A stretch of DNA of 52,936 nucleotides, taken from sequence record MT764207.1, one strand, 5' to 3'. The stretch comes from Escherichia phage JEP7. Under the pieces are notes generated by a model. The model saw only the letters and a program-made list of their open reading frames with translations. It did no database searches and was not told where the DNA came from. The translations under genes were made by a program, and so were the position numbers. Positions 1 to 52,936 of the stretch are shown piece after piece; the stretch's first letter is position 1; every line of letters begins with the position of its first letter.

Positions 1-1449
1 ATGAATCTTGACTTTCACCTGCATGACAGACAAGGTGCCGCTCTGCGGTCTCAGGCAACTGAGATTCTGTACGGGGGTGCTGCTGGTGGTGGTAAGTCTC
101 ACCTTATGCGTGTAATGTCAATTATCATGTGTTGCATGATACCTGACTTGCAGATTTACCTTTTCCGCCGAAACTATAACGACCTTACGGCTAACCACAT
201 GGTTGGTCCCACAAGTTATCCTGCCTTGCTGGATGGTATGTGCAAAGCTGGCAAGTGCAAGATTAACTACTCTAGCAACACTATTAAATTCTGGAACGGT
301 GCGAACATCAAACTCTGTCACCTCCAGTACGAAAAAGATATTTATACCTACCAGGGTGCGGAGATTCACGTTCTGCTGATGGATGAGCTTACTCACTTCA
401 CAGAAACGATGTACCGCTTCTTGCGTAACCGTGTCCGACTCGGTGCTCTCAAAGTCCCCGAGAACTTTTTCCGGCCTCTGCCACTCATCTTTTGTGGGTC
501 AAACCCCGGTGGTGTAGGTCACAACTGGGTTAAGCGTACTTTCGTAACTGCTGCTCCTCCGATGAAAATCGTTAAGCAGGAAAAACGCGAAGGTGGTATG
601 GCGCGTCAGTACATACCAGCTAAGATGACTGATAACCCTACGTTGATGGAAAACGACCCTGATTACGGCGACCGTCTTGAAGGTCTTGGTGACCCGGCGC
701 TTGTTGCCGCGATGAAAGAAGGCGACTGGGATATTGTTGCAGGTGGTGCACTCGACGATGTATGGTCAACCAAGTGTATTCTGCCTCGTATGCGTATTCC
801 AAAAGGCTGGACTATCGAACGTTCTCTTGACTGGGGTTCTACTCACCCGTTCTCTGTTGGTATCTGGGCTATTGCAAATGGCGCTTCGCTTACAGACGAC
901 GAAGGCAATGAGTACTTTATTCCGCGTGGTTCCATTATACGTATAGCTGAATGGTATGGGTGCTCTGAAAAAGAAGCTAACAGGGGTATTAAACTTTCTG
1001 CTGCCGAAGTTGCTCAAGGTGTTCTCCGCTTACAGGAAAATCTGCAAGCTGGTGGCTGGATTCAAAGCAACGTTAATCCTGGTCCGGCTGATAGTCAAAT
1101 TTATGCGTGTAAGGAAAAAGACGTTGAGACTATCGCGAAGAAAATGGAAGACGAAGGCGTAACCTGGGTCAAGGCCGACAAGTCACAAGGTTCGAGAATA
1201 AATGGCTTAGAACTATTCCGTCAGCTTCTGAAAAATGTTAAGATGGACGAAACGGAAAAGCCGGGCATTTATTTCATGGAAAACTGTCCAGCAGCCATAA
1301 ACACGTTGCCGGTTCTGCCGCGTGACAAGAACAACACGGAAGATGTCGACACGAACTCTGAAGACCACGTATACGATGATTGTCGTTACATGGTGTTGCG
1401 TGGCATCAACCGTTATACTACCAAGCTCAAAATAAATATGGGACGGTAA
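1..1449 (+). CDS. terL: terminase large subunit
   Basis: 482 aa; N-terminal Walker A-like P-loop YGGAAGGGKS; immediately upstream of portal-sized gene; first gene of the morphogenesis block. Confidence 0.8.
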   Translation: MNLDFHLHDRQGAALRSQATEILYGGAAGGGKSHLMRVMSIIMCCMIPDLQIYLFRRNYNDLTANHMVGPTSYPALLDGMCKAGKCKINYSSNTIKFWNGANIKLCHLQYEKDIYTYQGAEIHVLLMDELTHFTETMYRFLRNRVRLGALKVPENFFRPLPLIFCGSNPGGVGHNWVKRTFVTAAPPMKIVKQEKREGGMARQYIPAKMTDNPTLMENDPDYGDRLEGLGDPALVAAMKEGDWDIVAGGALDDVWSTKCILPRMRIPKGWTIERSLDWGSTHPFSVGIWAIANGASLTDDEGNEYFIPRGSIIRIAEWYGCSEKEANRGIKLSAAEVAQGVLRLQENLQAGGWIQSNVNPGPADSQIYACKEKDVETIAKKMEDEGVTWVKADKSQGSRINGLELFRQLLKNVKMDETEKPGIYFMENCPAAINTLPVLPRDKNNTEDVDTNSEDHVYDDCRYMVLRGINRYTTKLKINMGR

Positions 1450-1450
1450 A

Positions 1451-3013
1451 ATGTCGATAACCCCAAGCAGCACGCCTAACGTCGGATACCAGCGTCCTGA
1501 GCTGACTAAGAACGCTGGTAAGTACCGAATGATTAAGGACTGCATCGAGGGTCAGGAAGCTGTTAAAGCACGCGGTGATTTTTATCTGCCTCGTCCTGAC
1601 CCTACGAACTGCACAGAAGAAAACCTGATGCGGTACAATTCGTACCTGCGTCGCGCTGTGTTCTATAACGTACTACAGCGAACTCTTTCGGGTATGACTG
1701 GCCTGGTATTCCAGCAGCAACCTGAGATGCTGATGCCTGATGATATGGAAGTGCTGAAAGTAAATATCGACGGTGCAGGTATCGGTGCTATTCAGCAAAT
1801 GCGTAAGTGCTTTAAATCAGTGCTTGCGTTTGGACGGGCAGGATTGCTGACTGACTTTCCAAAAGCACGTATCGGTGAGTTTGGTGAATCCATTGGTTTT
1901 ACACGTAAAGAACTAATGGACGGAGAAGTGCAGCCGACAGTAACGCTGTACATGCCATGGCAGATTATAAACTGGCGAGAAGAGTATCGCAACGGCAAAG
2001 TGATGCTCACTCAAGTTGTCATTTGCGAGCAAATACCGGGGGTTACTGATGGCTTTCAGCAAGACTACACACCCGTGTGGCGTCACCTTTACCTGGATGA
2101 AGAAGGCAATTGCAACCAGTCTTTGTGGGTCAATAAGGGCGACAAGAATGCGCAGAACGTCTCCGGTGGTGCGTTGTATGTCACGCAGGAAAATGTTGTC
2201 TTACGCGACTCCAATGGCTTACCGTTGAAGTTTATTCCGTTCCAGTTTATTGGTTCTGAAACAAACAGCGCTGAGATTGACCCTCCGCCGATGTACGACT
2301 TAGCTGTGCTTAATATTGCACACTACCGTAACTCTGCTGACTACGAAGAGTCATGCTTCGTAACAGGTCAACCCACAGTATGGGCGTCTGGGCTTACTGA
2401 GGCATGGGTTGAAGATGTTCTGAAGGGTGAACTGCGACTTGGTTCGTTTGGTGGTATTCCGCTGCCGGCTAACGCCGCTGTAGGTATTATCCAGACCAAC
2501 CCTAACACCCAGCCGTTTGAAGCGATGAAGCAAAAAGAAGCGCAGATGATTGCAATCGGTGCTCGACTGATTCGCGAGAACGGTAAGGTAGAACGACGCG
2601 AAGTTGAGATTAAGAACGAAGCTGCATCTGAGGCATCGCTTATCGTAACTGTTGCGCAGAACGTTGAAGCTGCTTACCGTAAGGCAATCGAATGGTGTGG
2701 TCTGTTCTACGGACACCCTAAAGAAGAGATTACGATTAACCTGAGCTACAACTTCATCTATAGCCAGTTGACGTATCAAGAACGCCAACAGCTGGTTAAC
2801 GAATGGATTGCTGGTGCTATCACGTTCAGTGAGATGCGTAGTAATCTCAAACAGGCTGGCATTGCTAAACTCACTGACGAAGAAGCCAAGAAGCTCATTG
2901 ACGAAGAGCTGGCTGAACGTGATGCACGTGAGGTAGCAAAAGAAGCAGAAAAGAACGCTCAAGCAGCTAAGAACAGCGATGGGCAGGAAAATAATCCAGA
3001 AAAAACTGAATAA
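1451..3013 (+). CDS. portal protein (putative)
   Basis: 520 aa ORF directly after terL (stop/start 1 nt apart) and before scaffold/capsid genes; acidic C-terminal tail; assignment by synteny and size. Confidence 0.55.
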   Translation: MSITPSSTPNVGYQRPELTKNAGKYRMIKDCIEGQEAVKARGDFYLPRPDPTNCTEENLMRYNSYLRRAVFYNVLQRTLSGMTGLVFQQQPEMLMPDDMEVLKVNIDGAGIGAIQQMRKCFKSVLAFGRAGLLTDFPKARIGEFGESIGFTRKELMDGEVQPTVTLYMPWQIINWREEYRNGKVMLTQVVICEQIPGVTDGFQQDYTPVWRHLYLDEEGNCNQSLWVNKGDKNAQNVSGGALYVTQENVVLRDSNGLPLKFIPFQFIGSETNSAEIDPPPMYDLAVLNIAHYRNSADYEESCFVTGQPTVWASGLTEAWVEDVLKGELRLGSFGGIPLPANAAVGIIQTNPNTQPFEAMKQKEAQMIAIGARLIRENGKVERREVEIKNEAASEASLIVTVAQNVEAAYRKAIEWCGLFYGHPKEEITINLSYNFIYSQLTYQERQQLVNEWIAGAITFSEMRSNLKQAGIAKLTDEEAKKLIDEELAERDAREVAKEAEKNAQAAKNSDGQENNPEKTE

Positions 3014-3018
3014 AGCTA

Positions 3019-3047
3019 TTTACTTTCGGTTTACCTGGCTATATAAT
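3019..3047 (+). promoter_or_regulatory. sigma70-like promoter (TTTACT-N17-TATAAT)
   Basis: -35 TTTACT at 3019-3024, 17-nt spacer, -10 TATAAT at 3042-3047, in the gap between portal and scaffold genes. Confidence 0.45.
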
Positions 3048-3190
3048 CCTTCATGTCAACCGCGCAACAGCCGGCCACGAGAGTCTGCAGGGCTCAGTGG
3101 ATTTCGGATGGCTGGCTGCGCGGTTTGACCCAAACCTGTTCAGAGCCCACTTGAGTGGATTGAGCCCCTCTCATATAGGATTGTAAAATT

Positions 3191-3904
3191 ATGGCACTTA
3201 AAACAGTTGTAACTGACCTTACCGAAGTTGATGAAGGCTTCCGTGGCCTGTATATCAAAGACGAAGCATCTGGCGCATTCCGTTTGGACGTTGAACCAGA
3301 CGAAAAAACGCTGAAAGAATTAGAAGACCTGCGCAAAGAAAAACAGCGTATGGAACAGCACACCAAAAAGCTTCTCGAAGAAAAGAAAAAAGAAGCTGAA
3401 CGTGCTCGCCTGGCTGAAGAAGAACGCGCACGTCGTGAGCGTGATGTTGAATCTCTTGAGCGCTCTATCAAAGAGAAACATCAGGCTGAACTGGAACAGT
3501 ATACTAATCGTCAGGCACAGCTGCAAGCTCAGCTGGAAGCGCAAATGGTTGATAACCTGGCGCTGAACCTGGCTAACCAACTCTCTGACACCCCGGCACT
3601 TATTATGCCACACATCAAGGCCCGACTGCGCGCTCAGGAAATTGATGGTAAGTGGCGTACTACTGTCGTGGATGTTATGGGTAACCCGACTGCTACAACG
3701 CCAGATGAACTAGTGGAACATATGCGCGCTGATAAGCAGTTTGCACCTCTTGTGCGTGGAACCAAGGCTGGCGGTGGCGGTGCCAACGGCGGCGGAGCTA
3801 ATCCTGGTGGGAACGGCGGTGGCGAACAGCACACTTTCGGAGGCGGGGACGACCGCATAGCACGTGCTCGTGCTAAAATCCAAAACACACAATGGGGCAA
3901 ATAA
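3191..3904 (+). CDS. scaffolding protein (putative)
   Basis: 237 aa, highly charged coiled-coil-like (EEKKKEAERARLAEEERARRERD), Gly-rich C-terminus, located between portal and major capsid genes. Confidence 0.5.
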   Translation: MALKTVVTDLTEVDEGFRGLYIKDEASGAFRLDVEPDEKTLKELEDLRKEKQRMEQHTKKLLEEKKKEAERARLAEEERARRERDVESLERSIKEKHQAELEQYTNRQAQLQAQLEAQMVDNLALNLANQLSDTPALIMPHIKARLRAQEIDGKWRTTVVDVMGNPTATTPDELVEHMRADKQFAPLVRGTKAGGGGANGGGANPGGNGGGEQHTFGGGDDRIARARAKIQNTQWGK

Positions 3905-3907
3905 GTT

Positions 3908-4885
3908 ATGTCACTGTATATTTTTAACGAACAAGTACGTTCTACCGCCACCGAACTGGTCGACCAGGACGTACAGAAGTTTAACGAAGCTTCTGCTGGT
4001 ACCCTTATCCTGGGTAACCAGTACGTAATCGGTGATTACGTTGAGCAGGCAATGTGGCAGCTGGTTGACGGTATCGCTACTCGTCGTAACGCTTACGCAG
4101 GCACCAACAAAGTTGATGCGCAGACTCTGGGCCAGATTCTGGACCGCTCTGTTAAGATCGACGGCCGTGTTGGTCCTCTGAACATTACCGGTACTATGAT
4201 GCGTCGCATCGGTGCAGGTGATACTGAACCAGCAGCTGTTGTTGCTGCACAGGCTTCTGCTGCGATGTTCCAGGATTACCTGAACACCACTGCTGCATGT
4301 CTGGTAGCTGCTATCGGTGCAAACGCTGATGTTGTTCTGGACGTAACTGCAGGCTCTGGTGCTGCTGCAAACATCACCATGCAGAACCTGAACAAAGTCA
4401 ACGCGAAGATGGGTGACCGTTCTCAGCAGATTCGTGCGTACATCATGCACTCTACTGCGTTCCACTCCCTCATCGACCAGGCTATCAACAACACAGAACA
4501 CCTGTTCCAGATTGGTGACCTGAACGTGTACAAAGACTTCCTGGGTCGTCGTTATGTCGTTTCCGACATCCCGGCTCTGGTTGATGGCGCCGGTGCTTCC
4601 GCTAAGTACCGCACTCTGGGTCTGACCCCGTCTGCTGCAATCGTTCAGGTCGGCGGCCTGTACGACATGGTTACCTCCGAGCAAACCGGTGGTGAAAACA
4701 TCCTGCGTCAGATGCAGGGTGAATACGACTTCAACGTGTCGCTGAAAGGCTACAGCTGGGTCGGTCACAAAGCTGGTCAGTCTCCGACTGATGAAGACCT
4801 GGCTGCTCAGGCTTCCTGGTCTAAAGTTGCAACTTCCAACAAAGACACCGCTGGTGTTATGTTGCTGGCTAAGTCTGCAATCTAA
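3908..4885 (+). CDS. major capsid protein (putative)
   Basis: 325 aa, follows scaffold gene by 3 nt; strong intrinsic terminator immediately downstream; assignment by synteny. Confidence 0.6.
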   Translation: MSLYIFNEQVRSTATELVDQDVQKFNEASAGTLILGNQYVIGDYVEQAMWQLVDGIATRRNAYAGTNKVDAQTLGQILDRSVKIDGRVGPLNITGTMMRRIGAGDTEPAAVVAAQASAAMFQDYLNTTAACLVAAIGANADVVLDVTAGSGAAANITMQNLNKVNAKMGDRSQQIRAYIMHSTAFHSLIDQAINNTEHLFQIGDLNVYKDFLGRRYVVSDIPALVDGAGASAKYRTLGLTPSAAIVQVGGLYDMVTSEQTGGENILRQMQGEYDFNVSLKGYSWVGHKAGQSPTDEDLAAQASWSKVATSNKDTAGVMLLAKSAI

Positions 4886-4907
4886 CCCACAAACGGGACT
4901 AACAAAA

Positions 4908-4937
4908 GGCGAGCTGACGAGCTCGCCTTTTTTATTT
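4908..4937 (+). terminator. rho-independent terminator
   Basis: GGCGAGC-TGACGA-GCTCGCC hairpin (4908-4927) followed by TTTTTTATTT. Confidence 0.75.
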
Positions 4938-4963
4938 ACACGTATAAAGTTCTGGTATATAAT
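4935..4963 (+). promoter_or_regulatory. sigma70-like promoter (TTTACA-N17-TATAAT)
   Basis: -35 TTTACA 4935-4940, -10 TATAAT 4958-4963; 27 nt upstream of ATG at 4990. Confidence 0.5.
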
Positions 4964-4989
4964 CGGACTAAACTTGCTGGAGGCTTTCT

Positions 4990-5490
4990 ATGGCATACAC
5001 ACTTGTTGTGGAAGACGGTTCAATTGTTCCGGGTGCTAACTCGTATGTTAGCGCTGCAGAAGTAGACGAGTTTATCACTAACGAAGGTATTCTCATTCAG
5101 CCAGGAACTGACCCGTATTACCAGGCTGCCAAAGCAGCTATTCGACTTGATAACCAGTTTAACTGGCTAGGTCGTAAGGTCAGCAAAACACAGAGCATGG
5201 CTTGGCCCCGTACAGGTCTCGGTGCGTGCAATGTTGATATAGCGGAATCTGTAATTCCGCGAGAAGTTAAGCTGGCACAGCTTTATATGCTGGCTAGCGT
5301 ATTGAGCTACGACGGCGAGGAAGGTGTACGCGGTGACCAGGCTTTGCGCCGTAAGAAAGTTGGTAACCTGGAGATTGAATACTTCGACTCCAAGTCAGGT
5401 GTTACCGGTGCAACTGACCTTTGGACTTCAGACGTCAAGGTCATGCTCAAGCACCTTGTGGGTGCATCACTGAGAACGCGGAGAGTATAA
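4990..5490 (+). CDS. head-tail connector / head completion protein (putative)
   Basis: 166 aa ORF with GGAGG RBS, first gene after capsid terminator; function by position only. Confidence 0.35.
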   Translation: MAYTLVVEDGSIVPGANSYVSAAEVDEFITNEGILIQPGTDPYYQAAKAAIRLDNQFNWLGRKVSKTQSMAWPRTGLGACNVDIAESVIPREVKLAQLYMLASVLSYDGEEGVRGDQALRRKKVGNLEIEYFDSKSGVTGATDLWTSDVKVMLKHLVGASLRTRRV

Positions 5491-5978
5491 TGATTCGCAT
5501 ACGCCTTTACCGTCGTGACAAACAAAAGTTCGAGTTCACCTACCGTGCCTTTAAGTCATTCGAAGGTCAAGGCGTATCAGTAGGTGTTCACCCAGAACAT
5601 AACAGACGCGTAAACCCTAGAGATCGTATAACAAACGCTGAGCTTGCAATGGTGCATGAATACGGTCTTAACGGTCTACCAGAACGAAGCTTTCTTCGTA
5701 GCGCTGTTGGCGGTAGGGGTAAAGGTCGACAGGCGATAAACAAAGCTTTCCGTGATAACGTGCCTGCCGTTCTTAGAGGAAGTATGACTGCCCATGAACT
5801 TAACGACAGAATAGGCCGTATGCTTGTCGATGCTGTTCACGACAGAATGGACAGTGACGTGCCACCTCCTAACACCGAGCTGACAGAAGAACGCAAGCGC
5901 GGACCTGGTACACTTAGAGAATCTATGCAATTGTATGATTCGATAGGTTACAAGGTTGGCAGAAACTGGAGGCTATAA
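5490..5978 (+). CDS. neck / head-tail joining protein (putative)
   Basis: ATG at 5490 overlaps upstream stop (TAATG), RBS GAGAG; track ORF 5421-5978 trimmed to this start. Confidence 0.3.
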   Translation: MIRIRLYRRDKQKFEFTYRAFKSFEGQGVSVGVHPEHNRRVNPRDRITNAELAMVHEYGLNGLPERSFLRSAVGGRGKGRQAINKAFRDNVPAVLRGSMTAHELNDRIGRMLVDAVHDRMDSDVPPPNTELTEERKRGPGTLRESMQLYDSIGYKVGRNWRL

Positions 5979-6355
5979 TGCTCAAGATAACTTCGCTAAT
6001 GAAGGATAAGTCCTTTGTGGCATTAACAGATGTTCTTCTCCGAAATGATTCGCGCTTACCAAACGGTGACTTCGAAGACGAATATACAGCTGCAAAGTAT
6101 CTGTGTAATATTCAACCTGGTGCAGCTACCAACCAGCCTAACCTGTTGACTAAAGACGATGGCGAGCATGAGTTCCCACGTATTGCGATATACTGTGGAC
6201 AAGAGCTGAAGCTCGGAGACTTCGTTATATACGAAGACCAGCCATACCGTGTATTCCGTATCGACCCATGGAGTCGTCATGGCCACTACTACGTTACAGC
6301 AATTCTACATAAAGGACCTCAGGGAGCTCGTTCAGAAGCTTTTACCATTACCTGA
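5978..6355 (+). CDS. hypothetical virion protein
   Basis: 125 aa; ATG overlaps upstream stop (TAATG), RBS GGAGG. Confidence 0.3.
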   Translation: MLKITSLMKDKSFVALTDVLLRNDSRLPNGDFEDEYTAAKYLCNIQPGAATNQPNLLTKDDGEHEFPRIAIYCGQELKLGDFVIYEDQPYRVFRIDPWSRHGHYYVTAILHKGPQGARSEAFTIT

Positions 6356-6806
6356 CGGGACATGTATTATTGGTGAAGAGTCTGGTACAGTTGACGGTAG
6401 TCCGTATGTTTACTTGCGCCCTGGCGACGCATATGACTTCGGACCTCCTCGAACCAGACAAGGCGCTGACGGCTTTGAGTACGTCAGTAAGCCTATGATG
6501 ACATCTGTACGTATTACAGCTGTCGGTAAGAATGCTGCTGAGCTAATGCGTAAGCTACACATAGCACTAGGTAGTTCACCAGCTAAGCAGTTTAACCGTT
6601 TACGACATTATGCAATAACCAAAATATCGAAGATTGATAATGTCGGTGGTGCTATCGGTGCAGGCTATGCCCAGAAGTCAATGATGACTGTTGACATTAG
6701 CTATGTGCATAAAGTTAAGATTGAGCAACCGTACATCTACAAGGTTGACATCACTTGTATGGATGATAACGGTAACAAAGCGACTGGTACAGTAGAGGAA
6801 CCGTAA
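6279..6806 (+). CDS. hypothetical virion protein
   Basis: ATG at 6279 preceded by GGAG; track ORF begins at a GTG at 6249; overlaps upstream gene. Confidence 0.3.
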   Translation: MATTTLQQFYIKDLRELVQKLLPLPDGTCIIGEESGTVDGSPYVYLRPGDAYDFGPPRTRQGADGFEYVSKPMMTSVRITAVGKNAAELMRKLHIALGSSPAKQFNRLRHYAITKISKIDNVGGAIGAGYAQKSMMTVDISYVHKVKIEQPYIYKVDITCMDDNGNKATGTVEEP

Positions 6807-7429
6807 TGGCAACTGGAGTAGACCCGGAACTGCAAGCGCAGCTGGATAAGCTAACAACTGCTGTCCAGCTCATTCATGACTTCGGTATGTCAGACGACCC
6901 AAACATCCCTAACCCGGAAGGTGGTGTCATACGCACACTCGAAGGCATTAACGCTGCAATTAACGAAGCTATACCAAACTTTGAAAATGCTAACGAAGCT
7001 GCTATCCAGGCGCGCGCTGCTCGTGATGTAGCTATTGCAGCCAAAGAAGCTGCAGAAACCGCAGCTGAACAGGCTACAGTATCTTCGACGTCAGCAATCT
7101 ATGAGTATGGCAATGTTGCAAGTGCAGCTACCGTAACTATACCTGCTGCATCTAAAACAATTGTTAGCATTACCCTTAATCAGCCAAACACCGTAATTAA
7201 TATCGGTAATGTATCTGACCCGTCTACTGTTGCGCGTCAGATTACTATTGCTATTAAGCAAGGTACTGGTTCTAACAAGGTGACCGCTTGGGATCCCAGA
7301 ATAAAATGGGCCAACAACAGGAAGCCCGTTCTGTCATTCCTTGTGGGTTACACAGATGTTGTTACGTTGCTGACCTTTGACTCAGGCGCAACTTGGATGG
7401 GTTTCTTTAACGGTGGATGGATTAAATAA
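6806..7429 (+). CDS. hypothetical virion protein
   Basis: 207 aa, Ala-rich helical N-terminal half; start overlaps upstream stop. Confidence 0.3.
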   Translation: MATGVDPELQAQLDKLTTAVQLIHDFGMSDDPNIPNPEGGVIRTLEGINAAINEAIPNFENANEAAIQARAARDVAIAAKEAAETAAEQATVSSTSAIYEYGNVASAATVTIPAASKTIVSITLNQPNTVINIGNVSDPSTVARQITIAIKQGTGSNKVTAWDPRIKWANNRKPVLSFLVGYTDVVTLLTFDSGATWMGFFNGGWIK

Positions 7430-10386
7430 TGCACACGATGTTGCTTAAAGACGGATCAGACCATCGAGCTAATGTCGAAAGCCTTATCGAAGGTCACCAC
7501 CATTTTCTTGAGCGCAATACTGGTAGAACTGACGACGCTACGCGTCAGCACTATATCTTCAACCCAGAAGGAGTAGTGTCGAACAACCGCCATTTTATTG
7601 CGCACACTATGATGGAGTACCAGCCTAACGGTGATGCTCCGTCTGAAAGTCAGTCGCTGCTGATACTCGGCGAAATTCACGCGTACCTTGCTACTAAGGA
7701 ACAGCGGTATCTGGACAAAGCAATTGAGTACTTCAATGCTTACGTCAAGTACTATTACGAGGGGGACCCAATCCCTGATACTCCTCGACGCTGGATCGCT
7801 AACTGGCTTTGTAATGGCAAAGAGCCTGTGCTAGCCAGCTTCCCGATCAACCCTGATTCACCAACACAGGGCGGCTATAAAAATGTGCCTGTTAAATTTG
7901 TTAACGGCAAAGCACAAATCCCTCATGGTTCTCCTTTCTGGGGCGAGTACCTGGATGTTGCTACTTGGGCCCACAGGGGGCACATGGCTTGGCCTGCTAT
8001 TAATGGTGGTGTCCGTGTTATTAAAAATAAAGTTGACTGGGACGATATTTACAACAATTATCGCATCACTACCATGCCAGCTGACCCGTGGAATCAGTTA
8101 GCCTGGATTGACTGGCCGAGGTATCTGGGTGAACCAAGCTACACTGTGGACTGGTCAGCTGCTGAACCTCCTGTACATCTCATCGAGTATATTGTTGCAT
8201 GGACCAATAACAAGATTGGTGTTCTGCCTGGCAAAAACGATGAGCTATGGGGAGGCGAGATTCTTGAGACTGGACTGCCTGACTCTCGTAGAGGTGAGAT
8301 TCAACTCCGTGACCACACTGTTAACGGTGTGTATCTGCTTAACTATGCCGTTAAGCTTCCTGTTGAACACGGTGGTTATTTGCTTAAGCGAAATGAAGTA
8401 TGGCACAACAGACCGGTAAACGTTCCATTGTACGGTGAGCTTCAACGCGGTAATGCTGCTGATGCTGAGTTGTGGTTCTGTGACTGCTGCTATATGCTGT
8501 GGCGAATTACTAACGAGCAAAAGTATTACAACGCTTGGCGAGCTGTCCTGTTTACACTGGAGGAGTATATTGATATTGATAAACAAGACCAGTTCTTCAG
8601 ACAAGACCCTCACGCGTCGTCTCCGTTTACTGATGGTATCTCTTATGATTGGACTTATCCTGAACTGGCACAAGCTATATATTCACGTGATGAAAATGGT
8701 TATATAGTTCTACGTCAGAACCAAAAAGCTCAATCATCTCTGGAGCAACAGGCTGTATGGTTTAAGTGTAAGCCAACAGCTAAGATACGTACCGAGGTTG
8801 GTGGTAAAGATGACGCTGGTCAGAATATCAGTGTCAAGGTGGAAATGTACATGAACCGTGAAAAGGTTGACGTCGAGCAAAACGTCTATCGTTTTGTCAC
8901 ACAGCTACCTGCTCTTGGTGCTTCTCCTGCTAACTACGACATTCCGTTAAGCGATTTTGTCGCAGGTACTAAGCCAGACGGTTCTGAGTATATCTTAGCT
9001 GATATTCGTTCATCCACTGATTATGGTAATGCCACTATTGCAGTGTCTTATCGTACTGACATACTCGACAACAGACGTGGCAACACTGTTCGTATGACTA
9101 TACCTGATAGTTCGTCAGGTGCCATTATAGGCTTTTGGTTACTGGAATCTTCCCAGGCACCTTTAAACTCGCTGACGTATACTTCTACAGGTCCGTTGTA
9201 CATCAAAGTAACTGACGCGCAAGGCTGGAGCTGGGTACGTGATTTACCTGCCGCATCAGGCTGGGTAACTCAGCAGATTCGTACATGGGAGTTCAGGCTG
9301 GCGTCATACCAGGAAAACCCAGGTACACCACCTACCAGCCCACAATTCGGCGAGATTAAGCAGTTCTCGTTTGTACTGCCTGACGGCGTTAATACGTCGA
9401 CAAGTATTAGCTGGTACTGTGTGAATGATGTTCCGCCTCGCTATAACTGGCCAATTGGTTACACGATTAAGTATCGTCTTACTTTCTCGGCTGATAACCC
9501 GTACACAGCTAAGCTAGGTGACTGTACTGTGCTGGACTATGAGAACGATAACCTTGCATATACGCCTGGTGTTATTCCGTTCTCCAACATTTATAACCCT
9601 GATTCTCAGCAGTTTGACGGCTGGCATGGTCTACCTTACCCTGGTTATCAGTATCCGTTTGTCTTTACGCATGATGATACTGCGGCTGGTACGACCAGAC
9701 TTAACAACATGGTTAACTTCTTATACGATTCTCAGCAATGGTACTTTAAGAAGTTTGGCCAGCTAGGTCCTGGCGCATCTGCTTTTATCTGGAACCGTTG
9801 GGATAACTTTAAATACGGTGTACCTGATACATTTACCATGTATCACTGGGGCAACGGTAGTGCATGGTCAGGTTACCAGCCTCGTGCTTACTTCTCCGCA
9901 GCACGTGGATGGTATGAGCTAGTAAACCGTGGTAAGCCGGTTCCGAGTAAGCTTATTGCTTACGTGGATAACTGGTCAAAATGGTTGCTTGACTTCATGG
10001 AAAGGTCAGGAGGTGTGTCACCTTCTAACTTCCCGCAAGAAGGTGTTGCTCTGCCAGTCCCTTCAGACTTCACAGGTCACATGTGTGGACTATGGCTTGC
10101 TGGAGCAGCTATGTCAGCCCTTTGTGGGTCAACAGTATCAGGACTTGATAAGCTGATGGATATGCTTGTCAATGAGCTAGAAGACCACTATGACCTAACT
10201 GGTATTCCGGGGCATGTAATGGATGGTGGTTGGTCGCCAGCGTTACGCCTTGAAACTGGTACAGGACCTGAAAGCAACGCCATGTACTATGGTTTTTACT
10301 CTGGCGAAATATTACGAGGGTTGGGCTTATACCTGCTATACAAAAACAAAGGGGCTAAAGCAGATATTTATGATTTAGGCCCGTAA
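7429..10386 (+). CDS. large Trp/Tyr-rich virion-associated protein, possibly carbohydrate-active
   Basis: 985 aa single ORF, very rich in W/Y/N/D/G; lies between neck genes and Ig-like proteins; no P-loop or other motif recognised. Confidence 0.3.
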   Translation: MHTMLLKDGSDHRANVESLIEGHHHFLERNTGRTDDATRQHYIFNPEGVVSNNRHFIAHTMMEYQPNGDAPSESQSLLILGEIHAYLATKEQRYLDKAIEYFNAYVKYYYEGDPIPDTPRRWIANWLCNGKEPVLASFPINPDSPTQGGYKNVPVKFVNGKAQIPHGSPFWGEYLDVATWAHRGHMAWPAINGGVRVIKNKVDWDDIYNNYRITTMPADPWNQLAWIDWPRYLGEPSYTVDWSAAEPPVHLIEYIVAWTNNKIGVLPGKNDELWGGEILETGLPDSRRGEIQLRDHTVNGVYLLNYAVKLPVEHGGYLLKRNEVWHNRPVNVPLYGELQRGNAADAELWFCDCCYMLWRITNEQKYYNAWRAVLFTLEEYIDIDKQDQFFRQDPHASSPFTDGISYDWTYPELAQAIYSRDENGYIVLRQNQKAQSSLEQQAVWFKCKPTAKIRTEVGGKDDAGQNISVKVEMYMNREKVDVEQNVYRFVTQLPALGASPANYDIPLSDFVAGTKPDGSEYILADIRSSTDYGNATIAVSYRTDILDNRRGNTVRMTIPDSSSGAIIGFWLLESSQAPLNSLTYTSTGPLYIKVTDAQGWSWVRDLPAASGWVTQQIRTWEFRLASYQENPGTPPTSPQFGEIKQFSFVLPDGVNTSTSISWYCVNDVPPRYNWPIGYTIKYRLTFSADNPYTAKLGDCTVLDYENDNLAYTPGVIPFSNIYNPDSQQFDGWHGLPYPGYQYPFVFTHDDTAAGTTRLNNMVNFLYDSQQWYFKKFGQLGPGASAFIWNRWDNFKYGVPDTFTMYHWGNGSAWSGYQPRAYFSAARGWYELVNRGKPVPSKLIAYVDNWSKWLLDFMERSGGVSPSNFPQEGVALPVPSDFTGHMCGLWLAGAAMSALCGSTVSGLDKLMDMLVNELEDHYDLTGIPGHVMDGGWSPALRLETGTGPESNAMYYGFYSGEILRGLGLYLLYKNKGAKADIYDLGP

Positions 10387-10392
10387 CCACTA

Positions 10393-10421
10393 TTTACTTA
10401 ACCGAGGCGCCAGCCTATAAT
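10393..10421 (+). promoter_or_regulatory. sigma70-like promoter embedded in an inverted repeat
   Basis: TTTACT 10393-10398, N17, TATAAT 10416-10421; GCGCCAGC...GCTGGCGC dyad straddles the -10. Confidence 0.45.
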
Positions 10422-10453
10422 AAGCTGGCGCACCCAATAAGAGGATTCTCCAG

Positions 10454-11092
10454 ATGGCAAATCGTACTACAGCCAACCGTCCTGTTAAAGACGCAGACCT
10501 GCGTCAAGAGTCGGTTACTCAGTTCCCGTTAGCAAAGCCGACCAAGCTTGATGAGAACGGAAAATTCATTCCAACCCCAGTTACCGGTGTAACTGTTACC
10601 CCTAAAGCTAAGTCAATTGCTGTTGGTGAGTTTACTACTCTGACAGCAGCAGTAGCCCCGGCAGACGCAGATGACGTCACCGTATTGTGGGAAAGCGATA
10701 CACCTGCTAATGCAACTGTTGATGGTTCAGGTCGTGTTCAGGGTATCAAAGTAGGTTCAGCAACTATTACTGCTAAATCCAAGCTTGACCCTGCCAAAAC
10801 CGATACCGTAGCAATTACGGTAACTGCTCCGCCTGTAGCCGTCACTGGTGTTACGTTAGCGCCTAAGTCGCCCAGCGTTGTAGTAGGCTCTACTGTACAG
10901 CTGACTGCAACTGTGCTGCCTGCTGGCGCTACTAACAAAGCTGTTACCTACGAGTCCAATGACACGGCTAAAGCTACTGTTAGCGCTACCGGTCTGGTGA
11001 CTGGTAAAGCAGCTGGCGTCGTCACCATCACTGTCAAAACAGCTGATGGCAGCTTCACTGACACCGCGTCAGTAACTGTTACTGCTGAGTAA
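10454..11092 (+). CDS. Ig-like (BIG2) domain protein
   Basis: 212 aa with two repeats of the pattern VTGVT..PK...VGxT.QLTATV.P..AT...V.W.S....ATV...G.V.........TIT typical of bacterial Ig-like group 2 domains. Confidence 0.6.
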   Translation: MANRTTANRPVKDADLRQESVTQFPLAKPTKLDENGKFIPTPVTGVTVTPKAKSIAVGEFTTLTAAVAPADADDVTVLWESDTPANATVDGSGRVQGIKVGSATITAKSKLDPAKTDTVAITVTAPPVAVTGVTLAPKSPSVVVGSTVQLTATVLPAGATNKAVTYESNDTAKATVSATGLVTGKAAGVVTITVKTADGSFTDTASVTVTAE

Positions 11093-11103
11093 GGAGCTGA
11101 TTG

Positions 11104-13233
11104 ATGTCGCTTCCACTTAATGAGGTTGTCGACGTCCAGTTCAGTAAGAGCAACGGGGGTAAAGGTTTTACCCCCAATGTTCCGCTGGAAGGTATAATGC
11201 TTTCTAACTACGAGTACTCAATCGTCGCGGGTGATGACCCTGTTCAGCTAGTTGTGCGTTACATTCCAACCAACGCTACTGAGCGTGGTATGGCATGGAA
11301 ATCTAGCGACCCGGACGTTATCACTGTTGATGAGCTCGGATTTGTGAAGCCACTGGCGGAAGGTGTTGCATACGTGACTGGTACGTCTGTTGACGGCGGT
11401 TATACAGTACGGGCAAAGTTTAACATTGCTCGGGCACCTATCCTTGTTGAATCTGTTACAGTGTCTCCCACAAGTGTGACGCTTGAAGAGGGCAAGACTC
11501 AACGCCTGACATACACCTATTTACCTGCTAATGCAGACAAACCTGATTTCTACTGGATTTCAGACGATGAGTCTGTTGCTATAGTTAACGACAGCGGGCT
11601 TGTCACTGCCATTGGAGATGGCGAAACAACTGTAAACGTGCAGTACGGTGTTGACAGCTCTATATTCGATAGCTGTACTGTAACTGTTATTCCGCCTGTT
11701 GTACACGTTACAGGAGTTGAGTTTCTTACTCAGTCGCCTATTAACGTTAATATCGGAAGCACAGCTGGTACTAGTATTCGTATATCGCCAGAAGATGCCA
11801 CTGACAAAACAGTGACATACGAAAGCAGTGCGCCTGATGTAGCAACTGTGGATACTGACGGAAATGTTACTGGTATTATAGCTGGTAATGCCACTGTTAC
11901 TGTTAAGACGAATGACGGTGATAAGACTGACACTCTTGACATTATAGTCAGGGTACCTGCTGTAAATGTTACAGGTGTAAGTATTGATGAAGGCGATACA
12001 GCTTCTATGGAGGTTGGTGACACGCTTCAGCTACATGCCACTGTGACTCCTGAAAATGCTACTGACCCGTCTGTTGTATGGAGTGCTCCTGTATCAGAAG
12101 TTGCGTCTGTGACTGAAGCTGGTTTGGTAACCGCTAACGCTGCAGGTTTAATTGATGTTACTGTTATCACTAATGATGGGAACTTTACTGATAGAATCGA
12201 GGTTAAAGTTACAGACCCCAGAATCGCAGTTACGGATGTTGCATGGGCTCCTGACTCTCCGACTAAAGTAAGTGCCGGCCATCAGGTGCAAACTAAAATT
12301 GTTATAACACCTGACAACGCAACTAACAAAAAAGTTAGCTACAATAGTTCAAACCCAGACGCTGTTACTGTTGACACTAACGGAGTTATATACGGCCAAT
12401 CTCCTGGAACTTCGACTATTACAGTTACAACAGACGACGGTGGACTTGTTGCTTCGTTTGTAGCGACTTGCACAGAGGTGGCTGTTATTACACCAGATGG
12501 TCTTGGTGGTATTCCAGTAGGTGGTACTCAGCAGTTCACTTACACTGTTAACCAGTCTGACGCTGAGCTGACTAATATTCGTTATGAGTCTGCTGACCCA
12601 GCTATTGCAACTGTTGATTCATCAGGCGTTGTAACTGGTGTTGCTAGCGGCGGATGTAACATCTGGATTTACGCAACTAGTAATGGTGCTGACATTAGCG
12701 CAGCTACTTGGGCACAAATTTCTGAGAGGGTACAGGTCTATCCGCAGTATGCTGAATGGCTTGTGGGTAACACCAAACAACTTGATGTTGAGATCTATCC
12801 GTCGGACTCTAAGAGCGTTACTGTTACTTATAGCTCGTCAGATGACTCTATAATTAGTGTAGATGCAAATGGCTTGATGACTGCTAAGTCTGAAGGTTCA
12901 GCAACTATTACTGCTAACGTTGTAATGAACGGTGTTGCTGCTTCTGGTACAACATCTCCTTACGTGTCTGAGCTTTCTGTTACTACGGATTCGCTGCCTG
13001 CACTTACTGTTGGTAACACGCAGCAGCTCGTTGTAACTGTTAGACCTGAATACGCTAAGACAGACGCAGGCTATAGCATTCAGTATACAACTACAGACGA
13101 TACTGTCGCTACTGTAAGTAATGCTGGTGTTATTACTGGTGTTGGTAGTGGTGGATGTCGTATTGGTGCCACAGTAACTGTGAGAAACGCTACAGCGTCG
13201 GACAGCTCTTATCAGTCCGTCGATGCAGCATAA
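11104..13233 (+). CDS. multi-domain Ig-like (BIG2) repeat protein
   Basis: about 709 aa with at least six tandem Ig-like repeats of the same pattern; ATG at 11104 with AGGAG RBS (track starts at a TTG at 11101). Confidence 0.6.
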   Translation: MSLPLNEVVDVQFSKSNGGKGFTPNVPLEGIMLSNYEYSIVAGDDPVQLVVRYIPTNATERGMAWKSSDPDVITVDELGFVKPLAEGVAYVTGTSVDGGYTVRAKFNIARAPILVESVTVSPTSVTLEEGKTQRLTYTYLPANADKPDFYWISDDESVAIVNDSGLVTAIGDGETTVNVQYGVDSSIFDSCTVTVIPPVVHVTGVEFLTQSPINVNIGSTAGTSIRISPEDATDKTVTYESSAPDVATVDTDGNVTGIIAGNATVTVKTNDGDKTDTLDIIVRVPAVNVTGVSIDEGDTASMEVGDTLQLHATVTPENATDPSVVWSAPVSEVASVTEAGLVTANAAGLIDVTVITNDGNFTDRIEVKVTDPRIAVTDVAWAPDSPTKVSAGHQVQTKIVITPDNATNKKVSYNSSNPDAVTVDTNGVIYGQSPGTSTITVTTDDGGLVASFVATCTEVAVITPDGLGGIPVGGTQQFTYTVNQSDAELTNIRYESADPAIATVDSSGVVTGVASGGCNIWIYATSNGADISAATWAQISERVQVYPQYAEWLVGNTKQLDVEIYPSDSKSVTVTYSSSDDSIISVDANGLMTAKSEGSATITANVVMNGVAASGTTSPYVSELSVTTDSLPALTVGNTQQLVVTVRPEYAKTDAGYSIQYTTTDDTVATVSNAGVITGVGSGGCRIGATVTVRNATASDSSYQSVDAA

Positions 13234-13258
13234 AAATTAATTAACTTTGCCTCGGCCA

Positions 13259-13287
13259 TTTACTTGGGTAAACTTACTGAGTATAAT
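13259..13287 (+). promoter_or_regulatory. sigma70-like promoter flanked by an inverted repeat
   Basis: TTTACT 13259-13264, N17, TATAAT 13282-13287; CGGCCAT...ATGGCCG dyad flanks it. Confidence 0.45.
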
Positions 13288-13319
13288 GGCCGGAAAGTCC
13301 ACCCAAGAGGTAATCAAAA

Positions 13320-14459
13320 ATGCCGTTGAATGTAAACCAGATTGTAAACGTTCAACTGAACAACACTCCAACTGGTATCAGCAAAGGTGACTTCGGTAAG
13401 CTGGCTCTTTTAACTCAGGACCCTGGCACTGCTTTTCCTGACAGCGAAAACGGACACTATGTTGAAATCGGCAGCTACTCTGAAGCCGAGTCTTATTGGG
13501 GTACTGGTTCAGTTGTGCTTGGCGCGTTGAAGATTTTCTTTGCACAATCTCCGCGTCCTCGTTCAGTAGTTATCGCCTCATGGAACAACACCTCTACTCT
13601 GGATGCGGCTATTAAAGCATTCAACGATGTGTACCCTGACTGGTATGTTCTGCGTCCGCTCCCACCTACTGGTGAGCTGTCTGACGATGACATCGATTTG
13701 CTGGCGTCAACTGTTGCTGCTTACGACAAAAAGCGTTGCAGCTATACTACCACTAAAGCAACTCATATTGAAAACAGCGACTCCAACCCGATTAAAGTTC
13801 TGGCTGGTAAAGGCTACAACAATATGTGGCTTCAGTACGATAAGAACAACCAGCACTACGCAGACATCTCTGCTATGGCGCGTGCTCTGTCTGTTAACTT
13901 CTCTGGTAACCGCACCACTATTACCATGAAGTTCAAACAAGAGCCTGGTATTACACCGAACAACACTTTAACGCTTACTGAAGCTAACAAGTGTAAAGCG
14001 CTGGGTATTAACTGGTACACCTACTACAGCACCTTTGCTATGCTTGCAGAAGGTACTGTCCTTGGTACGTCCAAGCCGCCGCGCTTCTGGGATGAAGTAC
14101 ACGGTCTAGACTGGTTCTGTAATGCAGTTCAGACTTACGTCTTCAACTCAATCGCTACGTCACCCACGAAGGTGCCGCAGACGAACAAAGGTCACGAGCG
14201 CCTTACCGGTGCTGCAGCTGTTGCTTGTCAGCAGGCTGTCGACAACGGCTTGGTTGCGCCTGGTATCTGGTACGGTGATGAGTTTGGTACACTGTCTTAT
14301 GGTGACCGACTCGAAACAGGTTTCTACATCTACATCCCTGACGTAGATGACCAGCCTCTGGATGAGCGTGAAGCTCGTCAGGCCGTTGTAATGCAAATCG
14401 CGATTAAGCTGGCTGGTGCAATCCACTCCAGCGACATCCTGATTAACTTCACTCGCTAA
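13320..14459 (+). CDS. tail sheath protein (putative)
   Basis: 379 aa, first gene of tail block, followed by a tube-sized gene, a frameshifted chaperone and the tape measure gene; assignment by gene order. Confidence 0.4.
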   Translation: MPLNVNQIVNVQLNNTPTGISKGDFGKLALLTQDPGTAFPDSENGHYVEIGSYSEAESYWGTGSVVLGALKIFFAQSPRPRSVVIASWNNTSTLDAAIKAFNDVYPDWYVLRPLPPTGELSDDDIDLLASTVAAYDKKRCSYTTTKATHIENSDSNPIKVLAGKGYNNMWLQYDKNNQHYADISAMARALSVNFSGNRTTITMKFKQEPGITPNNTLTLTEANKCKALGINWYTYYSTFAMLAEGTVLGTSKPPRFWDEVHGLDWFCNAVQTYVFNSIATSPTKVPQTNKGHERLTGAAAVACQQAVDNGLVAPGIWYGDEFGTLSYGDRLETGFYIYIPDVDDQPLDEREARQAVVMQIAIKLAGAIHSSDILINFTR

Positions 14460-14470
14460 GGAGCAGATCA

Positions 14471-14902
14471 ATGATCATCGATTCTTCTGAATGCGTGTTG
14501 AGCCTGAATGGTGTTCAGCTGTCCGACTGGGCAGACGGTGCCGATGTCATTGACGTGCAATGGGTGGACCCAGCTTCCACCTATCTTGCAGGCGCTGATG
14601 GCGGTGGTATCCAGATTATGAACCCGTCCAAAGCCATTAAGCTGACTATCAAAGTTAAGCAAAGTGGTCCGGACGCCAAATGGCTTAACGACCAATACAA
14701 CCTGCAGCGTAACAACATTCGTGGATTCGTCCCGTTTGTGCTGCAAGCTAAAGACCTGCTGAACCAGGATTTGGCATGGGGTAAAAAAGGTTACTTTACC
14801 GATGGTTCCCCGTGGACTCGTGGTAACGGCCATAACCCGACTACCTTCTCTATTGTGTTCCACCAAGGTGGCATGCAGTTGACTGAAGGCTTTGACCAGT
14901 AA
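14471..14902 (+). CDS. tail tube protein (putative)
   Basis: 143 aa, between sheath-sized gene and chaperone; synteny only. Confidence 0.4.
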   Translation: MIIDSSECVLSLNGVQLSDWADGADVIDVQWVDPASTYLAGADGGGIQIMNPSKAIKLTIKVKQSGPDAKWLNDQYNLQRNNIRGFVPFVLQAKDLLNQDLAWGKKGYFTDGSPWTRGNGHNPTTFSIVFHQGGMQLTEGFDQ

Positions 14903-14920
14903 CAATAAAGGAAAGCACAA

Positions 14921-15349
14921 ATGACTGAGCCCAAATCATTTGACATCGACGACGTAACGTACAACATGACACTCGCAAACGCGCTGCAAGCCTGGACAGT
15001 CCTGAAAAAAGCAGGTAAGCTGTTCAAAGGCATTGGCAACGCTGACATTGTGGGTAAAGACGGCAAAGTGGACGGTAAGAAAGCAATGCTGGTCCTGTTG
15101 GACGCTGTTCTGGAGAACGCAGGTTCTGACGAGATGACAGCTATTGAGGAATTAATCTTCCGCAATACTGTTGTTGTAGTTGATGGCAAACCGCGTAAGC
15201 TGTCTGACTGTAAAGACCAACACTTCAACGCATATCGTAGCCACATCTTCGGTGTGCTTAAGGAGGGATTGGTATATCAGTTCGCGGATTTTTTCAAAGG
15301 GAATGGCCTGTCAGGTCTAGCGGGTCTAGCCACGCCCTTGACGAAATAA
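14921..15349 (+). CDS. tail assembly chaperone (G-like, short form)
   Basis: 142 aa immediately upstream of tape measure gene; contains slippery heptamer T_TTT_TTC near its 3' end. Confidence 0.55.
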   Translation: MTEPKSFDIDDVTYNMTLANALQAWTVLKKAGKLFKGIGNADIVGKDGKVDGKKAMLVLLDAVLENAGSDEMTAIEELIFRNTVVVVDGKPRKLSDCKDQHFNAYRSHIFGVLKEGLVYQFADFFKGNGLSGLAGLATPLTK

Positions 15350-15531
15350 AACGCAAGCAACAGTCAGGGACGCAAGAAACTGACTGGTTCATTTGGCTTC
15401 CTATTCTCAAGGGTCATGTGACCCTTGCAGAATTAAAGTCGTCTTACAGCTTGTGTGATTTGTGCGACCTGCATATTGCTATTCTGGACTATGCCGAGTT
15501 AGAGGAAATCCATGGCGACCATAATCGATAG
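14921..15531 (+). CDS. tail assembly chaperone, -1 frameshift-extended form (GT-like)
   Basis: slippery site T_TTT_TTC at 15289-15295 in the zero frame; the -1 frame is open for 78 codons from 15295 to TAG at 15529-15531, filling the apparent gap before the tape measure gene. Confidence 0.5.
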
Positions 15532-17173
15532 CTTTCTGGTAACGCTTGAGAGTAAAGCCGATAGCGCAGGCTTTGACCTCTTCGACCAGCTGTCCCGCCG
15601 TTTTGTGATTACCCTCGGCGATGTAATCAATCTTGCTGAGCGTGCCGCTGGTGCGCTCGGTAGGATGTTTGCGCCTGCGTTAGAGGCTGACGTACTCGCC
15701 GCCAAGATTAAAGGCTTCGGCTACGACGTCGAATCGACGTGGAAAACGCTGATGGATATGTCTTTGCAAATGGGTACACCATTTCAAGAGGCACTAGACG
15801 GCTTTACTAAACTTAAAGCGTATGGCGTTGACCCGTTAAACGGTTCACTACAAATGCTCAAAACAATCACTGCTGCAACAGGCGGTGATTTGGCGCGTAC
15901 CATTGTTGCGTATGGCCAGGCAACTGCGATGGGTTCATTGCAGGGCCAGGAAAAGAACCAATTCATTAACGCCGGTGTTGACATCTGGGGCGCATTGTCC
16001 CGTTACACTGGTAAGAAGCTTGGCGAGCTTCAGGATATGATGCGGCAGAAGCAAATCACTGCCGACATACTGACTAGCGCGCTCAAACAAGAAGCCGAAC
16101 GTTTAAAACCAATTGCCCACGAAGTGTCGCAGACACTCAAAGCGCAGTTAACTAACCTGAGTACAATTTGGTATGCTGCTCGCTCTAAGATTACCCAGAC
16201 CCGAGTATGGGACGAGGTAACCAAAGGCGCGATAAATATGGTTAAGTCACTTACCGCAGTGCTTAACGATACCACACTTACTGCAGCATTTAAAAAGTTT
16301 GATGAAATTGTATTCAATACAATTGAAAATATAAAACGACTTATCTACGTTATCGGGGATAACTTCCCGTTAATGGTTGCAATAACTTCGTACGCACTAT
16401 TGGCACTTATTCCCGTGCTGACTAAGGTCGGCAATGCCTTTGTGGGTTTAGCTGCCAAAATACTTATGAACCCGCTTACGTGGATTGTACTTGCTATCGG
16501 CGCAGTTATTGCTGTACTCGCTGACCTCGATGATGCTCTGGCAGGACGTGAGACAGTTGTTAAGTGGTCAAAAGACGTTGTTGCTGCATGGGGAATTGTC
16601 AAGCAGTATATCGTAGTTATTGCAGACTTTATTCTGTCAATATTTGACGGCCGCTTATGGAACCGGCTCGGTAACTGGTGGCAAGGTTTCCTCGGCGAAG
16701 TTAAGCAAGGCATAGAGCAAATAAAGCTGTGGTTGTCTGAAGCACTTTACCAGCTGCCTGGCGGTAAGTTCCTGATGGCGTTGTTTGGTAAGCTCGATTC
16801 TACGCTTGGCTTTGCTGGCAACAAACTTGTGACAGGTGCTGAGGCCACTGTTAATGCTGTGTCGCCTACAACTGAGCAGGGCGGAAGCTTCTGGAGTAAG
16901 GCACTCAACTGGTCAATGCGTAACTTCAACCCTATCACAGGGGAGATGACAGCTGGGGGTCAGGCTATGCAGTCGGCGATAAATACTGCTAAGCAAAACC
17001 AGCAGCAGAACGCGACTGTTATCCACCAGGATAATAGCGTTAAAGTTGACGCTACTATTACCGGTGTACAGAACCCACAAGAAGTAGGTCGTGAGGTCAA
17101 TGACCAGGTCAAACAGGCGCAGAAAGAGAATGCTACTGTAAGGGCTAACAACAAAACGGCGGTAACACAATGA
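15512..17173 (+). CDS. tail tape measure protein
   Basis: 553 aa; Ala/Gln-rich helical protein with central hydrophobic segments (LMVAITSYALLALIPVL..., IVLAIGAVIAVLADL); directly after chaperone frameshift cassette. Confidence 0.65.
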   Translation: MATIIDSFLVTLESKADSAGFDLFDQLSRRFVITLGDVINLAERAAGALGRMFAPALEADVLAAKIKGFGYDVESTWKTLMDMSLQMGTPFQEALDGFTKLKAYGVDPLNGSLQMLKTITAATGGDLARTIVAYGQATAMGSLQGQEKNQFINAGVDIWGALSRYTGKKLGELQDMMRQKQITADILTSALKQEAERLKPIAHEVSQTLKAQLTNLSTIWYAARSKITQTRVWDEVTKGAINMVKSLTAVLNDTTLTAAFKKFDEIVFNTIENIKRLIYVIGDNFPLMVAITSYALLALIPVLTKVGNAFVGLAAKILMNPLTWIVLAIGAVIAVLADLDDALAGRETVVKWSKDVVAAWGIVKQYIVVIADFILSIFDGRLWNRLGNWWQGFLGEVKQGIEQIKLWLSEALYQLPGGKFLMALFGKLDSTLGFAGNKLVTGAEATVNAVSPTTEQGGSFWSKALNWSMRNFNPITGEMTAGGQAMQSAINTAKQNQQQNATVIHQDNSVKVDATITGVQNPQEVGREVNDQVKQAQKENATVRANNKTAVTQ

Positions 17174-18066
17174 GTGACATCTTTGCTGGAATTACTGATG
17201 CTGCCAACGACTTGTACCAAGAAGCCCGCGACAGACTCATGGGCGACGGTACGACCACCTTACGCTTCCGCAACTGCGGAGGCATTAAGATGGATGCTGT
17301 CACCAATGAGGAACATCAGTCTGACCTTGACATCGCTGACAATGAACTTGAGTCCGGGGCTAAGGCTTCGGACCATGCTGCAGTACAACCAAAAGTTATT
17401 ACTGTAACTGGCGTGGTAGTTGGTTATATCGACGAGTCAATTCAAGAGTCAACAATTAAGGATGTAACCGGTCTACGGTCTATGGATTTCTTGGATGATA
17501 TTCAGCTTCCACAGGTAGTGTCTACTGCGCTTGAAGGAACAAGGGACTTTGCTGTTAACAAGCTAGCATCCTTTATAGACTGGGGCGGTTTAGACGCTAC
17601 CATTTCACGCTCTTTAGTTCCATGGCTTCCTGACTTTAGTATAGCTGAACAGCTTAAGTCTTCGGACAATATGAGGATTGAACAGGTATACCGTACCTTG
17701 CTGGATTTACAGAAAAACGTTATCTACTGTGACGTTGACACTGGTATCTTCAAGTATACGAATATGCTTTTGAAGTCTGTTCGTGTTGTACAGGAGAAAG
17801 ACGGTTCAGCTACGTTTACCCTTACGTTCCGTGAAGTCATCGAAGTGCCGATTGTAGTTACAAACGCTGTAGCCGCTAAGTCGACAGGTCGCCCTGCTAA
17901 TAACGGCACTAAGAAAAGCGGACGTGCACAAGGACAGGGTGATGCCACCAGTAAGAAGGACATAAACACAACTACACCGATTAGCGAGAAACGTGTAAAC
18001 GATAACCGCGGTTTTGGTGTAACACTCGGTGACATGTTTGGCTTTAACTTACGAGGCATATTCTGA
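17170..18066 (+). CDS. tail/baseplate protein (putative)
   Basis: 298 aa ORF after tape measure gene; position only. Confidence 0.3.
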   Translation: MSDIFAGITDAANDLYQEARDRLMGDGTTTLRFRNCGGIKMDAVTNEEHQSDLDIADNELESGAKASDHAAVQPKVITVTGVVVGYIDESIQESTIKDVTGLRSMDFLDDIQLPQVVSTALEGTRDFAVNKLASFIDWGGLDATISRSLVPWLPDFSIAEQLKSSDNMRIEQVYRTLLDLQKNVIYCDVDTGIFKYTNMLLKSVRVVQEKDGSATFTLTFREVIEVPIVVTNAVAAKSTGRPANNGTKKSGRAQGQGDATSKKDINTTTPISEKRVNDNRGFGVTLGDMFGFNLRGIF

Positions 18067-18458
18067 TGATATTTACCACAACTGCTTTCCTTGACATTAT
18101 AGGTAATGATGGTTCTGGTATTTACGACTTGGAACCTACCTCCGAAGGTAAGCAATCAATATCAATTTCTATCGCTGGATATACGTATAACATTGAGTTG
18201 TACTATAACACGGTAGGTCAGCTCTGGCAGGCTACAGTGACTGACATATCAAGTAATGCTGTACTTTGTTCCAGTTATGCTTTACAATATGGGCGTATTG
18301 CTTTTGGTAACTGGGACACGCGTATAGCGTTGCTGGTAAGTGACAAATCCTCCAGCCGCATCGGTCCTATGACTACAGATGACATGGGAGGACGTTGCAG
18401 TGTCTACATCGTCGACAAAACAGCCTACCCGTCAGTTTGGCCGCGCGTTAAAGCTTGA
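18066..18458 (+). CDS. tail/baseplate protein (hypothetical)
   Basis: 130 aa; ATG overlaps upstream stop. Confidence 0.3.
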   Translation: MIFTTTAFLDIIGNDGSGIYDLEPTSEGKQSISISIAGYTYNIELYYNTVGQLWQATVTDISSNAVLCSSYALQYGRIAFGNWDTRIALLVSDKSSSRIGPMTTDDMGGRCSVYIVDKTAYPSVWPRVKA

Positions 18459-19359
18459 GGTCAGCAACGGTAAAGATGAAGGCATAATCATCTCAAATCT
18501 TCGTGTTACCTTTGACATTCAAAAGGGTAACACGAAGCATCCAAACAAAGCGACAATCACAGTGTTCAACTTGACTGAATCCAACCGTTATAAGTTGGCG
18601 TCAGGTACCTGGGATTACGTCCGTCTCTCTGTGGGTTACGGTCTTGACAACATAGTTTATCGTTTGATATTCGAAGGCGATATTACTCGTGCTAACGACC
18701 AACGAAACGGCCTTGACATTCAGACTGTTCTCGAATGCGGCGATGCCCGTAAATCTTACAACGATGGCTTTGTTAATACGACGCTGGCTGCTGGCTCTAC
18801 GTATGACAGTGTTGTTGACGTTTGCCTGGCTAGTATGCCAAGCGTTGAAGAAGGGTACGTCTGCCTTGACAGCAACAAACCAGCTTTCCTGAGAGCACGT
18901 ACTCTGTTCGGACAAACGCACAGTGTACTCGACCAGGTTGCTGCTGCCAACAAGGCTACCTGGTCTATACAAGACAATAAACTTAATATCATTCCTAATG
19001 ACTCTGTTACTGACTATGACGTTGTTGTGCTGTCAGAATCGTCTGGCATGATTGGTGCTCCTCGCGGCACAGACAAAGGTCTTGAGGTTACTTGCAACCT
19101 GAATCCTACTCTGGCCATTGGTGGTCTTGTACAAGTAAATTCTATGTTTACACAGTACAACGGACAGTATAAAATCGACACTATAAGATTTCGGGGTGAC
19201 AATAAACCGAAAGGACCGTGGCGTGCTGACTTGACGGTTCTTGGCGGACAGTTCGCGAAGAAAGTTCGTCGACTCAAGAAGCCACGCAAACTGTCGAAGA
19301 TTGAGTACGACTATGTTACTGAACCCGGTGTTGACCATACAGTAGGCGGAGGTAGCTGA
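18400..19359 (+). CDS. baseplate hub / tail protein (putative)
   Basis: GTG at 18400 preceded by GGGAGGA RBS (track ORF starts at ATG 18379, same frame); about 319 aa. Confidence 0.3.
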   Translation: MSTSSTKQPTRQFGRALKLEVSNGKDEGIIISNLRVTFDIQKGNTKHPNKATITVFNLTESNRYKLASGTWDYVRLSVGYGLDNIVYRLIFEGDITRANDQRNGLDIQTVLECGDARKSYNDGFVNTTLAAGSTYDSVVDVCLASMPSVEEGYVCLDSNKPAFLRARTLFGQTHSVLDQVAAANKATWSIQDNKLNIIPNDSVTDYDVVVLSESSGMIGAPRGTDKGLEVTCNLNPTLAIGGLVQVNSMFTQYNGQYKIDTIRFRGDNKPKGPWRADLTVLGGQFAKKVRRLKKPRKLSKIEYDYVTEPGVDHTVGGGS

Positions 19360-20006
19360 TGTCAGCTATTGATTATAATACAGCAACACTTGACGAGGCC
19401 ATTGAAGCTGCACTGTTTGCCGCAATGATTGGTAAGCGCCACTGTTTACCTGGTCGTATAGTATCGTTTAACAGTGACCTACAGACTGTTGTTGTTGAGC
19501 CTATGGTTAGCGCCGAAAACGAAGATGGTTCAATGAGACCACTACCACCAGCAGCTGATGTTCCTTTATTCCAGCTAGGCGGTGGTGATTTTGTTATAAC
19601 GCTTGAACCAAAGAAAGGCGACCCGTGCTTACTTCTTGTTGCCGACAGATGTATTGACGTATGGTATGAGCTGGCTGAAAACGCTATACCAGGTGACTTC
19701 CGACAGAATGACCTGTCAGACTGCTTCTGTCTTGTGGGCTTCAGACCTAAGCCTCTGAAGATAACAAACTGGATGGAAGGCGTAACTATCCGTAAGGTTG
19801 ACGGAAGTCACTATATCAATATTAATAATGCTGGCAAGGTATCGATAAAGGCTACAGTAGTGGACTTGCTTGATACACCAACACTTAATGCACCAAACAC
19901 AGAAGCCAAGTTTAAAGAAGTTGACATTGGCGGCGTTAAGATGTCCAAACACAGACACCAAGAAAATGGTGACGGTGGCGGTATTACTAATGGCCCGCAA
20001 AACTAG
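19359..20006 (+). CDS. baseplate spike protein (gpV-like, putative)
   Basis: 215 aa, His-rich C-terminus (KHRHQENGDGGG); synteny with W- and J-like genes. Confidence 0.35.
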   Translation: MSAIDYNTATLDEAIEAALFAAMIGKRHCLPGRIVSFNSDLQTVVVEPMVSAENEDGSMRPLPPAADVPLFQLGGGDFVITLEPKKGDPCLLLVADRCIDVWYELAENAIPGDFRQNDLSDCFCLVGFRPKPLKITNWMEGVTIRKVDGSHYININNAGKVSIKATVVDLLDTPTLNAPNTEAKFKEVDIGGVKMSKHRHQENGDGGGITNGPQN

Positions 20007-20016
20007 GTAACCCACA

Positions 20017-20388
20017 ATGCGAACTAGACGACTCGATTCAAACTGGGACTGGAATTTTGGGCGTGGCCGACTTGACTACGCCGATACGTCTGAGTCCATT
20101 GAACAACGCATCGTGCAGATACTCCGCTGTTATACTATGGACTGGGTACATGACCTGGACTATGGTATTGACTGGTTCGGACTAATGGAGAAGCCTGTTC
20201 GATGGGCTGACCTGGAAGCTGCAATCAAGACAGCAATACTTGCGGAGTATGGAGTTAGTTCTATCGAGAGCTTTACCCTAAGCTTCGACCCTGACTCACG
20301 TCACGCTGTTTATTCGGTTGAGGTTAATGATATTTACCACAACACAACCTCTATTAACAGAAGTATTAATTTAACCGGAGAAAACTGA
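20017..20388 (+). CDS. baseplate wedge protein (gpW/gp25-like, putative)
   Basis: 123 aa small protein immediately upstream of J-like gene. Confidence 0.35.
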   Translation: MRTRRLDSNWDWNFGRGRLDYADTSESIEQRIVQILRCYTMDWVHDLDYGIDWFGLMEKPVRWADLEAAIKTAILAEYGVSSIESFTLSFDPDSRHAVYSVEVNDIYHNTTSINRSINLTGEN

Positions 20389-21560
20389 TGGGCTCTGTAA
20401 CTAGCACAGGCTATGTTCCCGTCAAGCTCGACGACTGGATCAGCAGATTCGAAACGCTCTTCCGTCGTGTGTACGGCGCGGATATTGATTTGTCAGCTAA
20501 GTCTGCTGACGGACAAATGGTTGGTATTCTGGCGCAGATGTTTGCAGACCAGGACGAGCAAGTTGCAATTCTGTTTTCTATGCTTGACCCTAACCAGGCA
20601 TCTGGTGTATACGTAGACCAGTTCCTTGCCTACGTAGCGCTTCAGCGTAAAGGCGAGATGTCAACGCTGTTGACCAGGGTTAAGATCGAAGGTGACCGTA
20701 ACACTATTATACGTACTCCTTACTATGTAACTGACAGCTCGAATAACGTGTACCAGCTTAACTCCACTGTTGCGCTGGATGATAACGGTGTAGTCGAAAC
20801 AAGCTTCAGTTCTGTTAAGACTGGCCGCTTTGTCGTACTTGCAAACGATGAGCTTAAACCACAGACCATCGTTTCTGGCGTGCGTAAAGTTACCAACATG
20901 CAAGTGTCATCTGGCGGTGCGTCCACTGAGCTCGACTCTGAGGCAATAGACCGGGCGTATAACTCTTACGGCAAACCTGGCACGAACAGCTTAGACGGTA
21001 TTGTTGCTGAGATTCGTCAGATGACTGATGTTATCGCGTGTAACGGTTACGAGAACGAAGAAGATACTCGGGACCCGTTAACTGGCTTACCTCCTCACAG
21101 TATGCAGATTGTTGTGGATGGTGGTTCGCCTGCTGCTATTGCTGACTGTATCTTCCGTCGTAAAACTAATGGCTGTAAGCAGATTGGCACTGTGTCTTAT
21201 CAGATTACGGATAAGTCAGGTACACAGCGCACAATGAAATGGAGTCAGCCTACTTATGTTGAGGCTTATGCTTCACTCGTTGTAGCCCGTAAGGAACTGT
21301 TTACCGACGTTTCCGAGGAACTTATTAAGAATGCTATTCTGTCCAAGGTATACAATATCGGTGAAGAGGTATCAACCTACGAACTGGGTCAGCTAATTCA
21401 AGAAGCGAATGGCGTAAGCCCTAACTTCTACATCAAGACTTTCTTTGTGGGTAAATCAGCTAATCCGTCGACAGATACGATTCTGCGTATCACTGCTCTT
21501 GAGCGTGCAATATTCGCTGCAGACCGTATCACTATTGCAGTGGTGAATGCTGATGGCTGA
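20388..21560 (+). CDS. baseplate J-like protein (putative)
   Basis: 390 aa; position between W-like and I-like genes upstream of tail fibre. Confidence 0.4.
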   Translation: MGSVTSTGYVPVKLDDWISRFETLFRRVYGADIDLSAKSADGQMVGILAQMFADQDEQVAILFSMLDPNQASGVYVDQFLAYVALQRKGEMSTLLTRVKIEGDRNTIIRTPYYVTDSSNNVYQLNSTVALDDNGVVETSFSSVKTGRFVVLANDELKPQTIVSGVRKVTNMQVSSGGASTELDSEAIDRAYNSYGKPGTNSLDGIVAEIRQMTDVIACNGYENEEDTRDPLTGLPPHSMQIVVDGGSPAAIADCIFRRKTNGCKQIGTVSYQITDKSGTQRTMKWSQPTYVEAYASLVVARKELFTDVSEELIKNAILSKVYNIGEEVSTYELGQLIQEANGVSPNFYIKTFFVGKSANPSTDTILRITALERAIFAADRITIAVVNADG

Positions 21561-22206
21561 ATATCATAAACTACTTATTCAACAGTACGCTGATAAACCA
21601 AAAGCTGTTGCAACTATTAAGGGCTTCGATGATGCAATTCAAGGTATCTGGGACGGCGCCCAACAAGTTGTTGATAGCCTTAATATAGATAAAGCTTTTG
21701 GTAAAGGTCTTGATAATGTTGCAGCCCGCGTCGGTGCATCTCGTGTTCTCAAGAAAGGCGTAGACCGTAAGTTCTTCGGCTTTACCAACAAAGTACCAGA
21801 CGTGCTTGGCTTCGGTGGTTCGTCTGGTAATAAAGGTGGCCCGTTCTATCGCTACGGTGCATCAGTTTGGGACCCGGTAATTCTTGACGACATTGACCTG
21901 CGTACTTACATCAAGATGAAAATCTGGAAGAACATGCAAGACGGTACTATGCCGTATCTAATTGACTTCCTGATTGAATTCTTCGGAATGAATAACTTCG
22001 TTATAACTGACAACGAAGATATGACAATGACTCTGGAGATATACAGTACTCTGACTCCGCTTAAACAAGTGTTGATTCAGAACTATGATATTCTTCCGCG
22101 CCCCACAGGGGTGAAGATTGAACTTAACACGAGCGTTGACGTCACGGATAGTCTGTACCGTTACGCTACTGTAAACTTACCAGCACAGGTGAATGTATAT
22201 GGCTGA
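21547..22206 (+). CDS. baseplate/tail protein (gpI-like, putative)
   Basis: 219 aa; overlaps both neighbours; synteny. Confidence 0.3.
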   Translation: MLMAEYHKLLIQQYADKPKAVATIKGFDDAIQGIWDGAQQVVDSLNIDKAFGKGLDNVAARVGASRVLKKGVDRKFFGFTNKVPDVLGFGGSSGNKGGPFYRYGASVWDPVILDDIDLRTYIKMKIWKNMQDGTMPYLIDFLIEFFGMNNFVITDNEDMTMTLEIYSTLTPLKQVLIQNYDILPRPTGVKIELNTSVDVTDSLYRYATVNLPAQVNVYG

Positions 22207-23533
22207 TGTACAAACAAGACCCGATAACGACATCTTCGCCAGCTCCGCGGGTACTGGTGAACTGCTGCCGTTCGGTGACCTTGCTCGTGGCTGGGGTGCA
22301 ACCCTTGGCTACTCAGAAGGTATTCCTCCGATGGAGTGGTTTAACTTTATCGGTAACCGTACTGACAAAGGTATCCACTACATCCTTCAGCAGGGTGTTG
22401 ATATATGGGTAGAAACTGAGACCTACCCGGTTGGTGCACTGGTTAAAGTTAACGCCGACAATATGCTGTACCGTTGTCTGGTGCAGAACATTAATATGCC
22501 ACCGTCTGCTAACCCTACACAGTGGCGTCCTGTACTTGACCTGACAGCTGCATCTGCTGCAGCACGACAGGTTGGTAAAGCCTCTGGTAACGTAATCCAG
22601 GTCGGTGCATTTGGCTTAGGCGGCAACGCTGAGGTAGTTACTAATGCTAACAGCATTGTAAACGACGGTATCTACCAGCTTCCAGCGTCAGGTACGGGCG
22701 GACCTACTAACGGCGTTGAGACTGAGATTCTGCATATCAACTGGGATGAGAAAAACGCTTCACAGTGGGGACGCACCAAGGGTAAGCGCGTAATAGCCAT
22801 GCGCGAGAAGGTTAACAATACCTGGGGCGGATGGTCATACTCTTACGGGCCTGACAATAAACCTACTGCCTCTGAGCTGGGTATTAATCAGGACTTCATC
22901 CCTATGGATGGTTCTGACTCAATCCGAGGTAACTTAGGTACTGTCGGCTGGCTGCATATTGCACGTACTACTTCCGACTTGCTACGTGCTGCTAACTCCG
23001 CCGGCGTAGGTACTGTTGAGTACTCCGGTAACATCGCAGGCGGTACTGCTGTTCAGGAGTTGCTGACTTCGGTTTCTGTTGCGGCTAACAGTAATGTTAT
23101 CACTGCGGCTCGCTGGGGTTCTGTGCCTATGTCACATATCCAGCACCTTCTTACGGCAGGTGGCGCTACCCAGATTAACATGGCGGTATGTCGCCCTGGT
23201 GGTATTGCCGACCGCCGTACAGTAGCTTTGCAGGTGGATGGCCTTAACAGCCGAGTAACTACCACAAATAGCTTTATTTTATGCGAGAATGGTGTTAGAG
23301 TATATTCACCTAACAACCCGCAGCCTATCGATACTTCAGCCGGTAACGTTCGGGGTATTCGACTCGGCGCTCGTATTGCTGCTGGTGTATCCGAGTCAAC
23401 GTTCTACCCTGGGCATGTAATGACTGGCTGGCGCTTCGGCAATAAGAAAGAGCTGCGTGGTGGTACATACTGGTCAGCGCCGTTACAGTATTATATCAAC
23501 GGCACTTGGATTAACGTAAGCAACGTATCGTAA
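22193..23533 (+). CDS. tail fibre protein
   Basis: 446 aa, Gly/Ala/Thr/Ser-rich; followed by two tail-fibre-assembly-like genes. Confidence 0.5.
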   Translation: MYMADVQTRPDNDIFASSAGTGELLPFGDLARGWGATLGYSEGIPPMEWFNFIGNRTDKGIHYILQQGVDIWVETETYPVGALVKVNADNMLYRCLVQNINMPPSANPTQWRPVLDLTAASAAARQVGKASGNVIQVGAFGLGGNAEVVTNANSIVNDGIYQLPASGTGGPTNGVETEILHINWDEKNASQWGRTKGKRVIAMREKVNNTWGGWSYSYGPDNKPTASELGINQDFIPMDGSDSIRGNLGTVGWLHIARTTSDLLRAANSAGVGTVEYSGNIAGGTAVQELLTSVSVAANSNVITAARWGSVPMSHIQHLLTAGGATQINMAVCRPGGIADRRTVALQVDGLNSRVTTTNSFILCENGVRVYSPNNPQPIDTSAGNVRGIRLGARIAAGVSESTFYPGHVMTGWRFGNKKELRGGTYWSAPLQYYINGTWINVSNVS

Positions 23534-23542
23534 AGGTTTATT

Positions 23543-24085
23543 ATGACTAAGCATAAGGTGTTCCGTAACTTTACCATGTACCATCCTGAGGTAACAGAAG
23601 AGAACGAGAACATTGTAAATGCTGGTGCAATCTTCCTCAAGGATGAGGAAGGTCGCGACTGGTACAATCTAGCAAAAGAGTTCGCTATCAAATACGAAGG
23701 CGCAACGTTCTTGCAGGTAGATAAGAACGGAGTTGTAATTGCCGCACATACCGACCCGACTATGTTCCATCCTGTGGGCTGCGATATGGTTGTAACGTAC
23801 GACCCGCCCTTCAACATCTTCGAGACGGTTGGCGAATGGCTGTTTGACGGTAAAGAGTTTACGCTTAACGCACCAATGATGAAGGAGATTGCTCGTGAGC
23901 GTAAAGAACAAGCTCTGTCCATCGCTTCGACCAAGGTCAGTGTTTTACGCGACACAGTTGATAGTGGCAATGCTACCGATGAAGAAAAAGAGCTATTTGC
24001 TAAGTGGCGTGATTACAGGATTGCTGTCAATCGTCTTGACATTAACCTTGGTTCCGCTATGGTTGTTCCACCTATGCCGGAGTAA
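23543..24085 (+). CDS. tail fibre assembly protein (putative)
   Basis: 180 aa; paralog of next gene (shared ...FLKDEEGRDWYNLAKEFA... vs ...FIKDNNGNDWRKLAKELA...); position after fibre gene. Confidence 0.5.
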   Translation: MTKHKVFRNFTMYHPEVTEENENIVNAGAIFLKDEEGRDWYNLAKEFAIKYEGATFLQVDKNGVVIAAHTDPTMFHPVGCDMVVTYDPPFNIFETVGEWLFDGKEFTLNAPMMKEIARERKEQALSIASTKVSVLRDTVDSGNATDEEKELFAKWRDYRIAVNRLDINLGSAMVVPPMPE

Positions 24086-24088
24086 ACC

Positions 24089-24592
24089 ATGCAACTGTCA
24101 TTTTTCAACTTTACAGAATACAACCCACAAAGGACAGCGGAGACACTTCCGCTGATTAAGCAAGGCGTTGTATTCATCAAGGATAACAATGGTAATGACT
24201 GGCGCAAGCTGGCTAAAGAGCTGGCTAAGAATAAAGAGCTGGTTCATTACATTGTTGTGGACAAGTACAATGCTGTTGCCGCGTATGCTAACGATCCTAC
24301 GCTACTGTTTCCTGTTAATTGCGATTTGCATATTGTTGAGTCTGTCCCTGCTGATAAGTTTGCGGATTGCTATTACGAGTGGTCTTACGTTAATGGCAAA
24401 TTCGTTAAGCACTCAGAACTGCAGAAGGTGATTGCAGAAGAACGCCTGCAGGAAGAACAGGCTTGGGTTGAAGGACAACTCGACACTGAAGAAGATGAGG
24501 AACGTATTATCGCTCTCCATAAATTCCGTGCCGATTTGTTGCTGCTTGTTATGTCAGATGCGCCGCATATCGACTGGCCTGTACGACCGTAA
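24089..24592 (+). CDS. tail fibre assembly protein paralog (putative)
   Basis: 167 aa; paralogous to 23543-24085. Confidence 0.45.
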   Translation: MQLSFFNFTEYNPQRTAETLPLIKQGVVFIKDNNGNDWRKLAKELAKNKELVHYIVVDKYNAVAAYANDPTLLFPVNCDLHIVESVPADKFADCYYEWSYVNGKFVKHSELQKVIAEERLQEEQAWVEGQLDTEEDEERIIALHKFRADLLLLVMSDAPHIDWPVRP

Positions 24593-24599
24593 CTAATTG

Positions 24600-24640
24600 C
24601 TACCAGCAAGCTTGTGCAGTTGCTGGTAGTGTTTCTTTTA
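24600..24640 (+). terminator. rho-independent terminator (putative)
   Basis: CTACCAGCAA / TTGCTGGTAG 10-bp stem with 10-nt loop followed by TGTTTCTTTT, just after the stop of 24089-24592. Confidence 0.5.
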
Positions 24641-24660
24641 CGCTTGAGTCGTGCTATAAT
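24632..24660 (+). promoter_or_regulatory. promoter with extended -10 (TGcTATAAT)
   Basis: TGCTATAAT at 24652-24660 upstream of holin start. Confidence 0.4.
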
Positions 24661-24694
24661 CCACTCTGGGTATACAATAAACCGGAGATATGGG

Positions 24695-24955
24695 ATGTTT
24701 GACTACAACGACAAGTCTTCCCTTATTGGCCAGTTTGTGGCTTGGGTAACAATAACAGTAAGTACTTTATCACTAAGTGATTGGGGTACTCTTATCGGTA
24801 TACTCAGTTCCTTGGTGATGCTGATTGTTGTTACGTATAACCAAACACGGCGAACCAAAATTATGTCGGATTATTACAATCGTAAGAAGCCGATAGAGGA
24901 TGAAGTCGCATCGAAAGAAGAGGTGTTGCGTGAGTCTGAAATCAGCAGCGACTAA
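24695..24955 (+). CDS. holin (class II-like)
   Basis: 86 aa from ATG 24695 (RBS GGAGAT); two hydrophobic helices (LIGQFVAWVTITVSTLSL, WGTLIGILSSLVMLIVV) and charged C-terminus; directly upstream of lysozyme. Confidence 0.6.
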   Translation: MFDYNDKSSLIGQFVAWVTITVSTLSLSDWGTLIGILSSLVMLIVVTYNQTRRTKIMSDYYNRKKPIEDEVASKEEVLRESEISSD

Positions 24956-25475
24956 AGGAGGTTGCAGCGTGCTGGCTATCATCGGGCTTGTATTGTCGAT
25001 GACGAGTACACATGTCCGTACTAATAAAGAAGGTCTTGAAATAATCGGTAATGCAGAAGGTTGTATGCGCAACCCGTATGTATGTCCTACTGGTTACTTA
25101 ACAGTTGGCATTGGTAGCCGCATCTACAGCGATGAGCCCGCTGTACGGCGCGAAGGCCTGACAGACCAGGAGATTGCTGACCGCTGGGTCAAGAATATTC
25201 AAGAGGCTGAAAAGTGTGTTAATGACTGGTTTCACGGTAAAGACATGAACACCAACCAGTTCAGCGCCATGACCTCTATGGTATTTAACCATGGTTGCAC
25301 TAGACTCCGTAAGAACAAGGATGGTTCACCTACCAAAATATATACTGCTGCTCGTAAACAAAACTGGACGGAAATGTGTAACCGCATAACTGACTGGGAT
25401 ATGGGCGGCAAGTACAGGGGCTTGACAATACGTAAGCAAAAGGAAAAAGCGTTATGTCTAAAACCGGTGCAATAA
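24900..25475 (+). CDS. endolysin, lysozyme family with N-terminal signal-anchor (SAR)-like segment
   Basis: catalytic-region pattern EGLEIIGNAEGCMRNPYVCPTGYLTVGIG resembles T4/P21-type lysozymes; N-terminal Gly/Ala-rich weakly hydrophobic segment GGCSVLAIIGLVLSMTST; alternative GTG starts at 24930 and 24969 (the latter with AAAGGAGG RBS). Confidence 0.7.
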   Translation: MKSHRKKRCCVSLKSAATKGGCSVLAIIGLVLSMTSTHVRTNKEGLEIIGNAEGCMRNPYVCPTGYLTVGIGSRIYSDEPAVRREGLTDQEIADRWVKNIQEAEKCVNDWFHGKDMNTNQFSAMTSMVFNHGCTRLRKNKDGSPTKIYTAARKQNWTEMCNRITDWDMGGKYRGLTIRKQKEKALCLKPVQ

Positions 25476-25783
25476 TTGCAGCTATTCTCGGCATCGCCAT
25501 TGTGTTCTTGTCTTTGTGGGTACGTGAGCTGAAAGATGATGTTGCCGATCGCGACTGTACAATCAAACAGCTTAACAAAACCAATGGCGAATTGTCTGCT
25601 GCTAATCAAACGCTGATTAATTCCGTAAAGGATGAGCGTGAGGCTTCAGCCAAACGCGCTAGTAAGATAGCTGAGCTTGAGCAACAACTGCGTGACAGGA
25701 AAGGTAAATATGACGAAGCTACAAAAGATGATTCGTGCGCTAATACCGTTGCTCCTTCTGCCGTTCTTGACCTCATGCGCTGA
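25454..25783 (+). CDS. i-spanin (Rz-like)
   Basis: 109 aa; N-terminal transmembrane helix (GAIIAAILGIAIVFLSLWV) then charged coiled-coil periplasmic domain; follows endolysin. Confidence 0.6.
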   Translation: MSKTGAIIAAILGIAIVFLSLWVRELKDDVADRDCTIKQLNKTNGELSAANQTLINSVKDEREASAKRASKIAELEQQLRDRKGKYDEATKDDSCANTVAPSAVLDLMR

Positions 25784-25985
25784 TAAACCTGAAGTTGTTT
25801 ATGTTGACAGGATAGTCAAGGTTTATCCGCCTGGCGCATACATGGTTAAATGTCATAAGCCTGAATTAACCGGTAACACCTGGAAAGCAATAGGTCAGTT
25901 AGCTATTGAACGTGGAACAGCTCTTGATGATTGTGCAGACAAGATGGACAGCATAATTGACTGGAGTAACAAAGGGGCCGAGTGA
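25710..25985 (+). CDS. o-spanin (Rz1-like lipoprotein)
   Basis: ATG 25710 in the +1 frame inside/overlapping the i-spanin; signal peptide MTKLQKMIRALIPLLLLPFLTSC with lipobox LTSC. Confidence 0.55.
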   Translation: MTKLQKMIRALIPLLLLPFLTSCADKPEVVYVDRIVKVYPPGAYMVKCHKPELTGNTWKAIGQLAIERGTALDDCADKMDSIIDWSNKGAE

Positions 25986-26002
25986 AGGCCCCTTCATTTA
26001 TT
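25974..26002. terminator. bidirectional terminator hairpin between convergent gene blocks
   Basis: GGGGCC-GAGTGAA-GGCCCC hairpin flanked by A-run upstream and TTCATTTATT downstream, at the junction of + strand lysis genes and - strand genes. Confidence 0.55.
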
Positions 26003-26225
26003 AGCGTTTACCTTTTAGTTCGTTATACTGCGCACACGCTGCACACAGCACTGTACCGGGTAAAAGCTGACGTCGTTTTTCTTCAATGTCTTCCCCACAC
26101 TGGTAGCACGTCAGCGGGCTTACTCCGGTGTATCTTACTCGGTTCGATAGTGCTGCGTCCCGGGCAACTTGTTCAGCTTCAGAAGCCATATCAGTAATGT
26201 CCGATGTGCGCATAGACTCAATCAT
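26001..26225 (-). CDS. DksA/TraR-family C4 zinc-finger protein
   Basis: 74 aa with CxxC-N17-CxxC (CYQCGEDIEEKRRQLLPGTVLCAACA) characteristic of the TraR/DksA zinc finger. Confidence 0.6.
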   Translation of the reverse strand: MIESMRTSDITDMASEAEQVARDAALSNRVRYTGVSPLTCYQCGEDIEEKRRQLLPGTVLCAACAQYNELKGKR

Positions 26226-26500
26226 TATTTTCCCTCTTCTTCACAATACAGGGTTTCTAATTCATCGCATAGCTGTTGCGTCCAGTAATCATCCTCGCCA
26301 CGTATCTGGAAGCACAGCACAGGAATATCCTGTCGTAAAATATCGCTCTTGTAAATCTTTTTGGCAACAGCTTCTGGTTCTTCCTGGAATATCTTCATAA
26401 ACCAGTCCAGGCCTGACGTGCAGCCTGAGGCGTCTAGTATCTCCTTCGCCCTTAACTTAAGCGTTTCATCTACCTTATACTCTAAACCTATATTAGACAT
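26225..26500 (-). CDS. hypothetical protein
   Basis: 91 aa ORF, ATG overlapping downstream stop. Confidence 0.3.
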   Translation of the reverse strand: MSNIGLEYKVDETLKLRAKEILDASGCTSGLDWFMKIFQEEPEAVAKKIYKSDILRQDIPVLCFQIRGEDDYWTQQLCDELETLYCEEEGK

Positions 26501-26515
26501 ATCATAGACCTTTAA

Positions 26516-28483
26516 TTAGTGCGCCTCTGCCCAGTTACTTTCTATCTTAGCATCAGTAAGAACAGGTACACGAAGCGGTAGCACAGTTTCCATGACCCGT
26601 ACGAAATCGTAGAATCCATCTTCTGCTTGCTTACCAGTTGGTAGAGAGAAGTTAAGCTCATCGTGTACCGTCAGGCGAGGCACGCCAATCACGTCGAAGT
26701 AACCGTCTTCATACCCTTTCAGCATTGCAGACTTCATCTGGTCTGCTGACGACCCTTGCAGCACTCGGTTGATTGCTTTGTGGGTGTCTGCCAGTTTAAT
26801 GTTTGGGCCATACTCCTGACGTGCTTCTTCAAATGGCAAAGGCGTCTTCCCGAATCCACCACGTTTTGGGACCCATTTGTTGAACCACGTTTTCCGGCCC
26901 ATAAAGGTTTCTACATACCCCTGGCTATAACATAAATCTTCATAATGCTTCATGGTAGCACCAATGAATGGTGCACCCTGATGGTACGCCTTCAGAACAG
27001 GTTCTGCTTCTTCAGGTGTCATTGCTAACTTACGGGCAAGAGCATTAAGCATCATGCCGTACAACAAACCAAAGTTGATGGTCTTAGCCGGTTTACGCTC
27101 TATAACGTGACCTGAGGCTTCCTTGATAATATCGACCATAACATTGTGGTAATCTGCTTCCGGGTTAGCCGCGAAAATTGCTCGTAACTCATCAGCGCCC
27201 GGGCCGACTGCAAAATGCGCCATGAATCTATATTCAATTTGGGCGTAGTCTGCGGATCCCCATCGGTGTCCGACATCCGGTACGAAACAAGCACGAAGGA
27301 GTGGTCCCAGTATTTTGTGTCTAGACGGTATATTCTGCAGATTAGGGTCAGATGAGCTAAACCGACCACTAACGGTTCCACCGTCATCACCGCGCATTTG
27401 ATGGAATTGACCGTGAAGGAAGCCATTTGTATTCATCCCCAATATATAGCCACGAATAAACGTGGACTGGATTTTTTCATAAGACTTAATCTCAGACACC
27501 AGTTCCGCAAACGGATGGTGCAAGCCTGCTAAGAAGTCCGCTGTAAACGACGGATTACCCGCCGCTGTTTTGAAGTACTCCAGACCTAAATGGTCAAATG
27601 CAAGTGCTAAATCAGGACCGGAGTTAACGTTAATGTTAAAGCCAATCTGGTCTTTAATCTGCTGGTGCATTTTCCTTATTTCAGCGCTAAGCGTATCATC
27701 CGCCTCTTTGGCTTTGTCAAGGTCAACACGCACACCTGCAAAACGCATCTTAAGCATTAATGGAATGAGCTTGCACTCCATATAGAATACGTCTGTTAAA
27801 CACCAGCGACTTAACAAAGGCCACTGGGCTTTGATAATGTGTATTGGTAAGTCGGCGTCAGATTCAGCGTAGTAACCCACAAGACGAGGAGGTGTTTTGT
27901 AGATGTACTTTCTGGCTTCACCTGTTGGCTTACAACCATAAGCATCTGAAATCCATTGGTACATCTCAGCTGAGTCTTTACCTTCGCCTACATACTTTCG
28001 TCCAAGTCCTTCAAGTGCAACACGCGCGCCTGGGTCGAGTAATGCTTCCGCGAATTGTACATCCATGCACAATCCTTTGACTTCCACGCCTTCTGCTGCA
28101 AGCCAGCCCAAGTCATATGTGATGTTAGCACCGACTTTAACTTGGTTAGGTCGCGAGAGTTCGAGCCGAAGCCAACCAAGTACTTCCTCAGCTGGAAGGT
28201 TATCCTCTTCGCCGAGCTCGTGTCTGATTGGGTAGTAAGCCTTGAAGCCATTGTCCGTAGCGATACTAACTCCAACGATATGACCTTCCCTCCTGGCCCA
28301 ACCACTACCATTTGCATCCATCCCTGGGTCATATGTTTCACAGTCAAGACCGATAATCTTCGCAGAAGACAAATCCGGGTAATGCGCGCGCGGCCGCCAT
28401 CCAGTATCCCTGACGTATGGTATAGGACGGTTGATAGGTTTAACATTCTTTGCACCTTCAAAGCTATCGAATAAAAAGCTCAT
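26516..28483 (-). CDS. DNA polymerase, family A (PolI-like) with 3'-5' exonuclease domain
   Basis: 655 aa; polymerase motif A (DYAQIEYR), motif B (KTINFGLLYGM), motif C (TVHDELNF); N-terminal exonuclease-like region (GLDCETYD). Confidence 0.9.
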   Translation of the reverse strand: MSFLFDSFEGAKNVKPINRPIPYVRDTGWRPRAHYPDLSSAKIIGLDCETYDPGMDANGSGWARREGHIVGVSIATDNGFKAYYPIRHELGEEDNLPAEEVLGWLRLELSRPNQVKVGANITYDLGWLAAEGVEVKGLCMDVQFAEALLDPGARVALEGLGRKYVGEGKDSAEMYQWISDAYGCKPTGEARKYIYKTPPRLVGYYAESDADLPIHIIKAQWPLLSRWCLTDVFYMECKLIPLMLKMRFAGVRVDLDKAKEADDTLSAEIRKMHQQIKDQIGFNINVNSGPDLALAFDHLGLEYFKTAAGNPSFTADFLAGLHHPFAELVSEIKSYEKIQSTFIRGYILGMNTNGFLHGQFHQMRGDDGGTVSGRFSSSDPNLQNIPSRHKILGPLLRACFVPDVGHRWGSADYAQIEYRFMAHFAVGPGADELRAIFAANPEADYHNVMVDIIKEASGHVIERKPAKTINFGLLYGMMLNALARKLAMTPEEAEPVLKAYHQGAPFIGATMKHYEDLCYSQGYVETFMGRKTWFNKWVPKRGGFGKTPLPFEEARQEYGPNIKLADTHKAINRVLQGSSADQMKSAMLKGYEDGYFDVIGVPRLTVHDELNFSLPTGKQAEDGFYDFVRVMETVLPLRVPVLTDAKIESNWAEAH

Positions 28484-29478
28484 CAGTCCCCTCTCACATA
28501 CGCAATTACAACTGTACGAGTTGAGTTTTCCATTTTGAGCGCCTGACTACCAAGCCCTATTCTTTCCATGCCTTTAGCCAGTTTACTCATCTGACTAATA
28601 ACACAGTTGAACGGTTTACTAAACTTAGTCGACTGGAACTTAATGTCGACGGACATCTTAGGAATAATCTTGTCTGGTAAGTCTGCTTTTGCTGTTGACT
28701 CGCCAGTTATCTCCAGAATGGCTTGACCTTCGTCATACCCAGTAAGCTGGTCCATAACTTCCAGGAATTCAGGAGTGATGGCCTGCATATCCATTTCCAT
28801 ATTGAAGAACTTCGATACGTCTGGCCATTTGGCTGCGAGTACCGGAGCATCCATCTGTACGCCATCCGCAAAACCGAAGAACATCTGACCGCGGGTATAT
28901 CCTACGCTTGTGGGTTCCATCTTCAGCTTAACCAGAGCCTCAAGCATTGGTTTGGCTATGGCACATTCAAATTCAAAATCTACATTCAACTTCTCGCGTA
29001 TCATATACTTACCGTTAGTGGCGTAAGCATAACCATCGCGCAGAAGTAAAGATGTTGCCCATACCTGCGGTGCTTCGTTAGGTACCCATTTGGCTAAGGC
29101 AGTTAATACCGGGAGTAATTCGCCATGTGCTGAATACCAGTTGTTAACTGTAGCAAGCGGCGGTATTGGTTCATTAAGCGCTTGCATTCTTGTTTTAAGT
29201 ACACCTGCTGTGACCGTGAGGTTTCCAGCGGCTGTAATGTTAAAAGTAATCTGTTCAGTTCTTGCCGCATTAACGGCCTTACGAAATGATTCAGCATCCA
29301 CTTGCAGGTCTGGAAATCCTTTACATGGCGCTCGTAGTAATACGTTCTTGTAGTATGAATGGATTGTTCCGTCTGCAATCCATATTTTGCCCATAAGACC
29401 ACTATCAGTATACTTGATGGGACGAGCTTGTTGAACGGCAGTCTGTATTTGTTTGGTGTCATAGTTAAACTTGCTCAT
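28483..29478 (-). CDS. hypothetical protein (replication-associated by position)
   Basis: 331 aa ORF between DNA polymerase and ThyA-like gene; no motif recognised. Confidence 0.3.
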   Translation of the reverse strand: MSKFNYDTKQIQTAVQQARPIKYTDSGLMGKIWIADGTIHSYYKNVLLRAPCKGFPDLQVDAESFRKAVNAARTEQITFNITAAGNLTVTAGVLKTRMQALNEPIPPLATVNNWYSAHGELLPVLTALAKWVPNEAPQVWATSLLLRDGYAYATNGKYMIREKLNVDFEFECAIAKPMLEALVKLKMEPTSVGYTRGQMFFGFADGVQMDAPVLAAKWPDVSKFFNMEMDMQAITPEFLEVMDQLTGYDEGQAILEITGESTAKADLPDKIIPKMSVDIKFQSTKFSKPFNCVISQMSKLAKGMERIGLGSQALKMENSTRTVVIAYVRGD

Positions 29479-29508
29479 AGCATAACGGGGCCGAAGCCCC
29501 GCTCCATC

Positions 29509-30393
29509 TTATACGGCCATTTGTAGTTTGATGTTTGGCATTGGTTTGTACTTCTCAACCATTGGCGTAACATCGGCAGGAGTGAAGTCAAACACTGACA
29601 CGTCGTAAATTGCGTTAATGTCAGGACGACCTTCAAAGTTAGTGTCCAGTGTAGTATCAGAATTGCTTACGATACGTTGCAGGAAAATCTTTGCAGCATC
29701 GATATGATTCTGATAGATGTGATAGTCACCCAGCGTAACAGTCATATCACCTACCCCAGTACCCAGCTCAGCAGCAATGGTAATCTGCAGCATTTGATGC
29801 AACAGAATATCGTGAGGCAGACCCAGAATAACATCCGCGCTACGCATGTGGAACATCAGCTCTAATTCATTGCGGTTGTTAATGAACAGCTGAAAACCAT
29901 GGTAACAAGGCGGAAGGGCCATGGCGTCCATCTCTTGTGGGTTCCATGCCGTAATGTATGCCCGGCGGTCAGTAGGCTTAACCTTCAGCGTTTCAATAAC
30001 ATCTTTAAGCTGGTTAGTAAGAACACCATTCTTGTAGAATGGCTTAATCCATTGCACGCCGTACACAGGACCTAAGTCACGGTTGTCTGGCGTACCCCAG
30101 CGTTTGTTTGCGTCCTGCAGGTTACCTTCCCACCAGTTGCAGCCAAAGCCTTTGAGCGTGTCGACGTTTGAAATACCGTTGATAAAGCAGTAAAGCTCAG
30201 CAGCAACAGCTTTGATGTTAACAGGTTTAAACACCGGCACCATCAGTTTGTTGTCGTTAAAAGCCAGCTTAAATGCTGTACCAAAACAACGGCGTGTACC
30301 AACACCTGTACGGTCTACAACATCCTCGCCTTTACGCAGGATAAAAGAAATGATGTCGCTGTAAAGAGAATCGACAGTGCTATATGTTTTCAT
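29509..30393 (-). CDS. thymidylate synthase-fold enzyme with Asn-to-Asp at the pyrimidine specificity position (putative dCMP C5-hydroxymethylase or -methylase)
   Basis: 294 aa; by-eye alignment to E. coli ThyA across DRTGVGT, DLGPVYGVQW, RRAYITAWNP, ALPPC (catalytic Cys163, codon 29905-29907), RSADVILGLPHD, GDYHIYQNH; residue matching ThyA Asn177 is Asp195 (codon 29809-29811). Confidence 0.85.
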   Translation of the reverse strand: MKTYSTVDSLYSDIISFILRKGEDVVDRTGVGTRRCFGTAFKLAFNDNKLMVPVFKPVNIKAVAAELYCFINGISNVDTLKGFGCNWWEGNLQDANKRWGTPDNRDLGPVYGVQWIKPFYKNGVLTNQLKDVIETLKVKPTDRRAYITAWNPQEMDAMALPPCYHGFQLFINNRNELELMFHMRSADVILGLPHDILLHQMLQITIAAELGTGVGDMTVTLGDYHIYQNHIDAAKIFLQRIVSNSDTTLDTNFEGRPDINAIYDVSVFDFTPADVTPMVEKYKPMPNIKLQMAV

Positions 30394-30986
30394 TAAAACA
30401 GTTCCTTTTGAGCCGGGTTAACGTGTGCGTCGATGATGGCCTGGATGTCAGGTGCTTTCCATCCTTCAGGCTTAACAATATCCTGACCAGACTTATGCTT
30501 ACTGTTGCTTGCATCAGGCTTAGCACGTTCTTTCGCCATGTTAGCAACTTGTACCGCATCCCATGCTGCGTCGAGTGGCCAGTTGTTGTTTGCACACCAG
30601 GTAATCAGGTGGATAATTAACTGGGCCAGACGGTCGCAATGAGTGTCTTCAGTATCCTTAACGTATACAATAAGGCCGTCAGCATCGAAGCGGTCCATAA
30701 ATCCGCATGGCGTAGTTAACAGAATCGGATACTCAAATTCGTTGGTGAACCATGCAGTCTGGTCATACAGATATAACGTACCTGCAGCAATGTAAATTAA
30801 ATCTACAATACCGTCTAAGAATCCAGCTTTATCGCCGTCCTTCTTAGCTTGTTTAATTTCTTCCATCTCCTCAATAAGACGGTCATAGCGAAGCTTGAAC
30901 TCAGGTTTACCGCCTTGACTAACAGGCTTGAGGTCAAACTTCTCATGAAAAGCGGTAACGCCTGCAGCAATTTTACTGAATCGCAT
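30393..30986 (-). CDS. MazG-like nucleoside triphosphate pyrophosphohydrolase (putative)
   Basis: 197 aa; acidic helical segment RLIEEMEEIKQAKKDGDKAGFLDGIVDLIYIAAG resembling the EExxE...D metal-binding helices of all-alpha NTP pyrophosphatases; AGGAG RBS. Confidence 0.45.
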   Translation of the reverse strand: MRFSKIAAGVTAFHEKFDLKPVSQGGKPEFKLRYDRLIEEMEEIKQAKKDGDKAGFLDGIVDLIYIAAGTLYLYDQTAWFTNEFEYPILLTTPCGFMDRFDADGLIVYVKDTEDTHCDRLAQLIIHLITWCANNNWPLDAAWDAVQVANMAKERAKPDASNSKHKSGQDIVKPEGWKAPDIQAIIDAHVNPAQKELF

Positions 30987-31371
30987 TTCGTAACTCCTTA
31001 CAAACAGTTTCGATAAACTTACGCTTAATTTCTGTAGACCAGATAATATGACGAGCCTGTTCTAAAGTGTCCCAACGTTCTTTACCCACAGGAAAGGGAA
31101 CAATGAAAAGGCCGGTACGGGATATGCGCTTGATAAACGGGAATTTACAGCGCATGGTTGTTTCAAACTTGATAAAGTTGGTTTGCACTTCGCGTGTAAA
31201 CTTGACCTTATCAAATTCATGTTCAAGAGTTTGAGCAAGGTTGCATACTTCCTGGAAAGAAGATGTGGGTAAATAATCTTCGCGGCCGACGGTGTTCACG
31301 TAGTCGATTTGGCCTTCGAGTCGAAGTATCCAAATCCTGTAATAAGCTTCAGCAACACGTTGTAGGTTCAT
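30973..31371 (-). CDS. hypothetical protein
   Basis: 132 aa; GAGGAGAG RBS; first gene downstream of promoter at 31398-31426. Confidence 0.3.
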   Translation of the reverse strand: MNLQRVAEAYYRIWILRLEGQIDYVNTVGREDYLPTSSFQEVCNLAQTLEHEFDKVKFTREVQTNFIKFETTMRCKFPFIKRISRTGLFIVPFPVGKERWDTLEQARHIIWSTEIKRKFIETVCKELRNAIQ

Positions 31372-31397
31372 TGTATCTCTCCTCTAAAAGATAACTT

Positions 31398-31426
31398 ATT
31401 ATACCACATCACTCTCTAGTGGTAAA
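31398..31426 (-). promoter_or_regulatory. promoter with TTTACC -35 and extended -10 (TGgTATAAT), CCAC/GTGG dyad in spacer
   Basis: minus-strand reading CTTTACCACTAGAGAGTGATGTGGTATAAT; 17-nt spacer. Confidence 0.5.
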
Positions 31427-31453
31427 GCACTTTTTACGCTTCTGGTAAAAATA

Positions 31454-31482
31454 AAAAGGACCAGCGTTAACTGGTCCTTTTG
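31454..31482 (-). terminator. rho-independent terminator (minus-strand orientation)
   Basis: GGACCAG-CGTTAA-CTGGTCC stem-loop with A-run on + strand, i.e. hairpin followed by TTTTTATTTTT on the minus strand. Confidence 0.6.
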
Positions 31483-32047
31483 GCAGGGTGGCGTAAGGAG
31501 ATACAAGGCATCATAACTATGCAACCAGGCAGCGCATATGAGATTGGCCAAAAGATTTACCATTTTAATCCCCGCGACGAGACGAAAGGAGGTGCCATCA
31601 AGTAGCCAATCACATATGCGTTACTTGCTGTGTGCTCTCACCGCGGAAAGTATAGAGCGTTGCACTTATCACACCGATGGAGTGGCAAAAGCACACAGCA
31701 AGTACAACCTTAGTTGTGGTGTCTTAGCACCTGAGTTATTGTGGATAACCTGCACCCGACGGGTGTCAAAAAGATACGCCAAAACACCACAACTAAAATT
31801 GTGACCGCCGTCTACACCAGGCGCCTGGGGTCAAGGTAGCGAGCCAATACCCTTTTCAGCGTCGGAGGAATCGAACCTCACACATCACGGCTTTTACCAA
31901 ATCTCGGTCAGCGAGCAGAATTGAACTGCATTCACTGGACACCCTCACTGTTTCAACACACCAGGCTTAATTGATTGTTGATAAGAAGAGAGATGTAAGG
32001 ATGTCCATTGAATGCACCTCCGTAGAGGTGCGTTCAGATCAGCGCTA
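31483..32047 (-). ncRNA. candidate structured non-coding RNA / long 3' UTR
   Basis: about 570 nt without a credible ORF between the stop of 32048-32515 and the terminator; contains nested inverted repeats (CTTAGTTGTGGTGT ... ACACCACAACTAA enclosing CACCC-GAC-GGGTG), a 12-bp palindrome CCAGGCGCCTGG and a tRNA T-arm-like GAGGTTCGATTCCTC on the minus strand. Confidence 0.3.
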
Positions 32048-32515
32048 TTATTCAGCAACTTCTTCGTTGTCGCCTTCGATCGCGCCAGCCAGTTTAGCAG
32101 CTTCAGCTTTAGCAGCTTCTGCTTTCTGGCGAGCTTTTTCAGCTTTCTCTTCAGCTTTGCGAATCTGCTCAGCAGCTTTCGCTTCGGCTTTTTCAGCTTT
32201 GATGCGAGCACGCTCTTCAGCTTTACGCTGTTTTTCAGCGGCTTTAGCAGCATCGCGTTCTGCTTTAGCGGTATCAACACGCTTAGCCAGAACTTTACCA
32301 GTGGCTTTACGCCAGTAGGTCAGCTGGGAAGAAACAGTACCACGGGACATTTCGGTAGTGGCAACAACTTCGTCCATAACGTCAGAGCTGGACTTGCCTT
32401 CTTCATGGGCTTTATCAGCCAGGTCCCATACGTAACGTGCGCCAGTACCAGCTGCCGGATACAGTACGCCGTTAACTTCTTCTTTACCAGTTACAAAAGT
32501 CAGTTTCTCGCTCAT
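32048..32515 (-). CDS. Lys/Ala/Glu-repeat protein (histone H1-like, putative DNA-binding)
   Basis: ATG 32515 with GAGGA RBS; C-terminal third is KAAEK/AEKA low-complexity repeats; codon choice typical of highly expressed genes. Confidence 0.4.
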   Translation of the reverse strand: MSEKLTFVTGKEEVNGVLYPAAGTGARYVWDLADKAHEEGKSSSDVMDEVVATTEMSRGTVSSQLTYWRKATGKVLAKRVDTAKAERDAAKAAEKQRKAEERARIKAEKAEAKAAEQIRKAEEKAEKARQKAEAAKAEAAKLAGAIEGDNEEVAE

Positions 32516-32621
32516 AATTTTTTCCTCGTCTACAGGGCTTAATGTTTGTTCGTTACGTGAGTTAATATACGTCATTTAAAAGAGTGTGTAAACACCTTTT
32601 TTAAACTTTTTTCATTAGTGT

Positions 32622-32849
32622 CTAGAAAGGCACATCATAGTCAAAAAGTTTACATCCGGAAGACAGGACTGCCGGCGGTGGTGTTTTGCCTCCGGATAAT
32701 AGACAACCTCCTGCCTGAAAACTACGGCAGTTCGCACAGCTCATATCCTGCAGGTATATAATAAGCTGCCGGCGAACATGCCGTGGTAAAGCTTTAGCTT
32801 GGGTAGCTACCCGTTCAAATAGTTCTCTGTCATCGAGCGCCATAGCCAT
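32622..32849 (-). CDS. hypothetical small Cys-containing protein
   Basis: 75 aa ORF overlapping the helicase 3' end; weak call. Confidence 0.25.
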   Translation of the reverse strand: MAMALDDRELFERVATQAKALPRHVRRQLIIYLQDMSCANCRSFQAGGCLLSGGKTPPPAVLSSGCKLFDYDVPF

Positions 32850-34500
32850 TCCCCCAGTCGTAGTTCATGATTTGTGGGTAGGGTCGTTTAATCCATACCT
32901 TGATGCGCTTAGGAATAGCCAGCTCACCCTTACGGCGAATAAACTCATCGCATGTTTCAGGCGGTTCGGTTCCTGCAGCATTACGCCACCAGGCATCTGC
33001 CATTTGCTTAGCATTACCATGGGCCTCAATATTTACCCAAGTTGTGTACACTTCCAGGTTTGAATAATACACAACCTTTATACTGTCAGGCCGTCCTTGC
33101 TTCTGGAATAAAGAATAGTTTACCAGCGTAACATCCTTATCCACAACACGAAGCTGACCGTTAGTCATTACCTCTTCTTCTGATGAAGTGAAGGCAATAG
33201 CAGGTCCGTTAACTGTAAATTCAAATTCATGTCCGCACATCGGATATACACCATTCTCGTCTGGCGTACTTCCTTTAGCCGGATGTTTACATGTACGAGC
33301 AGCATAACCACTTACCTGGTGGCAGATAGGGCACTCTTTACCGCCAGGTGTTTTCTCTGACCGTTTCTTTTTCTTCTTACCAAGACGTGGCGGAACAGCC
33401 GGGTCATCAATAGGACCAAGGTCAATGGTGTTAGATGTGAAGTCCATAACAAGACAGTCATGCTTACCAGGCGCTGTACGTAATCCTCGACCGAGTATCT
33501 GCACCCACAAGGCAACAGACGTGGACGGGCGCAAGATGCCGAGCATATCAATTTCAGGATAGTCAAAGCCTGTTGTCAATACGTTTACGTTTACGCATAC
33601 CCTGGCACGTCCGCTTGTAAACTCTTCCAGTGCGGCTTCACGTTCTTTCTTTGTAAGACCGCCATGCACAACTACAGTCTGCCACCCGCGCAGATTAAAT
33701 TCGTCTGCTATGTTGTGGGCGTGCTCAACACTTGTGGCAAATACAAGAACGTGGTTCCTGTCTTTACCGTAGTGCATCATCTCACGAATAGCCGCGACTG
33801 TTATACTATGCTGGTTGGCTACCTTCTCGAGCTCTGACGGGATATAGTCACCCATCCTTTCGCCAACATTACTGGTGTCAATCTTGGTTAACACTTTCTT
33901 GTTGACCAGGCGCGACAGGAAGCCTTCATTTACCAGTCGGGTGAATGCGTCAGGTGTTGTAAGGTCATAGCAGATGTCGGTAAATATACCACAGTCAAGC
34001 AAGTGACCACCTGCCAGTCGATACGGAGTTGCTGTAAGGCCTGTTACCTTTACCTTAGGATTAAGCTCTTTGAAATGAGCAATAACCTTACGGTATGTTG
34101 TTTCAGACTTCTCAGGAACGAGATGGGCTTCGTCAATGAATATAAGATTGAACTTACCTGCTTCTTCCAGGTTCTTAATAATCGACTGTACTGACGCTAC
34201 AACTATACGACCTGAAAAGTCTTTGTGTCCTGCACCTGAAGAGTAGATTGATACTGGTGCTTGTGGCCAGTGGCGAACAATTGCTTTGGCGTCTTGTTCT
34301 ACCAGCTCCTTGACGTGTGTCAATATAAGAATGCGCTGACGTGGATAGCTGGTAAGAATATCCTTCATCAACATACCAAGCACAGGTGATTTACCTGAAC
34401 CTGTTGGCATGACAATAAGTGGGTTACCACTATAAGAATTGAAGTACGACCACCAAGCGGTCACAGCTTCTTGTTGATACCAGCGAGCTTCAAAAGCCAT
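32830..34500 (-). CDS. superfamily 2 DEAD/DEAH-box DNA helicase with C-terminal zinc-ribbon
   Basis: 556 aa; motif I VMPTGSGKS, motif II FIDEAH, motif III-like LTATP; C-terminal CPICH...C...C cluster. Confidence 0.8.
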   Translation of the reverse strand: MAFEARWYQQEAVTAWWSYFNSYSGNPLIVMPTGSGKSPVLGMLMKDILTSYPRQRILILTHVKELVEQDAKAIVRHWPQAPVSIYSSGAGHKDFSGRIVVASVQSIIKNLEEAGKFNLIFIDEAHLVPEKSETTYRKVIAHFKELNPKVKVTGLTATPYRLAGGHLLDCGIFTDICYDLTTPDAFTRLVNEGFLSRLVNKKVLTKIDTSNVGERMGDYIPSELEKVANQHSITVAAIREMMHYGKDRNHVLVFATSVEHAHNIADEFNLRGWQTVVVHGGLTKKEREAALEEFTSGRARVCVNVNVLTTGFDYPEIDMLGILRPSTSVALWVQILGRGLRTAPGKHDCLVMDFTSNTIDLGPIDDPAVPPRLGKKKKKRSEKTPGGKECPICHQVSGYAARTCKHPAKGSTPDENGVYPMCGHEFEFTVNGPAIAFTSSEEEVMTNGQLRVVDKDVTLVNYSLFQKQGRPDSIKVVYYSNLEVYTTWVNIEAHGNAKQMADAWWRNAAGTEPPETCDEFIRRKGELAIPKRIKVWIKRPYPQIMNYDWGNGYGAR

Positions 34501-34526
34501 TTATCATCTCCTCATTAACTTTATAT

Positions 34527-34555
34527 ATTATACCACTTCCTTGTGGTAAAGTATA
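34527..34555 (-). promoter_or_regulatory. promoter with extended -10 (TGgTATAAT) and CCAC/GTGG dyad
   Basis: minus-strand reading CTTTACCACAAGGAAGTGGTATAAT upstream of helicase gene. Confidence 0.45.
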
Positions 34556-34558
34556 CTT

Positions 34559-35437
34559 TTATTTTAAGGAAAGTTTAACGGGCTTCTCATCCTGCGGGAA
34601 GACATCAGCAGGGCGATAATCATCACAAGCTGCTAATTGCTCTTCGAGTGTTTCGAGTTCTTTCTGGTGCTTGTTGCAGTACCACACTTTGCCCTGGAGC
34701 GGTTTACTGTAATGGCAGGTTCTGCAGTTCCTGTCTGGCATTGCTCCTTTGTGGCACAGGTGATGGTATTCGCACATCCCTGGTTTGCACTCCCACCAAA
34801 TAGGCGATTCAGAAATCTTCGGCATATCCAAACCAGATTCCGCATATACAACAGCCTCCGCTTTACTCAGTTGTATGTCGCTTTCCAGTAAGTCAATCTC
34901 GACCACCTCAAAATACATCTCGTCGGTGTTCTTGTTGATTGCGATGTACACAGCTTGATTCAGCTTAAGCTTCCGCATGTATACCTGCATCTGGGCATAG
35001 TGTACCGGCTTACTTGCTTTAACAGACTTGAGCTTGACTAACTCTTTAAACGACTTATCGCCATGCGTCTTGAATTCAGCAAGTGCCCATACGCCTTTGT
35101 ATTTAATTACACAGTCACAAGACCCAGAGAAGATGTCATTGAATTCGTGTATGCGCCATTGCTTACCAGTCTTGGGATTGACGTCCAGCACCTCATCACA
35201 TACGGAACGAAGCCACTTTACAATTCTGCTTTCTTCAAGGTTACCTCGCTCAAACAGACGAAGTTGCTTAGCTGTAAACTTCTCCTTGAACGACCAGTGC
35301 AGAACGTGCCAAAGATAGCGATAGCAGTTGTGCCCTATCTGCGATGCTCCAAGATGCCCGCGTCGTTCTTCTCTTTCGTGGGCTTCGACTATCTTGATGT
35401 CAATACGTTTCTGCAGGTCGTCAAACGGACTTGGCAT
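34559..35437 (-). CDS. PD-(D/E)XK exonuclease (Cas4/RecB-nuclease-like) with C-terminal Cys cluster
   Basis: ATG 35437 with GAGGAG RBS; D...EFK motif (DCVIKYKGVWALAEFKTHGD); C-terminal CKPGMC...C..C....C cysteine cluster. Confidence 0.5.
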   Translation of the reverse strand: MPSPFDDLQKRIDIKIVEAHEREERRGHLGASQIGHNCYRYLWHVLHWSFKEKFTAKQLRLFERGNLEESRIVKWLRSVCDEVLDVNPKTGKQWRIHEFNDIFSGSCDCVIKYKGVWALAEFKTHGDKSFKELVKLKSVKASKPVHYAQMQVYMRKLKLNQAVYIAINKNTDEMYFEVVEIDLLESDIQLSKAEAVVYAESGLDMPKISESPIWWECKPGMCEYHHLCHKGAMPDRNCRTCHYSKPLQGKVWYCNKHQKELETLEEQLAACDDYRPADVFPQDEKPVKLSLK

Positions 35438-35906
35438 TGTTAAACTCCTCAACGCTGAATTCATCGTACACAATATTATGAGCCCACAAATGAGCGACGG
35501 CGTTTGCCATACTGTCTTTCCATTTGGATTGTGAAGCTGTATGAGCCAATGCAACTACACGAACCAGGTTAAGGTTGGCTATCAGCATATCTGCACAATG
35601 TTCGCACGGCGGGTAGGTTATGTAGATGGTAACCGGGCCTAAAGAAGGAGTGTCTAACTCACTCCTTATATTAGCTAAGGTATTTATCTCGCTATGAATA
35701 GTTAGAGCGTTCTTGAGGCTATTAGGCACTATTCTTATAGAGTCTAGCTGCGTAGGTAAGCCGTTATATCCAGTGGAAATAATACGCTTGTTCTGGTCCA
35801 CAAGAACACTACCGACTTGACGTTTCGGGTCCTTTGACCAGCTTGCAACTTCACAAGCTATGCGCATAAACCGCTTGTCCCACTTGTCCATCTTCTTCTT
35901 TTGCAT
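35421..35906 (-). CDS. dCMP deaminase (cytidine/deoxycytidylate deaminase family)
   Basis: 161 aa; zinc-binding motifs HSEINT and PCEHC. Confidence 0.85.
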   Translation of the reverse strand: MQKKKMDKWDKRFMRIACEVASWSKDPKRQVGSVLVDQNKRIISTGYNGLPTQLDSIRIVPNSLKNALTIHSEINTLANIRSELDTPSLGPVTIYITYPPCEHCADMLIANLNLVRVVALAHTASQSKWKDSMANAVAHLWAHNIVYDEFSVEEFNNAKSV

Positions 35907-35925
35907 GGTAGTCTCCGTATACGAA

Positions 35926-35945
35926 AATAGGGGCCGAAGCCCCTA
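35926..35945 (-). terminator. GGGGC-UUCG-GCCCC hairpin (possible terminator/attenuator)
   Basis: minus-strand hairpin GGGGCTTCGGCCCC followed by TATTTTCG, between SSB-like gene stop and dCMP deaminase start. Confidence 0.4.
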
Positions 35946-35967
35946 TTGAATATCTACTCGGCAGGGA

Positions 35968-36513
35968 TTACTCTTCCCAAGGAGCTGCTTCACCACCATC
36001 AGTACCAGGTGCCGTTGCAGTAGCACTCCCCTTCATTGAAGTACCCGCACCTGCACCTACTTTCTTCGTCGTCGATGCAGTTGCTTGAGACTGACCGCCT
36101 ACTGCAGTAGTTGCTTCAGTTGACGCTTTGTATTCGCGAATATCGTTTTGTGGGTCGTATTCACCGGTCTTGTCGATACGAACACCAACTTTACCGGCTA
36201 CAATACGGTTTTCCAGTAAGTCGGTAGAAGTCAGTTCAACAATACCCAGCGCACGACACAACGCAGACAGTTTGCGATGACCGATTTCAACAGCTTGTGC
36301 ATTAGGGTTGGAGTAGGTAATCATGTCAAATACAACACGGTTAGCGAACTCACCTTCCTGCACTTTCAGACGCAGGGACAGGTAAGAACCAGTGCCTGCT
36401 TTAGTCGGCTTCAGCTCAACCTCTTCAATCATGAAGTTGTACCAGCCTTTCGGGATAGGGTCAAAAGACTGTTGCGGTTCGACGGTAGAGCTGTTGAAGT
36501 TTAATTCAGCCAT
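35968..36513 (-). CDS. putative ssDNA-binding protein
   Basis: 181 aa; Gly/Ala/Thr-rich flexible C-terminal region ending in acidic tail (APWEE); adjacent to RecA-like ATPase; weak call. Confidence 0.3.
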   Translation of the reverse strand: MAELNFNSSTVEPQQSFDPIPKGWYNFMIEEVELKPTKAGTGSYLSLRLKVQEGEFANRVVFDMITYSNPNAQAVEIGHRKLSALCRALGIVELTSTDLLENRIVAGKVGVRIDKTGEYDPQNDIREYKASTEATTAVGGQSQATASTTKKVGAGAGTSMKGSATATAPGTDGGEAAPWEE

Positions 36514-36585
36514 TGTTTGGTATCCTGTTTAAGTTTAGTTTAATTTCGTTTAACGCTTTACCGGCAGCGTTCGGCCGTGATGCTT

Positions 36586-36615
36586 ATTATACGCCACTTT
36601 TTATCATGGCGTAAA
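36586..36615 (-). promoter_or_regulatory. promoter (TTTACG ... GTGGCGTATAAT)
   Basis: minus-strand reading GTTTACGCCATGATAAAAAGTGGCGTATAAT. Confidence 0.4.
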
Positions 36616-36620
36616 CACTT

Positions 36621-37505
36621 TTATTTGCTGGTTTCTTTCTCAGCTTGAGCGGCTTTCTTCGCCATCCAGGCTTGGTGCTTCTCTTTCGATTCGTCCGAAC
36701 CGATTTTAGTGAGCTGCACGTTTGGGTCGTCGTTCTGCATCTGTTCTGCAGCTCGACCTGTCAGGAGCAGGTAGCTGTCTGACTCCGGATGATAATACCA
36801 CAGCTGGTAAGGATGATAGCCTTGTAGCTTATCATAAATCCAGCCCAGATCTGCAGGTTCACGTGCATCCAGTTCACGGCCTGGTGCGTTACGGCACTTA
36901 GCTTCCCATTGATAGTCAGGTTGTGTCTGAATATAGCGCTCGCTGTTACCATTGGCATCAGGTGCAGTCATACGTAAAGCAAGCACCGCATCCATAAGGT
37001 ACGGTAACTGTTTAGGTAACTGCTGACCAGGCATAAGAGGTGAGTACAACATTGCACCAGTAACCTCGTCCTTGTTCTTCTCAAGCTTGCACAGGTATGC
37101 AACGCTGAAAGGCAAGTCACGGAACTGACGCATGATATACATCATCTTGTCGTTGGTATTACCATACGCCTGTCGTTTGTCATTAACCTGTGACTTCTCG
37201 TAGTCCAGACAAACTTCAGCAACATCTGATAGTGAGTCGAAAATCAGATGCTCATACTTCTGCGCATCCTTACTTTCGGTAAGCCATTTGTACAGCGCCA
37301 GAATGTCGTTGAACGTATTGATTGGCGTAGAGTCGATGTCAGCGTCTGCAATTGACATCAAACCGCCTTCGGCATTAATGACAAGAACCTTGTCATGAGG
37401 CAAGGTCTTAGCCAGGGTGGTTTTACCAACACCTGATGCGCCGTAAATAGCGACCTTAGGTCGCTTATTTTCTACGGCTTGTTTAGTAGATACAATCTGA
37501 ACCAT
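36621..37505 (-). CDS. RecA-like P-loop ATPase (Sak4-like recombination protein, putative)
   Basis: 294 aa; Walker A AIYGASGVGKTT near N-terminus; Walker B-like LIFD. Confidence 0.5.
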   Translation of the reverse strand: MVQIVSTKQAVENKRPKVAIYGASGVGKTTLAKTLPHDKVLVINAEGGLMSIADADIDSTPINTFNDILALYKWLTESKDAQKYEHLIFDSLSDVAEVCLDYEKSQVNDKRQAYGNTNDKMMYIMRQFRDLPFSVAYLCKLEKNKDEVTGAMLYSPLMPGQQLPKQLPYLMDAVLALRMTAPDANGNSERYIQTQPDYQWEAKCRNAPGRELDAREPADLGWIYDKLQGYHPYQLWYYHPESDSYLLLTGRAAEQMQNDDPNVQLTKIGSDESKEKHQAWMAKKAAQAEKETSK

Positions 37506-37735
37506 TAATGATAGTCCTCGTAAAGTGATTCTTCATCGCAGTACATACGATAAAGAGCTTCTTCGGCTTCTTCCAGGGTGTCAAACTCCTCGCCACAGAC
37601 GGAGTATTTTGTGGGTTCATCGAATGACTCGACGATGTGCCAGTCATGATGAATACCGTATGTCCACAAGTCGCAGTCATCTTTTGCAACAAGCTTACGT
37701 GTGGAACGAAATTGTGCTAGAGTATTGATGCTCAT
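37505..37735 (-). CDS. hypothetical protein
   Basis: ATG 37735 with AGGAGAG RBS (track ORF extends to 37774 across the promoter). Confidence 0.3.
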   Translation of the reverse strand: MSINTLAQFRSTRKLVAKDDCDLWTYGIHHDWHIVESFDEPTKYSVCGEEFDTLEEAEEALYRMYCDEESLYEDYH

Positions 37736-37762
37736 ATTCTCTCTCCTCATGTGTATAGAGGT

Positions 37763-37791
37763 ATTATACACCACTTACATGGGGTAAGTAC
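37763..37791 (-). promoter_or_regulatory. promoter (CTTACC ... GTGGTGTATAAT)
   Basis: minus-strand reading GTACTTACCCCATGTAAGTGGTGTATAAT. Confidence 0.4.
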
Positions 37792-37795
37792 ACTA

Positions 37796-38242
37796 CTATT
37801 TTACACTAACAGCTTGACACGATAGCCGTGACAAACCGAGGTTGGCTATGACACCATCGAGCAATACTCCTGCATGCTCTTCGTTGTATGCTTCTACCCA
37901 CAAAGGGATGGTCACGCCCTTCATATGGTCGCTGTATACGTTGAACGTAAACAATTGTTTGTGTGCTTTGTCAACACGCACAACAGTAAGATTACCATCC
38001 TCTCGTGGCGGAAGCTCAACGCCGTTATTACTCCAGAAGCTACGGAATTCGTCGCTGTTAACAATACCATGCACGACACGTTCTGTAAGTTCTGTTTTGA
38101 GGTCAGCACGTGCCTTTGTACTGATAAAGAAACGACAAGAGAAGAAGGCATTGACGTTTAGCACATCAACAGCATACACAACGTTATGCTCTTCAGTAGT
38201 TGGCGCTTTATAAACAATATATTTAGTCTTGAACAGGTCCAT
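37796..38242 (-). CDS. hypothetical protein
   Basis: ATG 38242 with GGAGAG RBS (track ORF starts at a GTG at 38278). Confidence 0.3.
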   Translation of the reverse strand: MDLFKTKYIVYKAPTTEEHNVVYAVDVLNVNAFFSCRFFISTKARADLKTELTERVVHGIVNSDEFRSFWSNNGVELPPREDGNLTVVRVDKAHKQLFTFNVYSDHMKGVTIPLWVEAYNEEHAGVLLDGVIANLGLSRLSCQAVSVK

Positions 38243-38290
38243 AGTACTCTCCAGGGAGGAAGACTGGCGGGCTTGCACCCGCCTAAGTTA

Positions 38291-39196
38291 TTACAGCAGT
38301 TCTGCTTTCAGCGCAGCGATACCATCGAGCAATGCTTTGATGTCCGGGTTAGATGCCGCCAGGTCAGCAACAACTGACTGACGACGACGTTCCAGCTCTT
38401 TCTCAACTTCCAGGTCGAGTCGTGCTGACGCTTCACGCAGTAAGTCTTCAACCTGCTGACGACGCTGATACTTGTTAAAGTCAGGCACATCAACCAGCCA
38501 TTTGAGAGTTGCAGTGTTATAGCCGGAAGTATTGGCTGCACTTACAGACACAACATCAACGAGCTTGGTACCGTTCAGCTCCGGATAATTAACATTGCGA
38601 ACGTCAACAACTGCTTTGTCACCTACACTTACTTTGCCGATGTACTTGTAAGTGTACACACGACCATTCGGTTCAAACTTAACACCAACAAACTTCAGTT
38701 TGTCGTCTGCAATAACCTCTTCCTCAACTTTGAAGTTGATTGCAGTATTCTTAACAGGTGCAGCCGCTTTGAGCTTAGCAACCATGTACTGTTCGGAATG
38801 AGACGGACGGCACAGACGGAAGACGTCTTCATTGTAGGTCAGCCAGTTACCGGTCTCATCCATGCATGCAATCTGATTAGTGCCATCCAGCGAACGAACG
38901 CCCGGGCGATTCTTCTCAACACGATACAGCTTACCTTCTTTCAGGTTAGCATAAGAACGGCGGGCGATACCCCAGTTGTGTTTTTCAGATTCATACTTAG
39001 CGAAACGGTCAACACTGAAGTTCTGCTTCAGGCCACGGTCGTCGATTACCCATAAGTTATCGTAAGCCCCGCAAAAAGAACCTAGGTTGGCATACACTTT
39101 GCCCTGCGTCAACAGGGAAGTGGTTCCCTCGTCAACACAGATAACAAAACCCAGAGCTTCGTGTGCTTTACCGCTGCGGTCAAATACTGTAGTCAT
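38291..39196 (-). CDS. hypothetical protein
   Basis: 301 aa; AAGGAAAC RBS; coiled-coil C-terminus. Confidence 0.3.
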   Translation of the reverse strand: MTTVFDRSGKAHEALGFVICVDEGTTSLLTQGKVYANLGSFCGAYDNLWVIDDRGLKQNFSVDRFAKYESEKHNWGIARRSYANLKEGKLYRVEKNRPGVRSLDGTNQIACMDETGNWLTYNEDVFRLCRPSHSEQYMVAKLKAAAPVKNTAINFKVEEEVIADDKLKFVGVKFEPNGRVYTYKYIGKVSVGDKAVVDVRNVNYPELNGTKLVDVVSVSAANTSGYNTATLKWLVDVPDFNKYQRRQQVEDLLREASARLDLEVEKELERRRQSVVADLAASNPDIKALLDGIAALKAELL

Positions 39197-39278
39197 TTCT
39201 TGTTTCCTTGTATACCAGTTTAATTGTATGCCAGAGTTATTCCCTGCGCATGTGCTTTATTGCTTAACCGTTAAAGAC

Positions 39279-39307
39279 ATTATATCATTAGCGAGTGGTG
39301 ACGTACA
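39279..39307 (-). promoter_or_regulatory. promoter with extended -10 (TGaTATAAT)
   Basis: minus-strand reading GTGTACGTCACCACTCGCTAATGATATAAT. Confidence 0.4.
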
Positions 39308-39310
39308 CAT

Positions 39311-39601
39311 TTATTTTAAGGCAGAAGTGCAAATAGCATCACACAAACAATAATGAGCACGGTCGTAGTCTTCAAACAAGAACACTTCGCCATTGGCGAC
39401 AACTTCATTACTGTTGACCTGCAGGCTAATACCTGAATGCAGAAGCACATCCATAGCCTGGTCCTTGTTCTTGTACGGGTCCCAAATAAGCTGGAAGCCT
39501 GACCCACAAAGGAGACATCCCTTGAGCTCCGGAAGAGTTGACTCCTTCACGGTCACATTACAAATCTTAGCCAGCTTAGCACGAGAATCGAGAGTACTCA
39601 T
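39311..39601 (-). CDS. hypothetical protein
   Basis: 96 aa; ATG overlaps upstream stop. Confidence 0.3.
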   Translation of the reverse strand: MSTLDSRAKLAKICNVTVKESTLPELKGCLLCGSGFQLIWDPYKNKDQAMDVLLHSGISLQVNSNEVVANGEVFLFEDYDRAHYCLCDAICTSALK

Positions 39602-39876
39602 TTACGTTTGTGTGGAGGTGTATATGTTTTCTTCGGTACGCCGAACATGGCCGCATATGTACCGACTTCTTTCTTTGTTGGCTTATCCACAATCTCGTCA
39701 ATCACGATTAAGTCATGGTTGATATTGCGAAAGACTTCAGCCGCTCTTTTCTCAACAGGAGTAAAGTCAATAACCAGCTCTTTGCCTATCAGGCTTTCTT
39801 TGAACTTGTCAAATAGCCATTTGTCACGCGGACCAGGATTGCCCATAAACATAACACGCATCTGCTTATTGTCCAT
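39598..39876 (-). CDS. hypothetical protein
   Basis: 92 aa basic protein. Confidence 0.3.
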   Translation of the reverse strand: MDNKQMRVMFMGNPGPRDKWLFDKFKESLIGKELVIDFTPVEKRAAEVFRNINHDLIVIDEIVDKPTKKEVGTYAAMFGVPKKTYTPPHKRK

Positions 39877-39944
39877 GGATGATATACCCCGTTATTTGTG
39901 TTGCCAGGTACAAACCGTATACCACACACCCAACTAGTATGGCA

Positions 39945-40244
39945 TCAAGAATAAGATGGGCTATCCTCACGTTTGATCTCCACGTTACGGCTGTTAACAA
40001 CTTCCAGGCTGGTACCATCATTTTTGTGGGTTACACGAATAAATGCAACACCCTCAGCCTGTGCCTGCTCAATAGCTTTATTCAGCACAACATTATCCTG
40101 TACCATATGACGTACGCGAGGAAGGATATTACAAAGAGGTTCCATCTCATCCATTCCTGCAGTACGCATGACGGACTTGAGAATGCCAAGATGATGCTTG
40201 TAACGGTCTTCAAGATTATACTTCTTGCTGTTATCTGATGCCAT
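39945..40244 (-). CDS. hypothetical protein
   Basis: ATG 40244 with GGAG RBS (track ORF starts at a TTG at 40256). Confidence 0.3.
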   Translation of the reverse strand: MASDNSKKYNLEDRYKHHLGILKSVMRTAGMDEMEPLCNILPRVRHMVQDNVVLNKAIEQAQAEGVAFIRVTHKNDGTSLEVVNSRNVEIKREDSPSYS

Positions 40245-40263
40245 GTAAGTCTCCAAAAGTCAA

Positions 40264-40282
40264 GGGGCTTGTGCTAAGCCCC
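40264..40282 (-). terminator. hairpin (possible terminator)
   Basis: GGGGCTT-GTGCT-AAGCCCC stem-loop between genes; minus-strand downstream CTTTTGG. Confidence 0.35.
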
Positions 40283-40288
40283 GTCTAA

Positions 40289-40738
40289 TTACTCGGCTTC
40301 TTCCGTAGCCGCCGGGGTGAATGTTACAGTCGGAATACCAGGCGAGGTCTTCACAACAGGGTCGACGATAGCCAGTTGTTCTGGTGTCAGGTTACGGTAT
40401 GCAGTAACTGACATTTCATACTTGGTTTTAAACAGCTTGGCAACAACAGTCTTCGGTAACTTCTTCATTACATCAGGCACAAGCTTCTGATCAAGTGAGC
40501 GGTTAACCTTCTGCTCAACCTTGAGTTTACCAGGTACGCCATGCATACTGAACTCAACAGTTTGTGTACCTTCTTTACCGCGGTTGATAATCATGTCGCG
40601 TTCAAGACGTGCTTTAATGGTCCGGCGCAACGTCTCCTGGTCAGCTTTCGCTTGTGCCATCCAGCGGTTCAGATTCGCCAGCTTGTCGTACAGCTGTTCC
40701 GTGTCCATCGATTCCAGTTCTTGTGGGTTCAATGCCAT
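40289..40738 (-). CDS. hypothetical protein
   Basis: ATG 40738 with GAGGA RBS; overlaps upstream ORF by about 98 nt. Confidence 0.3.
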   Translation of the reverse strand: MALNPQELESMDTEQLYDKLANLNRWMAQAKADQETLRRTIKARLERDMIINRGKEGTQTVEFSMHGVPGKLKVEQKVNRSLDQKLVPDVMKKLPKTVVAKLFKTKYEMSVTAYRNLTPEQLAIVDPVVKTSPGIPTVTFTPAATEEAE

Positions 40739-41009
40739 CAGTTGTTTCCTCAGGTTGCATGTGCATAGTTGCACCAATTAGTAGACAATAGTTATTGAAC
40801 ATTGTACGTAGTGCCTGGCCCGCAGCAATATCCGTTACGTCTATTATACCACTTTTAGTGGTGACGCGTAAAGCTTTTTCTTTCTTTGTTTTTTCCACGA
40901 ATGCAATGCTGATGATTTCTTCCGCATGGATTACGTGGATGGTACCTGCAAACTCACCAGTCTTAGCTGGCGCCTGGTACACTAACGACATAGACGGTTG
41001 GTTACTCAC
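40641..41009 (-). CDS. hypothetical protein
   Basis: GTG start at 41009 with AGGAG RBS; 3' part overlaps next gene and contains promoter-like sequence. Confidence 0.25.
   Translation of the reverse strand: MSNQPSMSLVYQAPAKTGEFAGTIHVIHAEEIISIAFVEKTKKEKALRVTTKSGIIDVTDIAAGQALRTMFNNYCLLIGATMHMQPEETTDGIEPTRTGIDGHGTAVRQAGESEPLDGTSES
40843..40872 (-). promoter_or_regulatory. promoter with extended -10 (TGgTATAAT) and CCAC/GTGG dyad
   Basis: minus-strand reading CTTTACGCGTCACCACTAAAAGTGGTATAAT. Confidence 0.4.
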
Positions 41010-41019
41010 TTAATTGCTC

Positions 41020-41457
41020 CTATTTGTATAAGTCCATCCAGTTACGATACTCGTCATAAAACCGGTCAAACTCGTTTTTGGTGAGTGCAATAGCAACACC
41101 ATTTACCAGATGCATGGTTCGTGTTTTGATGTTGACATACATGACATTGCTGTACGGGAATAAGCTACCGTCATTGTCAGTAAAATAAGTAGGTGTAATA
41201 TGAAGCGCATCACGCAATGCAACCAGTGATTCAACAGCTTCAGCGTGCCATTCACGTTTGAAGGTCATGCAAGGCGGTGCACCGTCTTCGTCCTGGGTAC
41301 CGCGCAAAGTAAGGTATACAATTTCGGCAGTATCATTGTGTACAATTACGCTAATGTCAACGATGTCGCTGGTACGGAAGGTAACAAAGTGCTCTTCAAT
41401 TACTTGTTCGTCGGTATTAGGGCTGACGCCCTGAAAGGTCTTGAGTGTGTGAAACAT
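41020..41457 (-). CDS. hypothetical protein
   Basis: ATG 41457 with AAGGAG RBS; last gene of the minus-strand replication block. Confidence 0.3.
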   Translation of the reverse strand: MFHTLKTFQGVSPNTDEQVIEEHFVTFRTSDIVDISVIVHNDTAEIVYLTLRGTQDEDGAPPCMTFKREWHAEAVESLVALRDALHITPTYFTDNDGSLFPYSNVMYVNIKTRTMHLVNGVAIALTKNEFDRFYDEYRNWMDLYK

Positions 41458-41550
41458 TGGTTGTATCTCCTTAGCAGAATGTACGTCTATTATGTATATA
41501 AAGGAGGGGAAAGTAAATAGATATAAATGTATAAAATACATAAAAGTCTA

Positions 41551-41580
41551 TTTACTCTGGTTTAATAACGTGTATATAAT
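41551..41580 (+). promoter_or_regulatory. sigma70-like promoter (TTTACT ... TATAAT)
   Basis: in AT-rich divergent intergenic region 41458-41610. Confidence 0.4.
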
Positions 41581-41610
41581 GAGAGCCCCACAAACAAGAG
41601 GAGAGACTCA

Positions 41611-41943
41611 ATGATAAAGCCAAAACTGTTGCGGCATATTCGCAACGGTATTAAGCTACTCGCCGAAGGCAATGAATATGCCTGCAAGCAACGCGGTATT
41701 ACAAAAGTCGGCCTGTTCAATAAAGAGTTACCAACTCGCTACTTTACCAAATCACCACTAACACTCGTACCTGCAGCGGAGTATTATAAAGACCCCGAAG
41801 CAGCCCGGGCTAAAATCAAGGAAGGTCTTGACCGACTTGTAGAGGAAGGCTATTTGACAGTACGTCAACACACTGAATCATCTTATTACTATAAGCCAAC
41901 TTCTAAGGTAACCAGCAATGACAATGACGAGTCAGCCGAGTGA
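41611..41943 (+). CDS. hypothetical protein (possible regulator)
   Basis: 110 aa basic protein with GAGGAGAG RBS, first gene of rightward operon containing primase-helicase. Confidence 0.3.
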   Translation: MIKPKLLRHIRNGIKLLAEGNEYACKQRGITKVGLFNKELPTRYFTKSPLTLVPAAEYYKDPEAARAKIKEGLDRLVEEGYLTVRQHTESSYYYKPTSKVTSNDNDESAE

Positions 41944-44452
41944 TATTCTCGGTCTGAAATACTTTAAGCCAGAAGGGATTCCCCAAGTCTTCAAAGATAT
42001 GAAGCGCTGGGCTATCTTTGAGCTAACGTACGAAGACGAGACTCTTGAAGTTCAATCCAAACCGAAGAAACCTGCAAGAGCGCCATCAGGCCGTTCCTTC
42101 AGCACAACAGTGCCTGAAGAGTGGATGACTTTCGACGACGCCCTGACACGTTGTATTCGCAATCGTGAAATGAAGATTAAAGCTGTACAGGGTAATATCA
42201 CCTTTGTGCCGGCTTTGGTTGTTCCTCGCCAGTGGTACTTTGTTGACCTGGACAACCATGAAGATAACCCAGACATTGAAGCTACCCACAAGGCGATAAT
42301 TGAGGGGACCCGTGGTGCTTATGCCGAGACGTCAATCTCTGGCAAAGGGCAACACATTGCAATCCCTTTACCCTGGACTGCAGCAACATCTAAAGAGAAA
42401 GACGAACAGCTGGACATCAAAATCCAGAAGGCTGAGATGTTCCTGGTAATGACGGGTAACGTGTTGAGTGAGTTCAATGCTAATCCTGTTTCAGCCCGTG
42501 AATGGCATGCAGCAATTGAGAAGTTCTTTCTTGAATCAAGCGCACCTGACATTGATGTTGAGTTTGAGCAAGACGAAGACCGTGGCGAAGAGTATGACAA
42601 AGAGCTGTACGAACAGCTAGCCGACAATACTCGCTGGGCTTTAGAACACTATCTGAATGAGCATGCACCAGACGGTGTTGGTGTGAGTAACGACGGTTCT
42701 GAACGTTTAAGCCGTATCCTAAAAGACTTGCTTCGTGTAACCCGTAACTATGAAGTTACACAACGCATCTTTATGGCCAGCAAAGCTGCAGCATACGAAG
42801 GTCGTCGTCCTAGCCGACATAACTTGTCTGTTGATAAGTACCATCAGTGGTTCAGTCGTGTCGGTAAGACTGTGCTGAAAGAGATGCAACGTGATGGCTT
42901 ATTCGTTAAGACCAAGTTTGCTCTTGACATCAACAAAGAGTTAACCAAGAATTCTGGTGTCTCCCTGGCTGAGAATGTTGAGTTCAAAGTCAACGACGAT
43001 ATTCTGCCATCTGATGTATTCGTCAGGACGGCTCCGTCCGGGTTTAAACGGCTTATTGCTGAGATACAGGATAACATATCTCCTGCTAACAGGGTTAACG
43101 ACTATGCCATCGGCACAGCTCTTAACATCCTGAGCAACTGCGCTGGTCGCAAGTATGTTTGTCCAGTAGGCGGTCATGCTAACTTCCTGGTAACCAACAT
43201 CATTCTTGTGGGTGGTTCATCAATCGGTAAATCGTTGTATACTGAGATGTTCCCACAAATCCAGGCAAGCTTACCTGACACATCGCCTATCAGCCTTAAT
43301 CGTATTCCAAGGGAACAGACTTTTGCAACCAGGACGTTTGCTGAACTGATGTCCAACCCGTCATACCATTCAGTACAGTTGTTCTATCCTGAATTTGGTC
43401 TGGCTTTAGGTTCAGGCTTACGCATGAATCCTAACAACCCGGACAACTTTCAGAAAGCTCTGATGGACGCTTCAACCAAGCGTAAGGTTGGTGGTATACT
43501 GACAGGTATCAAACGTGCTAATGCTGACAATGATGTCAAGACAGTAAGCGAACCGTGTTACTCTATCCTGGGTGACTCCACTCAAGAGCTTATTCTTGAC
43601 AACACCCGGAAGCAAGACTTCTCAAGTGGCTTTTTGCCCCGCTTCCTGTTCATCCCGAACTATGAACGAGCGGAGTTTGCCAAACCTGAGAAGGTAGGAC
43701 GTCGCCAGCAGATTCGCCGTACTCAATTCTCCAAAGAGCTGATTGAGAAGCTGGAAGCAATCGCTTATGTGAATGCTATCCCGCCTAACGGTAAACTAAG
43801 GCATGACCCGATTCCTATTTACGACGAATCGGACGATGATGACTTCCTGTATGAGTACCAGTGCAATATTAATGACATGCGCAAGTATTACAGGGACAAC
43901 GAAGTAGCATCCGCCTTTGTGGGCCGAATGGGTGAGTATGTATTCAACATAGCAGCACTGATTGGCTTACTCGACAACTGGGATGCTCCTGTAATGACCA
44001 GGGACAACATCGAATGGGCTTACAAATATGTTCTTCGTTGTATAACCGCCTGGGTCAATAACACAAGCAGGATAGTCGCACCACCAACTACCAACGCCGA
44101 AGTAGTGGACGGCTTCCTAAAAGTCTACAGGGACATTTTGGCCCTTTACACCAAAAGAGGATGGTCTGGCATTGTCAAGCATTATCCCGAAGGTGTTGTA
44201 AGAAGTATCCGGGAAGAACACCTCCAGATGAATGGTTTAAGCATATATGCTATTCGTCAGTCTTTGAGCTGGTTTAAATCGAATTACGGTTTTAACATCA
44301 CAGCTAATAACAAAGTCATTGACGGTATGCTCCAGGATATGATTGACCAGGACTATTTAGCAGTACAAGTATATAAGCCCACAAGAGGCCGATCTGCTAA
44401 CATTTACTGCCTGACGGAGCGAGGATATGACACTGCTAAGAAGTTAAAATAA
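41918..44452 (+). CDS. DNA primase / SF3 helicase fusion (D5/P4-type)
   Basis: 844 aa; C-terminal Walker A GGSSIGKS in a helicase-like domain; N-terminal region with acidic DxD-like motifs (FVDLDNHED); replication-block position. Confidence 0.65.
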   Translation: MTMTSQPSDILGLKYFKPEGIPQVFKDMKRWAIFELTYEDETLEVQSKPKKPARAPSGRSFSTTVPEEWMTFDDALTRCIRNREMKIKAVQGNITFVPALVVPRQWYFVDLDNHEDNPDIEATHKAIIEGTRGAYAETSISGKGQHIAIPLPWTAATSKEKDEQLDIKIQKAEMFLVMTGNVLSEFNANPVSAREWHAAIEKFFLESSAPDIDVEFEQDEDRGEEYDKELYEQLADNTRWALEHYLNEHAPDGVGVSNDGSERLSRILKDLLRVTRNYEVTQRIFMASKAAAYEGRRPSRHNLSVDKYHQWFSRVGKTVLKEMQRDGLFVKTKFALDINKELTKNSGVSLAENVEFKVNDDILPSDVFVRTAPSGFKRLIAEIQDNISPANRVNDYAIGTALNILSNCAGRKYVCPVGGHANFLVTNIILVGGSSIGKSLYTEMFPQIQASLPDTSPISLNRIPREQTFATRTFAELMSNPSYHSVQLFYPEFGLALGSGLRMNPNNPDNFQKALMDASTKRKVGGILTGIKRANADNDVKTVSEPCYSILGDSTQELILDNTRKQDFSSGFLPRFLFIPNYERAEFAKPEKVGRRQQIRRTQFSKELIEKLEAIAYVNAIPPNGKLRHDPIPIYDESDDDDFLYEYQCNINDMRKYYRDNEVASAFVGRMGEYVFNIAALIGLLDNWDAPVMTRDNIEWAYKYVLRCITAWVNNTSRIVAPPTTNAEVVDGFLKVYRDILALYTKRGWSGIVKHYPEGVVRSIREEHLQMNGLSIYAIRQSLSWFKSNYGFNITANNKVIDGMLQDMIDQDYLAVQVYKPTRGRSANIYCLTERGYDTAKKLK

Positions 44453-44463
44453 GTAAGTAAATC

Positions 44464-44506
44464 AAGGGCTTGGGTAATTGTAAAAATCCTAAGCCCTTAT
44501 TTTTTA
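44464..44506 (+). terminator. rho-independent terminator
   Basis: AAGGGCTTGGG / CCTAAGCCCTT stem with 13-nt loop followed by ATTTTTTAAG directly after primase-helicase stop. Confidence 0.6.
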
Positions 44507-44599
44507 AGCTTATTTTACAAACTGATTAATATTTAAACTATAATTAAATATATGGGCTCTAAGAGTATGATTTTATTACTCTTTTACAAATCATAATAT

Positions 44600-44860
44600 A
44601 TGAGCTCCTTATAAAAGATTAAGGGGGTAAAAAAGGGGGATACAAGTACCGGATAAAGGGGGTATATATTTATTTATTATTATTATTATTATTATATATT
44701 ATTAATTATATTAGAAGTAATAAAAACAGCTACTTAGAGGCGTCTATATGTATGATCCGGTTTATCTCTTTATTAATATCAGAACCGGATGAAAAAAATT
44801 TACGCCGGCGAAAAAAATAAAAAAGCCGGATTGATAAATAAATCTGTAGACGTTTACACT
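44600..44860. repeat. AT-rich iteron/microsatellite region (candidate replication origin or regulatory hub)
   Basis: three AAGGGGG(T/A)A copies (44622, 44634, 44656); (TTA)7 microsatellite about 44676-44697; repeated CCGGAT/ATCCGG/GCCGGC motifs each followed by A-runs. Confidence 0.4.
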
Positions 44861-44882
44861 GTAAAAAAGATGTGCTACAATA
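44854..44882 (+). promoter_or_regulatory. sigma70-like promoter (TTTACA-N17-TACAAT)
   Basis: upstream of gene starting 44936. Confidence 0.45.
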
Positions 44883-44935
44883 TTTATCAATGTTGCTGAT
44901 TACCAAAACTTTGAATTGTATACGAGGCTGAATAA

Positions 44936-45367
44936 ATGGTTAATATAAGACAGAAAGGACAGAACTTTGAGCGTAAAATGGCTAAGAAGTTTAATAGCTC
45001 GTTCGGATTAACTGTTGAGCGCAATCTTCAACAGTCTATTAATGGCGGGGATGACTTGCTGGGTGTGCCGTTTTTCAGTGTTGAACTGAAGAAGCACAAT
45101 ACCAAGTCTATCGGAACATGGTGGAGACAGTGTGCGGCATCGGCAAAGGCTCAGAACAAGATGCCGGTACTGATATACGAACTACCAAGAAAACAGCCTA
45201 CCGTGGTGATGAATAAGGCTGATGTGATTGACTGTTTTCCAAGTGGCACGACTTTTAACGAGGCATCGAACCGCCTCTTTGTGGGTCTAGTAGAATTAAC
45301 ATGGGAACAATTTTGCCGGGTCTACAACTATTACGTTGCGCCCGGCACTCAATATCACGTCAATTAA
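44936..45367 (+). CDS. putative PD-(D/E)XK-type nuclease (Holliday-junction-resolvase-like)
   Basis: 143 aa; motif GGDDLLGVPFFSVELKKH consistent with D...ExK nuclease core; weak call. Confidence 0.3.
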   Translation: MVNIRQKGQNFERKMAKKFNSSFGLTVERNLQQSINGGDDLLGVPFFSVELKKHNTKSIGTWWRQCAASAKAQNKMPVLIYELPRKQPTVVMNKADVIDCFPSGTTFNEASNRLFVGLVELTWEQFCRVYNYYVAPGTQYHVN

Positions 45368-45549
45368 TCTTGTTTCAGCTCGTCACAAATGACACGCTGA
45401 TTTTTGGCAGGGATAATACCAAGATTCAGTAAGGTGTATGGACTATCGGCGGCACATTGTTCAACGGTAGTCCATTCAGTTTTGGATTCAACAATTTTGT
45501 AACTACAATCATGAGTAGCCACACATGTTGCCAGGATTAAGCCAATCAC
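45364..45549 (-). CDS. hypothetical small protein
   Basis: 61 aa, GTG start; hydrophobic N-terminus with LATC lipobox-like motif but no charged n-region. Confidence 0.25.
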   Translation of the reverse strand: MIGLILATCVATHDCSYKIVESKTEWTTVEQCAADSPYTLLNLGIIPAKNQRVICDELKQD

Positions 45550-45725
45550 AAGTAATCGCCTTCAACCAGGAACTCAAACAGTTGGTTGTAAACGTTGCAA
45601 CCTTTAGCGAAAGAGCTTTCAGCAGGTTTACCATCGCGGACGATCATCATATACTCACCGCCATGAATATCAACCCAATATTGCATGCCACCTTTGACCG
45701 TGTTACGTTGTAAGAATTTAAACAT
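45546..45725 (-). CDS. hypothetical small protein (not in ORF track)
   Basis: 59 codons; ATG overlaps upstream stop (TAATG); AAGGAG RBS; translation MFKFLQRNTVKGGMQYWVDIHGGEYMMIVRDGKPAESSFAKGCNVYNQLFEFLVEGDYL. Confidence 0.35.
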   Translation of the reverse strand: MFKFLQRNTVKGGMQYWVDIHGGEYMMIVRDGKPAESSFAKGCNVYNQLFEFLVEGDYL

Positions 45726-45970
45726 TATTTGCTCCTTATTCCAAGTTTATTCAATAACCAAATTGTCATGTCAACCCAGGTTAACGGTACAGTTTTCGGG
45801 GGTTGATAATTCCAGCAGCTTGCAGTTCTTTGTATTTCTGCTTGGCGCCGCTCCGCTTCGCGTAATACCGCATCGTCAGAAGTGCCGGCAGAAAAAAGAT
45901 CGGTAACACCAGATAAATCGCGTTGATTAACACGTCGAGCAATGTCATATAAATCATCCTTAGAAAACAT
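45725..45970 (-). CDS. hypothetical protein
   Basis: 81 aa; start overlaps the 3' end of the 41-codon ORF upstream. Confidence 0.3.
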   Translation of the reverse strand: MFSKDDLYDIARRVNQRDLSGVTDLFSAGTSDDAVLREAERRQAEIQRTASCWNYQPPKTVPLTWVDMTIWLLNKLGIRSK

Positions 45971-46085
45971 AAGCCAATACCATAAGAATTATCAGAAAGA
46001 TCCCAACCAGCTTCCTCATAGCCCGACCTTCAGCATATGCAGGATTCACAACAGAATACTCAACAACATGTTTACATCGGACCAT
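45960..46085 (-). CDS. hypothetical small membrane peptide (not in ORF track)
   Basis: 41 codons; GGAGG RBS 4 nt before ATG; C-terminal hydrophobic helix KLVGIFLIILMVLAYVF. Confidence 0.3.
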   Translation of the reverse strand: MVRCKHVVEYSVVNPAYAEGRAMRKLVGIFLIILMVLAYVF

Positions 46086-46197
46086 AAGGCCTCCACTTGT
46101 GGGTTAATTCAAGCATGAGGACTTTCATCAAATCCTCAGGATTGAATTAATTACCAGCTTTTAATCAAGCCCTGTCAGCGCCAGGACTTGACTAATA

Positions 46198-46398
46198 TCA
46201 CTCTATCATTACCTGAACTACTATTATACACTCTTTATTGAAGCGAGTAAACACTTTTCCACCATTAGTGCGTTTAGCCCCAGATTTTAGAGCTGACTGG
46301 CACCAGATATGCCACTCCTCAACTGTCAAGAATTTTTGCTCAGCTTTGGGTGGCAATCCATGGGCAAGGTCTACCGTCGTAAATTTGACTAGTGGCAT
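46198..46398 (-). CDS. hypothetical protein
   Basis: 66 aa from ATG 46398 (track ORF starts at a GTG at 46401). Confidence 0.3.
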   Translation of the reverse strand: MPLVKFTTVDLAHGLPPKAEQKFLTVEEWHIWCQSALKSGAKRTNGGKVFTRFNKECIIVVQVMIE

Positions 46399-46787
46399 CA
46401 CTTGACCTCAAACTTTGACTCGTCGTATTCCGGATCAGTCACGTCCCGGGTCGCACAATTTTTGATTGCTTCCCAGTAGCGTTGGGCATCATCACCATCG
46501 ACGTAAACCGTCCAGTGGCCATAACCACCTTCAAATCTGTCCCAGGCTTGTTCCCAGACTTTGCCATCTTCCAGCTTGTACCAAGTTGGACGACTGTCAA
46601 ACTCACGAATTGGATGGTACCCCATCAAGGGATTCATCAGGTCGATAATGTCTTCCCGACTAATCTCCTGGTTCTCCCACAACACCGTCATGAATTGCTC
46701 AAACTTGAAGGCGTTTGGCAGAACTTTGAGTACTTTACCGTCACAATATACGGTATAGGTGCCATCTTCGCATTTTGCACTGTACAT
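46398..46787 (-). CDS. hypothetical protein
   Basis: 129 aa from ATG 46787 with AGGAGAG RBS; preceded by conserved leader and dyad. Confidence 0.35.
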   Translation of the reverse strand: MYSAKCEDGTYTVYCDGKVLKVLPNAFKFEQFMTVLWENQEISREDIIDLMNPLMGYHPIREFDSRPTWYKLEDGKVWEQAWDRFEGGYGHWTVYVDGDDAQRYWEAIKNCATRDVTDPEYDESKFEVK

Positions 46788-46855
46788 GTTTCTCTCTCCT
46801 ATTGATATAATTTCAATCATGAACTATCACAACTTTGGATAGTTCATTGTTGAAA

Positions 46856-47029
46856 CTATACTAACTTTGTTGCGATCTGAATTGTCAGCCGGAAATCTTC
46901 CATCAAGTTATCAAACTCTTTGGAACCACCAACAGCATCAGATATTTGATCTTTCACAATTTGGGCATTTGATTCCAGTAATTCAATCAGGTGCGCCAAT
47001 TCGTCTTCAGTCAATTTCAAATCTTTCAT
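46856..47029 (-). CDS. small acidic helical protein, paralog family member A
   Basis: 57 aa from ATG 47029; N-terminus MKDLKLTEDELAHLIELLE similar to the products of 47289-47447 and 48144-48317. Confidence 0.35.
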   Translation of the reverse strand: MKDLKLTEDELAHLIELLESNAQIVKDQISDAVGGSKEFDNLMEDFRLTIQIATKLV

Positions 47030-47283
47030 AATGCATCCACCCAAGCCATAACTTTTGCCAGTCTTACAACGTCTTCATGGTCCCGCTCGCCATCAGAAAA
47101 TTCGCTGGCGATGATATCCATAATTGACGCCAGATTCATGTTGATGATGTAGGCGTGTTGGCGCACTTCATCAATTCCTGAATCTATCACCAGTTCCGCA
47201 AATTCTTGTGAACCTTCATCCCATTCAGCCCAATACTGCTCAGCATAAAAGTCCAGTTCTTTTTTCATCTCAATATCAGTCAT
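47026..47283 (-). CDS. highly acidic small protein
   Basis: 85 aa, many D/E and aromatic residues; AGGAG RBS. Confidence 0.35.
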   Translation of the reverse strand: MTDIEMKKELDFYAEQYWAEWDEGSQEFAELVIDSGIDEVRQHAYIINMNLASIMDIIASEFSDGERDHEDVVRLAKVMAWVDAL

Positions 47284-47288
47284 TTTGA

Positions 47289-47447
47289 TTACTCCTCAGA
47301 ACCTGAAAATTTGTCATCAATGGACTCAACAATATAATCAAGAGTTGAAGTGTGAGAACTATCAGAAAAAGTGCCCATCTTCTCCAGCTCAATCATCATA
47401 TCCCGTAAAGCCATTGCCTGGTCTTTGGTCAGTTTAATTTTAAGCAT
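47289..47447 (-). CDS. small acidic helical protein, paralog family member B
   Basis: 52 aa from ATG 47447 with CAGGAGAG RBS; MLKIKLTKDQAMALRDMMIELE. Confidence 0.35.
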   Translation of the reverse strand: MLKIKLTKDQAMALRDMMIELEKMGTFSDSSHTSTLDYIVESIDDKFSGSEE

Positions 47448-47511
47448 GTTTCTCTCCTGTTGATTGTGAATAATTTCAATTGATGGCACTACTTGAGTGC
47501 CATCTCAAAAA

Positions 47512-48048
47512 TTACTCTTCAGTTTCTTGGGTTTCAGGTTTTTGACCAGTTACTGACTTGCCATCAGTCACTTTACCAGATTTTACATCATTCCGGTAGT
47601 ATGACATATATGACTGGATAACTCTTTTGGCTTTGATGTCATCCGCCTCCATCCCACAGGCTTTCATGGCATCAACTAGGGCCAGTTTGGAATCTTCCTT
47701 ATCCATCAGGTTATAATCCTTAAACACCAGATAACAAGTGTCCTTGGTTGATGGACCAGATGACTTCCGGGTCCCGCCATTGGAAGATCTTGATGCCACA
47801 ACTTTGACCTCTTCAACTTCCAGTTGGTTCAGTTCATCAAACAATGCCTTGACCAACACTTCTTTGGAGTCCTTGACAGTTGCAGAACTTTCATCATTAA
47901 GGGACTTAATCATCTTAATGATCTGGTTATTGGCAAAGTACTGAAGACTATCCATCTGCACTACAATAGTCCCAAGACTTTCAGTAGTCAGACCAGATTT
48001 TACAGACTCAACAGAAAAGGCGGAAGTCAGGTAAACATAGTTAGTCAT
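47512..48048 (-). CDS. hypothetical protein
   Basis: 178 aa from ATG 48048 with GAGGA RBS; Ser/Lys/Glu-rich. Confidence 0.35.
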   Translation of the reverse strand: MTNYVYLTSAFSVESVKSGLTTESLGTIVVQMDSLQYFANNQIIKMIKSLNDESSATVKDSKEVLVKALFDELNQLEVEEVKVVASRSSNGGTRKSSGPSTKDTCYLVFKDYNLMDKEDSKLALVDAMKACGMEADDIKAKRVIQSYMSYYRNDVKSGKVTDGKSVTGQKPETQETEE

Positions 48049-48143
48049 TGATGTATCCTCATTGATAGAATTTTTGATAAGTGTCAATCCTTGACAAGTA
48101 AGTCCAATCATGAGGACTTTTACCAAGTCCCCATTGTTGGAAA

Positions 48144-48317
48144 TTACTTCAACTTATCCAGAATTGATTGGAGTAACTTGACCCTCACTTCCTGGTCTTT
48201 GACATCCCTTCCACTCTCCCTGTCATATTCCAACAGGTCACTTTCCATAAATAAAGTAGTGTCCAATTGGTCAACCAATAATTCCAGTTCTTCTTGGGAC
48301 AATTCTAAAACTTTCAT
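48144..48317 (-). CDS. small acidic helical protein, paralog family member C
   Basis: 57 aa from ATG 48317 with AGGAGT RBS; MKVLELSQEELELLVDQLD. Confidence 0.35.
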   Translation of the reverse strand: MKVLELSQEELELLVDQLDTTLFMESDLLEYDRESGRDVKDQEVRVKLLQSILDKLK

Positions 48318-48321
48318 CTTA

Positions 48322-48468
48322 TTACTCCTGATATTTAATAACTTGGGATTGGATAAAGTCAACACAATCTTCCACATCCATTGACTCAAAGTCTGGAACT
48401 GGACCATTGTTTATATTGACACACCAAAGCCCTTCATTGGTATCATACCAAAGTGTGTAGTTGTCCAT
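48322..48468 (-). CDS. hypothetical small protein
   Basis: 48 aa from ATG 48468 with GAGGTGA RBS; first gene of leftward early block. Confidence 0.3.
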   Translation of the reverse strand: MDNYTLWYDTNEGLWCVNINNGPVPDFESMDVEDCVDFIQSQVIKYQE

Positions 48469-48834
48469 CTTAATAGTCACCTCTTGTACTAGTTTCCAGT
48501 TGTGACTACTGTTACCAATAGTCACTGGTTGAAACTATTACTAGTGTTACTATCAACAAGAAACATGTTACCAGATTGTTAAAGAGCAAAAGGTACCATT
48601 GACATCTACCAGATGTACCTGTTGACTGGTTAAGTACTACCTACCCAAATTAAACCATACTAATACCCTCCAGACCAGTTGACTGGTCACTTGGTCATCA
48701 CATTCAATAAATATATAATAGTCCAATCCCTCTTGATTGTACACCTTATATTTGTAAGTTTATGCAAGTTTTTAGAAATGATAATCACTTGCGATTGAGA
48801 GTGGTTCTCATATGCAATTGATATAGTTTCACAT

Positions 48835-48914
48835 GTAATTACTCACTTCAAAATGGTCGGCGGGGGTTATAGTAACGTAGGGGTGCCACTTAAAGGAGCC
48901 GGCGAAATTATTTC
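48835..48914. repeat. GC-rich direct repeat, copy 1
   Basis: TAATTACTCACTTCAAAATGG-TCGGCGGGGGT...GGGTGCCAC...AGGAGCCGGCGAAATT; imperfect copy of 49010-49090. Confidence 0.5.
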
Positions 48915-49009
48915 TAAAAATATAATTTCAATCTGAATTATAGACGCTTTGTACTATAACGGCCGAAGTAGTTCACCCGGTAATTGTACCAATCATAATA
49001 GTTACCAGA

Positions 49010-49090
49010 GTAATCATTTCAATCGAAATAGGTGCGGCGGGGGTAATTTCGCAAGGGTGCTACCCGCCAGGAGCCAGCGGAATTTTTTTA
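49010..49090. repeat. GC-rich direct repeat, copy 2
   Basis: TAATCATTTCAATCGAAATAGG-TGCGGCGGGGGT...GGGTGCTAC...AGGAGCCAGCGGAATT followed by a T-run. Confidence 0.5.
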
Positions 49091-49319
49091 TTTTTTGGTA
49101 TTTTTGCCTTATCAGGACCAATCATCATCAGATTGATACAATAGGAGCTAACCTTTTGCCTAACACAATAATAAGTGAAGCCCCTCTAAAATTTTTTTTT
49201 ATATTTTTCGGAAATTGTGTAGACACTCACTAAAAAGTGGTGTACTTTCTCTCCTCCACGCGCTATCATTAATGTGAATCATCAAACGGCCTCACGGTCT
49301 CCTACTTGTGGGTAACATT

Positions 49320-49805
49320 ATGAAAATTGTTCAATTAGAGCCATATCCGCCTCAATTGGCTATCGTTTGCAGCGAAAAAGAGCACGAAGAGCTCCAAAAA
49401 CTGATGGATTTGCCTGATTTTGGCAACTGGAATGACCGAGAAACGCGTACTGCATCTACCTTTACGTTCTCTCGCGTTAACTATCCGTACCTGTTAATCG
49501 TCGTCGAGCTGTACCACCCGGACGACCTGAAGTACAACACCATTTCCCACGAAGGCATTCACGTAATGTCGTCGCTGATGAACTATGTCGGCCTTAAATA
49601 CGACCCAGAAAACGATGAATGGTACGCATATCAGCATGATTTCATCGTAAATGCCATTTGTAAGGCCCATGACGAGTACATTGAGCGCCAAAAAACGCCA
49701 AAAACTAAGCCAAAAATCGAAACAGGCAACCATCCTGTGATACTGCCACAAGACGTTATGAACTCGCTTTTGACTGACACTACTGGGGACTTTTTAGGTG
49801 ATTGA
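49320..49805 (+). CDS. HExxH-motif protein (putative zinc metallopeptidase-like)
   Basis: about 161 aa from ATG 49320 (track starts at a GTG at 49308); HEGIH motif (NTISHEGIHVMSSLM). Confidence 0.3.
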   Translation: MKIVQLEPYPPQLAIVCSEKEHEELQKLMDLPDFGNWNDRETRTASTFTFSRVNYPYLLIVVELYHPDDLKYNTISHEGIHVMSSLMNYVGLKYDPENDEWYAYQHDFIVNAICKAHDEYIERQKTPKTKPKIETGNHPVILPQDVMNSLLTDTTGDFLGD

Positions 49806-50307
49806 AATACTCCGTAAGTATTTTCGCTATGAGCCAGACACAGGCTTATTGTACAGAATACGACAGGCTAAAACAGGTAAACGAGTCGATTTGAGCCAGC
49901 CTGTAGGCACGGAACATAGCGGTTATCTGTTTTGCAGTGTACCAGAAGGCATTCGTACAAAGCCTGTGCACGTAATCTGCTATGCTTTACAAACTGGCGA
50001 ACTACCTGAAGTAGTTGACCATAAAGATGGTAACGGGCTTAACAACAAATGGTACAACCTTCGTAACGGTACTCAAACGCAGAACCGGTATAACTCAAAA
50101 GTCAAATCAAGTAACACAACAGGCGTAAAAGGCTTGTTTGAGTACGCACCAAAAGGTCGTAAACCTCTTTGGAAAGCCAGCATTAAAGTAGATGGAGTCA
50201 ATCATCAGAAGTATTTCCCTTATACTGATAACGGTAGGCTGGAAGCTATTGAGTGGCTTGACGAACAAAGACATCAACATGGCGAATTCGCCAACAAAGG
50301 AAATTAA
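49798..50307 (+). CDS. HNH homing endonuclease with AP2-like DNA-binding domain
   Basis: 169 aa; HNH core VVDHKDGNGLNNKWYNLRNGTQTQN; C-terminal GVKGLFEYAPKGRKPLWKASIKVDGVNHQKYFPYTDNGRLEAIEW resembles AP2 domain. Confidence 0.75.
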   Translation: MIEILRKYFRYEPDTGLLYRIRQAKTGKRVDLSQPVGTEHSGYLFCSVPEGIRTKPVHVICYALQTGELPEVVDHKDGNGLNNKWYNLRNGTQTQNRYNSKVKSSNTTGVKGLFEYAPKGRKPLWKASIKVDGVNHQKYFPYTDNGRLEAIEWLDEQRHQHGEFANKGN

Positions 50308-50308
50308 T

Positions 50309-50983
50309 GTGATAAACCTAATCTTCGCAATGGGCCAAAATGGGGAATTCGGGTTATCTCCGGAGTTTATGAAGCATCAGGTTGACTCGTGCAAGACCAT
50401 GGAAGAGGTTCGTGCGCTTCCTAAGTCTGGTCTGCCCTGGAAATGTCCGTCAGACATGCTCTTTTTCAGGACTATGACTAATTCAGTTGCGACAGAACCA
50501 GGCTATAATGCGTATCAGCAACTACGTGGACAGTTCCCAAGTGACCAGTTGCGAAACATGATAGCAGATGTAACGGTAAAAATGGTCGGACATAGTGTAC
50601 TGTTAGCCGGTCGTAACACGTATATGACTATGAGTCTGCCTATGTCAGCCCACAGAATACTGCTGCCGGTATCTCGCCAGATTATGGCTTCAGAAGGCTA
50701 CAATAATTTGGGTGAGATGGCAGCAGACCTTGAATCCAGAGGTACTGACGTCTGGATTGTAGGCGGTGCCGAGTTGATACTTTCGGCCCTTGAAGAGCAT
50801 GCAAAAGACTTACTCCGTATCGACAACATGTTTATCAGTACGATCAAGCAATCAGGTCCAAGTGATATTTTAATGGATCGTAGCAAATTAATGATGTACA
50901 TTGATAGCGACTTCACTTATAATGATGAATATGTTGATAACAAACAAGTTCTGATACAACGGTACAGGAGTTTACACGAATGA
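50309..50983 (+). CDS. dihydrofolate reductase
   Basis: GTG 50309 with AAAGGA RBS (in-frame ATG also at 50279); DHFR-like order of motifs: INLIFAMGQNGEFG, LPW, DMLFF, VLLAGRNTY, VWIVGGAELI. Confidence 0.75.
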   Translation: MINLIFAMGQNGEFGLSPEFMKHQVDSCKTMEEVRALPKSGLPWKCPSDMLFFRTMTNSVATEPGYNAYQQLRGQFPSDQLRNMIADVTVKMVGHSVLLAGRNTYMTMSLPMSAHRILLPVSRQIMASEGYNNLGEMAADLESRGTDVWIVGGAELILSALEEHAKDLLRIDNMFISTIKQSGPSDILMDRSKLMMYIDSDFTYNDEYVDNKQVLIQRYRSLHE

Positions 50984-51486
50984 ACATCATAATCGAGGGT
51001 CCCGATAATGCTGGTAAAAGTACACTTATTGAGTTCCTTAAATCTCATACTGGCCGCAATGTTATTCATAATACTGTTGATAAAGACCCCGAATCGGTCA
51101 TGGCTAAACAGGCCAAAGAAAACGCGTTGGAAGGCAATTGCATTTATGACCGTAGCGCTGTTATATCTGAGTATATCTATTGTCTGGTTCTTCAACGTAC
51201 GCCTGTCATCAATATTAATGTATCACATGTAGCAGATATGTGTGACAACGCCATCGTTATCTTTTGTATGCCGCCTGTTGAAAAGGTACTGGCAACTACA
51301 AAAGACGAAATGCCTGGTGTTGTGGAAAATCTTGAGGCGTTATACAATCAGTATGACAACCTCATTGACGAGCTGGTTATGATGAGTAAGCAGTTCTTCA
51401 TTTACGACTGGACTGTTGAAGAAGACGGTCCTGAAGCAGTTCTCGAATACATCAACGAACGTATTAATAAGGAGTGGAACAAATGA
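50980..51486 (+). CDS. P-loop deoxynucleoside monophosphate kinase (thymidylate-kinase-like)
   Basis: 168 aa; N-terminal Walker A IIIEGPDNAGKST; CAGGAG RBS; adjacent to DHFR. Confidence 0.55.
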   Translation: MNIIIEGPDNAGKSTLIEFLKSHTGRNVIHNTVDKDPESVMAKQAKENALEGNCIYDRSAVISEYIYCLVLQRTPVININVSHVADMCDNAIVIFCMPPVEKVLATTKDEMPGVVENLEALYNQYDNLIDELVMMSKQFFIYDWTVEEDGPEAVLEYINERINKEWNK

Positions 51487-52175
51487 GCCCAGTATACAAT
51501 AGCACAGTCACGCTGTCAGCAACCGTAGGAGACGTCAACAAGACTGTTACTGTGGGTTCAACTAACCCGAACCTGTCAGGTGACGACCTGCTGCGCCTGG
51601 CCAAACGTGCTCTTGAAGATAACGAAGTGACTGGTACTGAAGGCGTCAGCATTGAAATTAACGTCGAAGGATGTCCACACAGCATCAGTATTGCGACTTC
51701 TGGCGATGAAATTGAAAAGTTCAACGATGAGCTGGAATATCGTACTGGTGAGATGTTCAGCAGTGCTCTAAACTGGTACTTGTGCAAGGCCTCAAACTAC
51801 GCTGGCGCTCCTATGTCAGACCGTATGTTAGCTGATATGTCAGCTCGCGAAATTGCTAAAGGCTGGGCGCATGTACAGATGCTGCAGGAGCATATCTGCA
51901 AGCTGGAAAGCTGCAATAAAGATGCGTCTGAGCTTATCACTGCCTATAAACGGCAGATTACCGACCTGCAGCAACTGATGGGCAAGCGTGCTGAAGAATA
52001 TGAGGCTGAGATTCGTAGCCTTAACGGTACAGCTGTTGCTAATAACCGTGCTTTCAGCGAAGAGCGTAAAGCGCTTATTGCCCAGCGTGACGCTGAAAAA
52101 CGTCGTGCAGACGACCTGGCAGATCGTCTCAACTTTATCCGTAAGCATATGGATGCTATGGAAGGGGTAATCTGA
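51483..52175 (+). CDS. hypothetical protein
   Basis: 230 aa from ATG 51483 (overlaps kinase stop, GGAGTGG RBS); C-terminal coiled coil. Confidence 0.3.
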   Translation: MSPVYNSTVTLSATVGDVNKTVTVGSTNPNLSGDDLLRLAKRALEDNEVTGTEGVSIEINVEGCPHSISIATSGDEIEKFNDELEYRTGEMFSSALNWYLCKASNYAGAPMSDRMLADMSAREIAKGWAHVQMLQEHICKLESCNKDASELITAYKRQITDLQQLMGKRAEEYEAEIRSLNGTAVANNRAFSEERKALIAQRDAEKRRADDLADRLNFIRKHMDAMEGVI

Positions 52176-52465
52176 TGGACTTGTTCGATATGGTCGAACA
52201 TCCTGAAGTAAACGGCTTAGCCTCCGCCAAGCCGTTTAGCTGGGATGAGTTCGTAGCAGGCAAACCTGCTGTAACCCACAACGGGCAGATTGCATATTAC
52301 GGAGGCCATAGCGAACATCCGATGTGCACTCACCTGTACAACGCTATAACAACCATAACCGATGAAAACGTTATTAAATACGGAAAAGAGGTAATGCCTT
52401 TTCTTGTAGATGAGCGCGGTTACTTCGAAGGTAAATGGTTCCCGTTTCTGGTAGAAATGGCCTAA
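52175..52465 (+). CDS. hypothetical protein
   Basis: 96 aa; ATG overlaps upstream stop. Confidence 0.3.
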   Translation: MDLFDMVEHPEVNGLASAKPFSWDEFVAGKPAVTHNGQIAYYGGHSEHPMCTHLYNAITTITDENVIKYGKEVMPFLVDERGYFEGKWFPFLVEMA

Positions 52466-52581
52466 AAACCGGATAAATATAAAGGCGTCTAAGCTAGTTC
52501 TTCATCTATATAAGCTACTTATTCGCCTTTCTACTGTAGACTTTCTCATCATCTCTCTAGACACTTCATTTTTATATTCTG

Positions 52582-52610
52582 TTTACTTACTTCGCGTAAC
52601 TCGTTATAAT
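52582..52610 (+). promoter_or_regulatory. sigma70-like promoter (TTTACT-N17-TATAAT)
   Basis: -35 52582-52587, -10 52605-52610, upstream of 52643 gene. Confidence 0.5.
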
Positions 52611-52642
52611 CCCGACTATCCGGATTAACGAGGACGACACCC

Positions 52643-52933
52643 ATGGCAAAACCGAAAAAAACCCGTGAGGCAACAGAAGAACTGTTGGCCACGATGCGAC
52701 GTATCCAGCTGGACCCGTTGGAAGTTATGCAACGGGCTATCATACTTGCTGAACGTGAAGACGACTACAAAGCAATGATGGATGGTGCACTGGGCGTTAT
52801 GCCGTACATGTATCCTAAGCTGAAAGAATCCGTTGTCAAAGCAGACATCGACCAGAACCTGTCTGGTAATGGTGTCAACCTGAACATTACAATAGGCGAC
52901 CAGAAAGTGGTAGATACTACTGGGGAAGAGTAA
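52643..52933 (+). CDS. terminase small subunit (putative)
   Basis: 96 aa with basic N-terminus (MAKPKKTREATEE); last gene of window, so directly upstream of terL if the genome is circularly permuted; GAGGA RBS. Confidence 0.4.
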   Translation: MAKPKKTREATEELLATMRRIQLDPLEVMQRAIILAEREDDYKAMMDGALGVMPYMYPKLKESVVKADIDQNLSGNGVNLNITIGDQKVVDTTGEE

Positions 52934-52936
52934 TAA

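What the first reader, a model, noticed from the sequence alone, without database searches (positions are those of the whole stretch)
49798..50307. HNH-AP2 homing endonuclease inserted immediately upstream of DHFR
A free-standing HNH endonuclease with an AP2-type DNA-binding domain overlaps the upstream gene by 8 nt and ends 1 nt before the DHFR start. This is the classic placement of a mobile homing endonuclease next to a conserved nucleotide-metabolism gene; it marks a likely site of recent gene flow and may exclude co-infecting relatives.
Basis: partly seen in the sequence, partly recalled or inferred. Interest (0 to 1): 0.35.

Follow-up and report, generated by a model that had tools for sequence, protein, structure and literature searches.

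The report
Mobile HNH homing endonuclease gene
A small selfish nuclease gene sits exactly between two genes of this Rosemountvirus phage; about 95% of sister phages lack it and it looks recently copied in, but it is a well-known kind of phage element and nothing surprising.

Summary

The window is almost certainly coliphage JEP7. The same junction is uninterrupted in 42 of 44 related phage records. The 511-bp insert occurs only in the window, triss, PiR (not independent) and one SRA contig.

The insert is identical between window and triss, while the flanks differ by 2.7%. It lies in a short triss-like tract (~49727-50318) inside an otherwise Sz-like genome, which is a gene-conversion footprint. 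The two alleles differ with pN/pS of 0.16.

The element uses the old DHFR start codon and supplies a new ribosome-binding site, GTG and recoded codons 2-4 for DHFR. Phage KE24 has a 37%-identical relative inserted the same way one junction downstream.

Cleavage and exclusion of co-infecting phages are untested.

The parts
49798..50307 (+). HNH-AP2 endonuclease gene (169 aa, GTG start, TAA stop)
49798..49962 (+). N-terminal beta-rich domain (residues 1-55), equivalent to the N-terminal DNA-contacting part of I-HmuI
49963..50088 (+). HNH_3 catalytic core (residues 56-97) with D74, H75, N87 and N96
   Evidence: Pfam PF13392 E=1.2e-9. D74/H75/N96 align with the I-HmuI catalytic residues (residues named in PMC12724721).
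50119..50292 (+). Divergent AP2-type DNA-binding domain (about residues 108-165: three strands plus a helix, ending in the family motif HGEFA)
49804..50314 (.). 511-bp insertion relative to the empty allele of sister phages. It can equally be written 49798-50308, because GTGAT is repeated at both ends.
   Evidence: Junction alignments. Empty site reads ...TTTTTAGGTGATT|AATATAATCTTCGCAATGG.
49798..49802 (+). Left copy of the GTGAT direct repeat. This is the ancestral DHFR start codon (GTG overlapping the upstream stop), now used by the HNH gene.
   Evidence: In yarpen, nenneke, SE13 and brorfarstad, DHFR is annotated from this GTG with the same 8-nt overlap.
50309..50313 (+). Right copy of GTGAT, which is the new DHFR start codon supplied by the element
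50297..50301 (+). AAGGA Shine-Dalgarno-like sequence inside the 3' end of the HNH gene, 7 nt before the DHFR GTG
   Evidence: Read directly from the sequence. Its function is inferred.
49785..49789 (+). GGGGA Shine-Dalgarno-like sequence 8 nt before GTG 49798. It served DHFR in empty alleles and serves the HNH gene here.
   Evidence: Sequence. Its function is inferred.
50312..50320 (+). Recoded DHFR codons 2-4 (ATA AAC CTA, against ATT AAT ATA in empty alleles), with substitutions at 50314, 50317 and 50318
   Evidence: Shared by all four genomes that carry the HNH gene.
49727..50318 (.). Triss-like (donor-like) tract in an otherwise Sz-like left flank, read as a putative co-conversion tract. 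The left boundary lies between 49697 and 49727, the right boundary between 50318 and 50356.
   Evidence: Informative-site analysis. Window and triss are identical from 49758 to 50355.
49308..49805 (+). Upstream gene (phrog_1365, function unknown). Its protein is unchanged by the insertion; only the stop codon changes, from TAA to TGA.
50309..50983 (+). Dihydrofolate reductase gene (224 aa), the downstream neighbour and probably part of the target
   Evidence: Pfam DHFR_1 4.8e-7 and PHROG_316 4.7e-26

Best explanation
This is a free-standing homing endonuclease gene of the HNH (I-HmuI-like, HNH_3) + C-terminal AP2 family. It sits in the nucleotide-metabolism operon of a Rosemountvirus, almost certainly coliphage JEP7.

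Shown here:
- It is a 511-bp insertion at the overlap between the upstream gene's stop and the DHFR start.
- It leaves both neighbours intact.
- Most sister phages lack it.
- It has moved between different Rosemountvirus backgrounds together with only tens of bases of flank.
- It is under purifying selection.

Inferred mechanism: the gene is transcribed with the operon. It is translated from the former DHFR GTG and ribosome-binding site, coupled to the upstream gene. DHFR translation restarts from a ribosome-binding site and GTG carried at the element's 3' end.

During co-infection with a phage that has the empty junction (...GGTGATT|AATATAATCTTCGC...), the AP2 and N-terminal domains would bind a long asymmetric site at or near that junction. 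The single D74/H75/N96 metal site would nick or cut it; I-HmuI nicks one strand. Recombinational repair from the HNH-carrying genome would then copy in the gene plus short flanks.

The carrier's own genome would be protected because the insertion splits the site and DHFR codons 2-4 are recoded.
For: - AP2.
- Presence/absence: 42 of 44 records (about 37 distinct phages) have the junction in one piece. Triss, yarpen and nenneke are one ICTV species, yet only triss carries the gene.
- Recent spread: 0 of 511 differences between window and triss against 2.7% in the flanks. Each carrier's nearest flank neighbour lacks the gene. A triss-like tract at 49727-50318 lies in a Sz-like background.
- Selection: 7 synonymous and 4 non-synonymous changes against the SRR19500609 allele, pN/pS 0.16.
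- Single origin: the junctions are identical in all carriers.
- Gain rather than loss: empty alleles keep GAT TAA / ATT AAT, which deletion across the GTGAT repeat could not regenerate.
- Family habit: a 37%-identical relative in KE24 is inserted at the next junction (DHFR|TMK). It takes over the ATGA start, ends TAA + 1 nt + a new ATG, and has about 12 mostly silent changes in the first 42 nt of TMK. Relatives in Skure and rutana also sit tightly between DNA or nucleotide-metabolism genes.
- Literature: HNH+AP2 is a recognised homing endonuclease family (PMC10448857). I-HmuI nicks near its insertion site (PMC3017599).
Against: - No cleavage or homing was observed, and the target site is only inferred.
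- Only three independent carriers are known: window, triss and one SRA contig. PiR appears to be a reference-guided copy of the window genome.
- The SRA allele differs by 2.2%, similar to its flanks (2.9-3.3%). The element is therefore not purely recent, and part of its history may be vertical descent plus ordinary recombination.
- Only 3 substitutions mark the putative immunity change. They could equally reflect loss of the overlapping-stop constraint, or donor sequence carried along.
- The AP2 domain is too diverged for a direct Pfam hit.
- The nearest non-Rosemountvirus homologue is only 39% identical, so no donor lineage is known.
Confidence: 0.85

Rival explanations
1. The gene is a decayed or domesticated endonuclease that no longer homes. 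Its patchy distribution reflects ordinary homologous recombination among co-infecting Rosemountviruses, with the gene carried as a neutral or mildly useful passenger (for example as a regulator of the DHFR operon).
For: It is rare: 3 independent carriers. One allele is as diverged as its flanks. Rosemountvirus genomes are mosaic everywhere. The AP2 domain is diverged.
Against: The catalytic D74/H75/N96 residues are intact. pN/pS is 0.16. The predicted fold is confident. The conversion tract is centred exactly on the gene, with very short flanks.
Confidence: 0.1
2. The gene is ancestral to the genus and was deleted in most lineages, so the pattern reflects loss rather than gain.
For: A GTGAT direct repeat flanks the element and could mediate deletion.
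Against: Deletion across GTGAT would leave GTGATAAACCTAATC and would extend the upstream ORF. All seven empty alleles inspected read GTGATTAAT..., with the TAA stop overlapping the DHFR start. The element is identical in genomes whose flanks differ by 2.7%. Carriers are not a clade.
Confidence: 0.03
3. It is a packaging-associated HNH protein of the HK97 gp74 type that works with terminase, not a mobile element.
For: It lies in the operon that runs into the terminase gene across the genome end.
Against: About 95% of sister phages lack it while packaging normally. It is separated from terminase by five genes. It belongs to the HNH_3/I-HmuI family and has its own DNA-binding domain.
Confidence: 0.01

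Closest known systems
I-HmuI (Bacillus phage SPO1 HNH homing endonuclease, PDB 1U3E)
   Different: I-HmuI is encoded inside a group I intron and has a C-terminal helix-turn-helix domain. Here the gene is free-standing and the C-terminal domain is AP2-type. The nicking behaviour of I-HmuI (PMC3017599) is only presumed for this protein.
HNH-AP2 homing endonuclease family (Magnani et al. 2004 as cited in PMC10448857; 'IPA-HNH' genes of ICP1 phages)
   Same: The architecture is the same: N-terminal HNH, C-terminal AP2. The genes are free-standing and sit next to essential or nucleotide-metabolism genes at boundaries of genetic exchange.
   Different: The ICP1 genes have HNH domains too diverged for Pfam HNH_3. 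Here it is the AP2 domain that escapes Pfam, while HNH_3 is clear. No sequence comparison with the ICP1 proteins was run.
T4 free-standing homing endonucleases (SegF, SegG, MobE): 'intronless homing' with marker exclusion
   Same: These are also free-standing genes between conserved genes, polymorphic among relatives, and they spread with co-conversion of flanking markers (as summarised in PMC12724721).
   Different: The Seg enzymes are GIY-YIG nucleases, and T4 endonuclease genes often have their own promoters. Here there is no own promoter above chance, and the gene is embedded by start-codon takeover.
HNH endonuclease of Salmonella phage vB_SEnST11_KE24 (XCH40767.1)
   Same: It belongs to the same family (37% identity over the full length), lies in the same operon, and has the same insertion style: it takes the downstream gene's start and ends TAA + 1 nt + a new start.
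   Different: It sits at a different junction (DHFR|TMK instead of upstream gene|DHFR). The downstream gene is recoded much more heavily (about 12 changes in 42 nt, against 3 in 10).
I-HmuI-like HNH endonucleases of lactococcal Skunavirus phages (PMC12724721)
   Same: They are free-standing I-HmuI-like genes whose number and position vary among close relatives. Some have been shown to exclude phages that lack them.
   Different: The hosts and phage lineage differ, and the C-terminal domains differ. No AP2 is mentioned in that paper (0 occurrences).

Membership tests
HNH (His-Me finger) endonuclease, HNH_3 / I-HmuI-like | beta-beta-alpha-metal core with the catalytic Asp-His and the metal-binding Asn (D74, H75, N96 of I-HmuI) | tested here: met
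HNH-AP2 homing endonuclease family | C-terminal AP2 domain (three-stranded sheet packed on a helix) that matches the AP2 profile | tested here: inconclusive
Free-standing homing endonuclease gene | Presence/absence polymorphism at one precise site among close relatives, with both neighbouring genes intact | tested here: met
   42 of 44 records have the empty site. The junctions are identical in the carriers, and the upstream protein and DHFR are both intact.
Free-standing homing endonuclease gene | Evidence of lateral spread: the element is less diverged than its flanks, its distribution disagrees with flank phylogeny, and there is a conversion tract | tested here: met
   0 of 511 differences against 2.7% in the flanks, P about 1e-6. 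Flank distances. The triss-like tract at 49727-50318.
Free-standing homing endonuclease gene | Not inside an intron or intein | tested here: met
   No Rfam family, group I and II introns included, was found anywhere in the window. The gene is a separate ORF with its own stop between two complete ORFs.
Free-standing homing endonuclease gene | Site-specific nicking or cleavage of the allele that lacks the gene | not testable with these tools
   This needs an in vitro or in vivo assay.
Free-standing homing endonuclease gene | Super-Mendelian inheritance or marker exclusion in mixed infection | not testable with these tools
   This needs phage crosses.
Terminase-associated HNH (HK97 gp74-like) | Conserved in all relatives and adjacent to the terminase genes | tested here: not met
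   About 95% of relatives lack it. Five genes separate it from the terminase large subunit.

The most novel reading that the evidence does not exclude
This branch of HNH-AP2 elements may be specialised as 'start-codon takeover' cassettes. Each member would insert exactly at the start codon of a gene in a translationally coupled operon and borrow that start and its ribosome-binding site. Its 3' end would carry TAA + 1 nt + a fresh start codon, a Shine-Dalgarno sequence and a recoded, cleavage-immune 5' end for the displaced gene. Two members that are 37% identical do this at consecutive junctions of the same Rosemountvirus operon (window; KE24). That would mean the family recognises gene-start regions and travels with its own immunity patch. 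Relatives in Skure and rutana show only part of this pattern.
Probability: 0.25. Interest if true: 0.35.

Novelty: new member of a known kind. Interest (0 to 1): 0.2.

Why it matters
The practical value is modest. It gives a clean, well-bounded natural example of intronless homing in a phage genus used in Salmonella and E. coli biocontrol cocktails: a 511-bp insert, a known empty site, and a conversion tract mapped to tens of bases. It marks a recombination hot spot beside DHFR and thymidylate kinase.

It also offers a small (169 aa) I-HmuI-like nickase or nuclease with a predicted long target, the empty junction, that could be tested directly. For cocktail design, it implies that JEP7 or triss could convert or partly exclude sister phages lacking the gene when co-applied. 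None of this would surprise a specialist.

Tried and rejected
- IMG/VR search with the protein: only one 35%-identical locus and no close relative.
- IMG/VR exact scan for the empty junction: 9 hits, of which only the 2 already known GenBank genomes (SE13, yarpen) were Rosemountvirus. The rest were chance matches.
- Paralogues in the window: none (best other tblastn E=0.84).
- NCBIfam: no hit for the HNH protein.
- Pfam on the isolated C-terminal and N-terminal segments at E<=10: nothing.
- Own promoter or terminator inside or next to the gene: counts no higher than in shuffled sequence.
- Rfam over the whole window: nothing, so no intron.
- Base composition as a mark of foreign origin: HNH gene 42.5% GC, genome 45.9%, neighbours 44-45%. 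Too small a difference to use.
- 16-nt near-repeat between the HNH 3' end (HGEFA) and the DHFR 5' end (NGEFG). I considered it as microhomology for the original insertion and rejected that, because recombination there would fuse the two ORFs, which is not what is seen.
- PiR as a third independent carrier: rejected. PiR has the window's exact length, no indels, and edited-looking ATG starts.
- Magnani et al. 2004 (PMC520932) could not be read. It is cited only through PMC10448857.

Full report
**1. What is in the sequence**

The ORF list and the raw sequence confirm a 169-codon ORF at 49798-50307 on the + strand.
- It starts with GTG directly after an in-frame TAG.
- It overlaps the upstream ORF (49308-49805) by 8 nt.
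- It ends with TAA at 50305-50307.
- One base later, GTG 50309 opens VINLIFAMGQNGEFG. PHROG_316 (DHFR) aligns with this protein from residue 1, and Pfam DHFR_1 hits it at 4.8e-7.

**2. What the protein is**

- Pfam gives HNH_3 at residues 56-97 (E=1.2e-9, above the gathering score).
- PHROG_99 'HNH endonuclease' matches residues 3-168 at 1e-37. This fixes the start at 49798 rather than at the internal TTG 49891 used in the PiR GenBank record.
- The motif VVDHKDGN...NLR..TQ.QN places D74, H75 and N96 on the residues named as catalytic for I-HmuI in PMC12724721.
- I-HmuI nicks one strand a few bases from its insertion site (PMC3017599).

*The AP2 claim.* There is no direct Pfam AP2 hit, even for the isolated C-terminal 65 residues at E<=10. 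The label is supported indirectly:
- In an alignment with 17 homologues, the segment TGVKGL...WKASIKVDG...HGEFA lines up with the consensus SGxKGV..W.A.I...GK...LG.F.T.EEA..AY..AA..LHGEFA.
- 12 of the 18 aligned sequences hit PF00847 (best 7.3e-12).
- The AlphaFold model built from that alignment is confident (pLDDT 90.2). It shows three strands followed by a long helix at residues 113-161.

I accept 'AP2-type', but as a diverged member.

**3. Where the window comes from**

Megablast places the window in the genus Rosemountvirus (BP63-like myoviruses of about 53 kb).
- It has the same length as GenBank OM313461.1 (vB_EcoM_PiR), with no indels and 1551 substitutions, which is 97.07% identity.
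- The PiR data paper states that PiR's nearest relative is coliphage JEP7 (MT764207.1), at 100% cover and 97.07% identity (PMC9343928).
- The JEP7 paper gives 52,936 bp, 45.94% GC and 71 ORFs (PMC8425383). The window is 52,936 bp and 45.94% GC.

The window is therefore almost certainly JEP7, which is not in the phage collection I could search.

PiR.1 has A at five annotated start codons where the window and every relative have G or T. One of these is the internal codon 49891 that PiR's annotators took for the HNH start. Together with the identical length, this looks like a reference-guided or edited record. I do not count PiR as an independent carrier of the gene.

**4. Presence and absence**

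A 121-bp probe across the junction of phage Sz, which lacks the gene, finds the junction in one piece in 42 of 44 records. That is about 37 distinct phages once RefSeq duplicates are removed. The junction is split by about 511 bp only in triss and PiR (one search shows the same pattern).

tblastn with the protein finds only triss and PiR above 95% identity. The next best is 39% (Seuratvirus Skure and relatives), then about 38% in T5-like phages. The large protein database adds one more carrier: an 18-kb Logan contig from SRR19500609 with the gene at the same place.

Triss, yarpen and nenneke belong to one species, yet only triss has the gene.

**5. Anatomy of the insertion**

- Empty alleles read ...GGGGACTTTTTAGGTGATT|AATATAATCTTCGCAATGGGCC...
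- There, GGT GAT TAA ends the upstream gene. GTG ATT AAT ATA..., overlapping it by 8 nt, starts DHFR. Four independent annotations call DHFR from that GTG.
- In the window the left junction is GGTGATT|GAAATACTCC and the right junction is ...AAAGGAAATTAAT|GTGATAAACCTAATCTTCGC.
- The insert is 511 bp, which is the ORF plus one base, bounded by a GTGAT repeat.

Consequences of this arrangement:
- The HNH gene is translated from the old DHFR start and its GGGGA ribosome-binding site, still coupled to the upstream gene.
- The upstream protein is unchanged; only its stop changes from TAA to TGA.
- DHFR receives a new GTG preceded by AAGGA from the HNH 3' end.
- DHFR codons 2-4 are recoded: ATT AAT ATA becomes ATA AAC CTA. 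This is two silent changes and one Ile-to-Leu change that also occurs in brorfarstad.
- All carriers share these junctions, so the insertion happened once.
- Deletion across GTGAT could not regenerate the GATTAAT of the empty alleles, so the empty state is ancestral.

**6. Evidence of movement**

- Window and triss have 0 differences in the 511 bp, against 54 in the 2 kb of flanks (2.7%). Poisson P is about 1e-6, and the two are identical from 49758 to 50355.
- In the upstream gene the window is closest to Sz (1.4%) and triss is closest to yarpen (1.0%). Both of those lack the gene.
- At sites where Sz and triss differ, the window is Sz-like almost everywhere from 47300 to 49697. It is triss-like at 49727, 49738 and 49739 and at 50317-50318, then Sz-like again at 50356-50410.
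- This is the footprint expected if the gene plus about 70-100 bp on the left and 10-47 bp on the right were copied from a triss-like donor into a Sz-like genome.
- The SRA allele differs at 11 positions (7 synonymous, 4 not; pN/pS 0.16), which indicates a protein under selection.
- That 2.2% divergence is close to its flank divergence, so the element also has some history of vertical descent in the genus.

**7. A parallel case**

Phage KE24 has the empty site here but carries a 37%-identical HNH-AP2 gene one junction downstream, between DHFR and thymidylate kinase.
- It takes over the ATGA start-stop overlap of thymidylate kinase.
- It ends TAA + 1 nt + a new ATG.
- The first 42 nt of the kinase gene carry about 12 mostly silent changes.
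- This is the same design as in the window, with a much heavier recoding of what is presumably the target.

Relatives in Skure (next to a dUTPase-like gene) and in the T5-like phage rutana (between SSB and recombinase genes) are also packed tightly between DNA-metabolism genes, with 4-nt overlaps on one side.

**8. Mechanism**

Shown:
- the nuclease family and intact catalytic residues;
- the precise insertion and the intact neighbours;
- polymorphism among close relatives;
- lateral spread with short co-converted flanks;
- purifying selection.

Inferred:
- co-transcription with the operon, since no promoter or terminator signal exceeds chance;
- translational coupling;
- recognition of the empty junction by the AP2 and N-terminal domains;
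- nicking or cutting there, followed by repair from the carrier genome;
- self-immunity through the split site and the three substitutions;
- partial exclusion of co-infecting relatives.

The inferences rest on analogy with I-HmuI (PMC3017599), with T4 SegF/SegG as summarised in PMC12724721, with the Skunavirus HNH enzymes tested there, and with the HNH-AP2 family and its position at exchange boundaries (PMC10448857).

**9. Rivals**

- A non-homing passenger or domesticated remnant cannot be excluded without an assay. It fits poorly with the intact active site, the low pN/pS and a conversion tract centred on the gene.
- Ancestral presence with repeated loss is contradicted by the junction sequences and by the zero divergence.
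- A terminase-associated HNH is excluded by its absence from about 95% of relatives, and by its position and family.

**10. Novelty and score**

HNH-AP2 homing endonuclease genes next to nucleotide-metabolism genes are textbook phage biology. The PiR record already labels this very gene 'homing endonuclease'.

New here are the exact anatomy (start-codon takeover with a supplied restart), the mapped conversion tract, and the sister element at the neighbouring junction. These are tidy details, not surprises.

I rate it a new member of a known kind, interest 0.2. The most novel reading still open is that this branch of the family is specialised for start-codon takeover with a built-in immunity patch (probability about 0.25).

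Noticed in passing
whole window (1-52936): The window matches Escherichia phage JEP7 (MT764207) in length, GC content and its 97.07% identity to PiR. JEP7 is absent from the searchable phage collection. GenBank OM313461.1 (PiR) has the identical length, no indels and 1551 substitutions (1046 synonymous and 283 non-synonymous codon changes).
   Followed up: yes
window 6414, 18400, 49308, 49891, 50309: At these five annotated CDS starts PiR.1 has ATG, while the window and all relatives checked have GTG or TTG. Position 49891 is an internal Leu codon of the HNH gene. This suggests the PiR record was edited or built on JEP7 as a reference. IntR and swi3 likewise share the exact length 52,782 bp.
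   Followed up: partly
L004 (KE24) 3169-3684; corresponds to window junction 50980-50983: KE24 carries a second HNH-AP2 gene, 37% identical, inserted between DHFR and thymidylate kinase. It has the same start-takeover design, and about 12 mostly silent changes in the first 42 nt of the kinase gene.
   Followed up: yes
window 49308-49805: The upstream gene (phrog_1365, unknown function) contains an HExxH motif (SHEGIHV), which hints at a small metallopeptidase-like protein. There is no Pfam or NCBIfam hit.
   Followed up: no
window 50309-50983: The DHFR is unusually long at 224 aa. Pfam DHFR_1 aligns only with residues 94-188, so there seems to be a large insert after the first beta-strand. In PiR.1 this gene is 10-11% diverged from every other Rosemountvirus.
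   Followed up: no
window 50275-50290 and 50336-50351: There is a 16-nt near-repeat (14 of 16): CAACATGGCGAATTCG and CAAAATGGGGAATTCG. One copy encodes HGEFA at the HNH C-terminus and the other NGEFG near the DHFR N-terminus. This is probably chance.
   Followed up: partly
window 48526-49307: A stretch of about 780 bp between the leftward and rightward gene blocks has no convincing ORF. KE24 annotators call two tiny ORFs there. It may be a regulatory or promoter region.
   Followed up: no
L012 (SPHG1) 1354-1396: The more distant relative SPHG1 has a spacer of about 40 nt between the upstream gene and DHFR, instead of the 8-nt overlap. The junction is therefore not fixed across the wider group.
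   Followed up: no
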